In this document: piece after piece, positions 1 to 64,000 of the stretch
How the letters are laid out: every line of letters starts with the position of its first letter
Numbering within the stretch: the first letter of the stretch is position 1
DNA from: an uncultured archaeon
GTDB taxonomy: Archaea > Asgardarchaeota > Thorarchaeia > Thorarchaeales > Thorarchaeaceae
Assembly (NCBI GenBank): GCA_964458565.1
Contig: CAYWJO010000011.1
Location: forward strand, 16,318 to 80,317
Length of the DNA: 64,000 nucleotides
Direction: 5' to 3'
Position numbers and translations under genes: made by a program
The notes under the pieces: model-generated
What the model was told of the DNA's origin: nothing
Database searches by the model: none
The model's input: the letters and a program-made list of their open reading frames with translations, nothing else

Positions 1-1
1 T

Positions 2-373
2 GCAAGAAGTGAACTCACTGAACTGATGTGGGCCAAAGTTCAGATATTTCGAAAGGAAGAAGACATGGCTAGTGCGGTAAAAGAACTGAGAAGAATCGAG
101 AAAGAGGTTGTACCAAATATAAAAGTCGATGTACCAGTCAAGCGTTTCAATCCTGGTTGGCATCAGGCAATGGAGTTTGTTCATATGGTGACCACAGCAA
201 GAATGGTCGCTGAAGCCGCAGTAATTCGAAAGGGCAATAGGGGTGCCCATTATCGAGTAGATGCTGATCCAAACGATAAGGGTTACTATAATATCGTTAT
301 TCGAAAGGGCAACGATGGCGAAATGGAATTGGAAAAGACGGACTTAGTGATTACCAAGATAACTCCACCATAG
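2..373 (+). CDS. tfrA: Fumarate reductase/succinate dehydrogenase-type flavoprotein, C-terminal part (probably thiol:fumarate reductase subunit A); 5'-truncated by the window edge
   Basis: The frame is open from position 2 (ARSELTELMW...). It has the C-terminal motif 'AVIRKGNRGAHYR' and lies directly upstream of an Fe-S/CCG subunit. Confidence 0.75.
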   Translation, partial: ARSELTELMWAKVQIFRKEEDMASAVKELRRIEKEVVPNIKVDVPVKRFNPGWHQAMEFVHMVTTARMVAEAAVIRKGNRGAHYRVDADPNDKGYYNIVIRKGNDGEMELEKTDLVITKITPP

Positions 374-385
374 GAGGCAATCAAC

Positions 386-1957
386 ATGGCGAAAATTATC
401 AAAGCTAAAGTTTACAGGTATAATCCCGATACTGACGATGCACCATATTATCAAAACTTTGATGTCGAATATGAAACCGGAATGACTGTCCTTGACGCTC
501 TCTTAGACATCCAAGACAAATACGATTCAAGCTTGGCCTTTAGATGGGAGTGTAGAGGTGGTCAGTGTGGTTCTTGTGCAGTCAAGGTCAATGGAACAGC
601 CAGAATCGCCTGCAGGACAAAGGTAGAGCCAGATGAGAACCTTCTCATTGAGCCACTTGAGAAGATGCCCATCATCAAAGATCTTGTGACTGATATGGCT
701 CAGACGACCTACCGTATAAGACGAATTCGCCCCTATGTTTCTCGTGACAAATTGCCTGAACAACATCCTGAGATAATTCATGCTGAAGAGATAGAAAAGC
801 TTCGCGAGATACGAAAATGTATCGAGTGCAGCGCGTGCATTTCAAACTGTCCCATCGTTCATGAGACTTGGGATTATCCTGGACCTATGATTATCCGTCA
901 GATTGCACGACTTGAGTTAGACCCACGAGATGTAGAAGATCGTGTTGCAATGGCAATGAACGAGTCTTTGTATAGCTGTACGACCTGTCGGATGTGTACC
1001 GATATATGTCCAAAGAAGATTGACATTCCAGGTCTAGCAGTGGAATTACTACGTGCCAAAGCAGTAGAGGCGGGATATCCACTAGCATCTGGTCAACAAG
1101 GCTTTATTGATTCTGTCAATCAGACAGGACGTTCCGTTCCAGAAAAGGGTATTCCATTGTTGAAGGGCATAGACACTGAAGAGTTTCTTGTCAAAAATCC
1201 GCAAGGACGTGTAGGATTCTTTACTGGTTGCCTTATTGATTATAGAATGCAGAGTACGGGGAAAGCGCTGATTGACGTCTTGAATCGAAATAATGTGGAT
1301 GTCATTGTGCCGAAAGAGCAATGGTGCTGTGCAAGTCCTGCATTCAGGACTGGAGACTTAACCACTGCTTATGCCTCCGCTGAACGAGTGACTGAGATAT
1401 TTGAAGCTGCTATGGAGAAATATGAATTCGATACAGTTATCGTAGCATGTGCAGGTTGCGGTAAGACACTCAGACAGGATCATAGGCCTCTCATCGAGGA
1501 GAAACGTGGTACACCTCCGAAATTCATGGTCTTTGATCTTGCAGAATATCTACTTGATGTAATTGGTGAAGATAATCTTGTAAAACCGAAAGGCGAAATT
1601 AAGATGAAAATCACGTATCACGAACCATGCCATCTCGGAAGAGGCCAAGGGGTTATTGATCAGCCTATTGAGCTTCTGAAGATGATACCAGGTGTGGAGT
1701 ATATCGATGACCCATACAAAAATCGATGTTGCGGTGCTGGGGGTGGAGTTCGTGCTGGTCAGCGTGAGCTCTCTATGAAGATTGCTCTAACCAAACGTGA
1801 GTATATTGAGGCAACAGGTGCTGACATGGTGACAACGGAGTGTCCATTCTGTACAATTCAACTCATTGATATTCTGAAGGAATCGGACAAAGGTATCCAG
1901 ACCCGTTATATTCCTGATCTCCTCGCTGAATCTTACAGACTTGGTGATGAGGAGTAA
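386..1957 (+). CDS. tfrB: Thiol:fumarate reductase subunit B (SdhB/FrdB Fe-S domain fused to an HdrD-like CCG domain)
   Basis: 2Fe-2S motif CRGGQCGSC; 4Fe-4S motifs CIECSACISNCP and CTTCRMCTDICP; two CCG domains (FTGC...CCAS...CAGC and HEPC...CCGAGGG...CPFC). Confidence 0.85.
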   Translation: MAKIIKAKVYRYNPDTDDAPYYQNFDVEYETGMTVLDALLDIQDKYDSSLAFRWECRGGQCGSCAVKVNGTARIACRTKVEPDENLLIEPLEKMPIIKDLVTDMAQTTYRIRRIRPYVSRDKLPEQHPEIIHAEEIEKLREIRKCIECSACISNCPIVHETWDYPGPMIIRQIARLELDPRDVEDRVAMAMNESLYSCTTCRMCTDICPKKIDIPGLAVELLRAKAVEAGYPLASGQQGFIDSVNQTGRSVPEKGIPLLKGIDTEEFLVKNPQGRVGFFTGCLIDYRMQSTGKALIDVLNRNNVDVIVPKEQWCCASPAFRTGDLTTAYASAERVTEIFEAAMEKYEFDTVIVACAGCGKTLRQDHRPLIEEKRGTPPKFMVFDLAEYLLDVIGEDNLVKPKGEIKMKITYHEPCHLGRGQGVIDQPIELLKMIPGVEYIDDPYKNRCCGAGGGVRAGQRELSMKIALTKREYIEATGADMVTTECPFCTIQLIDILKESDKGIQTRYIPDLLAESYRLGDEE

Positions 1958-1964
1958 TATGAAC

Positions 1965-1997
1965 GAGAGGAGATAATCTCCTCTCTTTTCCTATTTT
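1965..1997 (+). terminator. Hairpin plus T-tract between convergent genes
   Basis: Perfect 9-bp inverted repeat GAGAGGAGA-TAA-TCTCCTCTC followed by TTTTCCTATTTTT. Confidence 0.6.
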
Positions 1998-2360
1998 TCA
2001 ATAATCAACCCACTTCTTTCCCCACTCTCGAATATAATCCAATGCAGGTTTCAATTCCAGACCCTTCTCAGTTAATGAATACTCGACACGCGGTGGTATC
2101 TCTGCAAAAGCCTCTCTCTTGACAACGCCAAAATCTACTAGTTCTTTCAGTCTCTCTGTGATTGTCTTCGTACTACCCCTTACCTCTCTTGTAATTATAT
2201 TGAATCTAGCAACTCCAAATTCAATCAGAACTCGAAGAATACCTAATGTGTACCTCTTGCTGAAGAGGGACAGAACTCTTCTGTAAGGACACTGTTCAGT
2301 GCAATACTCTTGAATCCCTTCAAGACAGCGTTTTTTTTCTTTGACTTCTACGTTTTCCAT
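1998..2360 (-). CDS. HxlR-family winged-helix transcriptional regulator
   Basis: Family signature 'ARFN...STKTITERLKELVDFGVVKREAFAEIPPRVEYSLTEKG'. Confidence 0.9.
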   Translation of the reverse strand: MENVEVKEKKRCLEGIQEYCTEQCPYRRVLSLFSKRYTLGILRVLIEFGVARFNIITREVRGSTKTITERLKELVDFGVVKREAFAEIPPRVEYSLTEKGLELKPALDYIREWGKKWVDY

Positions 2361-2458
2361 AGCTCCACCACCATTGCTTTACTTCTGTAAAGCAACTTTA
2401 TTGCTTTCCTCTTTCCCATTTAAATACTTTAGAAATTACACTATTTATAGTGATATAA

Positions 2459-2995
2459 ATGAGTACCGTTCACAGACATCAATCAAATATCAGCTATAAG
2501 ATAATGGCCGCCTATCTGAGATTTCGAGAGCGTTCCAGAAGACCTACAGCCCTTTTACAACGACTTGGGGTTGATAGGGGTCATTCAGTACTTGATTTTG
2601 GATGTGGTATTGGAAGTTATTCAATTCCTGCAGCTCATATTGTTGGCCCTGAAGGCCATGTCTATGCACTAGATATTCATCCGGTTGCTATTGCACAAGT
2701 CAGGAAACGAGTTAAGAATGAAAACCTCAAGAATGTGTCAACTATCCAATCTGGACTTGAAACAGGTTTGGATAGTTTGAGCTTGGACTTCGTTTTTCTC
2801 TTTGATGTCTTCACTTGGATAAGCAACAAAGAAGAACTCATAAGTGAACTCTATAGAGTTTTGAAGAAGTCTGGTGTATTTGCTGTAATAATCGATCATA
2901 TTGAACCATCTGAGTTCACGAAGGTTATTGAAAGGACAGACCTATTCACCATTGACAGTCAGGAGGAAAATCTCTTTATCTTAAGCAAGGCGTGA
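2459..2995 (+). CDS. Class I SAM-dependent methyltransferase
   Basis: Motif I VLDFGCGIG, then YALDI and RVLKKSG. Confidence 0.9.
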   Translation: MSTVHRHQSNISYKIMAAYLRFRERSRRPTALLQRLGVDRGHSVLDFGCGIGSYSIPAAHIVGPEGHVYALDIHPVAIAQVRKRVKNENLKNVSTIQSGLETGLDSLSLDFVFLFDVFTWISNKEELISELYRVLKKSGVFAVIIDHIEPSEFTKVIERTDLFTIDSQEENLFILSKA

Positions 2996-3002
2996 TTTCT
3001 AA

Positions 3003-4271
3003 TCATTTACCCTTAAGGTATTGTCTGAGCATTCTATGGACCTGAAGAGCAGCAAGGGGTTTTGATATAAGTTTCATATCAGCTAACGACCACATTCCCT
3101 GGGTGAAGATTACAACATGTGATTCTCGTTCATCACCATTTATTGCACACATTGCATATTGAGAAGCTCGAATCAAATCCCACTCATCGTTTGTTGTCTC
3201 TTGAATAGCTCTCTCAAATGTATGAGATTTTAAATCAACCATCTTGTCCCAATAACCGTTGGTGGTTTCAGACAACCAATCTCTAACTCTTTCTGTATGA
3301 GGTAGGTCAATTTGAGTCGGTTGTATATCCCAATCAGTTCCATTTCGTTCCACAATGAGGGATTCCATCTTGAGATTGTCTTCAGAAAGCATTTCTGAAC
3401 CAATATTTCGTTCAAGACGTTTCAGAAGCCATATAGTGGTATCCGAACCGATAAGCCCGGTACGAGTTGCCTCAGCGATTCTGTGAGCAAATATTCCATT
3501 GTGTCCAAGAATACCGTATTTCACTGCTGCAGTTGCGAAAAGATTACTATATGCTGTAAGATTTGTAGGTTTAGTTAGGTGTCTAAAGTCTATCTCAGCA
3601 GGAAGCCCATCTGGTTTATTTGCAGGCGTCTTTCTTGCAAGATACTCTGTCAGGTGCCAAAGTACTGCTCTATGCGGGAAGCTGAATTTTAGTGAAGGTA
3701 ATTCAGCAATTAATGACATTGGCATTATGAATGCGTGTCCTAAATTATCTGCATCTTCTGCAGCAAGAGTGATTGTTCTTCGAATGAATCTGATGGGATC
3801 CTCCTCGTTTGCAAGGGTTGTTGCATCTTGAAGGGCCGCCATGTGACTATGTTCTCTTATTGACTGTGTATAGGCATGGGTGACATTGTACAGTGAATCC
3901 GTTTTAGGCTCGTAGTCATAACGTGGACCTTTATCTGATTTCCAATGGTCTATAGCAGCAAGATGCATTGTTAACCGTTGCATCAGAACTAATTGTAGAT
4001 GCTCTCTGAATTCATCTGGTAGATTTCTTTTGATGTCTTCTGAATCATCAGTTAATAATTTGGGATTTGGACCTAGATCTTCAATCATGCGATGTATTGC
4101 ATATGTGATTATTGTAGAATGTGCTGTATCGAATTCATGTTCTTCATGCCATGCTGCGGCGTGCATCATGATAGCCCATAACGCAGCTGGTTGTCCTGAG
4201 GTTACTGTCTTTCGAAGTTGTGTGAAAGCATCTTTGATATCTCCTTTAACGCATGCCTGAAACAGATTCAT
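3003..4271 (-). CDS. Hypothetical all-helical protein with four H-x-x-I repeats
   Basis: 422-aa ORF containing HSTII, GHAFI, GHNGIF and SHVVIF. Confidence 0.7.
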   Translation of the reverse strand: MNLFQACVKGDIKDAFTQLRKTVTSGQPAALWAIMMHAAAWHEEHEFDTAHSTIITYAIHRMIEDLGPNPKLLTDDSEDIKRNLPDEFREHLQLVLMQRLTMHLAAIDHWKSDKGPRYDYEPKTDSLYNVTHAYTQSIREHSHMAALQDATTLANEEDPIRFIRRTITLAAEDADNLGHAFIMPMSLIAELPSLKFSFPHRAVLWHLTEYLARKTPANKPDGLPAEIDFRHLTKPTNLTAYSNLFATAAVKYGILGHNGIFAHRIAEATRTGLIGSDTTIWLLKRLERNIGSEMLSEDNLKMESLIVERNGTDWDIQPTQIDLPHTERVRDWLSETTNGYWDKMVDLKSHTFERAIQETTNDEWDLIRASQYAMCAINGDERESHVVIFTQGMWSLADMKLISKPLAALQVHRMLRQYLKGK

Positions 4272-4369
4272 TATACCTCAACGAGGGTGAAGGTATCGAT
4301 TAGTGCATTTATCTGTTGGGCAATGAATATACAGGATGGCATGATGAAATTAATCCACTTTTTTCTGAA

Positions 4370-5023
4370 CTAAACATCTTCTTCATATATTGCACCTGAC
4401 TTGAGTTCATTCATGAACCGTTCCCGATTTTCTTCAGGCACTGAATTGAATGCACAACCAAAATTGGGACAAGCTGAGCAACACCATTGACGTAGCGTCA
4501 TAACAAATGATCCTACTACAAGCAATTGAACAATGACCCAATCTAGTCTATTCCAAAAATATACTATGGGAAATAAATACGAGAACGCAACCCATGCAAT
4601 AAACACCAGTCTTCCTGCAGTACTTACAGGTGATGGGTCATATTTGAATAGTTTCGGACTCCCCCAGTTTGCTAGACAATAGAACCTACCTTCTTTTCCA
4701 TACTCTTTTCCGGAGTATTCATAGCATGGGCAATGTCTACATAGAACATACCACTCAATCCCTCCTGCAAAGAAAATCATTGATATGACAAAATAAACAG
4801 GAATCATTAGGGTAGATTCTGATAATACAAGTGATCCTAGTCCTAATGCATTCCCTAAATCATATGTAAACCCAAAATAGATTATGTCTGATTGTAGCAT
4901 TCCCAAGATAGCTATTAACATTGGTATCCAACCCATAACCGCAAACCATCGAGCTTCGCTCCCGCTATATCGTGCGACAATTCCGCAGTATACCTTTTGT
5001 CGCTTATCATCATTGGTAGTCAT
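4370..5023 (-). CDS. Cys-rich multi-pass membrane protein of unknown function
   Basis: Several hydrophobic helices; CRHCPCY...CLANWG and CCSACPNFGC motifs. ATG at 5023 is the likely start. Confidence 0.7.
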   Translation of the reverse strand: MTTNDDKRQKVYCGIVARYSGSEARWFAVMGWIPMLIAILGMLQSDIIYFGFTYDLGNALGLGSLVLSESTLMIPVYFVISMIFFAGGIEWYVLCRHCPCYEYSGKEYGKEGRFYCLANWGSPKLFKYDPSPVSTAGRLVFIAWVAFSYLFPIVYFWNRLDWVIVQLLVVGSFVMTLRQWCCSACPNFGCAFNSVPEENRERFMNELKSGAIYEEDV

Positions 5024-5146
5024 TTCAGTATCTCCTTGAAAATTCTCTACAATTTCTGGACGTATGATTTGAATATAAGAAGTTGCGAGCTTCACACTGT
5101 ATCATACGAAAAAAGAAGTGTTTCTCAATAAAGAACAGGTTCGTCT

Positions 5147-5659
5147 TCATGAAACAATGAACGACTCGCGACACATTGGGCAGGTGATTGTTTCTCCTTT
5201 GACTGCTATTCGATCTAAATCTTTTCTACAAAATGGACAAGCTGCAATGGTTTTGGGCTGAGGACCTGTTCCTGTGCCAAGTATGAAGTCTCCAGCATCA
5301 CGGTCAATACGTCCCGATAATTCGCGCCCATCAAGAAGGTCACTGAGAATTCTAGCCACGTTAGCAGCATTGACACCAGATTCTTGAGCTATCTTCTCAA
5401 TAGAAATTCGCCGCATTTTCTGGACTGCGTGTTTAACTGCGGTTACTGGATTGGTCGCTAACCCTTTCTCTGGTGGTGATTGTAGAAAAGCACGTGCTTC
5501 GATAAGACCCGAAGTTCCCGTTCCAATTATTTCCAACTTACTCTTTAGGTCTGCGAGATTTCTTTGATATTCCTCTTCTGAAACAAGACCCCTCATATAG
5601 TCAAGATCCAGGTCTTTTATGGCTGCTTCAATCTTATCGGCATCTTGATGGTCACTCAT
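5147..5659 (-). CDS. SHOCT-like helix + PCI-like winged helix + zinc-ribbon protein
   Basis: N-terminal 'GLVSEEEYQ'; 'RISIEKIAQESGVNAANVARILSDLLDGRELSGRIDRDAG' resembles the PCI winged helix; C-terminal CPFC...CPMC. Confidence 0.6.
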   Translation of the reverse strand: MSDHQDADKIEAAIKDLDLDYMRGLVSEEEYQRNLADLKSKLEIIGTGTSGLIEARAFLQSPPEKGLATNPVTAVKHAVQKMRRISIEKIAQESGVNAANVARILSDLLDGRELSGRIDRDAGDFILGTGTGPQPKTIAACPFCRKDLDRIAVKGETITCPMCRESFIVS

Positions 5660-5901
5660 AGTCAAACAAGCCTCAATTATTCACATTCGTTTATCAGACA
5701 CTTCCATATAAGAAGTCTGAGTTATGCAATTCACCTATACTCTTCCATAGTACTCCTCAATCACAGACTAATTTCGAATATTATTCGTTATTAATGATTT
5801 AAAGAATCAATAACGCTTTTCTACTGATTATCGACATTATCAGACACGTTAGAATCGCTTTAGCATTTATTCCTTTAAGACTCATTATATACTAACCCTG
5901 A

Positions 5902-7104
5902 ATGGATTGGGATAGGTGTTACAATTTGAAGAACAGAACGAAGCTGTTGCTTACTACGATATTAGCATTGTTCCTGCTAGCGCCACTCATGGTTCAGGTC
6001 GATGCTTTGCAGATGGGTCCTGGTAATCCCCAAGGCCCTCCGACAGATCCGGGAAAGATACCCGATCATGAAATTGGTCCAAATGGAACAGTATGGATAA
6101 AAACAGACATTATCACAATAATGGCAAATGGTGAGTTTCCATCATTCCACTTTTGGTATACAGCTGACGATAATGGTGCTAACGCTAAATTCATGCTTTC
6201 CTACAATGCAATTGTAGAATTTGAGGACGCCAATGGTGATTTAGCATTCCAGAGCAATGAAACATTGAATTTTGCTCCTTTAGCTGCGTATGAATGGATT
6301 CTCCAAACTGGAGAAATAACTGATGGTGAAATTACCACAGAGGTGTGGCTAAAATACACTAAGAGCGGCACCCGAGCTGATGGACCACTGGCTGGTGTCG
6401 AACCTGCTATGGACGGTCCTGGTTCAGTCCATGAATATGAAGATGTTAGCATCCAAATATGGGCTCATATCTATCTTGAGGACTATTATGGAGCTGTCAC
6501 TGATAGTAATGGAGTGAAAGCTAACTACACAATTGCAGGTGGAAGTGAGCTGAAGATGGACATAATGATTGGTAACTTCCCATTCAGCACAGAAACATCA
6601 AGCGTAGCTCTTCAGACCCTTCTAAAAGAAAATGGAGCTGCTGGTGATATGAACCAAAATCAACACAGATACATGACTCGTGAGAGAACTCGAAACATGA
6701 CGGGTGATTCATCTAACGTGAGTCCAAATATGACCCAAAGTGAATCGATGTTTATGAACCGAGTTGAGAATCACACCCAGAAAGTTGATTTTACCAACAC
6801 AGAAACAGGTACTGTTGAAGGTTTCTTCAGTTGGGTCGACAAAGCCATTATTACCTTGCCTGGTGAAGAGAGTGAGGTAGTAGATGTCACAGTCTCCTAT
6901 GTTCCTACAATGAATGGATTGGCACTCTATCTAGCTTATCCCAACTTCGATAATGGGACACTATTGCACGACCCATCAATCGGTCTAATTGAAGATTCGG
7001 CGCCACTAACCACCACCGATTTCCTCCCTAGTCTGTATTTGATTGCTGGCATAGGTGCTGTAGCAATCGCAATTGTGGGTATTGCTTTTATTCGCAGAAA
7101 GTAA
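5902..7104 (+). CDS. Secreted protein with a C-terminal membrane anchor
   Basis: Signal peptide, acidic beta-rich body, C-terminal TM helix followed by RRK. Confidence 0.75.
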   Translation: MDWDRCYNLKNRTKLLLTTILALFLLAPLMVQVDALQMGPGNPQGPPTDPGKIPDHEIGPNGTVWIKTDIITIMANGEFPSFHFWYTADDNGANAKFMLSYNAIVEFEDANGDLAFQSNETLNFAPLAAYEWILQTGEITDGEITTEVWLKYTKSGTRADGPLAGVEPAMDGPGSVHEYEDVSIQIWAHIYLEDYYGAVTDSNGVKANYTIAGGSELKMDIMIGNFPFSTETSSVALQTLLKENGAAGDMNQNQHRYMTRERTRNMTGDSSNVSPNMTQSESMFMNRVENHTQKVDFTNTETGTVEGFFSWVDKAIITLPGEESEVVDVTVSYVPTMNGLALYLAYPNFDNGTLLHDPSIGLIEDSAPLTTTDFLPSLYLIAGIGAVAIAIVGIAFIRRK

Positions 7105-7112
7105 TATCCCTC

Positions 7113-7151
7113 GGTAGTGGGTCCCACTCTAGGGTCACTACCACTCTTTTT
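7113..7151 (+). terminator. Hairpin plus T-tract
   Basis: GGTAGTG...CACTACC stem followed by CTCTTTTT just after the stop codon. Confidence 0.4.
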
Positions 7152-7197
7152 ATTTCATTAACATCTACGTTCATATGGCTGTGAAACACACGAATCA

Positions 7198-8202
7198 TTG
7201 GAAGTGAATCAACTGATAAAGACGAGATATCTTGTATTAATACTGGTAGGCATAATTGTATCAATTCATATATCACCTACAACTGTGTCAGCACAGACAA
7301 GTACCAACCTTACACTTGAATCGGTTGATATTGAACTTATTATGGACACCAATGGTACAACACACCTACTATTAGAATCACAAGTTCATAATACAGGCTC
7401 AATAGCTGTTTCTGAGATGAGCTATCATATCGATTCATTGGATGCAAACTTGGTCTGTGCTTCCGTGGATCAACAAGAAGTCATAGGGTCAGTTTCAGTT
7501 GAAAATCGTTACACTGTTTTGACAATACCATTTCCTGAAAACCTCAATATCAATGAGTCAGTAAAGGTATGTTTTGAAATTGAGGTAAATGATCTTCAGT
7601 CAAACATCCGGCTTACAGAGGATAGTGCCTATTACAATGGCGACATTCTATATTATATTCGTCCAATTAATGAAATGCACAATATCACACTCTCAATTGT
7701 ACTACCTCAACATACATCACTCTCAATAGAATCGGTTGTACCCATCTATCCCGAACCAAACTATAATTCTACAGATGGATTCTCTCTACGCTTCACATGG
7801 GAAACTCCCATCCTACGCCCGGGACAGGAGAAGGTCTTCATCGTATCTTTCCGTTTTCCCAACGTTGCTCCAGTTCAACCTGTTGTTGTTTCTACACTTC
7901 AGTTACTTAGTGTCATAATTGGTATTGTAATTGGGATTGTTTCTACCTTAGTCGGACCAAGAGTCTATGAACGGCTTAAACGAGTTGGAGATGTACGAAT
8001 AGTCGGCGTAACAAATGAGGAAGAAGAGGTATTGGACATCATACGAGACAAAGGGGGCTCGTGTCCACAGAAGGAGCTCTATACTGAGATGAATTTATCT
8101 CAATCTAAGGTCAGCATCATTCTCACAAACCTTGAAGAGCGAGGTCTCATCAAAAGGTTCCGAGATGGGCGAGAAAATAGGGTGCATTTGCTAGAAGAAT
8201 GA
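7198..8202 (+). CDS. Membrane-anchored transcriptional regulator (extracellular domain, TM helix, C-terminal winged helix)
   Basis: Signal peptide, TM helix, then 'EEEVLDIIRDKGGSCPQKEL...SQSKVSIILTNLEERGLIKRFRDGRENRV'. Confidence 0.8.
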   Translation: MEVNQLIKTRYLVLILVGIIVSIHISPTTVSAQTSTNLTLESVDIELIMDTNGTTHLLLESQVHNTGSIAVSEMSYHIDSLDANLVCASVDQQEVIGSVSVENRYTVLTIPFPENLNINESVKVCFEIEVNDLQSNIRLTEDSAYYNGDILYYIRPINEMHNITLSIVLPQHTSLSIESVVPIYPEPNYNSTDGFSLRFTWETPILRPGQEKVFIVSFRFPNVAPVQPVVVSTLQLLSVIIGIVIGIVSTLVGPRVYERLKRVGDVRIVGVTNEEEEVLDIIRDKGGSCPQKELYTEMNLSQSKVSIILTNLEERGLIKRFRDGRENRVHLLEE

Positions 8203-8205
8203 GAT

Positions 8206-8925
8206 TCACCGTCTCTCTAGTCTCTTACCCTCGGGGAGGTCGTCAAGGAGTAGACCTTTTTCCTCAGCAGCTGTTACTGCCTTTTTCGCTTTAGTGCCGC
8301 CTATGTTTTCTAGAGCTCCAGCCGCAGTCTGTCTTACAAAGACTGACTCATCGTCCAACACTTCGATAAGAGGGTCGATTGCTTTCTTATCCTTACGCTC
8401 TCCGAGTTGCGCTGCAGCGTGTATACGGACCATGTACCTACCATGCTTTAGACATTTCACGAGGTAACCCGTTGCTCTTGGGTCCTCTAAGTCCCCTAAC
8501 GTATCAATTACCCCTAGCAGAACCTGTTCATCATCACTCTGTAGTTCCTTTGCTAGTTCATCTAGCTCAGGTGATGCTTTTTTGGTAGCTCTTTTCTTTG
8601 CAGTCGCTTTTCCTTGCTTTGCTATTTTCTTTTTCTTCGCAGTCCTTTCCGATGGGCCTTTCTCAGCCAGTTTCTTAGCTTCTTCGATTATTCGATTTGC
8701 CATAACCTCTCCAATGCCATCTACTTTTTTCATAAGTTTACTAGAATCTGTTTTAGTAAGACTTGCGACAGTTTTGAAACCGCCCTCCCGAAGGCTATCT
8801 GCTGTCTTATCACCAACACCTGGAATATCTGTTAGCGAAACCTTCTTTGGAGTTGACTTTTCGGAGGTACCTTTTGTACTCTTTTTGGTGTCTTTTTTTG
8901 CGGTTTTTTGGGGCTTGCTTGACAA
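8206..8925 (-). CDS. Helix-hairpin-helix + HEAT-repeat protein
   Basis: HhH motifs IPGVGDKTA and VDGIGEVMA; Lys-rich linkers; HEAT-like repeats (VRIHAAAQLGE, VRQTAAGALENIG). Confidence 0.8.
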   Translation of the reverse strand: MSSKPQKTAKKDTKKSTKGTSEKSTPKKVSLTDIPGVGDKTADSLREGGFKTVASLTKTDSSKLMKKVDGIGEVMANRIIEEAKKLAEKGPSERTAKKKKIAKQGKATAKKRATKKASPELDELAKELQSDDEQVLLGVIDTLGDLEDPRATGYLVKCLKHGRYMVRIHAAAQLGERKDKKAIDPLIEVLDDESVFVRQTAAGALENIGGTKAKKAVTAAEEKGLLLDDLPEGKRLERR

Positions 8926-9048
8926 CGGTTGGCCTCCCCTGATAATAATATCTTATAATTTTGAAAACCAATCTAATCATATAAACAGTACTCCACATCA
9001 CAAACGCCTTAACTTCAACATGAAATGCTGATGATAGGTGGCTTTGCG

Positions 9049-9438
9049 ATGCACGAATTCTCAGCAGCTTGTTCTATTGTAGATGCAGCAGTAGCAGCAG
9101 CTGTGAAACATCATGCTAAGCGGGTTACAGCTGTCTTTATTGAGATTGGACAATTTACCTTTCTTATTCCGGAGCAACTGGAATTTAATTTCGAAATCGC
9201 ATCTAGAAAAACTGTTATTGAGGGGGCAAAGCTGGTAATTACCATAAAAAAGGGGCGGGTAATGTGTAATGATTGTGGAACTGAAGGTGAGGCCCAATCT
9301 ATACCTGATATCCCTGATCAGATAGCAATGTTTGCACCAATGAAATGTCCGAATTGTGGAAGCAGTGCAACTGTAATCACTGGTGGAAAAGAATTCATAA
9401 TCTCGAATATCGAAGCTGAAATTTCAGACGGTTCCTGA
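9049..9438 (+). CDS. hypA: Hydrogenase nickel metallochaperone HypA
   Basis: Starts MHEFS; CNDC and CPNC motifs; ends GGKEFIISNIE. Confidence 0.92.
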   Translation: MHEFSAACSIVDAAVAAAVKHHAKRVTAVFIEIGQFTFLIPEQLEFNFEIASRKTVIEGAKLVITIKKGRVMCNDCGTEGEAQSIPDIPDQIAMFAPMKCPNCGSSATVITGGKEFIISNIEAEISDGS

Positions 9439-9457
9439 TGGAATCCGCACGTAAGAT

Positions 9458-9835
9458 TTAGATTAGAACTGCGTTAAGTACTCCGTCCTGACCAGGTCTA
9501 TTTGTGACAAGAGCACGCCCTTTGGATGTTTTTATGATTGTACCCTTAGTAATGACCTTACGACGCTGGTAGTCCATGTTTGCTTTGTTTTCCTCAACAT
9601 CTAATAATTCGGCGCGTGTGGTTTCATTACTCTTAGGATCTGTTAAATTGACCATATTCAGTTTCAAGGCTGGAGTCTTGGTGTGCAATCCTTTAGTAGA
9701 GAGTAATCTTCTCTTGGGTTCTCCCATAAGTGTTTCAGTTGGAGTACGTCCCATCTCATGCTTCCTTTTGCTTCGGAATTCCCTAAGCTTAGCACCTGTT
9801 GGTTTTCTTCCAGACCTTCTATGCCAAATTCCCAT
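9458..9835 (-). CDS. rps8e: 30S ribosomal protein S8e (eS8)
   Basis: RKPTGAK...KRKHEMGR and NRPGQDGVLNAVL. Confidence 0.96.
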   Translation of the reverse strand: MGIWHRRSGRKPTGAKLREFRSKRKHEMGRTPTETLMGEPKRRLLSTKGLHTKTPALKLNMVNLTDPKSNETTRAELLDVEENKANMDYQRRKVITKGTIIKTSKGRALVTNRPGQDGVLNAVLI

Positions 9836-9983
9836 TTCTGACTACCTCTTGTAGGGTCAATGAGGCTCCTCTTGTTGTCGTTTTAAGGATTATGCAATGG
9901 TTCTGGTCACTCATAGTGAAATCGACCTGTTCAAATACCACTTATATCTCATTAGAAAACAAGATCTATCTTGAGGTTATGTC

Positions 9984-10997
9984 ATGTCTAAGATTGAGTC
10001 AGCCCATGGTGGCGGCGGTAAGATTATGCAATTACTTCTAGAAGAAGTTATTATTCCTGCATTCACTCGGAGAAAGATTGGCGATATCGGACTTGATGAG
10101 ATGGATGATGGAGCCACATTTCAAACTAATGGGTCTCAACTTATTGTTTGTACAGATGCACATACAGTTCAACCTCTATTCTTTCCGGGTGGAAATATTG
10201 GTACTTTGACAGCTTGTGGTACAATAAATGACCTCTCAGTGATGGGTGCTGAACCTATCGCTATGACTAATACGATAATAGTAGAAGAGGGGTTTCCCAT
10301 TGACACCCTTGAGATTATTCTCAAATCAATTGATGATGTTATAGCTCCCCTTGGGATTGCAATGATTGCTGGAGATACTAAAGTAATGCCATCCGGTACT
10401 CTTGACCAGCTTGTTATGTCTTCAACTGGGATTGGACGAGTGTATCTTGATAAGCCAATCCGTGATGCTGGTGCGAATCCTGGTGATGATATCATATCGA
10501 CAGGACCCATCGGCGATCATGGAACTTCTTTGCTTGCGCATCGTGAAGGTCTTGAGTTCAAGACGGATCTTATAAGTGATGTCGCGCCGATTTGGCTGCC
10601 AATACGTGATTGTCTAGATATTGGAGGGATTCACGCCATGAAGGATCCTACACGTGGTGGTACTGCAGTTGCTCTAAATGAGATTGCTGCTAAATCTGGT
10701 ATCGAAATTGAGCTCGATGAGTCCGAAATCCCAGTTCGGTCCGAAGTAAAATCTCTTTGCGATCTCCTTGGGTTAAATCCCCTTCATATGAGCTGTGAGG
10801 GTACTGTTCTTATGACCGTGGATTCCGAGTTCACATCTTCTATATTGAACGCTCTTAAAAATCACAATAGAACTAAAGATGCAAAAGTAATCGGAAGCGT
10901 AAATATTGGAGAAGGAAGAGTTGTGATGAATACTATGATAGGAGGTCGGAAACTGGTACAGGTACCCTATGGTGAGCCTGTTCCTAGGGTCTGTTGA
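9984..10997 (+). CDS. hypE: Hydrogenase maturation protein HypE
   Basis: AHGGGG, PLFFPGGNIG, DPTRGG and the C-terminal PRVC. Confidence 0.95.
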   Translation: MSKIESAHGGGGKIMQLLLEEVIIPAFTRRKIGDIGLDEMDDGATFQTNGSQLIVCTDAHTVQPLFFPGGNIGTLTACGTINDLSVMGAEPIAMTNTIIVEEGFPIDTLEIILKSIDDVIAPLGIAMIAGDTKVMPSGTLDQLVMSSTGIGRVYLDKPIRDAGANPGDDIISTGPIGDHGTSLLAHREGLEFKTDLISDVAPIWLPIRDCLDIGGIHAMKDPTRGGTAVALNEIAAKSGIEIELDESEIPVRSEVKSLCDLLGLNPLHMSCEGTVLMTVDSEFTSSILNALKNHNRTKDAKVIGSVNIGEGRVVMNTMIGGRKLVQVPYGEPVPRVC

Positions 10998-11557
10998 AAG
11001 TAATCTACATCTAAATCTTCTTCAGCAGAACGTTTTTCCTCAAGTATCTTCTTCATCTTGAATTTGAGCTGTGCCTTCAATTTGATTTTATCCCTGTCTA
11101 ATCCAAAATAATCTGCAAAAAGATCTGTTGTTATTATCTTCTTACTTCGTCCTTCAGGTGTTGAATTGATGAACTTCTTGGCTTCCAGCTCCTTAACATG
11201 ATCATATACATGTGTTCCTCTCTGAGTCACCAAATCTGATTGAATAATTGGTTGTCTTAGTGCGATAAAGACAAGCGTCTGTAAAGTTGCATAGGACAAG
11301 AGGCCTCCCGGAATGAATTTATTAACCCTTGGGGTGAGTTCTGGTTTTAGTTGCAAAACATACCGGTCCTTAGGAAGCGCGACTACTTCAAGGGCTCCCC
11401 CTTTTTTGTGATATTCAAATGATAAATCCTGTAGTAGTTTCTGAGTTGTAGATTCTGCTTTCCCTAAGAGGTCAGCTAACTCCTCAAGTGTCATTGGTCG
11501 ACCAGTCACGTAAAGAGCTGCTTCGAGAGTAATAAGGTCGTCATTCATATCTATCAC
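10967..11557 (-). CDS. scpB: SMC-Scp complex subunit ScpB
   Basis: LEAALYV...; LQTLVFIALRQPI; TTDLFADYFGL; in an operon with scpA and smc. Confidence 0.92.
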   Translation of the reverse strand: MIDMNDDLITLEAALYVTGRPMTLEELADLLGKAESTTQKLLQDLSFEYHKKGGALEVVALPKDRYVLQLKPELTPRVNKFIPGGLLSYATLQTLVFIALRQPIIQSDLVTQRGTHVYDHVKELEAKKFINSTPEGRSKKIITTDLFADYFGLDRDKIKLKAQLKFKMKKILEEKRSAEEDLDVDYFQQTLGTGSP

Positions 11558-12271
11558 CTACATCTTAAGCTTGGTCTGAACTTCAACTAGTCTCTCAGCG
11601 CTCTTTTCAGGTGGGCTCAGAAGCTTGACCCATATGATTTCTTCATCATCCATCCAAATGTCAACATAGCTTCTGGCAAACAAATGGAGTAGAGCAAAGA
11701 AGGTGCGAACTATCTCCTTTCTCGAATTATTCATAAGAATTTCTACAAATCGTGAAATCGCATTAATCTCCATCATTCCGTTCAAATCAGCGTAAATCTC
11801 AGAGATAATCTCTTCCACATTGGATTCATCTATCTCCATTATGATTGAAGGAGATCCAACCTTGGAGATTCCAGTTCTACCTCTGGGACTTGGTCGACTT
11901 CTCACTCCCTTTGTCAACACACGATCCATGGCAACAAGCAATTCCTCAAGAGTAACACGACGGTTGCTTAACCTAAATGGTGGTCGGATGAGCGGAATTA
12001 CAAGATCTTGTTCGTTGTCTTCTTCTTCAGGAGGTAGTATTCCCAACTGAACTAGTTCTCTTGTCTTTTTCATGAAAATGACAGATGCAGAATAGAGTGC
12101 ACTTCCTGACACCCTGAAATCGATATCACCAAGAAGTTTCATTTCACGTAGAAATGAACCAATCAGCTGTCCTACGTCAACATTCCATGGCTCGATTTTG
12201 TCAAGCTGGAGCACATCTGTGAGGAGGATATAGGGTGGTTCTGTCCAGAAAGGTCCTTTCTCATCACTCAT
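11558..12271 (-). CDS. scpA: Kleisin ScpA
   Basis: IEPWNVDV, VTLEELL and C-terminal FFALLHL; stop/start overlap with smc. Confidence 0.9.
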   Translation of the reverse strand: MSDEKGPFWTEPPYILLTDVLQLDKIEPWNVDVGQLIGSFLREMKLLGDIDFRVSGSALYSASVIFMKKTRELVQLGILPPEEEDNEQDLVIPLIRPPFRLSNRRVTLEELLVAMDRVLTKGVRSRPSPRGRTGISKVGSPSIIMEIDESNVEEIISEIYADLNGMMEINAISRFVEILMNNSRKEIVRTFFALLHLFARSYVDIWMDDEEIIWVKLLSPPEKSAERLVEVQTKLKM

Positions 12272-15200
12272 GCTGAAGATGACACCTCCTCTAGGTCTAC
12301 AGAAACAATTCGAGATATCCCATCTTGATTTGAAACACCAATAAGAAGATCAGCTTTTCGTAAAGTGGTTTCTCTAAGTGATACAACAATGAATTGAGAT
12401 GATTTAGACATCTCTGAGATAAGATTCGCCACGTTGTGTGCATTCACATCGTCTAATGCCGCATCAATCTCATCAAACACATAGAAGCTCGCAGGGCTAT
12501 ACATCTGTATAGCAAATATCAGTGCTAGACCTGTGATAGTCTTTTCGCCACCACTCATTGCATCTAGAGTCACCAAATCCTTTCCCCGAGGTTTTGAGCG
12601 AACTGTGATGCCTCCCATGAGTGGATGTTCCGGATTTTCTAGCATTAATGTAGCTTCTCCGCCTGGAGATAATTTAGCAAACACCTTTGAAAAATTATCC
12701 GCTATCTCATTGTACACAAGAAGGAACTTCTGAGTCTTCTCTCTTTCAATTTCCTCCATGAAGGCCACAATTTCTTTGTGTTCTTCTTCTAGTTTTTCCT
12801 TCTTTTCTACAATTTCTTCATATTTGTCCTTCTCAAGTGTATAATCTGTTAGAGATTTCAAATTGACTGGACCCATTGCTTCAAGCTCTCGCTCAAGCTC
12901 ACGAATCTTCTCCAATAGCTCATCAATTTCACGATACGTCAGTTCCTGTTTCTTCTCTCTTTTTGCAAGTTCCTCATCTACAGGAGTCATTGATGCAAGT
13001 TCCGCCATCTGAGCTACAATATCTGTTTCAAGTCTGGATTGTTCAGTCTGGAGTCGATACACTGCTTTTTCATTCTGTGTTTGAGCTTCTCGTATCTCTT
13101 CTTGTCTTGCTCTGAGATTTCTGAGTTCTTCTTTGAGTGTTAATTGTCTGACTCGCTTATCTTTAACAGCATCATCTATTCTATCTCGCTCATCCTTCAA
13201 TTTGAGAAATTCACTCTCTCTCTCAATAACATCCAATTCCAAGCGTTTTACATTCTCTTGAAATCCAGGAAGGGCATCTTTTAGGTTCTGAAGTTGAATT
13301 CCAAGCTCAGTTGCCTTTGGACTTAGCCGCTCTTCAACTGCAACTTTTTGTCCTGTTACAATACTGTTTATCTCATCTCGCTCAGTCTTATTTTGTGCAA
13401 GAATTTCCTTGAGATCTTTGATTTCTTGATTGATTTCAGCAGCACCGGATTTTACAAGTGTTTCATTGGCCTCATCTCTGAGATTGCGAACTCTTTCACG
13501 ATGTTCACTGAGTTCACCGTCACGTACGCGTAATTCTTCAATCTGACTTTCAAGAGCTTGTGTAGTTAATTTCGCGTTTTCAATTCTCTCTCTTAGTGCT
13601 TTCTCTCTAGCTTTTTTCTCCTTCTGTTTTTCTTCAAAACCTTCTAATTCTACACGCTCCCGATAGGTCTTATTGGACAGATCATGAAGGTCATCCTCCA
13701 GAGTATATTTCTGATCTCGTAATTCATCCTGCTGCTTTGTTAGATCAGCCAATATTGTTTCGAGTCCCTCAAGCTTCTTAGATATCTCAGGTGATGTGTC
13801 CTCAATCTGCAATGACAGTCCTGCGGCACCTCGTTGGTAGTAACCCCCTGTGATCAATCCGCTTGTTTCAACAAGATCGCCCTCTAAAGTGACAGCTCTC
13901 TTTCCCTTGAATCCGAGTTTCTTAGCAGTGGTGAAATCTTCTGTGACTATAGTATCTGAAAACACAAATTCGAATGCTGGAAGGAATTGTTCAGCAAATT
14001 CGACCAGATCAATAGCAAAACCAATGATTGTGCCATCGCTTGGTAGACTACTAGGAGATTTCGATTTTATTTTATTCAATGGAATGAATGAAGCGCGTCC
14101 AACTTTTTCCTGTTTCAAGATTTCAAGACATCGTGTTGCCACATCTTCATCATCGACTACTATGTGGGATAATCGACTTCCTCCAGCAACCTCAAGAGCA
14201 ACCGAATATTCCGGATCAATCTTTCCGAGTTCTGCAACGGTTCCATGGATTCCATCAACTACGCCTGTATCGCGAAGTTCGAGTACTCTAGCAACTGCCC
14301 TTCTCCGTTTCAGAAATGTTTCTTCTGCTTCTCTTAATGCATCTTGTCGAGCTTGAAGTTTAATCAGTTCTTCGCGTAAGCTGTTTACTATTTTTGCTGT
14401 TTCTATAACTTCTGCATCCACAAAAGAGAGCCGTTCTAACACTTTCTCAAGTTGGCCCTTTTTGGAGGTTTCAGTTTCTTCCATCTCCTGAAGAGTTTTG
14501 CTTCGAGTTGGTATAATTTCAGCAAGTTCAGTAAGTTCGTTCTCTGTTGTTCTTAAGCTCTCTTCCGAATCTCGAATCTCTTCAAAGGCAATACCAAGTT
14601 CCTTGTTATCAGATTTGATTGCCGATCGAATTTCAGAAACGCCCTCATCGAGTTGCACCATCTGAGTATTTAATTCTTGAAGACGTTGAGTTGTTTCCAG
14701 ATATGTTGTCTGTGCCTGTTCAGCAAGTTCCTCAAGCTTAGATATGCGCCTACCCGTTCCCTCAATTTCCTCATCTAGTATTTTTAACCGATCACTTTTC
14801 TCCGTTATTTTTAATTGAGATTCATCTATCTCACCCTGAATTTCTAATAGAAGCTCTTGCGTCTCGTCGTGCTCACGATTGGCTTTAGCAAATTCAGCTT
14901 GCGCTCTCTCAAGATTCGCTTTCGAATGTTCTACAGCCGCAGAAACAACACCAAATTGTTCTGAAACCCTGACTGAATCTCCACCAGTTATTTGATCAAT
15001 TAATTTGTCAATATCTTCTATTTCTGCTTCTGTTTCGAGCAGAGATTTTTCAACCACGGTAATCTCTTTTGTTAGTCCTTCCTCTTCTTCTGCTCTCTCC
15101 GCTAACGTTTCATTGATTGTTTGAATTCGATTACGTCCTTTGAGTAGGTTCCAAGCCATATGATCAATTCTGATCTCTTGGATTTTATTCCGAACTTCAG

Positions 15201-15858
15201 TGTATCTAAATGCGTCATCTCTCTCCATCTGGAGCCGCTCCAATTGACGGCGTCGCTCCTGAAGTTGAGTGTCAACTTTACCAAGATTAGATTCGCTCTC
15301 AGCTAGTTTCTTCAATGCACGGTCTTTCTGTTCATCATAAGCTGATATTCCAGCTATCTCCTCAATCAAGTTTCGACGATCAGTTGGACTTACTTTGACC
15401 ATCTGTGCGATTTCACCTTGAAGGACGAGATTATACCCATTAGGATCTACACCTATACTTCCAAGAACATCAAGTACAGCGTTCCTAGTTACAGTCTTGC
15501 TATTGATACGACAAACTGATTTTCCTGTGTCATCAAACTCTCGGACTACAACTACTTTGTCTGCCTCAACTTGGAGTTTTCTATCCTTGTTATTGAAGTG
15601 TAGTTCTACAGTTGCTGATTTTGCTTTTGGTGGCATATCCGGTTTTGGTGGTGAATAGAGAAGATCTGAAAATACGGTAGCACGAAGCGTTTTTGCACTG
15701 AGTTGTCCGAGTACAAAGAGAACCGCATCAATGACGTTTGATTTTCCTGAACCATTTGGTCCCATGACACATGTGAATCCAGGATTAAATTTGATGGTGA
15801 CGGAGTCTCGACCAAATGATTTGAAGCCTTTAACTACTAGCTTCTCTATCCAAACCAA
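12268..15858 (-). CDS. smc: Chromosome segregation protein SMC
   Basis: GFKSF, Walker A GPNGSGKSN, hinge, signature SGGEK, DEIDAALD. The likely start is TTG at 15858, after an AGGGAG RBS. Confidence 0.96.
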   Translation of the reverse strand: MVWIEKLVVKGFKSFGRDSVTIKFNPGFTCVMGPNGSGKSNVIDAVLFVLGQLSAKTLRATVFSDLLYSPPKPDMPPKAKSATVELHFNNKDRKLQVEADKVVVVREFDDTGKSVCRINSKTVTRNAVLDVLGSIGVDPNGYNLVLQGEIAQMVKVSPTDRRNLIEEIAGISAYDEQKDRALKKLAESESNLGKVDTQLQERRRQLERLQMERDDAFRYTEVRNKIQEIRIDHMAWNLLKGRNRIQTINETLAERAEEEEGLTKEITVVEKSLLETEAEIEDIDKLIDQITGGDSVRVSEQFGVVSAAVEHSKANLERAQAEFAKANREHDETQELLLEIQGEIDESQLKITEKSDRLKILDEEIEGTGRRISKLEELAEQAQTTYLETTQRLQELNTQMVQLDEGVSEIRSAIKSDNKELGIAFEEIRDSEESLRTTENELTELAEIIPTRSKTLQEMEETETSKKGQLEKVLERLSFVDAEVIETAKIVNSLREELIKLQARQDALREAEETFLKRRRAVARVLELRDTGVVDGIHGTVAELGKIDPEYSVALEVAGGSRLSHIVVDDEDVATRCLEILKQEKVGRASFIPLNKIKSKSPSSLPSDGTIIGFAIDLVEFAEQFLPAFEFVFSDTIVTEDFTTAKKLGFKGKRAVTLEGDLVETSGLITGGYYQRGAAGLSLQIEDTSPEISKKLEGLETILADLTKQQDELRDQKYTLEDDLHDLSNKTYRERVELEGFEEKQKEKKAREKALRERIENAKLTTQALESQIEELRVRDGELSEHRERVRNLRDEANETLVKSGAAEINQEIKDLKEILAQNKTERDEINSIVTGQKVAVEERLSPKATELGIQLQNLKDALPGFQENVKRLELDVIERESEFLKLKDERDRIDDAVKDKRVRQLTLKEELRNLRARQEEIREAQTQNEKAVYRLQTEQSRLETDIVAQMAELASMTPVDEELAKREKKQELTYREIDELLEKIRELERELEAMGPVNLKSLTDYTLEKDKYEEIVEKKEKLEEEHKEIVAFMEEIEREKTQKFLLVYNEIADNFSKVFAKLSPGGEATLMLENPEHPLMGGITVRSKPRGKDLVTLDAMSGGEKTITGLALIFAIQMYSPASFYVFDEIDAALDDVNAHNVANLISEMSKSSQFIVVSLRETTLRKADLLIGVSNQDGISRIVSVDLEEVSSSA

Positions 15859-16322
15859 GACGGACTCCCTTCTAATATTGATATTCGCAATTGCTCCCAA
15901 GCTCTGAGGCGTGCCAGCATTACCTGGAAGATACACGGTGTTTAATTTCACCGTTGGTAACACTCAGGTATTACCTGGATGATATCCAGAATACCATCTG
16001 TGTTTTATTGAGCATCAACACTTGTCTACAAAAAGGTACCTCTATTGCCGTTTATTGTCATTTGAGCAAACTTGAGTATCAAGTTGTCCGCCCAGAAACG
16101 GCACTAGGCTCATGTTGTTGAACATCCATGAATTTTCTAGCTGCGTTGCCACTGAGCACCATCCGAAGTAGAGATTGGAAGTTGCCTACTATTGGAGATA
16201 CTCCGATGTATGATGACATTAGGGTCATCGTAAGGCATAGGAGTGATTGTATTGATGTTGCTCTCACACATATCCTCCATTTGCAGGGTTGGTCGAAGCG
16301 ATTTAAGAATCAATGGCGCGGA

Positions 16323-16541
16323 ATGGTTGTTCGTGATTATGATTTGGATGATGTGGTTCCTGATAAAACAACTAGGAACCAAATGAAACTGATTGCACTG
16401 ACGATACTTCCATGGCTAGCGAATATGTATGATGATGTCATTCTGTCTGAAGATACCAAGATCAATCTGAATGAAGGTATGAGAGAGGTGATGAAAGAAT
16501 TAACAGAGTATCCTGACTCTATTGAAGAGGATGATGTGTGA
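16323..16541 (+). CDS. Small acidic hypothetical protein
   Basis: 72-aa ORF from ATG 16323 with protein-like composition; no recognisable motif. Confidence 0.4.
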   Translation: MVVRDYDLDDVVPDKTTRNQMKLIALTILPWLANMYDDVILSEDTKINLNEGMREVMKELTEYPDSIEEDDV

Positions 16542-16577
16542 AGAACGGCATAAGAGCAGTTATCTGAAGAAGCTGTT

Positions 16578-17310
16578 GTGTATATTGGAGGGAGTAAGGT
16601 GTATTCTCGAAAAACAGTGACTATGGTCTTGCTTGGGCTTGTTATGTCATTTGGTGTGCTTCTCACAGTATCATTGATGGATTCGCAAGGAACTAGTTTA
16701 CCGAGAGGCGCCTTCACACCTTCAAATGAGTATACCCTTCAATTCTCCACCTTCTTAGGCGGTACTGACAGGTATTCTCAAGGACTCAGGGAAAGAGAGC
16801 TTTAGCACCGGATGTTCCAATATATATTTGGTTTCTTCGCGAGAACTGTGGATTGCTGGTTATACAAAGTATTCTGGATTTCCAACCACTGAGGATGCTT
16901 TTGATAGAACATTCAACAATGAAGATGGATATTTTATGATGATAGACCCTATTAGTTGTAGTCTTAACTATTCCAGCTTCTTCGGAGGGTCATCTCAAGA
17001 TTCCATCTATAAAATAGTGATGACTTCTCAAGGAGAGATAGTGTGCGCTGGTTCTACATATTCAGCTAACTTCCCAACTATGAATGCGTTGCTTTCAGAA
17101 AAACCTGGAGATCGTGATGGCTTCGTGTTCAAACTCATATTGAATGAGACCACCTCTACCGCTTTCTCCTCGACTTCCACTATTACACCAACAACATCCT
17201 CCATATATACTTCAATGGATATGATCTATGTTGCACTAGCGGGAGTGAGTCTGGGTGTGATAGTTCTGGTTGTTATCGTTACTATTGTTAGAAAAAAGCG
17301 CACATTGTAA
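16578..17310 (+). pseudogene. Disrupted SBBP-repeat (beta-propeller) surface protein
   Basis: Signal peptide plus 'FSTFLGGT' in one frame; 'IAGYT..FPTT..YSSFFGGS..AGSTYSANFPT..DGFVFKL' plus S/T linker and TM helix in another. The frame break is near 16770. Confidence 0.65.
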
Positions 17311-17571
17311 ATGGAGCTAGAACTATCAATAAAATGACATCAAGAAGTCTGTATTTATCACTAAGAGCGAGCTATTGATAATTATCTGGTATTCTGTAAC
17401 ATTGTAAATATTTCCCTATTGTTTCATCACATTATGATACATGGATGTACTCCCAATCACAGTTTAGCCTATGCTAGTGAAAACATGATTGTTTCATGAA
17501 GTGACTATCATATCAATGGTCAAGTATATTTATCCTCTCTATATCAGTTAATGTGCCCTATAGTAAACGCC

Positions 17572-17943
17572 TTACTTAATCATTGAAACTAAGGCACGTC
17601 TTAATGCTATTCTGAGGAGCCCCATTGACTCACGGGCACCTTCGCCTGCCATCGCAGCAAGTACCAGTTTCACATCCCCTAGAATGATTGTGAATCCTTT
17701 TTCTGATGCTATACTGACTTCTTTTAGACCGCCCTTATCGAGATTAATAGCAAGCTGAGAGGAATTTCCTGCAATCTTGACAACAAGTCCCGCGACATCC
17801 TCGTGTCTTATTCCGCCACTCAAAGTATGACCAAAGATGACGCCTCCTTTTATATCGCTAACAATTATTCCTTCCAAATCCGGGTTGGCTGCCATGGTTT
17901 CTGCTACAATTTGCTCAATCTTTTCTTTCTTGACCATTGACAT
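17572..17943 (-). CDS. Roadblock/LC7-domain protein
   Basis: 123 aa; roadblock pattern LEGIIVSDIKGGVI...LDKGGLKEVSI...MGLLRIAL. Confidence 0.75.
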   Translation of the reverse strand: MSMVKKEKIEQIVAETMAANPDLEGIIVSDIKGGVIFGHTLSGGIRHEDVAGLVVKIAGNSSQLAINLDKGGLKEVSIASEKGFTIILGDVKLVLAAMAGEGARESMGLLRIALRRALVSMIK

Positions 17944-18099
17944 ATTCTCCTAAGCGGCTTATTACTAGCATAGATGTGACTCTTATGTACTTTATAACTT
18001 CTGTGTTGCTATTTGTATTTTAGGACCACTCATACTTGTTGTCCCAAAGTTTAATATCGTTCACGGTAAGAAACCGCCAAATCTTTTGGAGATAAATTA

Positions 18100-19719
18100 A
18101 TGCCCATGCTCAAAACTAGCTCTGAGGCTTTTCCCTCATCCAGAGATATGATGAAGGACATTCCTTATGTCCTACGTGTTCGGTTTGGAGAACTAGCCGA
18201 TGATACAACTAAGATTGTGGGAAAGCCTATCGCCTGTCACAAATGTAATGGATTCCTTTTGAGTGTTGAACAAATTAAGGAAGACCCAAAAGTAGGCAGG
18301 CATTTCATTTGTCCCTTCTGTAGCACATTAAATGTTATTGAGGGAGAGATTGTATTCGCAGGATCGGATTCCGATTTTGAACTTGAACCACCCACGGTGA
18401 CTGACACAACAACAGATGTTGTCACATCTGGTGGTAAATCATTCTTGGCACTCATTGATGTGTCAGGGTCAATGTCAGGTGGCAATCTTGCAGCTGTGAA
18501 ACGTAGTCTGACGACTTCGATAGAGAGTCTCGCTGCTAATTCACCAGACACCCTCTTCGGACTAATAGAGTTCGAGAGTTCAGTTTTACTCAGGAATTTA
18601 GAAAATGGTGCACCACTTGAATTACCACAGGACACTTTTGCGAATCTTGATAGTATCATGGATGCAACAAAGAAGATGCTTGACAAGGTGAAGCTTATAC
18701 CTGTTGGTAAGAACTCTGATTCGATTAAGAAGCATGTTCAAGCATTACGCGACCAAGGAGGTACTGCTCTTGGTCCCGCTGTGGCTATGGCGTATGTTAT
18801 TGCTAAACATCGTAGTGTTGGACGTGTAGTACTTCTTACTGACGGACTAGCAAATGAGGGAATTGGCGCCTTAGAGGGATATCAAGTCACTCCCCCCACT
18901 CAATATTATGAGGGCTTGGGGCAACAATTCCGAGAACTCGGCACTTCTCTTGATGTTGTAGGAATTGCTTCAGGTGCAGGGATGGAACTAAAGACTCTTG
19001 GTCTCCTGCCCGAGGCTACTGGTGGTCAGATGTACTATGTAACTCCAAACGAGCTTGATAGAAGTATATCCGAACTTGCAGGAGCTTCTCTCTTAGGTCG
19101 TGACGTTGAGGTTCGGCTTATCACTCCTCCTGGAGTCAGGGTCAAGGATGCATCTGGTGTATCCAGAGCAGTTGTTGATGAGCTAACCAAGAAGCAAGAT
19201 AGTAAAATCGGTGTTGTTGGAAACCGCCATGAACTTTACTTCGAAGTAGAACCTAAATCTGAGATAAAGGAGGAAGAAGTGCCTATTCAGGTACAAGTTT
19301 CTTATACGGATGAAGATGGCTCTCGTCGCGTTAGGGCTCTAACAACAAAGCTCAAGGTTGCAAGGAATGAGGAGGAGGTCCTAAAAACCCTTGATCCTAC
19401 GGTTGGCGCTGTCTTTGTCACTCAGAAAGCAGGTGAGGAAGCATTTCGTGGAGATCGTGAGAAGGGTAAGAAGCGAATCGCAACATTTCGATCAGCTCTG
19501 AAGAGTAAAGCTGAGGGTGCTTCCGGTGGGGCAAGAGCACGATTTGAGAAAGCAGATGATGCACTTGAATCTGAGGAAGAGGAACTTGAGATGCAGATGA
19601 AGGAGATGGAAGAAGCACCTTCTGCTGCGCCCTCTGCTGCAGCTGACATGGTTTCAACGCAAAATCTTCGACAGATGAAGAGAAGCTCAAAAGACCTGTT
19701 CGAAGACGAAGAAGAGTAA
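18100..19719 (+). CDS. Sec23/Sec24-like zinc-finger + vWA (trunk) + beta-sandwich protein
   Basis: PIACHKC...FICPFCSTLN zinc finger; MIDAS DVSGS, GTALG, LLTDG; YYEGLG...SLDVV and EATGG follow the Sec23/24 trunk layout. Confidence 0.8.
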   Translation: MPMLKTSSEAFPSSRDMMKDIPYVLRVRFGELADDTTKIVGKPIACHKCNGFLLSVEQIKEDPKVGRHFICPFCSTLNVIEGEIVFAGSDSDFELEPPTVTDTTTDVVTSGGKSFLALIDVSGSMSGGNLAAVKRSLTTSIESLAANSPDTLFGLIEFESSVLLRNLENGAPLELPQDTFANLDSIMDATKKMLDKVKLIPVGKNSDSIKKHVQALRDQGGTALGPAVAMAYVIAKHRSVGRVVLLTDGLANEGIGALEGYQVTPPTQYYEGLGQQFRELGTSLDVVGIASGAGMELKTLGLLPEATGGQMYYVTPNELDRSISELAGASLLGRDVEVRLITPPGVRVKDASGVSRAVVDELTKKQDSKIGVVGNRHELYFEVEPKSEIKEEEVPIQVQVSYTDEDGSRRVRALTTKLKVARNEEEVLKTLDPTVGAVFVTQKAGEEAFRGDREKGKKRIATFRSALKSKAEGASGGARARFEKADDALESEEEELEMQMKEMEEAPSAAPSAAADMVSTQNLRQMKRSSKDLFEDEEE

Positions 19720-19729
19720 TTATGCAATC

Positions 19730-19764
19730 GTGACGTCAATTTTGGCGTCACTTCCTATTTTTTT
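19730..19764 (+). terminator. Hairpin plus T-tract
   Basis: GTGACGTCA-ATTT-TGGCGTCAC followed by TTCCTATTTTTTT. Confidence 0.55.
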
Positions 19765-19904
19765 CCCAATTTCGCGTAATACAAAGCTAATAAATGCGCA
19801 AAATATACTCTCTTGGCTAGGAATATTAGCACAATTCCTAAATACCCAGACGCGGCGTAAGAATTACGAAGCGTTAACAATTGACAGCAGCGGAGATTCG
19901 GTAA

Positions 19905-20198
19905 TTGATAAGTCAAGACAAACTCCAGGAAATCCTCAATAGGCTTAAAGCACAAGAAGGTGTTCGTGGAGTAGTAGTAACCACAATGGAGGGGTTACCC
20001 CTCAGTAGTGATCTTGACGCAGACACTACCGAGAATGTTGCAGCCATCATAACCTCGCTTGTGGGAAAGGCACTAGATGCAGTAAAAGAACTTAAGGAGG
20101 GTAATCTCTCCTTTCTGACACTTGATACATCAAAGGGCCAAATAAATATCGCACCGGAACCAAAAGAGGGCCTAATATTAGTGGTCCTGAAGATATAA
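19905..20198 (+). CDS. Roadblock/LC7-domain protein
   Basis: [19 protein letters not shown]...VAAIITSL...LILVVL. Confidence 0.9.
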
Positions 20199-20219
20199 TG
20201 ATGAAATGGAGTTAGAAAA

Positions 20220-20687
20220 ATGAGCGATCCGAAAGCCTTCGATAAGATTCTCACCGATATCATAAGACAAGATAAGGGAATCAAAAAAATCATACTAACA
20301 GATAAGACTGGTCTCACCATTGCTAATGTAAGCAAATTGTCATACTATCCAGTAGATGTCGACTCCATAGGTGCAATTGCAAGCGCTGTGTTCTGTGCAA
20401 GTGAGGAACAAGGTAAGAACCTGCAGATTGGTGAACTTGAGATAGTCACATCCGAATTCTCTGAAGGCAAGATTTTTGCATCCGCTTGTGGAAAAGGTGT
20501 TCTTTGTGTTGTGTCAGAGGCTGAGGTAAATATCGGTCTAATTCGTTTGCTCATGAAGAAACAAGGCTTGACTCTTGCACAGGAGCTAGACAAGTTCCTT
20601 ACTGTAGATTCCTCTGGTCCGGGTAAGGACAAAGAACTTGATGAGGAAGACTTACGCTCTGCTCTTGCTGAACTAGAGAAAGTATAA
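20220..20687 (+). CDS. Roadblock/MglB-like protein with an acidic C-terminal helix
   Basis: IILTDKTGLTIA...IGAIASAVF...NIGLIRL core plus a ~30-aa C-terminal extension. Confidence 0.85.
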   Translation: MSDPKAFDKILTDIIRQDKGIKKIILTDKTGLTIANVSKLSYYPVDVDSIGAIASAVFCASEEQGKNLQIGELEIVTSEFSEGKIFASACGKGVLCVVSEAEVNIGLIRLLMKKQGLTLAQELDKFLTVDSSGPGKDKELDEEDLRSALAELEKV

Positions 20688-20915
20688 TCTCTGTTAGCGC
20701 AAATACTCGTAACTCCAGAAGTCCCGTGCCACAAAGGCTTTTATTAGGCTGGACTGTTAGAACATCCAGCCCTGAAACTAGACTTCATGTTCAGAGAGCT
20801 AACCCATCAACATTGACCTCGTCAATCAAAATATGCAGTGAATCAATGAGGTGTAAAAAATTAGGAAGGACCTCTCATTAACACTCACCAAAACCCGAAT
20901 TAGTGGAGGCTTTTT

Positions 20916-21479
20916 ATGAGAAAAGACTTAGCTGGCCGCATACATCTTAAGCTTGTCTTCTATGGTCCATCACTAGGAGGCAAAACAACTGCATTAAGAT
21001 GGTTGTACGGTAAAGTCGAAGGCCTGCAGAAAGGTGAGTTCACTGCTATCGAGGATGAAACGAATCGGACCTTATTCTTCGACTATGTACCAATGAGTGC
21101 AGGTGGTCGAGTGCTGTTTGATGTGTTTACTGTTGCAGGCCAGAAGCGACATAGACATCAAAGAAAGGTTGTTCTTCAAGGCACAGATGGAATCCTATTT
21201 GTCGCAGACTCTTCCCCCGATCAACGTGAAGAGAACACAGAAAGCTTTGAGGAGCTCAAGTTATTTCTCGGAGATGCGTTGGGTCGTGAAATCCCAATAG
21301 TTGTTATGTTGAACAAGCGTGACCTACCAAACAGGATGTCACGAGACGAAATGCTTGACCTGCTCGGTCTAGGTGGGAACGTACCTATATATGAGACAAT
21401 AGCTGTCCAAGGAGTAGGTGTAAAACGAGCTTTCCAGTCGATAGCGCGAGAAGTGATATTGAAACGAATGTACAAGTAG
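20916..21479 (+). CDS. mglA: MglA-type small GTPase
   Basis: KLVFYGPSLGGKTT (G1), RTLFFDY (MglA switch I), TVAGQ (MglA-type G3), NKRD (G4). Confidence 0.85.
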   Translation: MRKDLAGRIHLKLVFYGPSLGGKTTALRWLYGKVEGLQKGEFTAIEDETNRTLFFDYVPMSAGGRVLFDVFTVAGQKRHRHQRKVVLQGTDGILFVADSSPDQREENTESFEELKLFLGDALGREIPIVVMLNKRDLPNRMSRDEMLDLLGLGGNVPIYETIAVQGVGVKRAFQSIAREVILKRMYK

Positions 21480-21488
21480 GGTGAGACC

Positions 21489-21860
21489 ATGGCAGAAACA
21501 CGTGGAGATACTCTTGAAGGTGTATTGAATGAGTTACAGGGTAGTATACCCGAGATTGAGGCATGTGCCATTGTGAGTGTTGAGGGTCTACCAATTGTGT
21601 CGGCTCTACCAGCTGATGTTGATGAGGCTAAAGTCGCTGCTATGACTGCTGCTATGTTAACCCTCGGCGAAAAAGCGGCGATGGAACTTGGAAAGGGTAA
21701 TCTTGAACAGGTCAATGTCAAAGGTGTTGATGGGTGGCTACTTGTCGTAGCAGCTGGTATGAATGCATGTCTTACTGTATCAACCACTGCTAATGCCAAA
21801 TTAGGGCTAATCTTTCTTGACATGAAACGTGCTGCTGATAAGATTGCAAAGATGATTTAG
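21489..21860 (+). CDS. Roadblock/LC7 (MglB-like) protein
   Basis: IEACAIVSVEGLPIVSAL...VAAMTAAMLTLGE...AKLGLIFLDMKRAA. Confidence 0.92.
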   Translation: MAETRGDTLEGVLNELQGSIPEIEACAIVSVEGLPIVSALPADVDEAKVAAMTAAMLTLGEKAAMELGKGNLEQVNVKGVDGWLLVVAAGMNACLTVSTTANAKLGLIFLDMKRAADKIAKMI

Positions 21861-21924
21861 TCCGTAGTTCAATCCTGACACTAACATCAAGTCTTTTAGG
21901 GGAACACATTCAGCTCGAATGTAG

Positions 21925-22704
21925 GTGTTGAACTACTTGAATCTCGCTGGGCCCGTCTATAGACTGTACGAGTATTGGCTTTACCAACAATTGGACAAAA
22001 AGAAAGCCCCCCATCATGTCGGTATCATTCTAGATGGTAATAGACGATATGCCCGTGAACATGGAATTGACATGCCATGGTTTGGCCACCATAAAGGTGC
22101 TCAGAAAGTCATGGAAGTTCTTCGCATTCTTTGGGAGGCTGGAGTGAAGGTATGTACCCTCTATGCCTTCTCAGCTGAGAATTTCGATCGTACAGATGAT
22201 GAGATTAATGAAATCATGATAATTGCACGTGAAAAGTTCAATGAGGTTGTCGGTAACCCAGATGTTCATCGTCATCGTGTTCGAATCAGAGCAATCGGAC
22301 GAACTGACCTTTTACCAGAAGAAGTTCAGGATTCAATTCAGCTTGCTGAAGCAGAAACCGCACAATATAGCGATCATATATTGAACGTAGCAATCAGCTA
22401 CACAGGGAGAGCTGAGCTCGTTGATGCTGTTCGTTCGATTGGGGAGAAGATACAGTCTGGTGAGTTATCACCGAGTGCTATCGATGAGCGTGTGATTGAA
22501 ACCCATCTCTATACCAATGGTGTTCCTGATCCCGACCTCATCATACGTACTAGTGGTGAAGAGCGCCTCTCTGGATTCTTACTCTGGCAATCTGCATATT
22601 CTGAGCTCTATTTTGCTCAAATTTACTGGCCTGCAGTGAGAAGGATAGACATCTGGCGTGCATTGCGATCGTATGAAAAACGACACCGACGTTATGGAAA
22701 ATAA
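21925..22704 (+). CDS. uppS: cis-prenyltransferase (polyprenyl diphosphate synthase)
   Basis: HVGIILDGNRR, YAFSAENFDR and DLIIRTSGEERLSGFLLWQ. Confidence 0.95.
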   Translation: MLNYLNLAGPVYRLYEYWLYQQLDKKKAPHHVGIILDGNRRYAREHGIDMPWFGHHKGAQKVMEVLRILWEAGVKVCTLYAFSAENFDRTDDEINEIMIIAREKFNEVVGNPDVHRHRVRIRAIGRTDLLPEEVQDSIQLAEAETAQYSDHILNVAISYTGRAELVDAVRSIGEKIQSGELSPSAIDERVIETHLYTNGVPDPDLIIRTSGEERLSGFLLWQSAYSELYFAQIYWPAVRRIDIWRALRSYEKRHRRYGK

Positions 22705-22815
22705 AATAGCCATCAATAGCAAACGTTACACAGCCTTTTATGTAATATGACTTGAAATGTACGATGGAATAGAACTGAGTCGGAATCTTGTAAAACGAAC
22801 AGGAGAAAAACGCTC

Positions 22816-24012
22816 TTGACGAGAAGGCCAATTGATGTGTATCGGGGAATAATGGAGTCACAGCTGGACTCAGGTCTCTCTCCACACATCACATCTTTTG
22901 TGAATCAATTTTCTGATTATACGTTTGCTGGACATCCTGTTTCAGCACATATTACGAGATTTCTTGACATAATTGCGCGATTGGTAGCATATCTGGATTC
23001 AAGAACAGTCGCTGGACTTGAAGATCTCACCCTCGCAATTGACACTCTTGATTATTTTTCATCATCATCAAAATGGTGGAATATTGAACGCAAGGATCCC
23101 AGTTTCATAATTAAACCTCCTGCACAAGACCCCCGAGAACTCATGGGATTGTTAGCTAACGTAACAGTCGATAGTGGAACAATGAGCAGAATCACAGGTT
23201 CTATTGAACGCCTAGCTAGATTTCTAGATGAGCATAAGTTCACTCACCAAGAAGCATCTGATAAGCTGTCTGAATCTTTGGCATCAATGTGGGTCTTACT
23301 AAGTGCATTTGCCTGCAAGGGGCAAGGTCGTAATGTCACATCCGAGAATGACTTTGAGATTGCTTATGATACTGTACGCATACTGCTCTTTCATTGTACA
23401 CGCGATAATTTTAGAACACTGACTTCAGTTCGCTTACTCGGAATGAGCAGCAAGCTAGCAAAAGTAACAACAATCGGGATCTCTCCCGGGTTTGAAGACA
23501 GATTAGATTCTTCCATTGCTTCCACGCTTGAAAATTCGTATCATGAAGAATCCAATGCTCCAACTCACAAACTATCTACCTCTATACGTCATGTGTTTAC
23601 AAATTCTCTTAGACTGCTATCGCAACTTGAGGCTCTTGAGCGCGGTCTTGACAGAATAGAAGCTTCTGATTATCAGAGTGTTATTAGGGGTGCGTTAGAC
23701 AGGCTATCTTCTATGAATATCGATGAAGGAATTCTGCACACTGAGACCCTTGCGATAGGGCTATTCAAGAGAACCGAATTATCAGAAGAATTAGTTCAAA
23801 GAATGGACCTACTTGCTCGGCGTCTTGAGGGACTCATTGTAGCTGCAACAGGAAATCGGGAGTTTCTATTCAAGTATAGTAAACTTGTTCCAAGATTGTT
23901 GTCTTTGATACTCCTCTTAGCAGGTGGTACTATTGATAAGTCTAGGAACTCCGTTGAATATGATGACATCGAGCGAGCCATGATTTTAGTTCACTCATTA
24001 TTCAGCAGCTAA
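22816..24012 (+). CDS. Hypothetical protein with four tandem AAA+-lid-like helical repeats
   Basis: 398-aa ORF with a repeated R-x6-D-hydrophobic-x2-A motif about every 100 aa; no Walker motifs. Confidence 0.65.
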   Translation: MTRRPIDVYRGIMESQLDSGLSPHITSFVNQFSDYTFAGHPVSAHITRFLDIIARLVAYLDSRTVAGLEDLTLAIDTLDYFSSSSKWWNIERKDPSFIIKPPAQDPRELMGLLANVTVDSGTMSRITGSIERLARFLDEHKFTHQEASDKLSESLASMWVLLSAFACKGQGRNVTSENDFEIAYDTVRILLFHCTRDNFRTLTSVRLLGMSSKLAKVTTIGISPGFEDRLDSSIASTLENSYHEESNAPTHKLSTSIRHVFTNSLRLLSQLEALERGLDRIEASDYQSVIRGALDRLSSMNIDEGILHTETLAIGLFKRTELSEELVQRMDLLARRLEGLIVAATGNREFLFKYSKLVPRLLSLILLLAGGTIDKSRNSVEYDDIERAMILVHSLFSS

Positions 24013-24020
24013 TTCTTTAA

Positions 24021-24767
24021 CTAGTGCTCAGCAGTTTCTTTTTTATCCGGATTTTCGATTAGAATTCTTGCATCAACAACAAGAGCACCTTTACCCTTTT
24101 CATACACAAATGTGGGATTGCAGTCTAGTTCAGTAATTTCTGGGTTTTCATCAATCATTTTGGATACTTTCATGATAATTTCTACAAGTGCATCCACATC
24201 TCTTGGTGCCTGACCTCTGATACCTTCCAATATCTTTACTGCCTTAATTTCATTAATCATCTCACGCGCGTCTATTTCCTCCATGGGAATTAGTCTAAAG
24301 GTGACATCCTTCAGAACCTCAACGAAAATACCACCAAGTCCAAACATAAGTGCATGACCGAACTGTGGATCACGCGTGACACCCACAATGACCTCTGTGC
24401 CTTGTTCAGCAAAATCTGTGATGAATACACCCCTGCTCAAGTCAATTGTGATACCTTTCTTTTCTCCATACTTCTTCGCATTTTCCATTATCTCATCGAA
24501 CGCCTTTCGGACTTCTTCCTCGCTCTTAAGATTGAGTTTTACTCCACCTGCATCCGACTTGTGTAAAACGTCTTTAGATAATATCTTCAAGACGACTGGG
24601 AATCCAACTTCCTTAGACTTTGCTACAGCCTCATCAGCAGTAGCAGCAGTCGCATAAGGTGGTATCGGAATTCCATATTCTCTCATAATATCTTTCGCTT
24701 CATGTTCAAGAACGAAGGTACGTCCTTCTTCCAATGCCGTCTTGAAAATCTTCTTTGCTAACTTCAT
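24021..24767 (-). CDS. acdB: ADP-forming acetate/acyl-CoA ligase beta subunit
   Basis: ATP-grasp motifs GFPVVLKI, HKSDAGGV, FGLGGIFVEV and ELDCNP. Confidence 0.92.
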   Translation of the reverse strand: MKLAKKIFKTALEEGRTFVLEHEAKDIMREYGIPIPPYATAATADEAVAKSKEVGFPVVLKILSKDVLHKSDAGGVKLNLKSEEEVRKAFDEIMENAKKYGEKKGITIDLSRGVFITDFAEQGTEVIVGVTRDPQFGHALMFGLGGIFVEVLKDVTFRLIPMEEIDAREMINEIKAVKILEGIRGQAPRDVDALVEIIMKVSKMIDENPEITELDCNPTFVYEKGKGALVVDARILIENPDKKETAEH

Positions 24768-24810
24768 TATCTTAGACCTCTGACACTATTTTCTGTTTGA
24801 CTTGTTGTAT

Positions 24811-26253
24811 TTATGGTTTCTCGGAACCCTTTGCCTTAATGAATTTGTCACCATACTTGATTTCCCCGTATCGAGCTAGAGCCCATGCTGCAAGAGCACC
24901 CTTTTCACCAGTAGCATAAGTAGGCACACCCATCAATTCCATTATTTCCCCAGCTTTTCTAGTGAATGCTCCGCCCTGTGATACTACTATGAATGGCTTT
25001 CCTGACTGTCTTTGCCAATTGGAAATCACATTAGTTATTTCCATTCCTAGTGTGGGTGTTTGAAGTAGCATACCAACTACGAAAATATCGTATTCTTCAC
25101 TCTTTATTGCTTCATCAAATACAACATCATATCTATTCGAGTCTGAATCACCAACCACATCACAGGGATTGCCCCATGCACAATATGAAGGAAGTCTCTC
25201 TGCGAGCCTCTTGTCTAGTTCTTGGGACGGATGGGGCATAGCAAGATCTAATGCATCAAGGGCATCTGTAGTCATGACTCCCAATCCCCCACCGTTGGTT
25301 ATCATTAACACACGATTTCCTTTTGCCGGAGGCTGCAGAGCAAGTGCTTTTGCCATATCAAACATCTCCTCGAAGTTCTGCGCTCTAATGATTCCTGATT
25401 GATGGTATGCGGCATCAGCTACATTGTCTGAACCTGCTAAGGAGCCGGTATGTGATATTGCTGCTTCCATTGCTCGTGCACTCCTGCCTGACTTCACCAC
25501 AAGAACTGGCTTGTTCTTTGTGACATTCTGTGCAGTCTCAAAGAAAGACCGTCCTTTTCCTGGGTCATAACCCTCAGTGTAATAGCAAATCACTTGAGTA
25601 GATGTATCCTCACCCAGAAAACATAACAAGTCATCATCATCGACATCACATTTGTTCCCCAATGAAATCAGCTTACTGATACCAAGACCAAGCTCTGAGG
25701 TCCAATCTGAAATAGCTGCAGCAAATGCACCTGATTGTGAAACAAGTGAGATATTTGCGACATTGCTTGCCCTTGGTCTTCCGCATCTATGTTCAGGAAG
25801 GAAGAATGTATCAACATGTGTATGCGTATCAATCACACCAACACAGTTTGGACCAATAATTCGGATACCATTCTGTCTTCCAATGGCCACAATTTCATTC
25901 TCAAGCTCAGTACCTCTCTCACCTGTTTCAGAAAAACCACCTGAGATGACTATAGCTGCTCTAATACCTTTCTTTGCAATATCATCAAAGACCATAGGCG
26001 CATAACGTGCCGGTACTGCTACAACAACCATATCTATTTGATCGGGAATATCTTGCAGGGTTGGATAACAGGGGATGCCTAGTACATTATCATACTTCGG
26101 ATTAACTGCGTATACCTTTCCAGTATAATGTGGTTTGATGAAGTTCTGTACGATTGCCTGTCCTACACTGTTTGGTGATGCTGAGGCTCCATATATGGCC
26201 ACAGTCTTGGCAGAGAAGAACAAATCCAAGTCGGAAGTCACGCAATGTACCAC
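24811..26253 (-). CDS. acdA: ADP-forming acetate/acyl-CoA ligase alpha subunit
   Basis: GPNCVG, SQSGA, SLGNKCD, phospho-His motif SHTGSLAG and TNGGG. Confidence 0.92.
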   Translation of the reverse strand: MVHCVTSDLDLFFSAKTVAIYGASASPNSVGQAIVQNFIKPHYTGKVYAVNPKYDNVLGIPCYPTLQDIPDQIDMVVVAVPARYAPMVFDDIAKKGIRAAIVISGGFSETGERGTELENEIVAIGRQNGIRIIGPNCVGVIDTHTHVDTFFLPEHRCGRPRASNVANISLVSQSGAFAAAISDWTSELGLGISKLISLGNKCDVDDDDLLCFLGEDTSTQVICYYTEGYDPGKGRSFFETAQNVTKNKPVLVVKSGRSARAMEAAISHTGSLAGSDNVADAAYHQSGIIRAQNFEEMFDMAKALALQPPAKGNRVLMITNGGGLGVMTTDALDALDLAMPHPSQELDKRLAERLPSYCAWGNPCDVVGDSDSNRYDVVFDEAIKSEEYDIFVVGMLLQTPTLGMEITNVISNWQRQSGKPFIVVSQGGAFTRKAGEIMELMGVPTYATGEKGALAAWALARYGEIKYGDKFIKAKGSEKP

Positions 26254-26347
26254 AGTAAGGCTCTCCTACTAAGTAAGTGACATAACCCCTTTTTCATAGC
26301 CTATACTTGTAGCTTGTTGTGTGGTATCAATATCCTAATAGCAAATT

Positions 26348-27391
26348 ATGAGAACCCCAGCATTGAGAATAATGACCTTTGATATTGATGAGGATGGTCC
26401 TCTAGTCATGCAGTCATCGATTGAGGAATTAGATAACTGGATATTGAAAGGATTCGGGATACGTACCCAGAACTTCGGACAAGACATCTTTTTCTATAGT
26501 CCTACATCCTATCCTCACAATATTGAAGATCATCGTATTTCCAATACAGATAATTTTGTATCCCTTAGTGTAACGGGTACCAGCTGTTCTCTTATGTGTA
26601 AACACTGTGAGGGACGCTTTCTGAAAGGAATGGAACCGACTATCACTCCTGAAGCGCTGTATGAAAGATGCGAAGAAGTATTTCAGAATGAAGGTGAAGG
26701 CGTACTAATCAGTGGTGGCTCTAATTCAAGAGGTCATGTTGTACTTGATAGATTTGTGGATACGATTTCCAAGGTCAAACGAAACTTGAATCTCAAAGTT
26801 GTTGTCCACACAGGTTTGGTTGATGAAGATACTGCTCAAAAACTTGGACAAGCAGGCATAGATGCGGCAATGCTTGATATAATTGGAGATGATGCAGTTT
26901 CAGAGGATGTCTATCGAATTCCAGATGGTCCAGAAAAGATGAACCGTTCAATGGCCTTATTATATGAGCAAGGCATTCCTTTAGTGCCTCATTTACTGGT
27001 TGGTCTAAACTATGGTCATCTGTCTGGAGAGCTAAAGGCTTTACAGATGATTTCCTCATTCAAACCTGAAGCTGTTGTGGTGATTGCGTTAAATCCGATA
27101 CGAAATACCGCAATGGAACATGCAACACCACCTTCCCCTGAGAATATCGGCCGAGTTCTTACCGTGGCGCGTCTTGGGATGCCTACAAGCCCACTTCTAC
27201 TCGGTTGTGCTCGTCCGTTAGGGAAACACAAAATTGACACCGATCTATATGCGGTAAGATGTGGAGTCAATGGAATTGCTTACGCAAGCCAAGATGGTGT
27301 TGATTTTGCTAAGTCAAAAGGTCTTAGTCCTATATTCAGAGATGTGTGTTGTAGTCTTGCATACCAGATGATTGGCTCAATCGGTTTCTGA
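26348..27391 (+). CDS. Radical SAM protein, biotin-synthase-related (LipS1-like)
   Basis: SVTGTSCSLMCKHC (CxxxCxxC), LISGG, LLGCARP and a C-terminal CCS. Confidence 0.75.
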   Translation: MRTPALRIMTFDIDEDGPLVMQSSIEELDNWILKGFGIRTQNFGQDIFFYSPTSYPHNIEDHRISNTDNFVSLSVTGTSCSLMCKHCEGRFLKGMEPTITPEALYERCEEVFQNEGEGVLISGGSNSRGHVVLDRFVDTISKVKRNLNLKVVVHTGLVDEDTAQKLGQAGIDAAMLDIIGDDAVSEDVYRIPDGPEKMNRSMALLYEQGIPLVPHLLVGLNYGHLSGELKALQMISSFKPEAVVVIALNPIRNTAMEHATPPSPENIGRVLTVARLGMPTSPLLLGCARPLGKHKIDTDLYAVRCGVNGIAYASQDGVDFAKSKGLSPIFRDVCCSLAYQMIGSIGF

Positions 27392-27923
27392 CTAACCATC
27401 CTACTAATTCATATCCCCCATCAAAAAACCAGAGTCCTACAGCTGCAAAGAGGAATGGAGGCCAGGGGATTGAAAGGAGTAAGACTGATAGTTTGAGAGT
27501 GAGCCTGTAAGCAAAGAAACGGCTTGCTCTAGGTGAAGCGGTTTCATCTGCCCAATCATTACCTCGTTCATCTAAGATTGCAGCAAGTAGCAAGCATACC
27601 AGCAAAGCGAGCCATCCAAACCAATCTGATATTGGTGGTACACCAAGAATTAACAAAATACCGAAGATAGCTGCGAATCCTCCTAGATATCCAACACTGT
27701 CTACTTTTCCAGAAAGAATCACACCAATAATGATTGCTGATAATAAAACCAGGTCCCATTCGGATACAGCCATGAGAATACCGAAGAACACGCCTGCTAA
27801 AGCTAATGGCGCTCCTGCTAAAGAGGGACGTTCCAGCTCATCAAGCAGATCATCACCCAGCTTGAGCGAAACTCCAGCAGAAAAATAAACACTGAGATAC
27901 AGGATAAACTCAAACTCGGTCAT
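27336..27923 (-). CDS. Multi-pass membrane protein
   Basis: About 6 hydrophobic helices; KLGDDLLDE motif. Confidence 0.75.
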   Translation of the reverse strand: MTEFEFILYLSVYFSAGVSLKLGDDLLDELERPSLAGAPLALAGVFFGILMAVSEWDLVLLSAIIIGVILSGKVDSVGYLGGFAAIFGILLILGVPPISDWFGWLALLVCLLLAAILDERGNDWADETASPRASRFFAYRLTLKLSVLLLSIPWPPFLFAAVGLWFFDGGYELVGWLVRNRLSQSSGMQDYNTHL

Positions 27924-27972
27924 CGTATTTACTCCGGAGTTAAAGGTGGCCCCTCAGCCTAGTAGTGCTGTC

Positions 27973-27991
27973 CCTCAGCCTAACTATGACA
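27973..27991 (+). repeat. 19-bp direct repeat, copy 1 (CCTCAGCCTAACTATGACA)
   Basis: Exact match to 28666-28684; a partial extra copy CCCTCAGCCTA lies at 27951-27961. Confidence 0.85.
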
Positions 27992-28247
27992 CTTCATCGC
28001 TCGTTTTGAGCATTAGTAGCCAATTGACATCATCAGGACAGCATTTTGAAATAGATTATTTCAGTCTTATAGTTTTGTAAAGAGAATCAAACCTTTTGGC
28101 TACTTTGAAACTCAATTTCATGAAATCCAATTATAAATAACTCATTGAACTACGAGAATATTTTTTATAAACCACCATAATCATATATTTATCAAAAGAT
28201 TCAATGATTCATTAACTAAATAAGTGAACTCCAACTATATACCTATT

Positions 28248-28478
28248 TTAACTGATATAAGAATCAGCACGCTTCTGAGCATCTTTCTCAGTACGACCAA
28301 GCTTGACTTGTTCTGCACTGATCTTTTCGTATCTCTCCTCAAACACATCATACGCTCGCTTGAGGAAGAGCATACCAAAGATGTATTCCTTGAACTCAGC
28401 AGCATCCATCTTTCCACGAAGGATATCAGCAGCTGCAAAGAGATGACGTTCTAGTTGTTGAAGGGTCAATCGTGCCAT
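28248..28478 (-). pseudogene. hsdM: Type I restriction-modification methyltransferase HsdM, N-terminal fragment
   Basis: [33 protein letters not shown] is the HsdM N-terminal signature. The frame stops after 76 aa and runs into AT-rich DNA. Confidence 0.85.
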
Positions 28479-28552
28479 TTGTTTAGCGCCCCATCTCAAA
28501 CATCCTGAATAGATTCGAAATGCCAACTGTTGTACAAAACTCTTTCCTAACC

Positions 28553-28649
28553 AATCTCATAATTGACTATACATCACCATAATCAAAGTGGTGACACTGG
28601 TAAGGGTAGGGTGGAACGCATGAGTTTCTTATTGTTGAGATTCACTCAC
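28553..28649 (+). ncRNA. Orphan copy of a putative TnpB omega-RNA / IS right-end element
   Basis: 28588-28649 matches the element downstream of the tnpB remnant (62555-62494, minus strand) at 46/62 nt without gaps; both end in ACTCAC. Confidence 0.55.
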
Positions 28650-28665
28650 TATAGAAATAGGTCAG

Positions 28666-28684
28666 CCTCAGCCTAACTATGACA
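28666..28684 (+). repeat. 19-bp direct repeat, copy 2
   Basis: Exact match to 27973-27991. Confidence 0.85.
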
Positions 28685-28712
28685 ATGATGTATCTTGCTA
28701 TAGAAATCGGTC

Positions 28713-28997
28713 CTATTCAAGAATTACAGGAGTCCCAATCGCTTGTCCAGGCAGGTTCGTCCGGAATTTTGCTCGGACAGCTCCACTATTACCATGAGGT
28801 CCAAGAATCTTTCCAAGAATCTCTTTTCCAGCCTCGGATGTCCATTTGACTTTCCTTCCAACAAGTGTAGATGCTTCAGCTTTTGTTTTTATCTCATCAA
28901 ATACTAAAAGGACCTGATTTGGATGCTGGAGATGTTTTCCTCTACGATAGCTTGTAACGACGCCTTCTAGGCCCTTTTTCAATTCACTCTTAGACAT
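28713..28997 (-). CDS. rpl35ae: 50S ribosomal protein L35Ae (eL33)
   Basis: GVVTSYRRG...HPNQVLL...GPHGNSGAVRAKFRTNLPGQAIG. Confidence 0.93.
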   Translation of the reverse strand: MSKSELKKGLEGVVTSYRRGKHLQHPNQVLLVFDEIKTKAEASTLVGRKVKWTSEAGKEILGKILGPHGNSGAVRAKFRTNLPGQAIGTPVILE

Positions 28998-29066
28998 CTG
29001 GTCTAACTCCTGTTGGCAATTCTCGTTCACGCCCTTCGAGATTCATATAAGACTTACTGAATGGAT

Positions 29067-29702
29067 TCATTCTAGGTCTAATCCATCAGTTTCAGAGGTA
29101 GGCATTCCTGCTTTTGCTATTCTTTTCTCTTCGGATTCTAGTATTACACTTTTCCCCTTCTCTAGTAGGACATCTCGAACCGAATAGCCCAATGGATCCT
29201 TGAGCTGTGCAATCCTGAAAAGTGCAAACCAAGTATGGCCATCACTATTCTCCTTTGCACTATAGAGATCATCGACAATCACTCGAGCCTTACTAATTAT
29301 ATCAACTGATGAACTGATTTCCATCACTAAATCTCGCTCTTTTTCATTTACCTGTTTGACTCTCCATACCATTTGTGCAGAACTTAATCCTGCTAATCCT
29401 AATACGAAAGCAACAATTACTACTGCATTCAAAAGCTCTGGTAAGAGGCTGGAATAGTACGCTAATACCAAGACGACAGAAACCAGCACAGAAAGAAAGA
29501 CAATTGCATCGAGGATTGCATTTCCTAATCTAGTCACTCGCCATTTGTAATATCTTGAGAGTGGATTTTTTGGAGTCCTGAAATGTGTGATATCCGTGAT
29601 ATATGCATCGCGCGCTCTTCTGTTTATCAAAATCATGAAAAATTGGATGACAAGTGCTGCAAGTATTGTCTGATAAATTGCTATTTCAACAGGAGTTTGC
29701 AT
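29067..29702 (-). CDS. Membrane protein of unknown function (3 TM helices)
   Basis: 211-aa ORF with three hydrophobic helices. Confidence 0.7.
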   Translation of the reverse strand: MQTPVEIAIYQTILAALVIQFFMILINRRARDAYITDITHFRTPKNPLSRYYKWRVTRLGNAILDAIVFLSVLVSVVLVLAYYSSLLPELLNAVVIVAFVLGLAGLSSAQMVWRVKQVNEKERDLVMEISSSVDIISKARVIVDDLYSAKENSDGHTWFALFRIAQLKDPLGYSVRDVLLEKGKSVILESEEKRIAKAGMPTSETDGLDLE

Positions 29703-29849
29703 TTGATATTCTCAATAGTACATTACGTTTAAGGCTATTGAACGTGGAAATCATCGATTACTTTCGGAATCCTCTCCATGCAAATCATGTTCGCTTAAAC
29801 AGACAATCGCTTTCCAGAAAGCTGAACCTTACATAAGCCCTCATAGAAA

Positions 29850-29926
29850 TGGGATTAGTTAGAAAGCTTAGCGTGTTCGGGTCCTGCCCTCCCGGAATTC
29901 GACCTGGACTCGCTCCCACTTTTTTT
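29850..29926 (+). ncRNA. Candidate small structured RNA
   Basis: AGCGTGTTCGGGTC/GACCTGGACTCGCT stem with G-U pairs on the + strand, TGGGA/TCCCA outer stem and a T7 tract. Confidence 0.3.
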
Positions 29927-29980
29927 CGATATACGAATGACTTATCTCCGTTATAGACACGATGCCAACTTGTGTCCCTC

Positions 29981-30898
29981 ATGAAGCGTGTCATTCACAT
30001 CAATCTGGATCGCGTTAACTCGCTCAAGGATTTTGTACAATCCATGGATGATGTTGGTGTACTGGGAGCTGGTCGCTTAGGCAGAGCGTCAAATATTGTA
30101 TCTCGCATGTTCGAGGATAAAGACTGCTTCACTTATCTCGCTATGTCTGGTCCTATGGTTCCTGGTGGTCTACGAGAAATCATCAGAATGCTTGTCGAAA
30201 GGGATTTAATTGATGCTATAGTGACGAGTGGTGCCAATATTGTACATGACCTCGTGGAAGCGTATGGTGGTGCTCACTATAGAGTTCCGCAAGGTAAGAA
30301 TGATTCAGAATTACGAGAAGCTGGTATGGGCCGCATTGCTGATATATTTGTAAGCGAAGCAGATTTTGAAATCTTTGAGAAGAGAATCTATGAGTTTCTG
30401 GACTCTTTGACAAACGAGAAAAGAACTTCACTTGCACCAAGTGAGTTTCTCAGAGAGCTTGGTATGACATTTGAAGATAACAAGTCGATTGTCCACCAAG
30501 CAGCACTACATGATGTACCAATATTCTCCCCCGGTCTCATGGACTCCATGCTCGGTTTTCACCTGTATACATATAGCACCATGAAGGAGCTCTCTCTAGA
30601 TTTTGTGAAAGACCTCAGAATTCTCGGAAGCATTGTTACAGAAACAAAGAAAACTGGCGCAATCATGCTTGGTGGAGGTCTTACAAAGCATTTCACAATG
30701 GGTAGTACAATTCTCCGAGGAGGACTAGATTTAGCGGTTCAAATAACAATGGATCGTCCCGAGGGGGGAAGCCTTGGAGGCGCCCCTTTGGAAGAGGGGG
30801 TCTCATGGCAGAAAGTTCAGACTAAAGCCAACTTCGAGACCGTAATAGGTGATGCCACTATCATATTTCCTTTGATGATTCTAGGGACTCTCCCGTAG
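29981..30898 (+). CDS. dys: Deoxyhypusine synthase
   Basis: SGPMVPGGLR, VTSGANIVHD, GGGLTKH and SLGGAPLEEGVSWQK (catalytic Lys retained). Confidence 0.9.
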   Translation: MKRVIHINLDRVNSLKDFVQSMDDVGVLGAGRLGRASNIVSRMFEDKDCFTYLAMSGPMVPGGLREIIRMLVERDLIDAIVTSGANIVHDLVEAYGGAHYRVPQGKNDSELREAGMGRIADIFVSEADFEIFEKRIYEFLDSLTNEKRTSLAPSEFLRELGMTFEDNKSIVHQAALHDVPIFSPGLMDSMLGFHLYTYSTMKELSLDFVKDLRILGSIVTETKKTGAIMLGGGLTKHFTMGSTILRGGLDLAVQITMDRPEGGSLGGAPLEEGVSWQKVQTKANFETVIGDATIIFPLMILGTLP

Positions 30899-31621
30899 TG
30901 GTCCATCAACATATCCAGCTTCTATTCCAGATTGAAGTCTTCTTCTGAGGAGAGCTCCAATATCCGTCAGAATGATTCCTGCAAGAAATGCAAGACCAAA
31001 TTCTGCAAGTACAATGATCTCAGTATACCAGTTGCCGTAAATTATTCGATATGCCGCCTCAAGAATCAGGAATATGGTTGCTACAACGAGAGAGGCCATT
31101 ATACCGATACGGAAAAGCTGGCTTGCACGAGTTGCTTTTGATGTGATAGGCTTGAATTTCAATTCAGGGTCAGTTGCTTTCGCACGAACAAAACGACCTT
31201 CCAATGTCTGTGCCTTGAAGAATGCTTCAACCTCTTCTATTCCAATCTCGTACATATTCGCGGAAATATACGTAACTCTTGTGTACTTCAGCGCAGCACC
31301 TCCGCTGAAGATAGTTAATACTGCAATCACAATGATGAACAATATTCCCTCTACGAGGATAAAGAGCGCAATAAGAACAACCGCGGCTAGCATAATGATG
31401 ATGCATAAGATATCTATGACGGCAGCAAATGATTCTGACATTCCTTTGGATGTGACCTTCATAGCTTTTTTCGCGTCTTTCACTCCAACCCACGTATGGT
31501 CTGCTTGTAAACTCAAGGGCATTCCAAAATGCTTCTCAATCGAACCTGTTATTTCGTCCTTACCTCTTCCATAGACTGCTAGATTGATCCATGTACTAGC
31601 ATCACTTGTTTCACTACTCAT
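30881..31621 (-). CDS. Membrane protein of unknown function
   Basis: 246 aa, about 4 TM helices. Confidence 0.7.
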   Translation of the reverse strand: MSSETSDASTWINLAVYGRGKDEITGSIEKHFGMPLSLQADHTWVGVKDAKKAMKVTSKGMSESFAAVIDILCIIIMLAAVVLIALFILVEGILFIIVIAVLTIFSGGAALKYTRVTYISANMYEIGIEEVEAFFKAQTLEGRFVRAKATDPELKFKPITSKATRASQLFRIGIMASLVVATIFLILEAAYRIIYGNWYTEIIVLAEFGLAFLAGIILTDIGALLRRRLQSGIEAGYVDGPLRESP

Positions 31622-31706
31622 GGCGCATTCCCTAACCTTTCACGAATCTTGCATAATCCGAAGTAGTGTTTTCTAATCAATACTTCTATTGAAGGTTTGA
31701 ACCTTG

Positions 31707-32147
31707 TCACTCTTCTCCATGAGTTATTGACACATCTTGGTCAAAGAGACTCGTGGTGAAGATCCACCCCAGTCCGAGTGCAATCAATGAGAAACTCAGA
31801 CCCAATAGAATTCCCAACTGACGAAGATCCACACTAAGCATACCAATCAGAAATCCATAAACTGATGGACTGATTGCGAAAAACGATACGAGAATAGCAC
31901 CTCCCAATGGTTGAATCTTCTTGTTATCCCGAAAATATCTGTAGAACAGTGACTGTATTCCAATACTGGTCGGCATCATGGCAATAAGAATCAATGAAAA
32001 CAAAGTAACTTCCGTACCTTGTGGATTAGGATTTTCTGGAAAAATGAATCCGAATAATGTGAAGATACCGATACAAACAGCAACATAAATCCAAACAAAC
32101 CTTGCTCTCCTGAGCTGCTGGTCCTTACTTAATATTCTCTCTCCCAT
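31707..32147 (-). CDS. Small 4-TM membrane protein
   Basis: 146 aa with four hydrophobic helices. Confidence 0.65.
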   Translation of the reverse strand: MGERILSKDQQLRRARFVWIYVAVCIGIFTLFGFIFPENPNPQGTEVTLFSLILIAMMPTSIGIQSLFYRYFRDNKKIQPLGGAILVSFFAISPSVYGFLIGMLSVDLRQLGILLGLSFSLIALGLGWIFTTSLFDQDVSITHGEE

Positions 32148-32222
32148 AATTCACGCCTTATGTCATTATTCTTGTATTGTATTCACTCAAAAATCTTGCC
32201 AACGGAAGAATCAGTAAGCACT

Positions 32223-32257
32223 GGAACGCAATCTTGTTGCTAGTCTCGCATGTGTAG
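32223..32257 (+). repeat. 35-bp imperfect direct repeat, copy 1
   Basis: GGAACGCAATCTTGTTGCTAGTCTCGCATGTGTAG; 31/35 identical to 33693-33727. Confidence 0.75.
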
Positions 32258-32372
32258 ATTTTCATAAAAGAGCATCTTTACTTTATTGAATGGATTTAAA
32301 TAAAATCGTACGAATGGTCGGCAGATTGGAATCAAATACTTCACACACATCCAACGAGTTTTCAAATCCAAA

Positions 32373-32948
32373 TTGATTATGAAATCTGGTAATGAAGGTA
32401 TAGACTTGAAAACACATATCCAATTTATCACAGTTTTCATGACAGTCCTTATTTTTGGTTCTTCTCTTTCTCTCATTTCAGATAGGACTTACCATTGTCA
32501 CAACTTTTTCCATATAGCAGATGATTTAGGACCTCATTACAGTAATTTTGAATTTCCATATTCACAATCATTTGATGAGTACTTTCAGGGTAGTGTGGAA
32601 ATTGATGTTATTGATGAGGATGGGATTGATCAGGTTTGGTGCTCATACAAGAAGAATGGAACCAGCTCTTGGAGAAACGTTTCAATGACCCTTACCAGTA
32701 ATGTGACCTATTTCTGTTACATCAATGGGTATCTGGATTCCTACACTAATGTTTGGCTGTTTCAAATTCATGCAAATGATACTACTGGATTTTCTACCAC
32801 ATCAGATATCTACTCTGGGGAGATATATTATGACGAAGGTGATGGTCCAATTCCGGAGTGGATCTATCTGGCTTCAATTATTGCCGCTGGCTCAATCATC
32901 ATACTTGTGTTAGTTGCCATTGGCTGGTGGTACAGGAAACGTCAATGA
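32373..32948 (+). CDS. Small surface protein (Ig-like domain plus C-terminal TM helix), paralog A
   Basis: Signal helix; 'DEDGIDQVW.SY...W.NVSM...ANDTTG'; TM helix followed by WWYRKRQ. Confidence 0.75.
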   Translation: MIMKSGNEGIDLKTHIQFITVFMTVLIFGSSLSLISDRTYHCHNFFHIADDLGPHYSNFEFPYSQSFDEYFQGSVEIDVIDEDGIDQVWCSYKKNGTSSWRNVSMTLTSNVTYFCYINGYLDSYTNVWLFQIHANDTTGFSTTSDIYSGEIYYDEGDGPIPEWIYLASIIAAGSIIILVLVAIGWWYRKRQ

Positions 32949-33088
32949 GTCTGTTTGAGACCGAGATTATCGCAAAGGAGTTAGAGAGCTGTGAACGGGA
33001 GGTTACATTCATTCAGTTTCTTCAAGGGCACTCTTACTTTGTTTGAATTTATATGAAGAAGAGTTTATTCTATTACTAGTGGCATGCT

Positions 33089-33649
33089 ATGGTGGTAAAG
33101 AAGCAACTCATTCCAATACTACTCATTTCGATGTTCCTCTTTTCACTCCTGACTCCTTCCCACGTATCATATCAGGCATCAATTGTACCCGACATGAAAT
33201 TAGGCGACATGGATGGTCCTTCATTCTCTAATTTTCATTTAGATCCATCAGATGCTGACACATATTATGCAGATTACCAAGGTCTTGTAGAAGTCGATGT
33301 CGATGATATAGATGAAGTCGATATGGTATGGTTACAATATCACTGGGAGGATGACTCATCGTGGTCTAATGGGATAATGGAGAGCCAAGCGCCATTTCAT
33401 AATGAAACATACACTGGCTATATCATTGGTATTCTTCAACCTGGTGACAATCGATTTTTTGTCAAATTTTTTGCGAATGATACTTTTGGGAATCTCGCTG
33501 AGTCCGAAATTCACAACAGGACTGTCTATTATATGAGAGAAGAAGGTCCAACACCATTTCTCTACTATCTCATTCCAGCACTGGCTGTTTCAAGTGTTGT
33601 GCTTGTATTGATTGGACTTGGTTTCTGGTGGTACAAGAAACGTCAATGA
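33089..33649 (+). CDS. Small surface protein (Ig-like domain plus C-terminal TM helix), paralog B
   Basis: Signal helix; 'DIDEVDMVWLQY...W.NGIM...ANDTFG'; TM helix followed by WWYKKRQ. Confidence 0.75.
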   Translation: MVVKKQLIPILLISMFLFSLLTPSHVSYQASIVPDMKLGDMDGPSFSNFHLDPSDADTYYADYQGLVEVDVDDIDEVDMVWLQYHWEDDSSWSNGIMESQAPFHNETYTGYIIGILQPGDNRFFVKFFANDTFGNLAESEIHNRTVYYMREEGPTPFLYYLIPALAVSSVVLVLIGLGFWWYKKRQ

Positions 33650-33692
33650 GTCTGTTTGAAACTGCGATCATCGCGAACTACACAATTAAGCG

Positions 33693-33727
33693 GGAACGCA
33701 ATCATGTTGCTAGTACCACATGTGTAG
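33693..33727 (+). repeat. 35-bp imperfect direct repeat, copy 2
   Basis: GGAACGCAATCATGTTGCTAGTACCACATGTGTAG. Confidence 0.75.
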
Positions 33728-33864
33728 TTCACTCTCAAAATATCGTTCTGTCGAGAGTTTTATTCTCGTACAAAAATGGGTTGCTACTCCGCAATCCTTT
33801 TATTCATTCCAAAAGCGGTCACTCTGAACCGATTAGTGATGACTATAATTTACTCAGGTGATAC

Positions 33865-34410
33865 ATGATGGCAAAACGTCCTGGTCATTGTTACAGAGAA
33901 TGCGACCGCCAACCATTTGTACGCAAGAAGTACATTCATCGTCAACCCCCAAGCCGAATCATGAGTTTTGATATGGGGAATACATCAGGTGACTTTGAGG
34001 TAGAGATGTCATTGATTGGTCTTGAACGTTGCCAGATTCGCCATCAAGCACTAGAAGCTGCACGTGTTGCCTGTAATCGTATGCTAACAAAGATGATTGG
34101 TAGACAGAAGTATCACATGAGGATTCGTGTCAAGCCATACCATTATCTGCGTGAGAACAAGATGATTAGTGGAGCAGGGGCGGACCGTGTGCAAGATGGG
34201 ATGCGTAAATCATTTGGAAAAGTCATCGGTGTAGCTGCTAGGGTTAAACCAAATCAACCGCTAATCACAGTGCGATGCAATCCTGCAGGTATCAAGCAGG
34301 CAAGAATCGGTCTGATGCGAGCCGCACCCAAGTTCCCAACACCATGTAAGATAGTCTTTGACAAGATTGACCCTGATTTAAGGCGAAGACTTGGATATGG
34401 AATTGATTAG
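33865..34410 (+). CDS. rpl10e: 50S ribosomal protein L10e (uL16)
   Basis: KRPGHCYR, ALEAARV and LRENKMISGAGADRVQDGMRKSFGK. Confidence 0.96.
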   Translation: MMAKRPGHCYRECDRQPFVRKKYIHRQPPSRIMSFDMGNTSGDFEVEMSLIGLERCQIRHQALEAARVACNRMLTKMIGRQKYHMRIRVKPYHYLRENKMISGAGADRVQDGMRKSFGKVIGVAARVKPNQPLITVRCNPAGIKQARIGLMRAAPKFPTPCKIVFDKIDPDLRRRLGYGID

Positions 34411-34505
34411 TCACGAAATCTGAATAGTGCCTTTTTGATATTACTTGGTAGTCAAGTTTAGAAGCCATTTTAGTAAAACTCCAATCCATAGATGACCTTC
34501 TGCGG

Positions 34506-35240
34506 TCAATCCGCATCATTCTTTTCAAATATACGGTCACGTATCTTCCGTATAGTACCCGTGAGTGTTGTCACCTCTCGTCCGGTCATGAATGCACGTC
34601 CTAACAAATTACGAAAAACTCGTTTCGCAATTGGTTTTCTGAACTCCTTAATTGATAGATCATCAACAGTTTCATCAAAGAATATAGCAGCCTGATCCTT
34701 TTCTTTACGTGTTGCTGCTCTAGCTTCTGTAGGCAATCGTACACCCTCGGTGGCATACTTTGAATAGAGCTGATACAGAGTAACCCCCACCGCATGACTG
34801 AGATTCATACTAGAATATTCAGATGAAGTTGGAATAGCGAATGCCAAATCACACATGTCAACCTCTGCATTAGTAAGACCAGAGCTCTCCCTCCCGAATA
34901 CTATAGCTAGCTGTCCCTCGATTGAAAGTGGATCTGGCAACTCTCGAAGTGGAACTAGCGCTCTGGTTACACTATGATTTCTACCCGCTCGAGCTGTCGC
35001 TGCCCATGCATTCTGCACATCATTGAGTGCATCTTCAAGTGTTTCATAGATTTCAGCCCCCTCCAGAATATCAATTGCATTCACAGAGAATCTTTGGGCT
35101 TCTTCATGTCTTCTAAGGTCTTTTCCTGCGATTCTTAAATGAGTGACACCAAAGTTAGCCATGACTCTAGCAGTAAAACCAACATTACCTGGAGTTTCAG
35201 GTGCTACAAGGATAATAATGATATTTGGTAGTCCAGTCAA
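34506..35240 (-). CDS. trmJ: TrmJ-family SPOUT tRNA 2'-O-methyltransferase
   Basis: PETPGNVGFTARVMANFG, VFGRESSGLTN and YSSMNLSHAV. Confidence 0.88.
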   Translation of the reverse strand: MTGLPNIIIILVAPETPGNVGFTARVMANFGVTHLRIAGKDLRRHEEAQRFSVNAIDILEGAEIYETLEDALNDVQNAWAATARAGRNHSVTRALVPLRELPDPLSIEGQLAIVFGRESSGLTNAEVDMCDLAFAIPTSSEYSSMNLSHAVGVTLYQLYSKYATEGVRLPTEARAATRKEKDQAAIFFDETVDDLSIKEFRKPIAKRVFRNLLGRAFMTGREVTTLTGTIRKIRDRIFEKNDAD

Positions 35241-35251
35241 AAAGGATACCC

Positions 35252-36436
35252 CTACCTATGCATCAATTGTAAAATATCCCCCTCTTGAAGAGGATAGTTG
35301 AGACCAACCTGTCGCCGTTTTATTTTGTCTGATTCACGGATGATTACCGCCGCACGAAACCTTTCAATGAAGAGTACCTTGTGCACCTTTTCTGCTGCGT
35401 CCTCCACTACTGCGCCTATTGGTAAGACTAATGGTCGCTCTTCATGCTTCTTTCCAGGTAGCTTTGTGTAGATTCTCAATATGTCAAGATGTTGATAAAG
35501 CGCCCACTTCATTGGTTCGATATTCTCATTTCTTTCCACAGAAATTGGGATGATTTCAAATCGCTTACCATAGTTCTCCTCAAGGTATTTGAACTGTACC
35601 TCGGAACCCGGACTATCACCTTTTGTGGCAATTACAAGCGCTCTAACATATGAAACGCTTGCATCCATTGCATCAATGAGCTGTTGATAGGTTGCAGGTT
35701 TCTGGAATCTAACAATGATATTGGTGATTCTTCTGACTTCAAGGTAATCGTATACTTCCTGAATGTTTCCGTCATAGAATTGCTTACCGTATATCATTAG
35801 TCCACCTGAGCCTGTCCTCTCTACTCTGACAGTGGTTGCTTCTCGATTGAGGCGTATTCTGGCTTTATCTATCTCCCCAAGTATAATCTCCATCTGTGAT
35901 TCAACATCCTGGGAGAGATCAATAATTATCGCAATACAATCTGTATTTCGAGCCACTGCCATTGATTGTCTGCCAATTCCTGTATCGTAACTACCTTCAA
36001 AGAGGCCTGGTAATTCTACAAGTTGAATATTGACATCATCCAGATTCATCATTGCTGGTGTTGGAATTGGAGTGGAATGAGGATAATCCGCGACTACTAA
36101 ATCTGCATTACTCACTGCATTGATCAGAGCCGATTTTCCACAATTTGTGACACCCAATAGACAGATTTGTCCTGCTCCTTCTTTTCTGATTGCTCCCTCA
36201 TCTGAACCACCACCACCACTTCGACGACTACGTTCTTGTTCTCGTTTCTTCTCGAATTCTGCCTTGAGTTTCGCCAATTTTTTCCGATAATCCCCTACCA
36301 TTCGTTCGCCGCCTTTATGACGTGGGGCTAATGATAGAAGCTTCTCTAGCTCTTTGATTCGCTGCGCTAAATCCTCTGTATCTTCATAGACTTGACGTTG
36401 CTTATCAAATTCAGGTGTCACATTTGTAGGGGACAA
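35252..36436 (-). CDS. DRG/OBG-family GTPase with a TGS domain
   Basis: APRHKGGE N-terminus; GVTNCGKS, DYPHST, ELPG and TKGD; C-terminal TGS domain (IYTKLPG...LQEGDIL). Confidence 0.85.
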   Translation of the reverse strand: MSPTNVTPEFDKQRQVYEDTEDLAQRIKELEKLLSLAPRHKGGERMVGDYRKKLAKLKAEFEKKREQERSRRSGGGGSDEGAIRKEGAGQICLLGVTNCGKSALINAVSNADLVVADYPHSTPIPTPAMMNLDDVNIQLVELPGLFEGSYDTGIGRQSMAVARNTDCIAIIIDLSQDVESQMEIILGEIDKARIRLNREATTVRVERTGSGGLMIYGKQFYDGNIQEVYDYLEVRRITNIIVRFQKPATYQQLIDAMDASVSYVRALVIATKGDSPGSEVQFKYLEENYGKRFEIIPISVERNENIEPMKWALYQHLDILRIYTKLPGKKHEERPLVLPIGAVVEDAAEKVHKVLFIERFRAAVIIRESDKIKRRQVGLNYPLQEGDILQLMHR

Positions 36437-36512
36437 GAGCTAATCACTCGCTTTGCTACTGCATTCGATAGTTCGATACTCTCAATTATGAAGCTTTCTT
36501 TGAAGATATTTT

Positions 36513-37106
36513 TCATTTCGAATCAAGCTGATAATTGATATCCAGAATGAACCTCTCTGGAGTCGAGGGTTTTTGCACGTTAATAGAAGGTATGTTTTTC
36601 ATACTCTCATCAAGCATACCCTGACGAAGCTCGAAGATGAAGACGCCCTCTGTTTTATCATTCAATTCATTTAAGGAATCTTGAACTCGTGAATCTGCTC
36701 GGTATATCTGATGATTATCCCATGTTTGAATTAACTCAATGATAGATGATTTAGTAATCTGAATGCCATTATCCAGTTTTTTCTGTTCCCCTTCTTCAAG
36801 ACTATCCAGAAGTTCAGATGCCTTCAGAATGAAAAACGATATCGACCTCTCATCAGGAGATACTCTTCTGAGGTCTTTTCCTGGAAATGTTATAGCACGA
36901 CATACTTCCTCTTCAACTATTGCCAATGTTACTTCAGTATCACGACGCATATCATTTGAAAGGAAGAGGCCTACATTTACACACCTGCATCCAGTAATAA
37001 TCTCAGGACTATTCTCTCCTGATTTTACTTGATGTCTATCTATTGGGAGGGAATCAAAAACTACTACAAAGTGTCGATAGCTCACTTGAGCATTCTCCAA
37101 TTCCAA
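36513..37106 (-). CDS. Divergent TrmY-like SPOUT protein
   Basis: RHFVV...CRCVNVGLFLSNDMRRDT...LRRVSPDERSI resembles the TrmY N-half; the C-terminal knot is not recognisable. Confidence 0.6.
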   Translation of the reverse strand: MELENAQVSYRHFVVVFDSLPIDRHQVKSGENSPEIITGCRCVNVGLFLSNDMRRDTEVTLAIVEEEVCRAITFPGKDLRRVSPDERSISFFILKASELLDSLEEGEQKKLDNGIQITKSSIIELIQTWDNHQIYRADSRVQDSLNELNDKTEGVFIFELRQGMLDESMKNIPSINVQKPSTPERFILDINYQLDSK

Positions 37107-37110
37107 TTGA

Positions 37111-38451
37111 TTATCCAGTCAACCCAGGAATTCCTGGGAGTCCACCTCTTCTGCCTCTTCTCTGCTTTCCAAATGTCTTCATCATTTTTTGCATTTGTTG
37201 ATGCTGTTTGAGAAGGTCTCTGACATCCTTTCCTGATGTACCAGAACCAAGCGCAATCCGTTTGATTCGTGAGGATTTCAATATCCTGGGATTATCGAGC
37301 TCTTGTCTTGTCATGGAATTCATTATCACTTCCCAGCGTTTCATATTCTCTTCCTGGATTTCGGCCATATTGTCTGGAAGCTTGTATTGCAGACCGAGCA
37401 TCTCCATGACTTTTCCAATGGGCCCCATTTTCTTGAGTTGTTTTAGTTGTCCCATCATATCCGTTAATGAGAATTGACCCTTCATCAGACGCTTTGCAGC
37501 ATCATCATCGACTTCTATCTGTGCCTCTCGTACTTTATCGATGAGTCCCTTGATATCTGACATTCCCAGTAGACGACCAGCAAATTTCGTGGGATTGAAT
37601 GGTTCAATGGCATCCATTCCCTCGCCTGACCCAATGAATTTGATGGGTGCCTGTGTTGCAGCAACTGCTGATAGTGCTCCACCTCCTTTTGCACTACCAT
37701 CGAGTTTTGTCACTATAATCGATCCGATATCTGTTGCAGTCTTGAAAGCTTTAGCTTGGACGCCAGCTTGTTGTCCAAGTGTTCCGTCAACCACCAAGAT
37801 AATCTCTTGAGGCTTGACCGCCTTCGAGATATCTTTCATTTCTTTTATGAGGCTTGTTTCCTCTCGATGTCTTCCTGAGGTGTCTAGAAGTATTAGTTCG
37901 ATGCCTCGTTTCTTTAACTCTTCAAATCCTTTCTTCGCGAGTTTCACAGCATCCTTTTGATCTTCATCTCCCCAAAAGGGGACGTTCGATTTTTCTGCAA
38001 GTTGTTTCAATTGACTATATGCGCCAGGACGAAAATTATCTGCACATATTACACCTGTTTTGATTCCTCTTTTCTGGTAATATCTCGCAAGTTTTCCGAT
38101 TGTAGTTGTCTTACCTGAACCCTGAATTCCAACCATCATCACGAGGTTCGGTTTTCCCGGATGAATTGTAAGAGGAACCGTCTTCTCTCCTAGAAAGAAT
38201 GCCAGCGTGTCCCAAACTACTCTTACGATATGCTCTCTTCTAGATACCCCCCTTGGAAGGGATTCGTCTAGTGCTTGTTTCTGGACTCGTTCTGTAATCG
38301 CCATGACTAATGAAACATCTACATCTGCCTGCAGGAGTGCCCTCTGGATATCTTTGACCAGCTCCTTTACCAGTTCCGCATCAATGACATTAGCGCCAAA
38401 TAATTTCTTGAGCGCGGAGTTGAGTGATTTACCAAGGCCTTCTAGAACCAC
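37111..38451 (-). CDS. srp54: Signal recognition particle protein SRP54
   Basis: GIQGSGKTTT, DTSGRH, TKLDGSAKGGG and a Met-rich M domain. Confidence 0.97.
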   Translation of the reverse strand: MVLEGLGKSLNSALKKLFGANVIDAELVKELVKDIQRALLQADVDVSLVMAITERVQKQALDESLPRGVSRREHIVRVVWDTLAFFLGEKTVPLTIHPGKPNLVMMVGIQGSGKTTTIGKLARYYQKRGIKTGVICADNFRPGAYSQLKQLAEKSNVPFWGDEDQKDAVKLAKKGFEELKKRGIELILLDTSGRHREETSLIKEMKDISKAVKPQEIILVVDGTLGQQAGVQAKAFKTATDIGSIIVTKLDGSAKGGGALSAVAATQAPIKFIGSGEGMDAIEPFNPTKFAGRLLGMSDIKGLIDKVREAQIEVDDDAAKRLMKGQFSLTDMMGQLKQLKKMGPIGKVMEMLGLQYKLPDNMAEIQEENMKRWEVIMNSMTRQELDNPRILKSSRIKRIALGSGTSGKDVRDLLKQHQQMQKMMKTFGKQRRGRRGGLPGIPGLTG

Positions 38452-38578
38452 TTCTTTTCACCATTCTACTGACATTTCTCTTTTTTGTCCATATCAACCT
38501 TCGCCTCTGATTAATCCATTCTAGATATGAAAATGTCTAAAAAGAAGTGTAATTTTTCCATAGTGCAGTGAGAGTTTA

Positions 38579-39055
38579 ATGCCAAAAGTCGAAGGAATTC
38601 GAATCGTAAAGATATCAGATGGAACTGTGATTGATCACATCGATGCGGGACATGCTCTGGAAGTATTGGAGATTCTAGGAATCACTGGAAAGGGAGGGAG
38701 CATAGTCACATTGGCAATGAACATCAGCAGTTCAAGGATTGGAAAAAAAGATATTGTGAAGATTGAGAATAGAGTCATTGAGGACACTGAGGTTGACAAA
38801 ATTGCATTGGTTGCACCTGAAGCAACAATAAACATCATCAAGAATTCCGAGGTTGTTAAGAAAACACGCGTAGAACTTCCTGAACGAATTTCAAATGTCG
38901 TTAGTTGTCCTAATCCTCGCTGTGTCACTAATAAAGAACGAGAGCCTATTGTCCCAAAATATGAGGTTGTTTCAAAGTCTCCTGTTGTACTGAAGTGCCT
39001 GTATTGTTGGAATCTGATTGAGGAAGCAGATATAATTAGCCAATTTACTGCCTAA
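38579..39055 (+). CDS. pyrI: Aspartate carbamoyltransferase regulatory chain
   Basis: GTVIDHIDAG, KKDIVKIE, CPNPRCVTN and CLYC. Confidence 0.95.
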   Translation: MPKVEGIRIVKISDGTVIDHIDAGHALEVLEILGITGKGGSIVTLAMNISSSRIGKKDIVKIENRVIEDTEVDKIALVAPEATINIIKNSEVVKKTRVELPERISNVVSCPNPRCVTNKEREPIVPKYEVVSKSPVVLKCLYCWNLIEEADIISQFTA

Positions 39056-39137
39056 TAGGCCTCTAAAATCCATTTGGAAACAGTTTTTAGAGGCATGCAA
39101 CTTCGCCAACAGAACCCTGACTACGACGTGACGCTTT

Positions 39138-39461
39138 ATGGTCAATGAAAAGATAGCAGTGATTGGTGATAGAGACACTGTCACTGGACTTCGTATGGTA
39201 GGTGTTCACGATTGTTCTGTCCCTGAAACGCCTGAAGAAACACGTGAACAGCTTCTAAAGTACTTTAGAGACCCTACGACAGGTCTGATTCTAATAACAG
39301 AACCATTGGCAAAGGATGTCGAAGATACTATAATTGATCTCTCTGAATCGCCAGTACCAGTGATTATGCTAATACCTGATCGAGATGGGTCCACTGGTGC
39401 ATATGAAGTAGTCCTGAAAGAGCTCATTAGACGAGCTGTTGGCATCGAGATTAGCATCTAA
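39138..39461 (+). CDS. atpF: A/V-type ATP synthase subunit F
   Basis: KIAVIGDRDTVTGLRMVGV and LIRRAVG. Confidence 0.93.
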   Translation: MVNEKIAVIGDRDTVTGLRMVGVHDCSVPETPEETREQLLKYFRDPTTGLILITEPLAKDVEDTIIDLSESPVPVIMLIPDRDGSTGAYEVVLKELIRRAVGIEISI

Positions 39462-39487
39462 TTCCCATGAGAACGGAGTGAACGATA

Positions 39488-41287
39488 ATGTCTGAAGAAA
39501 CCGGTAGAATTGAAACTATTGCTGGACCAGTTGTGAAATGCAGTGGATTATATGCAGTGAGAATGTACGAGGTTGTCCGAGTTGGCAACGAAGGCCTAAT
39601 TGGAGAAGTAATTGAGGTCGCGGAGAACGAAGCCACTGTGCAGGTCTACGAAGAAACATCTGGTCTCGCTCCTGGTGAACCCGTGGTAGCCACGAAAGAT
39701 GCCTTATCTGTCGAGCTTGGACCGGGTCTCCTTGGATCTATTTACGATGGAATACAAAGACCACTACCTGAATTAAAGGCACTATCAGGTGACTTCATAA
39801 AACGTGGTCTTACGGTTCAGGGCCTCGACAAGGAAAAGAAATGGGAATTCACTCCATCAGTGAAAGTTGGTGATTCTGTCGTTCCTGGTGATGTCCTAGG
39901 AACTGTTCCTGAAACGGGCATCATAACAAGTAAGATTCTTGTTCCTGTTGGCGTGGAAGGAGAAATAGTGGAGATAGTATCAAAGGGCAAATACACTGTT
40001 ATAGAAACCATTTGCAAGGTCAAGGACATTCATGGCGATGTTCATGATGTGATGATGATGCAGCGAACTGCTGTTCGTATTGGTCGACCCTACAAAGAGC
40101 GCGTTAATCTTGATACACCTCTCATTACGGGACAACGTGTTATTGATACCTTCATGCCTCAAGCTAAAGGCGGCACCGGTGCGATTCCTGGTGGATTTGG
40201 TACGGGTAAGACTGTAATACTGCATCAATTTGCTAAATGGGCTGACGCTCAAGTTGTTGTATACGTTGGCTGTGGGGAAAGGGGTAATGAGATGACCGAA
40301 GCACTTGAAGAATGGCCTCATCTTAATGACCCTCAGAGTGGACGCCCATTGATGGAGCGTACAGTCCTAATTGCTAACACCTCAAATATGCCAGTTGCTG
40401 CACGTGAGGCATCCATCTATGTTGCAGTCACACTTGCAGAATATTTCAGAGATCAGGGATTCGATGTAGCACTCATGGCTGATTCTACATCCCGTTGGGC
40501 TGAGGCTCTGCGAGAGATTTCTGGTCGACTTGGTCAATTACCTTCAGAGGAAGGATATCCTGCGTATCTGGGTTCACGTTTGGCTCAATTCTACGAACGT
40601 GGAGGAAGGATTAAGGCTCTAGGATCGGAGGACCGGATAGGATCTATAACTCTATGTGGTGCTGTTTCGCCTCCTGGTGGTGACTTTTCAGAGCCTGTCA
40701 CACAAGCCACTCTTAGAATCGTGAAGGTCTTCTGGGCACTCGACAAGGACTTGGCAGCGCGTAGATTCTTCCCAGCTATCAACACGTTGACCAGTTATTC
40801 ACTATACCAACAAACATTGGAAAAATGGCATCGTGCAAATCTAGGCGCAGACTGGCCTGAGCTCGTACGGGATGCTATGGCGCTTCTGCAAAAAGACCAA
40901 GAGTTACGTGAGATTGTACAGCTTGTTGGTCCTGATGCTCTCCCTGAATCAGAAAGAGCAACACTTGAAGCCGCTCGGATGATAAAAGAAGACTTCCTCA
41001 CTCAGAGTGCACTTCATGAAATTGATACATACTCTCCAATAAAGAAGACATATCGGATGTTGCGTATCATAATAAACTTCTCACATAAGATGGCTGAAGC
41101 CGTCAAACTGGGTATCAGTGTTCGTAGGATTCTTGAACTCTCTGTGTTAGATAATATTGCACGAATGAAGATTGCTCCTTGGGATACCTATGATAAAACC
41201 ATGGATAAAATTGAGAATAAGATGAATATGGAATTCCAATCGCTCTATCAGGAAGCCACCGATGGGATTGCTCCCAGTATATCATAG
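39488..41287 (+). CDS. atpA: A/V-type ATP synthase subunit A
   Basis: GGFGTGKT, GCGERGNEM and [14 protein letters not shown]; no intein. Confidence 0.97.
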   Translation: MSEETGRIETIAGPVVKCSGLYAVRMYEVVRVGNEGLIGEVIEVAENEATVQVYEETSGLAPGEPVVATKDALSVELGPGLLGSIYDGIQRPLPELKALSGDFIKRGLTVQGLDKEKKWEFTPSVKVGDSVVPGDVLGTVPETGIITSKILVPVGVEGEIVEIVSKGKYTVIETICKVKDIHGDVHDVMMMQRTAVRIGRPYKERVNLDTPLITGQRVIDTFMPQAKGGTGAIPGGFGTGKTVILHQFAKWADAQVVVYVGCGERGNEMTEALEEWPHLNDPQSGRPLMERTVLIANTSNMPVAAREASIYVAVTLAEYFRDQGFDVALMADSTSRWAEALREISGRLGQLPSEEGYPAYLGSRLAQFYERGGRIKALGSEDRIGSITLCGAVSPPGGDFSEPVTQATLRIVKVFWALDKDLAARRFFPAINTLTSYSLYQQTLEKWHRANLGADWPELVRDAMALLQKDQELREIVQLVGPDALPESERATLEAARMIKEDFLTQSALHEIDTYSPIKKTYRMLRIIINFSHKMAEAVKLGISVRRILELSVLDNIARMKIAPWDTYDKTMDKIENKMNMEFQSLYQEATDGIAPSIS

Positions 41288-41341
41288 ACAATACTGAAAA
41301 TCGGGGTAACAGTGGTCTTTATCGCTTAGATTGCTAAAGTA

Positions 41342-41902
41342 ATGTGTGAAATGAATTCCAATAACAAACTCTCTAGGATACATAAAGCGATTGAAGAATG
41401 CAAGTTATGTGATCTTCATAAGACTCGAACTAATGCAGTTCCCGGTGAAGGTCCTGAAACCGCAGAAATGATGTTTATTGGTGAGGCTCCAGGTGCAAAG
41501 GAGGATGAGTTGGGACGTCCATTTGTTGGTCGATCTGGGATTTTGTTGACTGAATTATTCTCGGAGGTCGGAATTGAACGGGATCAAGTCTTCATCACCT
41601 CTATTCTAAAATCACACCCTCCAAATAATCGAAAACCCACATCCGAAGAAATCGAAGCATGTCTTCCTTATCTTCATCATCAAATCGAGGTAATTTCTCC
41701 CAGAGTAATCGTTCTGATGGGTTCCGTGGCCGTCACAGCCCTAATAGGTCCTTGGAAAATGGGGGAGGCTCATGGCAAGTTTCACGAGTCTGCGGATGGA
41801 CGTCTGTTCTTCATTACATACCATCCTGCAGCTGCCCTGCGTTTCACTCGATATCGTGACATTATGCTGGACGATTTACGCAAACTACAGGCAAATCTCT
41901 AG
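41342..41902 (+). CDS. udg: Uracil-DNA glycosylase, family 4-like
   Basis: CKLC, GEAPG, GRPFVG and HPAAAL. Confidence 0.9.
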   Translation: MCEMNSNNKLSRIHKAIEECKLCDLHKTRTNAVPGEGPETAEMMFIGEAPGAKEDELGRPFVGRSGILLTELFSEVGIERDQVFITSILKSHPPNNRKPTSEEIEACLPYLHHQIEVISPRVIVLMGSVAVTALIGPWKMGEAHGKFHESADGRLFFITYHPAAALRFTRYRDIMLDDLRKLQANL

Positions 41903-41941
41903 GAGTGTGGCGGTTAAATTGTATCAGCACGACTTTGTATT

Positions 41942-42460
41942 GTGTACCATATGTCAATCCAGTGTTTGTCAATTGTACCCCTCCAGATACCAATAGAGAG
42001 CAGTTTCCCAGACTGGCTGAATATGATGGATGATATTTTGAATGTCTTCCTTGCATTCACTATTCGTGGTTACCTGATTCTGATACTTCTGGGTCTTATG
42101 ATTTATGTCACCGGACTCGGAGATGGTCTTGCAAAGAGTCTTGTTATTGGCGGGATTGTGATATACTTCATTGGTCCTTTTGTTTTGGACTTTGCAGCAG
42201 GTATTATTGGAGTTGATCCTCCAACCATTGAACACGCAACCTCGTCTTGGCTAGCTATGTTTGGAATGCCTGACGCAGAGATGATTGCATTCATAGTAAC
42301 AATTGGTGACATTGTAATCGCGGTTTGTGTTCTTATTGGTACTATACTATACTTTACTCCTTCCTCTCCTGATTTACGTTCTCGTGGCCAATCCCTTATT
42401 GTGAGAGGATTAATCCTTGCACCAATGCTACTTTTCTTTCATATTGCTCCATGGATTTGA
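41942..42460 (+). CDS. Membrane protein with two pilin-like (TrbC/VirB2-type) helical hairpins
   Basis: Two similar two-TM units; the true start is uncertain. Confidence 0.55.
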   Translation: MYHMSIQCLSIVPLQIPIESSFPDWLNMMDDILNVFLAFTIRGYLILILLGLMIYVTGLGDGLAKSLVIGGIVIYFIGPFVLDFAAGIIGVDPPTIEHATSSWLAMFGMPDAEMIAFIVTIGDIVIAVCVLIGTILYFTPSSPDLRSRGQSLIVRGLILAPMLLFFHIAPWI

Positions 42461-42547
42461 ATCCAAATCTACCAAGGTAAACTCTTAAATTCCGCAATAA
42501 CTTCCAACTCTCCGGCCTAATTGTGGGTTTTCCAAGAGGTTTCTAAA

Positions 42548-43948
42548 ATGACACGTGAATCATCTATTATGTATCGTACAGTTAGTGACGTCAGTGGACC
42601 GATATTGATTATAGAAAATACACACAATGTAGCTTATAATGAAGTTGTGAAAATTCGTGCACCAAATGGAATTCTCTTGACAGGAACGGTTCTAGAAACT
42701 GGACGTGGTCGGGCGGTAGTTCAAGTCTTTGAGGGGACTAGTGGACTCGACACTGATACAACTTCAGTTCGATTCACAGGTGAGACCCTGAAGCTACCGG
42801 TTTCCACTGAAATTCTAGGACGCGTTTTAGATGGATCTGGCAATCCCCTTGATAAGGGTCCACCATTATATGCTGAAGACAGATGGGATATCTATGGCTC
42901 ACCAATAAATCCGTACGCCCGGCAATATCCTCGACAACCAATTCAAACTGGCCTATCTGTTATTGATGGTCTAAATACACTGGTTCGTGGACAGAAACTA
43001 CCAATCTTCTCAGGTTCGGGTCTTCCACATAATCGAATTGCAGCGCAGATTGTAAGACAAGCAAAGATTCCTGGAGAAGAAGTTGATTTTGCCATAGTAT
43101 TTGCTGCAATGGGTATCACAGCAACCGAGGCTCAATATTTTATGAACTCGTTCGAAGAAACTGGAGCCTTAGAACATACAGCGCTATTCCTTAATCTTGC
43201 AAACGACCCTGCGATTGAGAGAATTATTACACCACGTGCCGCACTGACTGCAGCGGAATATCTTGCTTACGAATCCGAGATGCATGTTCTTGTACTACTG
43301 ACTGACATGACAAATTATGCAGAGGCTCTTCGAGAGATAAGTGCAGCACGATCTGAGGTTCCGGGCCGTCGTGGATATCCCGGGTATCTCTATACAGACT
43401 TGAGTATGATATACGAACGTGCAGGGCGAATTAATGGCAGGAACGGCACAATCACTCAGATGCCAATTCTATCCATGCCTCAGGATGATATGACTCATCC
43501 AATTCCCGACTTAACCGGTTATATTACTGAAGGTCAAATGATTGTTGGTCGTAGTCTTCATAGACGAGGTATCTATCCTCCAATCGATCCCGGTCCATCT
43601 CTTAGTCGATTGATGAAAGAAGGGATTGGTGAGGGCATGACACGATTCGATCACCAGGAAATACAGGCGCAGCTCTACTATGGGTATTCTGAAGGCCGTG
43701 ATCTTAGAGATTTGGTCGCAGTTGTAGGTTCAGAAGCTTTGACCGATCGTGATCAGAAGTATCTCAAGTTTGCTGATGATTTTGAACACCACTTCATTAA
43801 CCAAGGCGAATTCGAAGATCGTTCATTTGAGGAAACGCTAGATATCGGCTGGAACCTTCTAAGTGAGTTTCCAGAGCGCGAATTAAAGAGATGCGATCCT
43901 GAAACAATTGGTTGGGCTCGTGACAAAGGAGTTTATTCCCCATCGTAG
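42548..43948 (+). CDS. atpB: A/V-type ATP synthase subunit B
   Basis: [28 protein letters not shown] and [15 protein letters not shown]. Confidence 0.97.
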
Positions 43949-43958
43949 ATATAATGAA

Positions 43959-44678
43959 TCAATCCATTATCGGATTTCTTATTCCTCCCAATGAATAATA
44001 GATGTTGTATAGATGATTTGGGTCAACCCACGATTTGATTTCCTCATACGGATTCTTTCGCGTTAGGGCATAATCTGTCAGGATTCTCAATAGATCTCCT
44101 TTGAATCCTACTACTCCATGAATTTTGTATCCAGCTGCAGAGTATGCTTTAACCATCTCGATGTTCGCTGGGATGTAGATTATATTTTTGGATGAGTTTA
44201 TTCTCTGAAAGCAAATTATTGTTCGATTGAGGTCTGAGGACCACTTAGTTCCAAGTGATCTCATATAGTCCGAACCTATGGCCAGATATATCAAGTCATA
44301 ATCAGTATCACATATTTTTTGAAAATCTACAGGGATATTCAAATCCTTTGAACGTGAAGATATCTCTTCCTTCTTCATTCCAGTGAAACTACAATCATAT
44401 GGAGGGATATATTCATCTTCATGCAAAATTCCAAATCCTGCAGATATGATGAAAAAATCAGCATTAATTTTATTAATCCCCCTCAGATTAGTTATAGCTC
44501 TTTTCAACTCCCTATTTTGATACCCAGTATACATTGATCCAGCTCTATACTGAATATCCAAGAACCGCTTCCTCCACTGTCTTGTCTGCTCGATTGAAGT
44601 CAATTCCCTGCAACTTGGCTGGTTGATATGAGAAATCGCTTTCTTCTTCCCACAACTACTGACAATACATACCCTCAC
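43959..44678 (-). CDS. DUF6884/YaaA-like hypothetical protein, AT-rich
   Basis: IVSSCGKKK...AGSMYTG...IISAGFGIL...IPPYD pattern. Confidence 0.6.
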   Translation of the reverse strand: MRVCIVSSCGKKKAISHINQPSCRELTSIEQTRQWRKRFLDIQYRAGSMYTGYQNRELKRAITNLRGINKINADFFIISAGFGILHEDEYIPPYDCSFTGMKKEEISSRSKDLNIPVDFQKICDTDYDLIYLAIGSDYMRSLGTKWSSDLNRTIICFQRINSSKNIIYIPANIEMVKAYSAAGYKIHGVVGFKGDLLRILTDYALTRKNPYEEIKSWVDPNHLYNIYYSLGGIRNPIMD

Positions 44679-44701
44679 TAAATCACACTCAGAACCGCGG
44701 T

Positions 44702-45577
44702 TTATCGAACTCTAATACGTTTCACCTTCTTCTTGGTCTTCTCTCTAATCCCCTTCTCAGTATTATCATAGTGTATAATAGCAGTAACCATATAGTCATC
44801 TGAGCTGTCTGTTGATGCCAATTCTATATAGATTTCCGAATGCAAGGGCTCAACACTCAACGATGCGGGTAGGAATCCGACTACCACCGTCCGATCTTCT
44901 GGTGTCCACCCATAAGGTGACACACCAACTATATCCAGACCCTCTCCGGTTGAGAGTTTTACTTCCACATTCTGATATGGATGGATGTAATTATTGATTA
45001 TTACCATCTTCAAATTAATGCGTCCATTTTTCCGGACAACAGCTTTAGCACTCATATCGATATCCGGAGGTCTAAACGTTCCTTTCAGACTCTTTCTTCC
45101 TCTTCTAGATGTCTTTCGAACTATAGATTTTCCTTCAGGAAGATGGTCTTTTCCACCATAAGGTCCTTCATTTAACCGATCGGGATTCTCAGCCCACTTA
45201 ATGAGTGTTCTGAAGCCACTTAGTTTGACAACATTCACTCGCCCCTTAGTTGAGGTTTGTTTTTCCTGCTCATTTCTTATGGCCTCTATTACTCCTCCTC
45301 TAATGGCATCTTTGGTAACATTCTCGAACTCAATCATTTCTCTGAAGGTCTGAGTCCAGCCATCAATAAATTCAACAATCTCTCGTGCTGCTGGTAATCT
45401 CTTTTGATTATCAGCAAACCACATTTTCCTTGTCACTTTTGCATAGTGAGGTGGTGCAAATGCAGAACAAGCTCTTTGCCATTCTATCAGATCACAGATT
45501 TTGAGAGCAGGTGCTATTTGAGAAGAAACAATCCTTTTCTGAGATTTATCCAATTCATCTCTCTTTCTTTCAGACAT
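44702..45577 (-). CDS. Hypothetical protein with a beta-rich C-terminal domain
   Basis: 291-aa ORF preceded by a GAGGGGG RBS. Confidence 0.7.
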   Translation of the reverse strand: MSERKRDELDKSQKRIVSSQIAPALKICDLIEWQRACSAFAPPHYAKVTRKMWFADNQKRLPAAREIVEFIDGWTQTFREMIEFENVTKDAIRGGVIEAIRNEQEKQTSTKGRVNVVKLSGFRTLIKWAENPDRLNEGPYGGKDHLPEGKSIVRKTSRRGRKSLKGTFRPPDIDMSAKAVVRKNGRINLKMVIINNYIHPYQNVEVKLSTGEGLDIVGVSPYGWTPEDRTVVVGFLPASLSVEPLHSEIYIELASTDSSDDYMVTAIIHYDNTEKGIREKTKKKVKRIRVR

Positions 45578-45596
45578 AAATACCCCCTCTCAGAGC

Positions 45597-45718
45597 AGAT
45601 AAGGTGCCGCCCCCCTTCAGAAAAACCAAAGGGGGACGAGTATAATGACTATCGTCTTCTAGTACGAACCAGAAGACTTCATGCCCTTCTGATAGAGTGA
45701 ATTAACTCCGCCCTATCT
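45597..45718 (-). ncRNA. Candidate multi-stem structured RNA (sRNA or 5' leader element)
   Basis: Closing stem plus three hairpins, all with G-U pairs on the minus strand; TTATAT about 25-30 nt upstream. Confidence 0.55.
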
Positions 45719-45740
45719 ATAACTAAGTTACTCTCAAATA

Positions 45741-45748
45741 CATATAAG
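45741..45748 (-). promoter_or_regulatory. TATA-box-like element
   Basis: CTTATATG on the minus strand at typical archaeal spacing from the 5' end of the structured RNA candidate. Confidence 0.45.
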
Positions 45749-45785
45749 CACCTTCTTGGTTGTAGGTGACTAACAAACACTTGAT

Positions 45786-46124
45786 CTATTCGTCGATTCC
45801 ATGTTGAAGATAATACCCTGTTTCCTTCTTCGCTCCAAAACTTCTTACACCATTTGATTTCAATTGCTGTTTGATATCTCTTGCCTGACTTGTGTTTATC
45901 TCTCCCTGTTTAACAAGATAATCAACAATCTCAATAGCCTGTGATACTGTATCACATCTCCGAATGTAGTCAATGACGGTGGGAGTATAGGGTTCTTTTT
46001 GGGTTGCTTCGGATTCTTCAGACAATGTACGAACTCCATCAATCTTGTGTCTTAGAGCACCTCCGGATTCCATCTCGTCAGCTAAAGCAGGGAATGCCTC
46101 CTCGAATTTTCGTTCGTCTGACAT
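45786..46124 (-). CDS. DUF2095-family protein
   Basis: FPALADEM, PTVIDYIRRCDT and GVRSFGAKKETGYY. Confidence 0.85.
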   Translation of the reverse strand: MSDERKFEEAFPALADEMESGGALRHKIDGVRTLSEESEATQKEPYTPTVIDYIRRCDTVSQAIEIVDYLVKQGEINTSQARDIKQQLKSNGVRSFGAKKETGYYLQHGIDE

Positions 46125-46234
46125 ATGATTTCACCGAATTTTTGAATTGCACTCTATAATTGATTAACTTAAGTAAATCTCGGAATTTGGACTTATAATC
46201 TTTGACGAGAGGCACTCTTTCATGTAAAAACATG

Positions 46235-47758
46235 CTATGTTATGAAACTCCATGGTAGCTGATTCCGAAGGCGTACTCCATTATGTGCAATATCAAAGAA
46301 TGTAGTTCCTGTTTCCTTTTCCGCCTTCCTCCATCCGCTAAGACCCCCATGTTTTGATGCGACGTGAATCACACGTCCTATCGAACGGTCTCCTAGAGAT
46401 AGTACTGCTTGTATTCTTGCATGCCGTGGGTCTAAAGATTCAAACGTGACTCGTGCAACATTTCTCAGATTAGTCTCAATGGAGGCGAGTTTCATTCTGA
46501 TTTCTTCTAGAGATGGTTGAGGCTCACGTTGAAATCTTGTGTGTGCTTTTGGGATATATGGGTTCACACTAGATGTGATTCGAATATTGAATTTACTTGC
46601 CAACTGTTTGGTTTGATGAGCAATTTCTAGAACATCCTGTTCGGATTCACCTGGAAGTCCTACTATATAGTAAAGCTTGACAGAATACATACCTGCTTCA
46701 GTGGCAATTTTTACAGCATTCTCTATATCTTCATCCAACAGTCCCTTTCCCATTTCCTTTCTCAGAGCGGACGATCCAGTTTCAGGTGCGATTGTAAGTG
46801 TTCTTTGACCGCCTTCGATTAATCGGCTGACTAATGAGGAAGTGACGCTATCCGCTCTCAAGGAAGGGACCGAAAGCCCATATCCTCTGGATACAATGTA
46901 GTCCGCTACATCATCAAGTCTATCCATATCTCCAAGTGAAGAACCTATCAGGGAAACTTTTTTCGTAGGTGTTTCTTTGAAACCTTTTTCAAGAATCTCA
47001 GTTACTGATTCGAGCGATCTTATCCTACGAGGTCTGCATATGTGCCCCACTAGGCAGAATTTACAGGAGTGGCCGCACCCTCGAGTTATTTCAATCAAAA
47101 ATGATTTTCCAAAAACAGGCTCAAGCTCGTCCCCATCCGGAACATCTGGTATAATCTGTCCTGTAGGGTGAAAAAGTGGATTCAGGTCAGGAATTATGAG
47201 TCTCTTGACTGTTACCTGATTCTCACTCGGCACATAGACTCCAGAGATAGCCGCGAGCGATGTAATCGCATGTTGCCTTGATTCACACTCAACTACTATA
47301 TCTAGTATCTCTTGGATTACTTCGTCACCCTCTCCAATCACAAAAGCGTCTATGAAGTCTACGTATGGTTCCGGATTCGCGCTGACAACAGGACCCCCCA
47401 TGATGACAATAGGATCTTCAGTTGTTCTTGATTCTACAAGGACCGGAATATCTCCATCATTCAACATCTGTAAAACATTGAGTATGTCTTCTTCATAAGA
47501 GAGTGAAAAACCTATGATGTGGTTTGATTTCAACGGGCGTCTTGACTCTACGGATTTTGACTGTGAGTATGTTCCATACCTGAAGTATCTCTCACAGGAA
47601 GCATCTTCTCTCCTATTTATCAATGAATAGAATAAATGAGTAGCAAGATTAGTCATTCCTGCACGATAAGTAGAGGGATAGCAATAACCAAAGAGAATCT
47701 TCACATCCAATGCATTCTTGATAATCACATTGAACTCTCTGATACCCTTTGATTTCAA
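46235..47758 (-). CDS. B12-binding-domain radical SAM protein
   Basis: YPSTYRAGM, GEGD, RGCGHSCKFC, SLRAD and APETGS. Confidence 0.88.
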   Translation of the reverse strand: MKSKGIREFNVIIKNALDVKILFGYCYPSTYRAGMTNLATHLFYSLINRREDASCERYFRYGTYSQSKSVESRRPLKSNHIIGFSLSYEEDILNVLQMLNDGDIPVLVESRTTEDPIVIMGGPVVSANPEPYVDFIDAFVIGEGDEVIQEILDIVVECESRQHAITSLAAISGVYVPSENQVTVKRLIIPDLNPLFHPTGQIIPDVPDGDELEPVFGKSFLIEITRGCGHSCKFCLVGHICRPRRIRSLESVTEILEKGFKETPTKKVSLIGSSLGDMDRLDDVADYIVSRGYGLSVPSLRADSVTSSLVSRLIEGGQRTLTIAPETGSSALRKEMGKGLLDEDIENAVKIATEAGMYSVKLYYIVGLPGESEQDVLEIAHQTKQLASKFNIRITSSVNPYIPKAHTRFQREPQPSLEEIRMKLASIETNLRNVARVTFESLDPRHARIQAVLSLGDRSIGRVIHVASKHGGLSGWRKAEKETGTTFFDIAHNGVRLRNQLPWSFIT

Positions 47759-47772
47759 TTACATCCATCCCA

Positions 47773-49056
47773 TCATGCATTCGAATCGATGATAGTCTTG
47801 GGTTGCTTAGCAATCACTAGTTTATGTGGTTGGATATCTCGGTCAACAATCACTCCCACTCCCGTCCTTGCTCCTTGATGTATGACGACACCTGTTGATA
47901 TCGAAGTCCCAATTCCTGTCTTCACATCATCACCAATAATTGTGCCAAGCTTTCTTCTTCCTGAGCTTATGCGTTTCCCTTTTACAGTCACATTCACTGC
48001 TCTGTTATCATGTCGCAGATTGGCGGTGATCGTTCCTGCGCCAAAATTCACTCTATGCCCGATAACAGAATCTCCAACATATGAGAGGTGGCCAATATTT
48101 GTCCCATCCATGATTATACTATTCTTTATCTCCACCGCATTTCCAATCTTTACCTTTCCACAAAGGGCGGTATGTGCTCGGATATAGCAGTTCGGTCCAA
48201 CAACTGAATTTTCACCTATATACACGGGTCCTTCGATGTACGCACCATTCTTGATTACCGCACCACTCTCAACAATGACCTCGCCTTTCAATGTGGCATT
48301 TTTCTCTACTTCCCCCTCAATTCTTCCTCTCATTTCACTCAGAACGTGTCTGTTAGCTTTGAGCATGTCCCATGGTTTTCCAATGTCGACCCACCATGAA
48401 CCTATTACATATGCTCCAACGTTATCGTTCTTCATGACCATCATGACAGAATCAGTAATCTCATACTCGTTTCTCTCTGATAGTTCAGTCTTCTCGATTG
48501 CATCCCATAGGTCCTTACTCACACCGTAGATACCCGCATTTGCTAGATTACTTGAACTCTGTTCCGGAGTTGGTTTTTCAATGAGACCAATAGCTCTCCC
48601 ATCATCAACGTCGAATATTCCATAAGCTGATGGGTTCTCAACTGGGAACGCAGACACTGTAAGATCATAGCCACCTTTTTCGTGATATTTGACAACATCT
48701 CCTATCACCTCTCTTCCAGCCATGACATCTCCATATAGTAGCAATATGGAATCATCACCTGCAAAATCCCTTGCATATCCTGCTGCATGAGCTGTCCCTT
48801 TTCTCTCGGTCTGAGTGATATATTCGATCTTCATGCTTCCCCAATCTTGAGAGTCTATTGCCTTCTTCAGTTCCTCCCCCTGATATCCGTATACAATCAG
48901 AGTCTCTTCTATTCCTGTTTTTCTCAGGGCATCTAACGTGTGAAAGATGAGAGGTTTCCCGCCAATCGGTAGCAGATGCTTTGGTACATTTGCTGATAGC
49001 GGAAGCATTCTAGTTGAGTCGCCCGCGGCGAGAACTGCAGCCTTCTTCATATTCAA
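47773..49056 (-). CDS. glmU: Archaeal bifunctional sugar-1-phosphate nucleotidyltransferase/acetyltransferase (GlmU-type)
   Basis: LAAGDSTRMLPL..PK, hexapeptide repeats, HLSYVGDS and NLRHD. Confidence 0.9.
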   Translation of the reverse strand: MNMKKAAVLAAGDSTRMLPLSANVPKHLLPIGGKPLIFHTLDALRKTGIEETLIVYGYQGEELKKAIDSQDWGSMKIEYITQTERKGTAHAAGYARDFAGDDSILLLYGDVMAGREVIGDVVKYHEKGGYDLTVSAFPVENPSAYGIFDVDDGRAIGLIEKPTPEQSSSNLANAGIYGVSKDLWDAIEKTELSERNEYEITDSVMMVMKNDNVGAYVIGSWWVDIGKPWDMLKANRHVLSEMRGRIEGEVEKNATLKGEVIVESGAVIKNGAYIEGPVYIGENSVVGPNCYIRAHTALCGKVKIGNAVEIKNSIIMDGTNIGHLSYVGDSVIGHRVNFGAGTITANLRHDNRAVNVTVKGKRISSGRRKLGTIIGDDVKTGIGTSISTGVVIHQGARTGVGVIVDRDIQPHKLVIAKQPKTIIDSNA

Positions 49057-49273
49057 TCAACATTGGTTCTGGTACTTCTTACTAATGAACCTGTCCAAGA
49101 GAAAACAGTTGGTCTATAGCCCAACATTGAAATATACAGCCGTGCTAGACTGCGTTACAATAATTTTTACGGCGATACATTAATATACTTCTTTGTAACC
49201 ATAATTAATTGTTGCGTTAAGTAAATCGTACTCGATGAGTACGGTAACAGCAGAGACAATGGTGATTTACAAA

Positions 49274-49519
49274 ATGATGACAGATGCAGAATTGCATGAG
49301 GAACTCAAGAACCTCAAACTCACTAAGAGTCAGAAAATAGTTCTTGACATCCTCCGAAAAGAAGGTAGAAAGGGCGTCACTCCAAAACAGCTCCTCGATA
49401 AGGTGTCTTTCGCACCACGAACTGTTAGATACGCTCTCAGAAAACTACTGAAGAAACAGTTGATTAAACGTGTTCCTTGCCTACAAGATATGAGGCAATT
49501 CATATACATGCCAGCATAA
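49274..49519 (+). CDS. Small basic winged-helix protein, paralog 1
   Basis: LTKSQK...PRTVRYALRKL...PCLQDMRQ. The start at 49274 is supported by a GGTGA RBS and by the paralog. Confidence 0.85.
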   Translation: MMTDAELHEELKNLKLTKSQKIVLDILRKEGRKGVTPKQLLDKVSFAPRTVRYALRKLLKKQLIKRVPCLQDMRQFIYMPA

Positions 49520-49536
49520 ATGAGAGCTGATGGATT

Positions 49537-49782
49537 ATGATGACAGATGCACAGTTGCACGAGGAACTCAAGAGCCTCAAACTCACTAAGAGTCAGAAGG
49601 TAGTTCTTACAATTCTACGAAAAGAAGGAAAAAATGGGATTACACCAAATATCCTACTAGATAGGGTGTCTTTCGCACCACGAACTGTTAGATACGCTCT
49701 CAGAAAATTATTGAAACTTAAGCTAGTCAAACGATTACCTTGCCTTGCGGACATGCGTCAACATATCTACCTTCCAGCTTAG
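49537..49782 (+). CDS. Small basic winged-helix protein, paralog 2
   Basis: Close tandem duplicate of 49274-49519. Confidence 0.85.
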   Translation: MMTDAQLHEELKSLKLTKSQKVVLTILRKEGKNGITPNILLDRVSFAPRTVRYALRKLLKLKLVKRLPCLADMRQHIYLPA

Positions 49783-49839
49783 GAAAAAGGCCGAAGTCCC
49801 TTTGTACCTGGAAGGAGTGATTGTGGTGAGGTTGCAGAT

Positions 49840-50511
49840 ATGGATACGGTCAGGATTCTTACCGGTGATGAGGCTGTAGATGCAGTAAAGGCACTGAATG
49901 ACGAGAGTCGTCGTCAGATGCTTCATGCTCTCCGAGCCAGACGGATGTCAACGACTGAACTGTGTGACCTTCTTGAAGTTCCGGATAATGGAAAAGAAGT
50001 CAAGCCCCAGACTGTCAGATACCATTTGAAAGAGCTTGAAAAGGCCGGTTTGATTGAACAGGATGGATATGAACCCGTTGGTGGAAATGGCGGGACTCAC
50101 ATCATGAAGAAACTATGGCGTGCTACTGCAGAGAATGTCTTCATTGCTACCGGTAATATGGACGATATGCCAGAACGTTCTGTCACTGATTTAGATAGTA
50201 CTCTGGACCTTGTAGGTATAATGCGAGAGCTCGGATTCGCGCTTGATGATGAAAAGACAACTCGTATAATTGCTGAAGAGTTCACTGAACGTCTCCAGCT
50301 CTGGCAAAAAGGTCGGGAACAGGCAAAACAGATCATGAAAAAAGTACCTGCAATAGACCCCGGAGTCTATACAACATTGCGACGCATACTGAGTATCATT
50401 CGACTTAATGATACTGAATACACTCGTTATTGGGAACTTAGTCGGAATGTAACTGACAAACTTCGAGTTGCATATCGTGAGGGCATCGGTAAGAATCCCG
50501 AAGTGTATTGA
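49840..50511 (+). CDS. ArsR-like HTH transcriptional regulator
   Basis: VKALNDESRRQML...QTVRYHLKELEKAGLI. Confidence 0.8.
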   Translation: MDTVRILTGDEAVDAVKALNDESRRQMLHALRARRMSTTELCDLLEVPDNGKEVKPQTVRYHLKELEKAGLIEQDGYEPVGGNGGTHIMKKLWRATAENVFIATGNMDDMPERSVTDLDSTLDLVGIMRELGFALDDEKTTRIIAEEFTERLQLWQKGREQAKQIMKKVPAIDPGVYTTLRRILSIIRLNDTEYTRYWELSRNVTDKLRVAYREGIGKNPEVY

Positions 50512-50513
50512 AA

Positions 50514-52838
50514 TCAGGGTTCAGAATCAGGTCTCTTATACTCTGGATATTCTGTCTTGAGTAGACGCTTTATCCTTCCTGCAATCTTTGGTCCAACCCC
50601 TTTTACACTACGCAAGTCTTTCTCACTGGATTGAAAGATATTCTCCAGAGTCCCTAACTCGGACAGTATTGCTCGAGAGATTACTGTATCTACTCCTGGG
50701 AATCCAGAGAGAATGTACTCAAGCGTTTCAGCATCGCCTCCCCTCGCATCTCCTGATCTTGTTCTGAGTGGTTTGTTAGCTCCTATCTGTTCCATGTGTG
50801 CAAGCCTGTAGAGAACGTTAGCTGTTTCTTCGGCATCCTGTGTCCAAATCATTGGGATTTGCAATCGTATCGCAATTGACGAAAGCGCTCCATAAATTGA
50901 GGCTGGATTCACGCCTCTCTGTCCAATAAGTCGTTCACCTTCAATTATAAGAACTGGTCTACGATATGCTGATCTCAATGCGCTCAATTGCACAAAGAGA
51001 CGACCATCTATTAGCGACTGCAAGAAATCCCCTGCTTCTTTGCGTTCAATAGCCACTTCTTCTGAAGCAATATAATCTCCAATCTTTAGACTCTCCGCAG
51101 ATATTTCTACATCAAGTCGAGTGAGTTCTCTTGCAACTACAGTTGGAAGCTCTCGTGAATCCACAATGAGTCTCACTTTTTCATCATCTTTTACTCTGGG
51201 AGGTATGAAACGTTTTTCAGATACTCCCCCTTCTTCCATGTCCGCCTCAGGAAAATCCTCTAGAGTCATTTGCTCATCATCTGAATCAGCTTCTTCTAGG
51301 GCTGACGGCATCTTCTTCAATTTGCTCAACACACTCCAATGGTAGAACTCGTCATGAGTTTCTCTGGCAACAAAAATCACTACACGTCCGGGAGTCTTCC
51401 GGCCAGTTCTCCCTCTACGTTGGATAAATGGTACAACTGATGGTACACAATCGTAAAACACAACGAGATTGCATTCAGGTATATCCAACCCTTCTTCTCC
51501 TACTTGGGTGGCAACCAGGACATTGAACTCATTGTTTCTAAAACCATCCAAGACCTCTATCTGCATCTTCTGACTGAATCCTTTGTCTGAGCCTCTGGAG
51601 CTCTGACCAACAAAACGACTGACTCTTGCGTCGTCTAATTCCTCTAGGGATTCAGCAACTTCAGCAGCAGTATCCCTGAATCTTGTGAAGATCAGAATTC
51701 GGGAGTCCAAATCGACAGATAGTTGTTCACTGACTATCTCAAGGATGGCATCTGCTTTTGGGTGTCGATAACCCTTGGTTAGAAGAGCTTGGAGTAATCC
51801 TTCAAACTGTCTAAACTCTGAACGAGAGATCAGGTCTTTTACTCCCTTTGATGTCTTCTTGTTTCGAATCTCTTCGTACATTCCTTGAACATATCGCTGG
51901 GTTGGTGCCAATCCCTGTGTTCCCACAAACTCTAGCAGATGAATAATTCTAAGTGCTGCTGTAAGATTCTTGATAAGAAGAAATAGATGTCGGGGTGGGT
52001 CAGTATATGTACCAATCTCTTTTCTTACCTGACTCTGCACCTTGAGTATCTCTTTCCTGCCCAGTCTTCTGGCATTTGCGATTGAGAAACCATAATTTTT
52101 CACAGGTTGAAGGTAGTCATCCAGAAGAGAATAGAGAATGTCTCTGAGGACTTCAATCTCTGAAGGTAATCTGATATACTTGAAGTCCATATCAATTGCT
52201 ACAATATACTTTCTTACATCAGGACTTCTCTCTGTTCGTACTTCAACACCAGACAGTCTTAGATTCTCACATACCTTTTGAATCTCTTCAGCCTGGTATC
52301 CTGGGGATGCAGTCAATCCTAAGGATAACACGTGGTTTCCTTGTTTTTCATATAATTCTGCAATGAATGTATACGCATAGTTACCCACCCCTCTATGTGC
52401 CTCATCAAAAACGATGAGTGAAACGCCCGATAAGTCATAACTTCTTTGCACTAAGTCATTCTGAAGTGCTTGAGGAGTCATCGCTATGACCCGTGCATTA
52501 TTCCATAGATCTGGTCTCTTTTCTGGTGGGTCGTGTCCTGTCATACAAATCACAGATTCTTCATCAATGTCAAGCACATTTCTTAGAAATCGTGCTTGTT
52601 GATCAACCAGAGGTCTTGAAGGTGCAAGAAAGAGGACTTTGGAATCCGGATATTCTTGTAGGCGATTTGCACTCACCAATGCTGCAATAATGGTCTTTCC
52701 AAGTCCGGTGCTTAGCACTACCATTGTACTGTTTCTGGATGCAATCTTTGCTAAATTGACCTGATACTCTCTATATTCGACTATGTTTTCTTTGATTCCC
52801 TTCATTGTCACAAATTTCTCTGACTTGGACAAGTCCAT
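50514..52838 (-). CDS. hef: Hef helicase-nuclease (FANCM/XPF homolog)
   Basis: TGLGKT, DEAH, TAS, QRRGRTGR, ERCC4 motifs GDY...ERK and HhH2. Confidence 0.93.
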   Translation of the reverse strand: MDLSKSEKFVTMKGIKENIVEYREYQVNLAKIASRNSTMVVLSTGLGKTIIAALVSANRLQEYPDSKVLFLAPSRPLVDQQARFLRNVLDIDEESVICMTGHDPPEKRPDLWNNARVIAMTPQALQNDLVQRSYDLSGVSLIVFDEAHRGVGNYAYTFIAELYEKQGNHVLSLGLTASPGYQAEEIQKVCENLRLSGVEVRTERSPDVRKYIVAIDMDFKYIRLPSEIEVLRDILYSLLDDYLQPVKNYGFSIANARRLGRKEILKVQSQVRKEIGTYTDPPRHLFLLIKNLTAALRIIHLLEFVGTQGLAPTQRYVQGMYEEIRNKKTSKGVKDLISRSEFRQFEGLLQALLTKGYRHPKADAILEIVSEQLSVDLDSRILIFTRFRDTAAEVAESLEELDDARVSRFVGQSSRGSDKGFSQKMQIEVLDGFRNNEFNVLVATQVGEEGLDIPECNLVVFYDCVPSVVPFIQRRGRTGRKTPGRVVIFVARETHDEFYHWSVLSKLKKMPSALEEADSDDEQMTLEDFPEADMEEGGVSEKRFIPPRVKDDEKVRLIVDSRELPTVVARELTRLDVEISAESLKIGDYIASEEVAIERKEAGDFLQSLIDGRLFVQLSALRSAYRRPVLIIEGERLIGQRGVNPASIYGALSSIAIRLQIPMIWTQDAEETANVLYRLAHMEQIGANKPLRTRSGDARGGDAETLEYILSGFPGVDTVISRAILSELGTLENIFQSSEKDLRSVKGVGPKIAGRIKRLLKTEYPEYKRPDSEP

Positions 52839-52936
52839 ATCCTCGTTGTAGTCGGTGTTTGGTCCTACATCATCATAATACTCACTGCTAATAATACTCT
52901 CCTACATGTTTGTGATGTATATGGAGTCGAGACAAA

Positions 52937-53272
52937 ATGGTCACAGACGAGTTAATGCCTAGTATCGAAGCTGAGTTATATGAACTTAGCATGCCCGGGA
53001 GATTGCTTGGTAAGGAGGTCCTTGACAGCAGAGCTCGAAGAATTGGAATCGTCCGTAGTATTCGCATCTCTCTTCATCCCACACGGTCAGAATTGATAGT
53101 AAAAGGTGCTGAGGTTGAATTTCCTGTAGATTTCAATTCAATAGAAGCTGTTGGAACAGTAGTTCAGCTCAATACCGTCGTGAAAGAGGCCGAAGAGATT
53201 GAAGTACATGACGTAATTCGTCTTCAGAAAGAGGTACTTGATGACATTCAAGCGTATCTTGGAGCACGTTAA
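52937..53272 (+). CDS. PRC-barrel domain protein
   Basis: LLGKEVLDSRARRIGIVRSI...IEAVGTVV. Confidence 0.75.
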   Translation: MVTDELMPSIEAELYELSMPGRLLGKEVLDSRARRIGIVRSIRISLHPTRSELIVKGAEVEFPVDFNSIEAVGTVVQLNTVVKEAEEIEVHDVIRLQKEVLDDIQAYLGAR

Positions 53273-53341
53273 TCTGAATCATGAATAATTCGAAGACGTT
53301 ATTAGAGAACTGGGATGCTCTTTGTATTCGGAGTTGATCCC

Positions 53342-54163
53342 ATGGACCTCACCATAGAGCAACTTGCTAAGATGATTGACCATACAGTGCTAAAGCCTGA
53401 CACCAAAAAATCCAAGATAAAACAATTATGTGATGAAGCATTACTCTATAATTTTGGGGCAGTATGTATCAATCCTGTACATGTCGAATATGCTGCAGAA
53501 CTATTGAAAGATTCCTCTGTTAAGGTCTGTTGTGTCGTTGGGTTTCCGCTTGGTGCTACTCTTTCAGAAGTGAAGGCATTTGAAGCCAAGAAAGCTGTTG
53601 AACTCGGCGCTCATGAAATCGACATGGTAATGAATGTTGGAGCTCACCGTGATAATGACTATGAATTAGTACAGTCTGATATGGAGGCAGTAGTCAGAGC
53701 CTCAGGAGATGCTGAGGTCAAAGTCATTCTCGAAACTGGTTTGATGAGAGATGATGAGATGATTAAGGCCTGTGAAATTGCTGTGGATGCTGGTGTTGAT
53801 TTTGTTAAGACCTCTACAGGTTTTGGTCCTATGGGCGCCACGCCTCATGATGTACGTATTATGCGGGAAACGGTTGGTCCTGATATCGGAGTGAAAGCGG
53901 CAGGTGGTATTCGTAATTTTAAGGATGCATGGAAGCTAATTGAAGCTGGAGCAAATAGACTTGGTACTAGTGCAGGGGTTGGAATTGTAGAAGATTTCAG
54001 GTGGCAACAGTACAGTGATGCTTGGATGCAACCTGATAAGCACTGTTGGGACTGTCCAAGTCGCCTTGCGAATCTTAACACTCAACCCAAGGATGTGTAT
54101 CTCTGGTACAAACAACGTTGCGTGACTTGTGAATATCGTCATGAGAATATATTCAATGATTAG
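53342..54163 (+). CDS. deoC: Deoxyribose-phosphate aldolase with a Cys-rich C-terminal extension
   Basis: [29 protein letters not shown] and RLGTS. Confidence 0.93.
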
Positions 54164-54175
54164 GAGGCTTATCAA

Positions 54176-55960
54176 GTGTCTAATTACTATACAGATGCAC
54201 TCATATTACGAGTATCACTGAATGACAAAACTACAAGAACCGAGCAGATTCCACGTGATATATACGAACAATATTTGGGCGGGAGAGGATTGGGTGTAAA
54301 GATACTCTATGACGAATTAGCTCCCAAGACAGATCCACTCTCACCTGATAACAAGCTCATTTTTGCAGTCGGTCCTGTTACTGCAACGAAAGTTCCTACG
54401 GGTGGACGATATGCTGTAATCACAAAATCCCCCCTGACTGGAACTATATTTGATTCCAGCTCGGGCGGCTATTGGGGAGCAGAACTGAGACGCGCTGGAT
54501 TTATCGCGATTATATTTGAGGGCCGAGCAGAGTCCCCTGTTTATCTCTGGATAAATGATGGTACTATAGAGATACGTGACGCTTCCAAGGTATGGGGCAG
54601 AGATGTTTACGAAACAACAGACTACCTCCTCAATGAGACTGACGACAAGGCACAGGTTGCCTGTATTGGTCCTGCTGGTGAGAAACAGGTTCTCATGTCA
54701 GGTATAATGACCGATAAGCATCGAGCTGCTGGACGTGGTGGTGTCGGAGCAGTTATGGGTTCAAAGAACGTAAAAGCCGTTGTAGTTCGAGGTACACAGA
54801 AGGTATTGAGCGCAGATGATGAGAAACTCACTGAAGTTGTAAAACGAGCGAGACTACTAATAAAGAAGAATGCTGTTACAGACAAATCATTGCCAGTCTA
54901 TGGTACTCCTGTACTGGTAAACGTAATCAACGAGTTTGGAATGCTCCCTACACATAACTTCCAGCTAGGAACTTTCAATGATGCTGGTGGAGTGTCCGGC
55001 GAGAAATTACTAGAGCGATTAGCGGTAAAACAATACAACTGTTTTGGATGTCCTATCGGGTGTGGACGGATAAGCAAAGCATATGGCGAAGAAGTAGGCG
55101 GTCCAGAGTATGAAACAATCTGGGCGCTTGGCCCACAATGTGGTATTAACGATTTAGAATGGATTGCTATGGCAAATCATAGATGCAATCTGATGGGAAT
55201 AGATACCATATCAGTCGGAAGCACTATCGGATGTGCTATGGAACTTGTTGAGAGGGGTCTCTTGGATGCACCCATTAGGTTCGGAAGCACAGAAAATGTA
55301 CTTGATTTGATTGATGATATTGCTCATCTTAGGGGTCTTGGAAAAGATTTGGCCGAGGGATCGAAAAGACTTGCGGCAAAATACGGTGCACCTGATTTAG
55401 CGATGCAGGTCAAGGGTCTCGAAATTCCTGCATACGATCCTCGTGGTGTGCAAGGACACGCTCTAGGATATGCAACATCTAACCGCGGAGGATGTCACTT
55501 GAGATCCTACTTGATTGGTCCTGAGATTATGGGGGTGCCTGTTAGAGTCGACCGCGACTCAGTCAGAGGAAAACCTGAACTAGTGATATTGTATCAAGAC
55601 CTATCAGCAGCAATGGATTCCATGGCAGTGTGCCGATTCACTAATTTTGCATGGTCTGTTGATGATTATGCCGCATTAACTGCTGCATCAACAGGATTGC
55701 AACTAGATGGTCGCTCATTTCTTGAGATAGGCGCGAGGATCTACAACCTTGAACGACTCTTTAACAATCGTGAGGGATTAACTAAAGAAGATGATTTCCT
55801 CCCTCCAAGATTCTCCAAGCCGCTTCCAGAAGGTAATTCAAGAAATCGGATTGTAGAACTAGAACCAATGCTCTCAGAATATTACAGATTGAGAGGTTGG
55901 GATGACCAAGGCAGACCTACAAGTGAACGCTTGGAATCACTCAGTATTGATACAAGTTGA
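54176..55960 (+). CDS. aor: Tungsten-containing aldehyde:ferredoxin oxidoreductase
   Basis: AAGRGGVGAVMGSKN, CFGCPIGC, EYET, NRGGCH and YYRLRGWD. Confidence 0.93.
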   Translation: MSNYYTDALILRVSLNDKTTRTEQIPRDIYEQYLGGRGLGVKILYDELAPKTDPLSPDNKLIFAVGPVTATKVPTGGRYAVITKSPLTGTIFDSSSGGYWGAELRRAGFIAIIFEGRAESPVYLWINDGTIEIRDASKVWGRDVYETTDYLLNETDDKAQVACIGPAGEKQVLMSGIMTDKHRAAGRGGVGAVMGSKNVKAVVVRGTQKVLSADDEKLTEVVKRARLLIKKNAVTDKSLPVYGTPVLVNVINEFGMLPTHNFQLGTFNDAGGVSGEKLLERLAVKQYNCFGCPIGCGRISKAYGEEVGGPEYETIWALGPQCGINDLEWIAMANHRCNLMGIDTISVGSTIGCAMELVERGLLDAPIRFGSTENVLDLIDDIAHLRGLGKDLAEGSKRLAAKYGAPDLAMQVKGLEIPAYDPRGVQGHALGYATSNRGGCHLRSYLIGPEIMGVPVRVDRDSVRGKPELVILYQDLSAAMDSMAVCRFTNFAWSVDDYAALTAASTGLQLDGRSFLEIGARIYNLERLFNNREGLTKEDDFLPPRFSKPLPEGNSRNRIVELEPMLSEYYRLRGWDDQGRPTSERLESLSIDTS

Positions 55961-55992
55961 TTCACTGATTTCGAAATAGAGGATTGATTTAA

Positions 55993-57939
55993 CTGGCACG
56001 AAGTAGAACCCGGAAATTTCGTAGAGGACACGCTCCATATCTCACTAAAATCAGATTCTATTGGTGTGACCGATGCAATGTGCCTCGTATCTCAGACAAA
56101 CCATGCGGTGTCTGTGGAGAACAATCTCGGTCTGTAGAGATCTCACCTCCGGGTGATCCTTTTCCCGCAATGGAAGGTCATCTTCAACGCGCCATCTCAA
56201 CAATAGATGAGCAATTTGGTGACGATGTTGGAATGGCGGTCTTACCCTCTAACAAGACAATCGTTTTGAACAAGGTATCATCTCTGGATGCGATGTATGA
56301 GATAATCACAGACGGATACATTGTAGGAAGACTTCGATTTGATATTCCCAAACGTGGTTATACATTCTTACTTACTCTAGAAGGTGGTAGAAGAATCGGA
56401 AAACACAGTAAGATGAAATGGGTTTCCTGTCATGATGGGGTCCTTCCTTATCTGAAGAAAGGTGCAAATCTGATGCTTCCTGGAGTTACTGGATGCGACT
56501 CTGGAATTCAAGTTGATGATGAAGTATGGCTCATTAATAGTTCTGGATTGGTCATTGGAGTTGGCTTAGCTAGAATGAGTGGAGCTGAGATGGCTTGTGA
56601 AACGAAAGGATTTGCAGTTAAAATCCGTGAGATTGGAGATCCAATCGAACCCCAGATAAACCAAAGGACAGCAACTTGGGATGATGCGGTTTCAGCGAAT
56701 ACAAATGACCTTGATGTAATCGAAGATGAGGCTGTGGCATTCATTCATCGTGCTATAAGGAACGTTAATGCTCCTGTAGTTGTAGGATTTAGTGGTGGTA
56801 AGGACTCACTCGTTACTTACCTTCTTGTTGAAAAAGCACTTGGCAAAGCCCCTCCCCTCTTTTTCATGAATACCGGGCTTGAATTACCTGAAACAATTGA
56901 GCACGTCAAATCATTTGCACAGAACAGGAGTGCCAAAGTCATTAATCAAGATGCAGGTGACAGATTCTGGGAGTCTCTTGATGTCTTCGGTCCTCCTGCT
57001 AGAGATTTCCGATGGTGTTGCAAGGTTTTGAAACTTGGTCCTGCAGCGACATCAATTGCTAGTGAAATGGATGGAGAATCACTATCTTTCATGGGGCAGC
57101 GTAAACTCGAATCCTTTCAACGATCAATCGAACCGCGTCTTACAAATAATCCATGGGTGCCTGGTCAGACGTCTGCCAATCCGATACAGAATTGGAATGC
57201 CTTGGAGGTATGGTTGTACATATTTCGGTCAGGTGTTGAATTCAATCCATTATACAATAAAGGCTATCATCGAATGGGTTGTTATCTTTGTCCGTCCTCT
57301 CCATTAGAGGAATTGAAGAGTCTTAGTGAAACACATCCAGATCTCTACACACGTTGGACGGATCGTCTTGGGGCTGAGGCAGAAAGAATGGGTTTTCCTG
57401 AGGAGTGGGCAACTCACGGATTTTGGCGATGGAAGAACATCCCTTCAGGTCAGATGAATCTGATAAAAACCATGGGCTTAGATATCACTCCGAAACGACA
57501 AGGTCCCGGTGAACGGTTGGAGCTTACTATAGTCAAAGGAGTTTCACCGTGCGTACAATCCGGATTCAGTTTAGAAGGCCAGTTCTCTGATGGTATAGAT
57601 CTCAATAGAGTATCAGAGGTATTAGCAATATTCGGTGAACCAAAAATATCGGAAGAAATGGGTGCATTAAGAATAAAGACTAACGGAAACGCAATCACAT
57701 TGTTCAGTTCAGGTTCTCTCATTATTAGAGGTGAAAATGAGGCGCGAATTAATCAGCTCTCCGAACAGGTTGACCGTGCGGTCAAACGTGCCATACTATG
57801 TCAAGCATGCGGTTCGTGTGTTCCACAGTGTGAGAATAGTGCACTCTATTTGAAAGATGAGAAAATCTCAGTAGATTCCACAAAGTGCACAAACTGCATC
57901 AAGTGTGACCTTTGGCCCTGTCCTACCTATCTCTCCTAG
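55993..57939 (+). CDS. Zn-ribbon/PUA/PAPS-reductase/4Fe-4S multidomain protein
   Basis: WCDRCNVP..CGVC, PUA domain, FSGGKDS, WCCKVLK, GCYLCP and a C-terminal ferredoxin. The frame extends upstream to CTG at 55993. Confidence 0.85.
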   Translation: MARSRTRKFRRGHAPYLTKIRFYWCDRCNVPRISDKPCGVCGEQSRSVEISPPGDPFPAMEGHLQRAISTIDEQFGDDVGMAVLPSNKTIVLNKVSSLDAMYEIITDGYIVGRLRFDIPKRGYTFLLTLEGGRRIGKHSKMKWVSCHDGVLPYLKKGANLMLPGVTGCDSGIQVDDEVWLINSSGLVIGVGLARMSGAEMACETKGFAVKIREIGDPIEPQINQRTATWDDAVSANTNDLDVIEDEAVAFIHRAIRNVNAPVVVGFSGGKDSLVTYLLVEKALGKAPPLFFMNTGLELPETIEHVKSFAQNRSAKVINQDAGDRFWESLDVFGPPARDFRWCCKVLKLGPAATSIASEMDGESLSFMGQRKLESFQRSIEPRLTNNPWVPGQTSANPIQNWNALEVWLYIFRSGVEFNPLYNKGYHRMGCYLCPSSPLEELKSLSETHPDLYTRWTDRLGAEAERMGFPEEWATHGFWRWKNIPSGQMNLIKTMGLDITPKRQGPGERLELTIVKGVSPCVQSGFSLEGQFSDGIDLNRVSEVLAIFGEPKISEEMGALRIKTNGNAITLFSSGSLIIRGENEARINQLSEQVDRAVKRAILCQACGSCVPQCENSALYLKDEKISVDSTKCTNCIKCDLWPCPTYLS

Positions 57940-58051
57940 CTCGTTATACACACTCTAATAGGATTGATCTCCTGACAAAAAGTTAATACCTAGCTACGAC
58001 AGGGAATACGTCGCTAGCATCGCTTGCATACAGTGCCCGGTGTGATTCGTA

Positions 58052-59395
58052 ATGCTCAGTGCAATCTCTTTAAAGATATATGAACTTCGCAAGTATCTTG
58101 TACTGAGCCTGTTGGTGTCCTCATTTGCCATTCCGATAGCTGAATCATTAGTCATTCATCGAGATCGAAATAGAAATGAGATGTATGGCGAAGCCTTCTG
58201 GATTTATGGTTTCGACATCTATACAATGACAGATAAGGAATTGATGAATGAGCTTGAAAAACTTCCAGATGGGTGGGACTTTGAGAATAACACTGTCGTC
58301 CTACCAGAATATATCAATGTGAGCTATGAATATCCTGTATTTGGGCTGGTATTTTTTGCAATTGCAACGTGGTTGTATCCTGGTGTACAAGGATTCCAGG
58401 GCTTATGGTTGAACTTCATTTTGGTTCTAGTATTCAATCTCAATCTAGTATTGATTGCTATTCTCTTAGGTGATAAAGCACGGAAACAAAAATGGGCTCA
58501 AATGCTTATCGCGGGTTATTTCATCTATGGTCTCTTTATGTCAGCTGCAGGTGGAAAACTGGAACCCATTGTTGAGTGCTTGTTTCTTATGGCCCTTGTA
58601 TTAAGGAAAGAAGGTCAGATGGGGAAATCAATGGCAGCTCTAGGCTTGTCTGTACAGACCAAGATTTACTCTGCTGTGGCATTCCCGCTCTTTTTCATTG
58701 AAGCACCACTTACTTCAATTTGGTTCTTCGTTAGTCTGCTATTGACAGTAATTCCATTCGCTTTAGGTGCAGACTTTAATTCGCTTCTCTCCCACTTTCT
58801 TAACCAATCCTCTTATTCGTCATATGTTGTAAATGGATTGTATCCCGGTCTCTTCTTTAATACACCCGTTACGGGAAGTGCTGAAACCTATCTGTGGCCC
58901 CCTGCATTGATTCCATTAATCATATATCTTACATTCATGCTTTATACGATTGACCTTTACTTGCCGAAAAAGAAAGACTTTCTCGCGTCTTCATGGAAAG
59001 AAAGAATATTTCTTTTGAAACCTCTCTATATCTACCTGATTCCAGGTGTTTTGTTTCTCTTCCGGTGGGTAATGCCATGGTACCTCTTTTGGTTCGCTCT
59101 TATGGTTCTGTTATATGAAAATGATGAACAAGCTTCTGGATACATGAAACACATAACTATTGTAGGTTTTCTCTATACATTTGGTGTGTTTTGCAATTAC
59201 CCCTACTTTGTTTCAGGGCCACTGCCTGAGTTCATTAATGAATTCATATTTGGTTATCAGACGATGATAGCTCTAGCATTAATTCTCGTCTTAATGTCAA
59301 TCTCTTATGTGATTTGGAGATGGGATTGTGAACGACGAGAGGCGCAACAACAAATAATCAGGGACGCAGAAGCAAGAGGGGAACTGATAATTTAA
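58052..59395 (+). CDS. Polytopic membrane protein, GT-C (GT87-like) glycosyltransferase candidate
   Basis: About 11 TM helices; EYP motif in the first large loop; PWY motif. Confidence 0.55.
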   Translation: MLSAISLKIYELRKYLVLSLLVSSFAIPIAESLVIHRDRNRNEMYGEAFWIYGFDIYTMTDKELMNELEKLPDGWDFENNTVVLPEYINVSYEYPVFGLVFFAIATWLYPGVQGFQGLWLNFILVLVFNLNLVLIAILLGDKARKQKWAQMLIAGYFIYGLFMSAAGGKLEPIVECLFLMALVLRKEGQMGKSMAALGLSVQTKIYSAVAFPLFFIEAPLTSIWFFVSLLLTVIPFALGADFNSLLSHFLNQSSYSSYVVNGLYPGLFFNTPVTGSAETYLWPPALIPLIIYLTFMLYTIDLYLPKKKDFLASSWKERIFLLKPLYIYLIPGVLFLFRWVMPWYLFWFALMVLLYENDEQASGYMKHITIVGFLYTFGVFCNYPYFVSGPLPEFINEFIFGYQTMIALALILVLMSISYVIWRWDCERREAQQQIIRDAEARGELII

Positions 59396-59853
59396 CGTGC
59401 AGTTCCATTATCACGATAATAATCTATGATTCTTTTTCGGATGAGTGTGGAGGAACAGAGACCATCAGCTTCTCGTTTCTCTAAACGAACAATTGTACAT
59501 TTAAGCCCCTCCTTGACAAACATCTCTTCAAGTTCATCGATATCTGCATGCTGATCATATCCGAGTGCAATAATGTCTGGTTTGACGTCATTAACAATAG
59601 AGGTCTGGTCTCTGGTTTCATATCCTAGAACCGCTTCGTCCACAAATTCAAGTGCCTCAACAAGTCTCCTTCTTTGTTCCTGGGGAAAAACCGGAGGTGC
59701 GCCACGTTCTCCATGAATTGTACTGTCTAGTGCAATCACTACAACTAATTTTCCATCTACACCAGCAAGCTCTCGCGCTTGCTGCAAGTATGCAAGATGT
59801 CCCAGATGCAGAATGTCAAATTTTCCTGCTGCTAGGATGGTTTTTCCAGACAT
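59392..59853 (-). CDS. ribL: Archaeal FAD synthetase
   Basis: GKFDILHLGHL, KPDIIALGYDQ and SSTLIR. Confidence 0.85.
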   Translation of the reverse strand: MSGKTILAAGKFDILHLGHLAYLQQARELAGVDGKLVVVIALDSTIHGERGAPPVFPQEQRRRLVEALEFVDEAVLGYETRDQTSIVNDVKPDIIALGYDQHADIDELEEMFVKEGLKCTIVRLEKREADGLCSSTLIRKRIIDYYRDNGTAR

Positions 59854-59874
59854 TGATAGTCCCTTCTGTGACCG

Positions 59875-60150
59875 CTAGTCTTCATCTACAGCAAGAAACT
59901 CTGTTCCTTCTTGAATTACCTCGATGCGTCGTTTTGTCTTTGTGATTTGACTAACGTGTAATATACCGTTTATCTCAAGTTGCATCAGTGCAGCATTTAG
60001 CTCACTATCACTTGGCTCAGTACCCATTTCTTTCTTCAGTGCTCTTCTGAGTTCATCATCCAGAATCACACCTCTTCTTTTCTGAATAATCTGAACTATC
60101 ACTGTTCTAATTGGAATAGGTTTCCATGTTGCCATATCTTTCACTTCCAT
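59875..60150 (-). CDS. Small winged-helix protein coupled to cdc48 (Sul12a-like chromatin protein candidate)
   Basis: W.P.PIR...DELRRAL...SELNAALMQLEINGILHVS; TAATG overlap with the cdc48 stop. Confidence 0.6.
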   Translation of the reverse strand: MEVKDMATWKPIPIRTVIVQIIQKRRGVILDDELRRALKKEMGTEPSDSELNAALMQLEINGILHVSQITKTKRRIEVIQEGTEFLAVDED

Positions 60151-62342
60151 TATATGAATCCGGGTGGTTGAACTGCTTGTACTGAGGTCTTTCGTAAATC
60201 TTGATTCATTCGTTCAAATCTATCGAGGGCATCTGGAGTTACTGAAGGATGTATAGATTCTCTAGCTTCTTCAAAGTGTTTCATCGACACGAATTCGATA
60301 TTTTCGTCTTCTCTCAAAGCACGCATTCCTGCTTCTCTGCACAACGCCTCGATATCTCCACCGACGTAATATTCGGTCATCTGGACCAACATCTCTCTAC
60401 TGACATCTTCGGCAATGGGCATTTCTTTCATGTAGATATCGAATATCTCTTTTCGACTATCAGCATCTGGTGCCCCAACATAGACGAATCTGTCGAATCT
60501 ACCTGTTCGTATTAGTGCCCTATCTATGAGATCTGGTCGGTTGGTGGCTGCAATCACAACAATATCTTTTGTTGATTCAAGGCCGTCCATCTCTGTAAGA
60601 AGCTGGCTAATCACACGCTCTGTGACATGACTATCTCCAGAACTACGTCCTCGCATAGGTGCAATGGCATCGATCTCATCGAAGAAGATAATTGATGGTG
60701 CTGCAGTTCTTGCCTTTCGAAATACTTCTCGAACTGCTTTTTCACTCTCTCCAACCCATTTTGAGAGTAATTCCGGACCTTTCACACTGATGAAGTTTGC
60801 TTCACTCTCAGTAGCAACAGCTCTTGCTAGAAGTGTCTTTCCGCAACCAGGAGGTCCAAAAACTAACACTCCTTTGGGAGGTGTTATTCCAATTCTCTTA
60901 AAGGATTCAGGTTTCTTGAGTGGCCATTCAACAACTTCAATGAGTTCTTGTTTAACATCTAGAAGTCCACCAATATCGGACCAATGTACATCAGGCACTT
61001 CAATGAAAACCTCTCTCACCGCCGATGGTTGAATTTCTCTCAGAGCTCCTACAAAGTCGTTATTATTAACTTCCAACTTATCAAGAACTTCCGGTGGTAT
61101 TTCTTCCTCCTCGAGGTTTATCTGTGGTAAATATCTACGTAAAGCTTTCATTGCCGCTTCTCTGCATAGAGCTGATAGGTCAGCTCCTACAAAACCGTGA
61201 GTTCTCTTCGCAAGACTCTCTAATACTACTTTATTGTCACCCTCAGTCGTGAGCGGCATGCCTCTTGTATGGATATGTAACACCTCAAGACGTCCAACTT
61301 CATCCGGAACTCCAATCTCAATCTCACGATCGAATCTACCAGGTCTTCTCAAAGCGGGGTCCAATGCGTTGACCCGATTAGTCGCTCCGATGACTATAAC
61401 CTGTCCTCTTGCCTTCAGACCATCCATGGTTGCTAGTAGTTGAGCAACGACTCTACGCTCCACCTCTCCTTGGACATCCTCTCGTTTCGGTGCTATAGCA
61501 TCCAATTCATCGATGAAGATAATACTTGGGGAATTTTCTTCTGCTTCTTCGAAGATTTTTCTCAACTTTTGTTCGGACTCACCATAAAACTTGGACATGA
61601 TTTCTGGACCATTGATGTGAATGAAATTGGCCTCTGATTCACCAGCAACCGCCTTAGCAAGCAAAGTCTTTCCAGTCCCTGGAGGGCCATGCAATATCAA
61701 ACCTCTTGGAGGATCAATTCCAAGGCGTTTGAATATCTCAGGATGTCGCATTGGTAATTCAACCATTTCTCGGATTCGTTGAATTTCGTCTGATAATCCT
61801 CCTATCTCTTCGTAGGTTACCTGAGCAGAACCAACTACGTCTCCAGTGGGTTTCTCAGCTATAGTTAGAATTGTTGAATGCTGAACTACTACAGTACCAC
61901 CTGGTTTTAACGATGTGACCTTGAACGGAATTGCTCTACCTAGGATTGGAATGAACACAGTATCTTGAAGTGTAACGGGACAATTCAATAATTTTCGTTT
62001 AACAAATTCCTCAAATCTGGGTTCGGGTCGAATTGGTACTGATGTAGGTGCAAGAGTGACATTTCGGGCAGGTTCTTCATTAGCTTTTGCGACCTCAACT
62101 TTCTCACTCAAGCTTACTCCTGCATTTCTGCGAATACGTCCATCCATACGGATTATTTCGCGCCCTTTGTCTCCCTGATATGCTGGCCATGCAATCGCTG
62201 CGGTAGCACGCTTCCCTTTAATTTGAATAATATCTCCAGTACGTACTCCGAGTTTTTCCATGGACATAGCATCGATTCGTACAATGAATCTACCGATGTC
62301 CCTATGTTCGGCCTCTGCAACTTTTAAGATAATTGAAACCAA
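60150..62342 (-). CDS. cdc48: CDC48/VCP-family AAA+ ATPase
   Basis: N-domain plus two AAA modules ([16 protein letters not shown]). The likely start is TTG at 62342. Confidence 0.96.
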
Positions 62343-62493
62343 TGTTTGGCCACAGCCTCCAATATGCAAGTCTGAATATTCAGAACGAGGACTGACATTC
62401 GCAGTAAGACAATGCCGTCATGCTTCCCGCTCATTTATCCGTTAATGAGTGTTTTCCTGCGGATATAGAATCTATTTTCTTACATCTTTTTTG

Positions 62494-62583
62494 GTGAGTA
62501 AACCCAAACTGCAAGAAACTTCTGTGTTCCGCCCCTCTCATGCCAGTGTCACCACCTCTCAGCACCCAGTGGATTCTGAGATT
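62494..62583 (-). ncRNA. Putative omega-RNA 3' scaffold / IS right end of the tnpB-like element
   Basis: Directly downstream of the tnpB-like stop, ends in TCAC, and is homologous to 28553-28649. Confidence 0.55.
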
Positions 62584-62603
62584 AGCACGAGCATTGTCTG
62601 TCA

Positions 62604-63146
62604 TCATCGAGATGGTATCCCTCCCACAGACCTGACTTCCTTCTCCTGTTGTTTATCTAGGTCATCACTCCCAGCGACAGCGAGGTCTACCACAGTTTTT
62701 ACCACGGTGGGATCTTTATCACCTTTCTTGACCTTATCGCTAAATTCAAGAAGACTCGCATGAGCATGGTGAACAGCCGCGGACTCTCCAGGACCTGATG
62801 CTGGTCCCTTTTCAGAGAGTAGGGACTTCTCTCCAGAAGGCGACTTCTTTTGAGCTTTCAGTCGTGAGCACTTCCCTGCTCGTTGAACAGCGTCAGCCCA
62901 CTTACCTAGTCCCCTCACTTCATGTAGTAATGGAGTGAGCGTAATGAGGCGTGCAGCAATGTTAATGGCTCCGTTCCTGTCAGTAAGAGAAAATCTCTGA
63001 GAGAAGACCCATCTGGGAATCCTCCTTGTACCATTGATGGCACATGGTCTTGAAACTCTCTTTCCTCTCTTTTTTCGAAGTTCGAGATAGCTCTCATAAA
63101 GAGCTACAGCAGTCTGTCTACATTCCTGTAATTCATTGCTGGAAAT
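62604..63146 (-). pseudogene. tnpB: Internally deleted TnpB-like nuclease (IS200/IS605/IS607-type) remnant
   Basis: A stop-to-stop frame joins an N-terminal-type helix (ELQECRQTAVALYESYLELRKKRGKRVSRP) to the RuvC-III motif DRNGAINIAAR (D at 62981) and a long tail. There is no start codon upstream of these motifs, and no RuvC-I/II or zinc finger. Confidence 0.65.
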
Positions 63147-64000
63147 TCAAGGAAATCTTAGTTCATCGGACCAGATTATTCGCTGTTACTACGGAGATAT
63201 GGGTGCTGATGCAGCTGATGATATGAGCGATGGTTATGCCACCTTTCCGTTGTTTGATGACTTCAGCGGAACCTCTCTTGATGAGGGAATCTGGATTACT
63301 GGCGTGAATGTCGCAGTGTGAATACTGCAGAGTTCTGGGTGGAAGTTCAAGATGACCTTGATACCTCACAGGACATATATGTCTACTATGGGTTTGATGG
63401 CGCAGTGAGTGTCAGTGATGGGGATGCCACCTTCATCTTCTTCGATGATTTTGAGGATCAGGGCTTCGAAGAGTGGGATACCAATGACGGAGAGAGTTGG
63501 GACATTGTTGATGATGTAGTCAAACAGGGCGATTATGCGGCATACTGTGCAGGGGGAGTTTCCAGCAGAACACTGGTGGCTGACCTTGATGACATCGCAC
63601 ATGGAATCATGCTTCATGCATGGACAAGAGCCGCATCTTCACTGGCATATGCAGGATGGCCAGGATGGGGTGCCGGAACCTCTGATGCAGGCCCCCTCAA
63701 GGGCTTTTACTCTCTCAGTCTGTACAGTAATTTCATCCGGTATTACCAGGGTTCGTATACTCCCTGGCCGCAGAACAGCCTGTACTCGGTGAATACATGG
63801 TACGAACTCGAGTTGGGAATGAATCCCAACACGGATAAACAACGAGCATGGAGGAATGGGGCCTACATGGGTGAGATCGCTCTGAAGGCCGCTGATGGGA
63901 CAAGCACGTTTGCAACGTTTCAGGAGTTGAGGTTGAGCTCTGGGTCTCATACTGGCAAGGACATATGGATTGACGACTACTATGTCAGAAAATATGTGGA
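63136..64000 (+). pseudogene. Fragments of a DUF2341-type repeat surface protein; runs off the window
   Basis: Fragment 1 (63136-63321): IRCYYG..ATFPLFDDF. Fragment 2 (63318-64000, different frame): AEFWVEV..IYVYYG..ATFIFFDDFE...IDDYYVRKY. Confidence 0.65.

Follow-up and report, generated by a model that had tools for sequence, protein, structure and literature searches.

Among described systems, the present locus closely resembles the polarity switch that MglA and MglB form in Myxococcus xanthus and Thermus thermophilus (PDB 3t12, 6izw and 6h5b). The small GTPase encoded here, in a Thorarchaeota (Thor) genome, has about 40-44% identity to the bacterial MglA proteins and shares with them a threonine in place of the aspartate of G3, the switch-I arginine, the catalytic glutamine and the length of the G1-G2 segment. 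RblC, a roadblock protein with a C-terminal extension, is encoded just upstream, as mglB is. However, the host is an archaeon, the locus adds three conserved roadblock paralogues (RblA, RblB of the RBLC7 type and RblD), and known MglA effectors and RomR/RomX homologues were not found. Among Asgard roadblock proteins, Thor-RB (7f8m), Odin-RBLC7 (7f8f) and the MK-D1 Roadblock (7yh1) were described by Tran et al. 2024. In passages of that paper (PMC10933270), they are studied singly, as homodimers, and the GTPase genes of MK-D1 lie generally outside operons with roadblock genes; a conserved cluster of four roadblocks and MglA in many non-Loki Asgard families is not mentioned in these passages.

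The Ragulator-Rag system (LAMTOR1-5, RagA/C) likewise has long and short roadblock paralogues with a small GTPase, and the first-pass annotation had suggested a Ragulator-like switch. However, the Thor GTPase is a single-domain MglA, whereas the Rag GTPases are a heterodimer whose C-termini are roadblock domains, and the Thor locus has one short and three long roadblocks, compared to two and two. We dropped the label because its defining features are absent: neither a Rag-type GTPase with a roadblock domain at its C-terminus nor a LAMTOR1-like scaffold was seen.

The sixth gene encodes a protein that shares the fold of COPII Sec23/Sec24 (PDB 1m2v, 1m2o) and the order of zinc finger, trunk/vWA, beta-sandwich and helical region. 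It lacks the gelsolin domain and hence the arginine finger for Sar1, and its MIDAS is complete, whereas that of Sec24 is not. COPII uses a Sec23/Sec24 pair, compared to a single Sec23/24-like gene per genome here, and the neighbouring GTPase is MglA-type, not Sar1/Arf. The cpRAS-VWA proteins, described with stand-alone Zn-finger-VWA relatives by Elias and Novotny 2008 (PMC2430557), share its zinc finger, MIDAS residues and TALGPA and TDG-x-N-x-G-x-G motifs, but these eukaryotic proteins have a circularly permuted Ras domain, or other extensions, at the N-terminus, while no GTPase domain is fused to the Thor protein. In ArnA/ArnB of Sulfolobus (PDB 8s05; PMC12852372), a MIDAS-vWA domain splits the beta-sandwich, a helical C-terminal domain follows and a zinc finger sits on the core, as in the Thor protein. 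There, however, the zinc finger belongs to a separate FHA protein and the system is regulated by phosphorylation, and the likeness is much weaker than that to Sec23/24.

The six genes and their products

The locus lies in a window of 64,000 nucleotides, the whole stretch of DNA analysed, and is arranged as follows.

12268..15963, minus strand: SMC gene, a conserved flank (Pfam SMC_N 2e-69, SMC_hinge 4e-33)
17572..17943, minus strand: RblA, divergent full-length roadblock, 123 aa (Robl_LC7 E 1e-3, with profile and structure matches)
17944..18099, no strand: divergent intergenic region between RblA and the Sec23/24-like gene, with putative promoter TTTAATAT and GGAG ribosome-binding site
18100..19719, plus strand: Sec23/24-like gene, 539 aa (Sec23_trunk 5.7e-12, Sec23_BS 3.6e-8, VWA 1e-7)
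19730..19763, plus strand: terminator-like hairpin (9 bp stem) and T7 run, just 3' of the Sec23/24-like stop codon
19794..19846, plus strand: elements of the putative RblB promoter and leader, almost unchanged among 17 Thor loci
19905..20198, plus strand: RblB, short roadblock, 97 aa (Robl_LC7 4e-17)
20220..20687, plus strand: RblC, putative MglB-equivalent roadblock (MAPKK1_Int and Robl_LC7, both about 8e-9)
20688..20915, plus strand: variable RblC-GTPase spacer with TATA-like GGCTTTTATTAGG box and GGAGG ribosome-binding site
20916..21479, plus strand: MglA-type small GTPase, 187 aa (solved MglA matches E 3e-38)
21489..21860, plus strand: RblD, full-length roadblock (Robl_LC7 2.6e-16)
21925..22704, plus strand: cis-prenyltransferase of the UPPS family, conserved downstream context (Pfam Prenyltransf 3.5e-75)

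The six genes, namely four roadblock genes (RblA-D), the Zn-finger/vWA Sec23/24-like gene and the GTPase gene, have exactly the reading-frame limits first reported for them. Their order is shared with 17 other Thorarchaeota loci among those examined, and they are therefore real and conserved genes, not chance reading frames.

The top Pfam family of the GTPase is Arf, yet its top solved relatives are MglA proteins (E 3e-38, compared to 2e-12 for Arf), and the MglA hallmark residues are present (T72 in the G3 motif TVAGQ, R51 in switch I, Q76 and NKxD). Judged by its sequence it is MglA-type, as initially proposed. It is extremely conserved: its identity is 89-97% within the Thor family, 86% to the sister family and 56-65% across the phylum, and at E <= 1e-55 it was detected in 336 of the 400 Asgard genomes searched and in 79 of 85 genera.

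The Robl_LC7 match of RblA falls under the Pfam gathering score. Its roadblock identity was confirmed by profile-profile comparison with RblD (hhalign, 98.3%), by the match of its family profile to the solved MK-D1 'Roadblock2' (9jq8, E 2.5e-22) and by an AF2 model (pLDDT 83.7) whose top Foldseek matches are roadblock, MglB and LAMTOR structures. RblB, which has no C-terminal helix and is of the RBLC7/dynein-LC7 type, has Odin-RBLC7 as its top solved relative (E 2.6e-27), followed by the dynein light chain roadblock (E 1e-13); as a new lead, its sequence marks it as a dynein-LC7-like short form. The top solved relative of RblC is MglB of M. xanthus (E 4e-5, the match spanning the C-terminal extension), followed by LAMTOR2, and among single-family roadblock models that of RblC gives the bacterial mglB genes upstream of mglA their best scores. 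By these matches RblC is the MglB equivalent, also a new lead. The earlier claim that roadblocks cluster with an MglA-type GTPase is supported. RblD is closest to Thor-RB (E 6.5e-25) and also matches MK-D1 Roadblock3 (9jue, E 2.7e-17); Roadblock2 and Roadblock3 are PDB deposits only.

The Sec23/24-like protein begins with beta strands and a zinc finger of the form CxxC..CxxC (with a weak Pfam match to zf-Sec23_Sec24). These are followed by a vWA/trunk domain, whose MIDAS motif is complete, then by a beta-sandwich and, towards the C-terminus, by a helical region and an acidic tail; a gelsolin domain is absent. C46, C49, C71, C74, D120, S122, S124, T222 and D248 are invariant across 40 homologues. 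With its AF2 model (pLDDT 87.9, pTM 0.88), Foldseek placed Sec23 and Sec24 on top (E 2e-30, TM 0.72-0.74), and the family profile aligned with yeast Sec24 (E 3.5e-12), the match covering residues 5-462. Among eukaryotes, however, the profile scored the cpRAS-VWA proteins and their stand-alone relatives at about 160-210 bits, compared to 49 bits for Sec24, and a Dictyostelium protein of that group reached E 2e-33 by BLASTP. This new lead indicates that the closest eukaryotic sequences are the cpRAS-VWA fusion proteins, not Sec23/24.

Conservation and transcription signals

No fewer than seven further Asgard families have the divergent RblA with the RblB-RblC-MglA-RblD core but no Sec23/24-like gene in it. 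This arrangement was found in G025 (f2), G036 (f13), G027 (f4, with RblD inverted), G030 (f7), G035 (f12) and G031 (f8), and in the named MAGs LC30 and DZ2M.271. The flanking SMC and UPPS genes go with this core. In other genomes RblA is immediately followed on its own strand by SMC, at a gap of about 95-285 nt (Thor loci, L045 of f2, L049 of f12 and L086); the UPPS gene lies 55-90 nt 3' of RblD in most loci, and this adjacency was seen in families f1, f2, f13, f12 and f8 and in L085 and L086.

The Sec23/24-like protein was found in 147 of the 400 genomes, and its gene lies between RblA and RblB in the Thorarchaeota family only. There the position is held in 17 of 17 other examined Thor loci carrying the gene at this place, across most sampled genera and down to 55% protein identity, and selection for co-location could account for this. 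However, SMC, UPPS and orf398 are equally syntenic in those genomes, so that synteny within the family cannot single out the Sec23/24-like gene. It was never beside the MglA cluster in the 22 other genera examined; the loci inspected came from 20 genera in 10 other families and from a single genus of f2, the sister family, and the relocated copy of G004 was looked at with them. Within Thorarchaeota, only the last 30 codons remain between RblA and RblB in G003, no copy was detected in G012 (98% complete), and G004 has its copy on a different contig, the sequence nesting in the Thor clade on a long branch; the switch genes are intact in all three. Judged by synteny across Asgard genomes, the check that came with it, the proposal that all six genes form one module was supported for the GTPase with its four roadblocks, the core being conserved across families, but not for the Sec23/24-like gene.

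A TATA-like box (TTTAATAT) lies about 45 nt 5' of the Sec23/24-like start codon, followed by the ribosome-binding site, and would probably be the promoter of this gene; a TTTAATA-like box and a TTTTGGAG element in this spacer are partly conserved among the 17 Thor loci. The terminator-like signal is weakly conserved: of 18 Thor loci, just 6 have a T-run of at least 5 in the spacer that follows the Sec23/24-like gene. RblB is preceded by a TATA-like box about 60 nt upstream and by the putative promoter and leader elements ATGCGCAAA and CACAA-TC-TAAATACC, which stand at unchanged distance in the Thor genomes without the Sec23/24-like gene there, namely G003, G004 (in full) and G012, whose first element differs by one base. 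The gap between the Sec23/24-like gene and RblB is mostly 70-200 nt, compared to 0-25 nt between RblB and RblC and 2-20 nt between the GTPase gene and RblD in most loci. The RblC-GTPase spacer varies from 111 to 2307 nt in Thor loci, with versions of 2.3 kb and 1.0 kb, and insertions are tolerated there in relatives; the GGCTTTTATTAGG box 5' of the GTPase gene (about 20737-20749) recurs in L022, L024 and L025. From the putative TATA-like box, ribosome-binding site and hairpin, we infer that the Sec23/24-like gene is its own transcription unit. This, with its deletion, loss or relocation in three Thor genomes, argues against its being part of the switch.

A proposed composite locus and its alternatives

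We propose, with a probability of roughly 0.7, that two things are combined in this locus, an ancient GTPase switch of the MglA/MglB type and a later, separately transcribed and dispensable Sec23/24-like gene. RblC, placed like mglB and tightly paired with the short RblB, the GTPase tightly paired with RblD, and RblA, divergently transcribed just 5' of SMC, would make up the switch. Dimers of the roadblock proteins, among them very likely an RblB/RblC pair and one that contains RblD, would bind the GTPase at its switch regions and control its GTP/GDP state as a GAP and possibly a GEF, in the manner of MglB; these pairings and roles we infer, while the identities of the genes, their synteny, the conserved promoter elements and the gene losses are shown by the data above. 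The GTPase itself would bring the catalytic kit of MglA, an intrinsic arginine and glutamine, and the output would be the positioning or polarity of some cellular machinery. The ancestor of the Thorarchaeota family would have gained the Sec23/24-like gene in its divergent spacer, between RblA and the promoter of RblB, where the gene would be transcribed alone and be dispensable for the switch.

It was originally suggested that in a single Thorarchaeota module roadblock heterodimers control the GTPase, and GTP-bound MglA recruits the Sec23/24-like protein as an effector, a proto-coat or membrane adaptor. The stable adjacency across most sampled Thor genera, the predicted Sec23/24 fold and the fusion of the closest eukaryotic relatives to a cpRAS GTPase domain agree with this, as does a roadblock gene directly 5' of the Sec23/24-like gene in G160 and a GTPase gene in G193. 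However, the flanking genes are just as syntenic, the linkage is absent from every other family, the gene has its own predicted promoter and terminator signals, and the switch genes outlive its loss or relocation. Its evolutionary rate does not covary with those of the GTPase and roadblocks (r -0.01 to 0.25, Mantel p > 0.14), and outside Thor its proximity to GTPase or roadblock genes (within two genes in four Asgard genera) is not significantly above background. The absent gelsolin domain is the one that in Sec23 contacts Sar1 and gives the arginine finger, and in published pull-downs three Asgard Sec23-like proteins bound an Asgard Arf, a GTPase other than this MglA, weakly and independently of nucleotide (PMC11914678). 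We thus consider this module improbable and the protein unlikely to be an effector of the GTPase; a physical link between the two is doubtful, if perhaps slightly less so. The protein might instead be an ArnB-type signalling adaptor, a MIDAS-vWA/beta-sandwich/helical scaffold that would select its partners through phosphorylation or metal-dependent ligand binding and work independently of the neighbouring GTPase. Its model matches the ArnAB complex (E 7e-16) and its profile ArnB (E 1.7e-4), its MIDAS is complete like the metal-binding one of ArnB, while in yeast Sec24 the aligned Thr and Asp are replaced with Phe and Gly, and its zinc finger packs on a core of the same kind as that of ArnA on ArnB (PMC12852372). 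However, the Foldseek likeness to Sec23/24 is far stronger than that to ArnAB (TM 0.49), and no FHA protein, kinase or phosphatase genes were seen among the neighbours scanned. To our knowledge, the ArnAB mechanism is restricted to Sulfolobales, and we regard this adaptor as quite improbable here.

Canonical Sec23/24 binds Sar1, and this binding, the cpRAS-VWA fusion and the adjacency in four genera make it plausible that the Sec23/24-like protein is functionally tied to small GTPases in general. On the evidence of its distribution, the MglA/MglB-type switch appears to be ancient and common to nearly all Asgard archaea. Four distinct roadblock paralogues have been kept beside the GTPase in many Asgard families, which makes a regulatory platform of several roadblocks around it plausible.

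The MglA-type GTPase and its roadblock partners

The first-pass annotation had proposed six adjacent genes, and an ORF check of the window placed open reading frames at exactly the limits claimed:

17572-17943, minus strand: RblA, a roadblock protein
18100-19719, plus strand: Sec23/24-like protein with a Zn finger and a vWA domain (539 aa)
19905-20198, plus strand: RblB, a roadblock protein (97 aa)
20220-20687, plus strand: RblC, a roadblock protein (155 aa)
20916-21479, plus strand: MglA-type small GTPase (187 aa)
21489-21860, plus strand: RblD, a roadblock protein

In Pfam, Robl_LC7 was above the cut-off for RblB, RblC and RblD and weak for RblA (E 1e-3); the 539-aa protein matched Sec23_trunk, Sec23_BS, VWA and, weakly, the Sec23/24 zinc finger, and the GTPase matched Arf/Ras. 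An NCBIfam search added no further names for these genes, and an Rfam scan of 15900-22900 gave no matches. The host MAG, 93% complete, comprises 3.7 Mb in 93 contigs.

The earlier call of an MglA-type GTPase was borne out by the TxxGQ motif, the switch-I arginine, a structure ranking led by MglA and the neighbouring MglB-like gene. The nearest solved structures were MglA of M. xanthus and T. thermophilus (E 3e-38), followed by Arf (2e-12) and Rab7 (6e-8). The G3 motif reads TVAGQ, in which Thr72 replaces the usual Asp and Q76 is the catalytic Gln; both residues are near-invariant in 14 Asgard sequences. Switch-I R51, invariant in the Asgard orthologues, aligns with the Arg of ETDRTLFFDF in M. 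xanthus MglA and is the counterpart of the intrinsic switch-I arginine of the MglA family (MglA Arg53), and the NKRD motif is invariant or nearly so. Identity of the GTPase was 89-97% in the Thorarchaeota family of the window's own genome (the Thor family), 86% in its sister family and 56-65% across the phylum. At a cut-off of E <= 1e-55 it was matched in 336 of 400 Asgard genomes and 79 of 85 genera, and the next relatives outside Asgard, in a scan of species-representative genomes, were bacterial MglA proteins with about 40-44% identity. Mean pairwise distances among 14 Thor genomes were 0.05 for the GTPase, 0.49 for SMC and 0.54 for the Sec23/24-like protein. The GTPase (20916-21479 and its orthologues) thus changes at roughly a tenth of the pace of its neighbours, a constraint unusual for a small regulatory GTPase. 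Two MglA paralogues also occur in the Asgard genome G000 (loci L060 on contig 2 and L061 on contig 5). The first (about 50% identity) is 282 aa long and extended at its N terminus by about 95 aa; about 7 kb upstream is an RblD-like gene. The second shares about 35% identity, and a 315-aa ORF containing a roadblock is found two genes away.

All four Rbl proteins have the roadblock alpha-beta fold and a family-level sequence match, and they represent four distinct types. The RblA ortholog profile aligned with RblD at 98.3% probability (hhalign) and with the MK-D1 'Roadblock2' structure 9jq8 (E 2.5e-22), and Foldseek returned roadblock, MglB and LAMTOR folds for its AF2 model (pLDDT 83.7). Despite its weak Pfam score, RblA is thus, by its profile and predicted fold, a genuine roadblock protein. 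RblB is a short form that matched Odin-RBLC7 (7f8f, E 2.6e-27) and then the eukaryotic dynein light chain roadblock (E 1e-13), and RblD matched Thor-RB (7f8m, E 6.5e-25) at a level suggesting a paralogue. RblC matched M. xanthus MglB including the C-terminal extension, with LAMTOR2 next, and of the roadblock models built on single families, the RblC model gave the highest scores to bacterial mglB genes just upstream of mglA; RblC and the GTPase therefore make up the mglBA core. The solved Asgard roadblocks were each examined alone, as homodimers, and Tran et al. state that GTPase genes in MK-D1 generally lie outside operons with roadblock genes (PMC10933270). One Thorarchaeota MglA/MglB-like pair was modelled in a 2026 paper (PMC13408092). 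In the literature searched we found no description of a cluster of MglA with four roadblock genes.

The order SMC, RblA, Sec23/24-like, RblB, RblC, GTPase, RblD, UPPS (a cis-prenyltransferase), orf398 was shared by 17 further Thor loci. Synteny of the flanking housekeeping genes is just as strong, and therefore synteny within the family says nothing specific on function. The core cluster, lacking the Sec23/24-like gene, was present in six further families (genomes G025, G036, G027, G030, G035 and G031) and in the named MAGs LC30 and DZ2M.271; where RblA was detected outside Thor (G025, G027, G035, G031), it was directly divergent to RblB. More distant families were reduced to RblB and the GTPase (G028, G039 and Heimdallarchaeota YT1_002), and further genomes, such as Odin-sized ones, had the GTPase alone. 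This half of the first-pass proposal, the MglA/roadblock linkage, is sound and reaches further than was claimed: the switch is phylum-wide and highly conserved, with four distinct roadblock partners.

RblA consistently sits on the SMC strand, immediately upstream of that gene, and RblD is followed by UPPS. The arrangement of RblA and SMC recurs in several Asgard families (window 12268-17943; L045, L049, L086), and for this reason a link to chromosome segregation or division is possible for RblA or for the switch as a whole. In the window, about 1.6 kb (15964-17571) with two orphan ORFs lacking family matches (16128-16541 and 16828-17310) separate the two genes. Because this gap is only about 95-200 nt in other Thor loci, the stretch looks like a strain-specific insertion. 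On the other side, orf398 (22816-24012) has no family match, lies downstream of UPPS in all Thor loci and evolves fast, with a mean pairwise distance of about 1.0.

Linkage and transcription of the Sec23/24-like gene

The spacers divide the cluster. RblB and RblC are 0-25 nt apart, and the GTPase and RblD 2-20 nt in most loci; the gap from the Sec23/24-like gene to RblB is mostly 70-200 nt and that from RblC to the GTPase 111-2307 nt. Long spacers between RblC and the GTPase in some Thor genomes (2.3 kb, L022:3694-6014; 1.0 kb, L037:5001-6024) and one between the GTPase and RblD (0.8 kb, L032:10471-11268) are probably insertions, and at both places additional DNA is tolerated. The Sec23/24-like gene is preceded by a TATA-like box and a GGAG site of its own, and in the window's genome a 9-bp hairpin with a T7 run directly follows its stop codon. 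Upstream of RblB, the elements ATGCGCAAA and CCACAAGTCTAAAATACC are almost invariant in the 17 Thor loci. They are kept at the same distance from RblB in the genomes G003, G004 and G012, all of which lack an intact Sec23/24-like gene at that place; in G012, ATGCGCAAA has a one-base variant. From these signals, the Sec23/24-like gene probably forms a transcription unit of its own.

The gene was found in 147 of 400 Asgard genomes from about a dozen families. Among the loci examined, it was never beside the MglA cluster in 20 genera of 10 other families, and it was likewise away from the cluster in one genus of the sister family f2 and in its relocated copy in G004. Three exceptional genomes lie within the Thor family. 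In G003, what is left of the gene between RblA and RblB is its last 30 codons, with no further copy detected; in G012 (98% complete), the cluster is rearranged upstream of RblB and no copy was detectable. The cluster of G004 lacks the gene, and a copy lies on another contig amid unrelated genes. Because this copy falls inside the Thor clade, with a support of 99 and on a long branch, we take it to be a relocated orthologue.

The first-pass annotation had read the linkage as a single module with the Sec23/24-like protein as effector and had proposed synteny across Asgard genomes as a test. The outcome does not support that module, the linkage being found only within the Thor family. We suggest instead that the gene is a family-specific insertion, separately transcribed and apparently a dispensable neighbour of the switch. 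That its product is an effector of MglA seems unlikely, and we would give it roughly one chance in five.

Fold and relatives of the Sec23/24-like protein

Four invariant Cys of the Zn finger and a complete MIDAS (D120-x-S122-x-S124, T222, D248) are present in 40 homologues. The AF2 model (pLDDT 87.9, pTM 0.88) runs from N-terminal strands through the Zn finger, the vWA/trunk and the beta-sandwich to a helical C-terminal region. In Foldseek, Sec23 and Sec24 lead (E 2e-30, TM 0.72-0.74), with a bacterial vWA protein and the ArnAB complex well below; the depositors describe the latter as an archaeal ortholog of the Sec23/24 core (PMC12852372). Pfam, the invariant Cys and Foldseek agree on a Zn finger, trunk (vWA) and beta-sandwich arrangement shared with Sec23/Sec24. 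After the beta-sandwich, five high-confidence helices are predicted (residues 424-535), with no Pfam Sec23_helical match. Unlike Sec23/Sec24, the protein lacks the C-terminal gelsolin-like domain that contacts Sar1 and, in Sec23, holds the Arg finger: neither Pfam nor AF2 indicated one, and the chain ends at residue 539 after the helical region. This agrees with the gelsolin absence reported for Asgard Sec23-like proteins (PMC11914678). Sec23 and Sec24 are two heterodimerising paralogues, whereas the window's 93%-complete genome has a single Sec23_trunk match and its relatives mostly have one per genome. ArnA/ArnB also differs: there the ZnF-FHA partner is a separate protein and the switch is driven by phosphorylation, whereas the Zn finger here is fused, and the neighbours scanned included no FHA or kinase gene.

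In sequence, the closest eukaryotic relatives are other proteins. The family profile gave yeast Sec24 49 bits, with DxSxS retained and the MIDAS Thr and Asp changed to Phe and Gly, and gave about 160-210 bits (E about 1e-45 to 1e-57) to eukaryotic cpRAS-VWA and stand-alone Zn-finger-VWA proteins from Dictyostelium, Willaertia, Entamoeba, echinoderms, molluscs and others. A Dictyostelium cpRAS-VWA protein matched by BLASTP at E 2e-33 with motifs in common. The difference in scores points to the little-known cpRAS-VWA/Zn-finger-VWA family, of which cpRAS-VWA proteins have been described in eukaryotes (PMC2430557), as the closest. The module of Zn finger, VWA and beta-sandwich is common to the cpRAS-VWA proteins and the Thor protein, which lacks their N-terminal circularly permuted Ras domain and starts with Sec23/24-like strands, having no GTPase domain. 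When a cpRAS protein was compared with solved structures, the list was swamped by Ras-domain matches. Six members (P0159, P0182, P0252, P0237, P0163, P0158) keep the complete MIDAS and are far nearer the Asgard proteins than is Sec24. In P0240 and P0272, whose cluster has a choanoflagellate (Acanthoeca) member, an actin domain is fused to the Zn-finger-VWA module, and P0187, a metagenomic relative, has Kelch and ankyrin repeats.

A possible partnership with small GTPases, and the significance of the locus

Sec23/Sec24 is recruited by a GTP-bound Sar1/Arf-type GTPase, whereas the neighbour here is MglA-type, and three Asgard Sec23-like proteins co-precipitated with an Asgard Arf only weakly and independently of nucleotide (PMC11914678). 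Outside Thor, 82 genes lay at most two positions from the Sec23/24-like gene; 4 of them, in 4 of 22 genera, encode a GTPase or a roadblock protein. A roadblock gene directly precedes it in G160 and an Arf/Ras-like GTPase gene in G193; in G225 a Ras-family GTPase gene is found about 0.8 kb upstream of it, and in G167 a 500-aa ORF containing a roadblock is about 1 kb away. At greater distances in these loci, the count was at least 1 of 203 genes, a lower bound as weak single matches were not in the tally. These genomes have one Ras-like or roadblock gene per 44-67 kb, so that about 1.8 genera would be expected by chance against four observed (P about 0.1), and we rejected the enrichment as evidence of a GTPase tie. 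Rates of the Sec23/24-like gene did not covary with those of the switch genes in pairwise-distance residuals of 14 Thor genomes (r -0.01 to 0.25, Mantel p > 0.14), and RblC and the GTPase gave r 0.49 in the same genomes, in a test made weak by a GTPase that barely varies. The best hint of a GTPase partnership for the Sec23/24-like family comes from the eukaryotic fusions, in which several members of the cpRAS-VWA/Zn-finger-VWA family carry a Ras-type GTPase domain; MglA in particular is not singled out by these fusions.

In a single Asgard genus, the G225 locus (L074:5850-9602, also L075 and L076) carries on one strand an Rce1-like CAAX protease, a Ras-family GTPase, a peroxiredoxin fragment and the Sec23/24-like gene. 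The Ras-like GTPase beside the protease (f9 locus) has no CAAX box at its C-terminus.

The Ragulator-like label of the first-pass annotation does not hold for the kind of GTPase, nor for the scaffold. Rag GTPases are heterodimeric and carry a C-terminal roadblock domain, whereas the GTPase here has a single domain and matched Gtr1_RagA only at E 0.027; no LAMTOR1-like scaffold gene is present in the conserved block. Ragulator combines two long (LAMTOR2/3) and two short (LAMTOR4/5) roadblocks, whereas one short (RblB) and three long ones occur here.

A wider reading is that Zn-finger/MIDAS-vWA/beta-sandwich proteins were ancestral small-GTPase effectors, that MglA, its state governed by two distinct roadblock dimers, recruits the Thor protein when bound to GTP, and that the partnership survives in the cpRAS-VWA fusions and in Sec23/24-Sar1. 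We consider this even less probable than the effector role alone; if true, it would be a pre-eukaryotic counterpart of roadblock-platform GTPase regulation.

Asgard small GTPases, roadblocks and Sec23/24-like proteins are central to the debate on the origin of eukaryotic membrane traffic, and almost nothing ties particular Asgard GTPases to particular regulators or effectors. Because the Sec23/24-like neighbour is probably a family-specific insertion, caution is needed: it cannot alone support a proto-coat model. Two useful leads are offered by our analysis. The near-universal, very slow-evolving MglA with its four fixed roadblock partners is a defined protein set for reconstitution, and the apparent sequence link between Asgard Sec23/24-like and cpRAS-VWA proteins bears on whether the Asgard family is ancestral to COPII subunits or to a different eukaryotic family.

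Follow-up and report, generated by a model that had tools for sequence, protein, structure and literature searches.

The question raised by this locus is whether an omega-RNA-like element with no tnpB gene beside it is a working guide or debris of mobile DNA. An initial annotation had read positions 28553-28649 of the 64,000-nt stretch of Thorarchaeaceae DNA analysed here (the window; C11:16318-80317 of a 3.73-Mb genome in 93 contigs, which we searched in full) as an orphan, diverged copy of a TnpB-associated non-coding element, 34 kb from a second copy next to a tnpB remnant, and had proposed that it is a stand-alone, possibly trans-acting, guide cassette. We refer to the two as copy A and copy B. 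Our analysis places copy A within a family of TnpB right ends and indicates that it is probably a relic, that is, a dead-end piece left over from a TnpB insertion sequence's right end.

The alignment that first linked the two copies is reproduced exactly: 28588-28649(+) matches 62555-62494(-) without gaps at 46/62 positions, the blocks GTGGTGACACTGG, GGAAC, AGTTTCTT and ACTCAC are present in both, and the best rival 62-mer to 28588-28649 on either strand of the whole window stays below 34/62. In a whole-genome search with a covariance model (R1) trained on 28 other copies, with copy A left out, copy A scored 70.2 bits (E 1.4e-12). This model finds exactly seven element copies in the genome, and blastn and nhmmer on the assembly gave five strong and two weaker ones. 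Copy B and the coding remnant beside it, which is real, read as follows.

62462..62606 (-): copy B, scaffold portion under model R1 (128 bits), directly 3' of the tnpB remnant
62607..63164 (-): tnpB remnant, internally deleted, with residues ~92-158 joined to ~435-556 of a 556-aa relative (tblastn)

The tip of copy B is degenerate in the alignment. All six genomic copies other than copy A lie directly 3' of a tnpB gene or of a tnpB C-terminal remnant, starting within or just past its last codons, and among relatives the element sits at the 3' end of the TnpB C-terminal match in 28/28 distinct loci fetched. The C-terminal 124 residues of TnpB have matches in 21 of 41 related genomes, all 21 in the window's own family; of 25 same-family genomes, 21 have covariance-model hits, ~240 copies in total, and it is these 21 that encode the protein. 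A Cas12f1-like TNB domain (Pfam) is found in the ORF immediately 5' of copy C. Together with compensatory changes in the RNA and with the GTTCACTCA motif, which is known downstream of Asgard TnpB genes (Altae-Tran et al., 2023; PMC10691335), these positions bear out the assignment of copy A to a TnpB-associated non-coding family. Rfam holds no family that matches the element, and none matched anywhere in the window at gathering thresholds; ARAGORN called no tRNA in the whole window.

The description of copy A as diverged did not hold. Its 3' core is 56-86% identical to other copies, around a family mean of 68%, and its GNRA hairpin, 3' domain and tip are all canonical; as this lies within the normal family range, copy A is not specially diverged. 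Its top identity, 86%, is to a copy in another genus, and its closest scaffold relatives generally belong to other genera. Copies A and B differ no more than is usual within the TnpB right-end family.

Proteins of the family are represented in this genome by full-length or contig-cut tnpB homologues on C49, C68 and C79, by N-terminally cut homologues on C39 and C7, and by C-terminal remnants on C55, C11 (window 62607-62981), C32 and C52 (tblastn). At least one gene, that on C49, is full-length, and the C68 and C79 loci are cut by contig ends. The 559-aa C49 TnpB matches PDB structures of TnpB/Cas12f down to E 5e-11, and the scaffold that it carries is of a different type, much more divergent (64 bits) than the relatives of copy A. 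When this protein is aligned to a solved TnpB, the RuvC-II glutamate seemingly has no glutamate to pair with (residues ~330-345, L097; local sequence YVAIGKLTGIRD), and the nuclease may thus be inactive or rearranged. Divergent to the full-length tnpB on C79 runs an ORF of 1389 aa (L096:1626-5795 +) for which Pfam gives no significant match; homologues lie upstream of tnpB in G012 and G001 (L092, L093), and a 126-aa fragment of it is found in the window at 16137-16508(+). We found no Y1 TnpA in this genome. Its single Cas1 resembles an ordinary CRISPR adaptation gene beside two small ORFs, with no tnpB match on its contig and no GTTCACTCA motif nearby.

We derived the scaffold structure from an alignment of 29 copies, with pairing statistics computed on a 28-copy alignment. 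The 5' strands of helices P1-P3 lie within the last tnpB codons (GUCUGU/ACAGAC, GGGAU/AUCCC). The consensus further comprises P4, which is a long-range helix (GCCCUUGCU/GGCAnGGGA), a variable-sequence hairpin of 10-13 bp, a hairpin closed by a GNRA loop (GGUG-GUGA-CACY) and a conserved 3' domain that ends in GTTCACTCAC. Standard pairs occupy 88% of cells, versus 38-48% with slid partners, both-side changes occur in 17/32 pairs, and 0/500 shuffles reach the observed values. Most of the covariation falls in P4 and in the two hairpins, variable and GNRA; the 3' domain shows conservation in place of covariation. The family thus has a conserved RNA structure, from which the GNRA hairpin and the greater part of the 3' domain persist in copy A.

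Where the scaffold ends determines where a guide would begin. Similarity between copies A and B had been taken to stop after TCAC, with the guide directly behind it. However, in 29/29 aligned copies a linker of 3-14 nt and then a conserved tip, AGAAAYAGGTCA(K), follow, and flanks are unrelated only past the tip AGAAAYAGGTCAK; in copy A linker and tip continue to 28665, and the bases taken for guide are the conserved element tip. A covariance scan had been expected to find copies 3' of tnpB that end at TCAC: the copies do lie directly 3' of tnpB or its remnant, but their end is the tip. In the relative G012, at least six copies at different sites agree in the stretch before GTTCACTCA, in the linker and in the tip, and diverge immediately beyond it. 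The flank is therefore not the source of the linker or of the 12 nt before GTTCACTCA, and we infer that the guide starts after the tip in this TnpB family.

A second, smaller unit of the same kind is found at the other end of the element. Leaders of full-length copies hold GGAGTGAACTC, a small hairpin and the same tip (GAAACAGGTCAG), and in 14/20 full-length copies the 9-15 nt behind this leader tip exactly repeat a piece of the element's own promoter region. The promoter counterpart lies 93-97 nt upstream, and its sequence differs between copies. Examples are listed here.

L071:475-489 and 571-585; also C79, L085 and L079: leader mini units that copy the promoter/TATA region

Just before the promoter copy stands TTAAT (7), TTCAT (2) or a near variant, so that TTAAT/TTCAT account for 9/14, and from this we infer a target-adjacent motif TTMAT. 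The pairing of a leader tip with a copy of the promoter suggests RNA-guided self-repression. As a separate observation at the tip, GCCGGTTCRAAYCC, which by eye resembles a tRNA T-arm, stands right after it in the relatives' copies L067, L073, L013 and L016, and at a contig end in X5; complete tRNAs lie only 150-330 nt away, at 3/20 loci, and none was called at the tip by ARAGORN or Rfam.

Against this model, copy A can be delimited and dissected as follows, together with the gene fragment that it abuts.

28547..28665 (+): copy A, the 3' ~119 nt of a TnpB right end / omega-RNA scaffold (model R1, alignments, limit of the hsdM flank)
28550-28586 (+): degraded variable-hairpin region
28587-28598 (+): GNRA hairpin AGUG-GUGA-CACU
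28599-28606 (+): 3' strand of helix P4
28609-28649 (+): 3' domain ending in TTCACTCAC
28650-28665 (+): linker and conserved tip TATAGAAATAGGTCAG
28248..28546 (-): hsdM 5' fragment with native flank, fused head-on to copy A (Pfam HsdM_N, E 2.3e-16)

The 5' limit comes from the neighbour. Positions 28479-28546, including GGTACAAAACTCTTTC, are the native 5' flank of the hsdM fragment, held in common with the hsdM locus of the relative G056; as this flank reaches 28546, the element-derived part of copy A starts at ~28547. The start at 28553 in the initial annotation was thus about right, for a different reason. The hsdM-scaffold joint falls in a stretch where both parents are alike (ACAAA.C.C.T.C), a pattern that fits illegitimate joining at microhomology. 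By chance or microhomology, the hsdM flank also contributes 7/8 pairs of helix P4 in copy A. We had considered CTCTTTCC (28540-28547) as a retained P4 5' strand, and rejected it because the alignment with the G056 hsdM locus assigns it to the hsdM flank.

Upstream of the joint, about 90 nt of conserved 5' scaffold are missing: copy A has neither the 5' strand of P1 nor helices P2 and P3, which normally sit in the last tnpB codons. The variable hairpin is lost as well. Three modelled hairpin pairs are broken in the cmsearch alignment, and the region has a predicted folding energy of only -1.0 kcal/mol, where the family median is about -10 and 27/28 other aligned copies range from -5 to -18 kcal/mol. 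No tnpB coding similarity is found within 26500-29500 (best tblastn E 0.08), as the annotation had stated, which makes copy A a derivative of the family and not an intact member locus. A left-end profile that recovers each of this genome's three full-length copies (E 1e-20 to 1e-29) has no match in 27900-28700, and by eye we saw no TATA-like box on the + strand in the 150 nt upstream of copy A. A stretch at 28140-28240 that had looked like a leader by eye (ACTACGAG..., AGTGAACTC) was dropped when the profile gave no match there. Elsewhere in the window, 33725-33796(-) has a marginal match to the left-end/leader profile (E 0.1; GTACGAG...AAAAC...GAGTGAACT) and may be a left-end relic.

Relatives hold many 5'-truncated copies, cut at various points, so that fragments comparable to copy A are a common fate in this family. 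A related pattern is seen in the coding remnants, which are overwhelmingly cut at the 5' side with the right end kept, both in this genome (C39, C7, C55, C11, C32, C52) and in relatives, many of which have C-terminal ORFs of ~100-150 codons plus scaffold. Searches of the genome and of the relatives yielded no 3'-cut remnant.

If copy A were instead a working stand-alone omega-RNA, transcribed independently or by read-through, it would be loaded in trans by a full-length TnpB elsewhere in the genome. Such a TnpB is present, trans-acting stand-alone omega-RNAs are described in the literature (as stated in PMC10691335), and copy A conserves the 3' core, GNRA hairpin, 3' domain and tip, with a canonical junction between tip and flank. 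Nevertheless, we consider this unlikely. Three conserved helices have been lost along with the 5' third of the scaffold, and a near-universal hairpin is gone as well, no left end or upstream TATA-like box was detected as described above, and what is left is fused to a gene fragment inside a patchwork insertion. Moreover, the closest scaffolds to that of copy A belong to other genera, and the complete TnpB available, that of C49, carries the divergent one. These features speak against the stand-alone, trans-acting cassette of the initial annotation.

The sequence in the guide position also bears on this choice. It is drawn from a small-RNA gene close by.

28666..28684 (+): guide position of copy A, CCTCAGCCTAACTATGACA, 19/19 identical to 27973-27991 (direct-repeat family D2)
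27966..28037 (-): complete C/D-box sRNA-like gene with terminal stem GCUGUCC/GGACAGC, C box UGAUGA and D box CUGA
27945..27961 (-): 17-nt leftover of an older sRNA 3' end, GGTGGCC CCTCAGCCTA (direct-repeat family D1)

Both guide stretches of the sRNA gene are conserved, and syntenic homologues are found in 14 same-family genomes (L035-L049). Across the window and these 14 homologues, the gene has the archaeal C/D-box hallmarks of a C box RUGAUGA, a D box CUGA, a terminal stem and guide stretches; Rfam C/D snoRNA families match it over its full length at sub-threshold scores (15-18 bits, E 0.7-3). The terminal stem of the window copy differs from that of the homologues. The leftover at 27945-27961 carries the native flank, where relatives read ...CUGAGGAGCCACC in the alignment.

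The 19 nt after the tip of copy A are the antisense of the D box and the D-guide end of this gene. A guide position antisense to the sRNA 3' end implies that an element of the family once sat with its right end against a copy of the sRNA gene, and that former placement would account for sRNA sequence filling the position. For a stand-alone omega-RNA, the same 19 nt would make the sRNA sequence, or incoming DNA that carries it, the target, and the perfect 19-nt match in the genome favors that idea. Yet the only other genomic match, 27973-27991, is preceded by GCTGTC and not by the inferred TTMAT, and the 19-mer had just one match in metagenomes, in unrelated coding sequence. Copy A lacks three features looked for in a functional stand-alone omega-RNA: a complete scaffold, mobilisation as a unit and a target with the inferred adjacent motif. 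A relic of a TnpB right end remains the preferred reading.

The surroundings of copy A are themselves a composite. In 14 same-family genomes with spanning loci, the genes radical-SAM(+), orf195(-), L35Ae(-) and orf211(-) stand in the same order as here, and in most of these deoxyhypusine synthase(+) comes next. The orf195-L35Ae spacer measures 150-230 nt in relatives, the ~70-nt sRNA gene included, and ~790 nt in the window; by this synteny, the insertion in the spacer is lineage-specific. In addition to copy A and the sRNA sequences, it contains the following.

Between the sRNA copy and the hsdM fragment: ~210 nt of AT-rich DNA
28698..28712 (+): the tip once more, on its own, as CTATAGAAATCGGTC (14/15 identical), directly adjacent to the L35Ae stop codon (direct-repeat family D4)

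The hsdM fragment consists of 76 codons from an ATG at 28478, then a stop, plus 68 nt of native upstream flank. It has nucleotide matches to hsdM loci of relatives, none of which holds a copy of the element, and there is no second hsdM copy in the genome. The second tip follows the 19-nt sRNA copy, which ends at 28684, after 13 nt. A doubled tip resembling this one occurs downstream of a full-length tnpB in the relative G008, where the tip plus the ~13 nt that follow (AGGTCGT TCRAGACTGTCA) stand twice, 53 nt apart, on the minus strand (L069:145-224). Contigs from four other salt-marsh metagenomes that cover parts of 27500-29200 are arranged as in the window; their long pieces show no differences, and none has a joint that skips the insertion. 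A short element fragment set in a patchwork of gene fragments beside an sRNA gene looks like debris of mobile DNA and not like a working guide.

Around copy A, 750 bp contain four direct-repeat families with units of 11-19 nt. Two families of 15-mers per 850 nt, as found here, are equalled or exceeded in 2/149 tiles of the window. The densest repeat cluster of the window is elsewhere, at ~48876-49726, with four families of 15-nt near-exact direct repeats. Around copy A, a 19-bp exact direct repeat brackets 674 bp that contain it, and among the seven genomic copies only copy A has such a flank duplication. These repeats could be taken as a target duplication, with copy A as the right end of a mobilisable MITE/PATE-like element that has both ends. 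A full-length element in G020 does lie between copies of a 22-bp repeat, and G012 has a derivative with an internal deletion in which N-terminal codons are retained. We find this reading extremely improbable, however. The 674-bp unit is unique in the genome, the left-end profile finds nothing between 27900 and 28700, and on its left side the bracketed DNA consists of the 5' two-thirds of the sRNA gene, whose terminal stem pairs outside the bracket, which is unexpected for an insert. Furthermore, only 1/8 full-length elements tested in relatives has a flanking repeat, and with 7/8 lacking it, the repeat is not a regular product of transposition. As to the G020 repeat itself (L071:208-229 and 2351-2372, 21/22 identical), its right copy comes directly after the tip and its left copy 240 nt before the conserved leader.

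The same repeats can be read as a scar of repair. A TnpB armed with the element's RNA would have cut its target in the sRNA gene, and template-switching repair would have mended the break by copying pieces of the element end, the hsdM locus and the sRNA gene, leaving copy A and the short repeats. The density of repeat families, a hsdM-scaffold joint placed where the parents are alike, and a break point that coincides with the guide-matching sequence are all in keeping with such an event. Still, it strikes us as very unlikely: no observation points to cleavage directly, the inferred TAM is missing at the target, the seeming absence of a glutamate at the RuvC-II position makes the nuclease activity uncertain, and ordinary illegitimate recombination accounts for the same features. 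Candidates for the event or events behind the patchwork are composite integration of foreign DNA, stepwise insertion and deletion, and template-switching repair of a break.

Collectively, our data are consistent with the following history, in which copy A would be a relic of a TnpB right end. In intact members, the RNA would start inside the last ~25 tnpB codons, fold into several helices and end in GTTCACTCAC, a short linker and the tip AGAAAYAGGTCAK, with the bases after the tip serving as guide. One element of the family would once have lain with its right end against the 3' end of the C/D-box sRNA gene. Later rearrangements would have taken out tnpB together with the left end and the first third of the scaffold, fused the remaining 3' two-thirds to the hsdM fragment at a short stretch of similarity, and left short direct repeats and a complete sRNA copy 693 bp away. 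This order of events is a proposal, and copy A would probably no longer be in use. Characterised TnpB omega-RNAs tolerate 5' trimming, and since the 3' core of copy A is well kept, it may have residual function.

A bolder version of this history is that TnpB elements of the family repeatedly land on small structural-RNA genes, and that the wreck at copy A is the outcome of an RNA-guided break and of template-switch repair that rebuilt a working sRNA. We regard this as distinctly unlikely. If it were true, the retained scaffold plus guide might even now bring TnpB to those alleles in the population that had not been repaired.

As an element, the orphan is unremarkable; the by-products of its analysis are more useful. 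These are a tested structural model of the scaffold for a poorly studied archaeal family of ~560-aa TnpB proteins, a true 3' end and guide position that differ from the published suggestion for GTTCACTCA loci, and the inferred target-adjacent motif TTMAT; all three should help in reconstituting the TnpB system. The locus also presents a TnpB element that came to lie against a conserved sRNA gene and then underwent a messy rearrangement. Should this recur at small-RNA genes, it would be informative on the target choice of such elements and on their cost.

How does this family compare with known systems? As in the TnpB omega-RNAs of IS200/IS605- and IS607-type elements such as ISDra2, a structured RNA lies at the 3' end of tnpB, overlapping its last codons, and, behind a conserved scaffold, the guide position is occupied by unrelated flank. 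The protein likewise has RuvC-I GIDLG, a zinc ribbon and RuvC-III NADxNGAxNI. Unlike in those systems, TnpB here has ~560 aa with a ~120-aa tail, the genome has no Y1 TnpA, and the leader holds a second, mini unit of tip plus guide that copies its own promoter. Copy A departs from intact omega-RNA loci of any of these types in having no tnpB and only part of the scaffold.

The nearest published relatives are the Asgard TnpB groups with a downstream GTTCACTCA, which were linked to Asgard Cas1 and for which the variable stretch before GTTCACTCA was suggested as a possible guide (PMC10691335). The family described here, with the same motif downstream of tnpB, probably corresponds to these groups or is close to them. 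It differs in that the only Cas1 looks like an ordinary CRISPR adaptation gene, and in that the stretch before GTTCACTCA is conserved across the G012 sites and variable flank starts after the tip. Stand-alone omega-RNAs that are evidently mobilised and act in trans with compatible effectors have been reported (Altae-Tran et al., 2021, as cited in a passage of PMC10691335), so that even the most optimistic reading in the initial annotation would have introduced no new kind of element. Like the stand-alone omega-RNAs of that passage, copy A has no adjacent effector gene and effector loci elsewhere in the genome; unlike them, it is single, truncated at the 5' side and fused to a gene fragment, and its left end went undetected.

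Finally, copy A resembles the gene-less derivatives of IS200/IS605 elements (PATE/MITE-like) in being protein-less while retaining the guide-RNA region. Such gene-less elements typically keep both ends and occur in several copies, whereas copy A is unique and has no more than a portion of the right end. Relics of TnpB elements, truncated or gene-less, have been described before, and copy A is best filed among them, as a truncated derivative of a TnpB right end.
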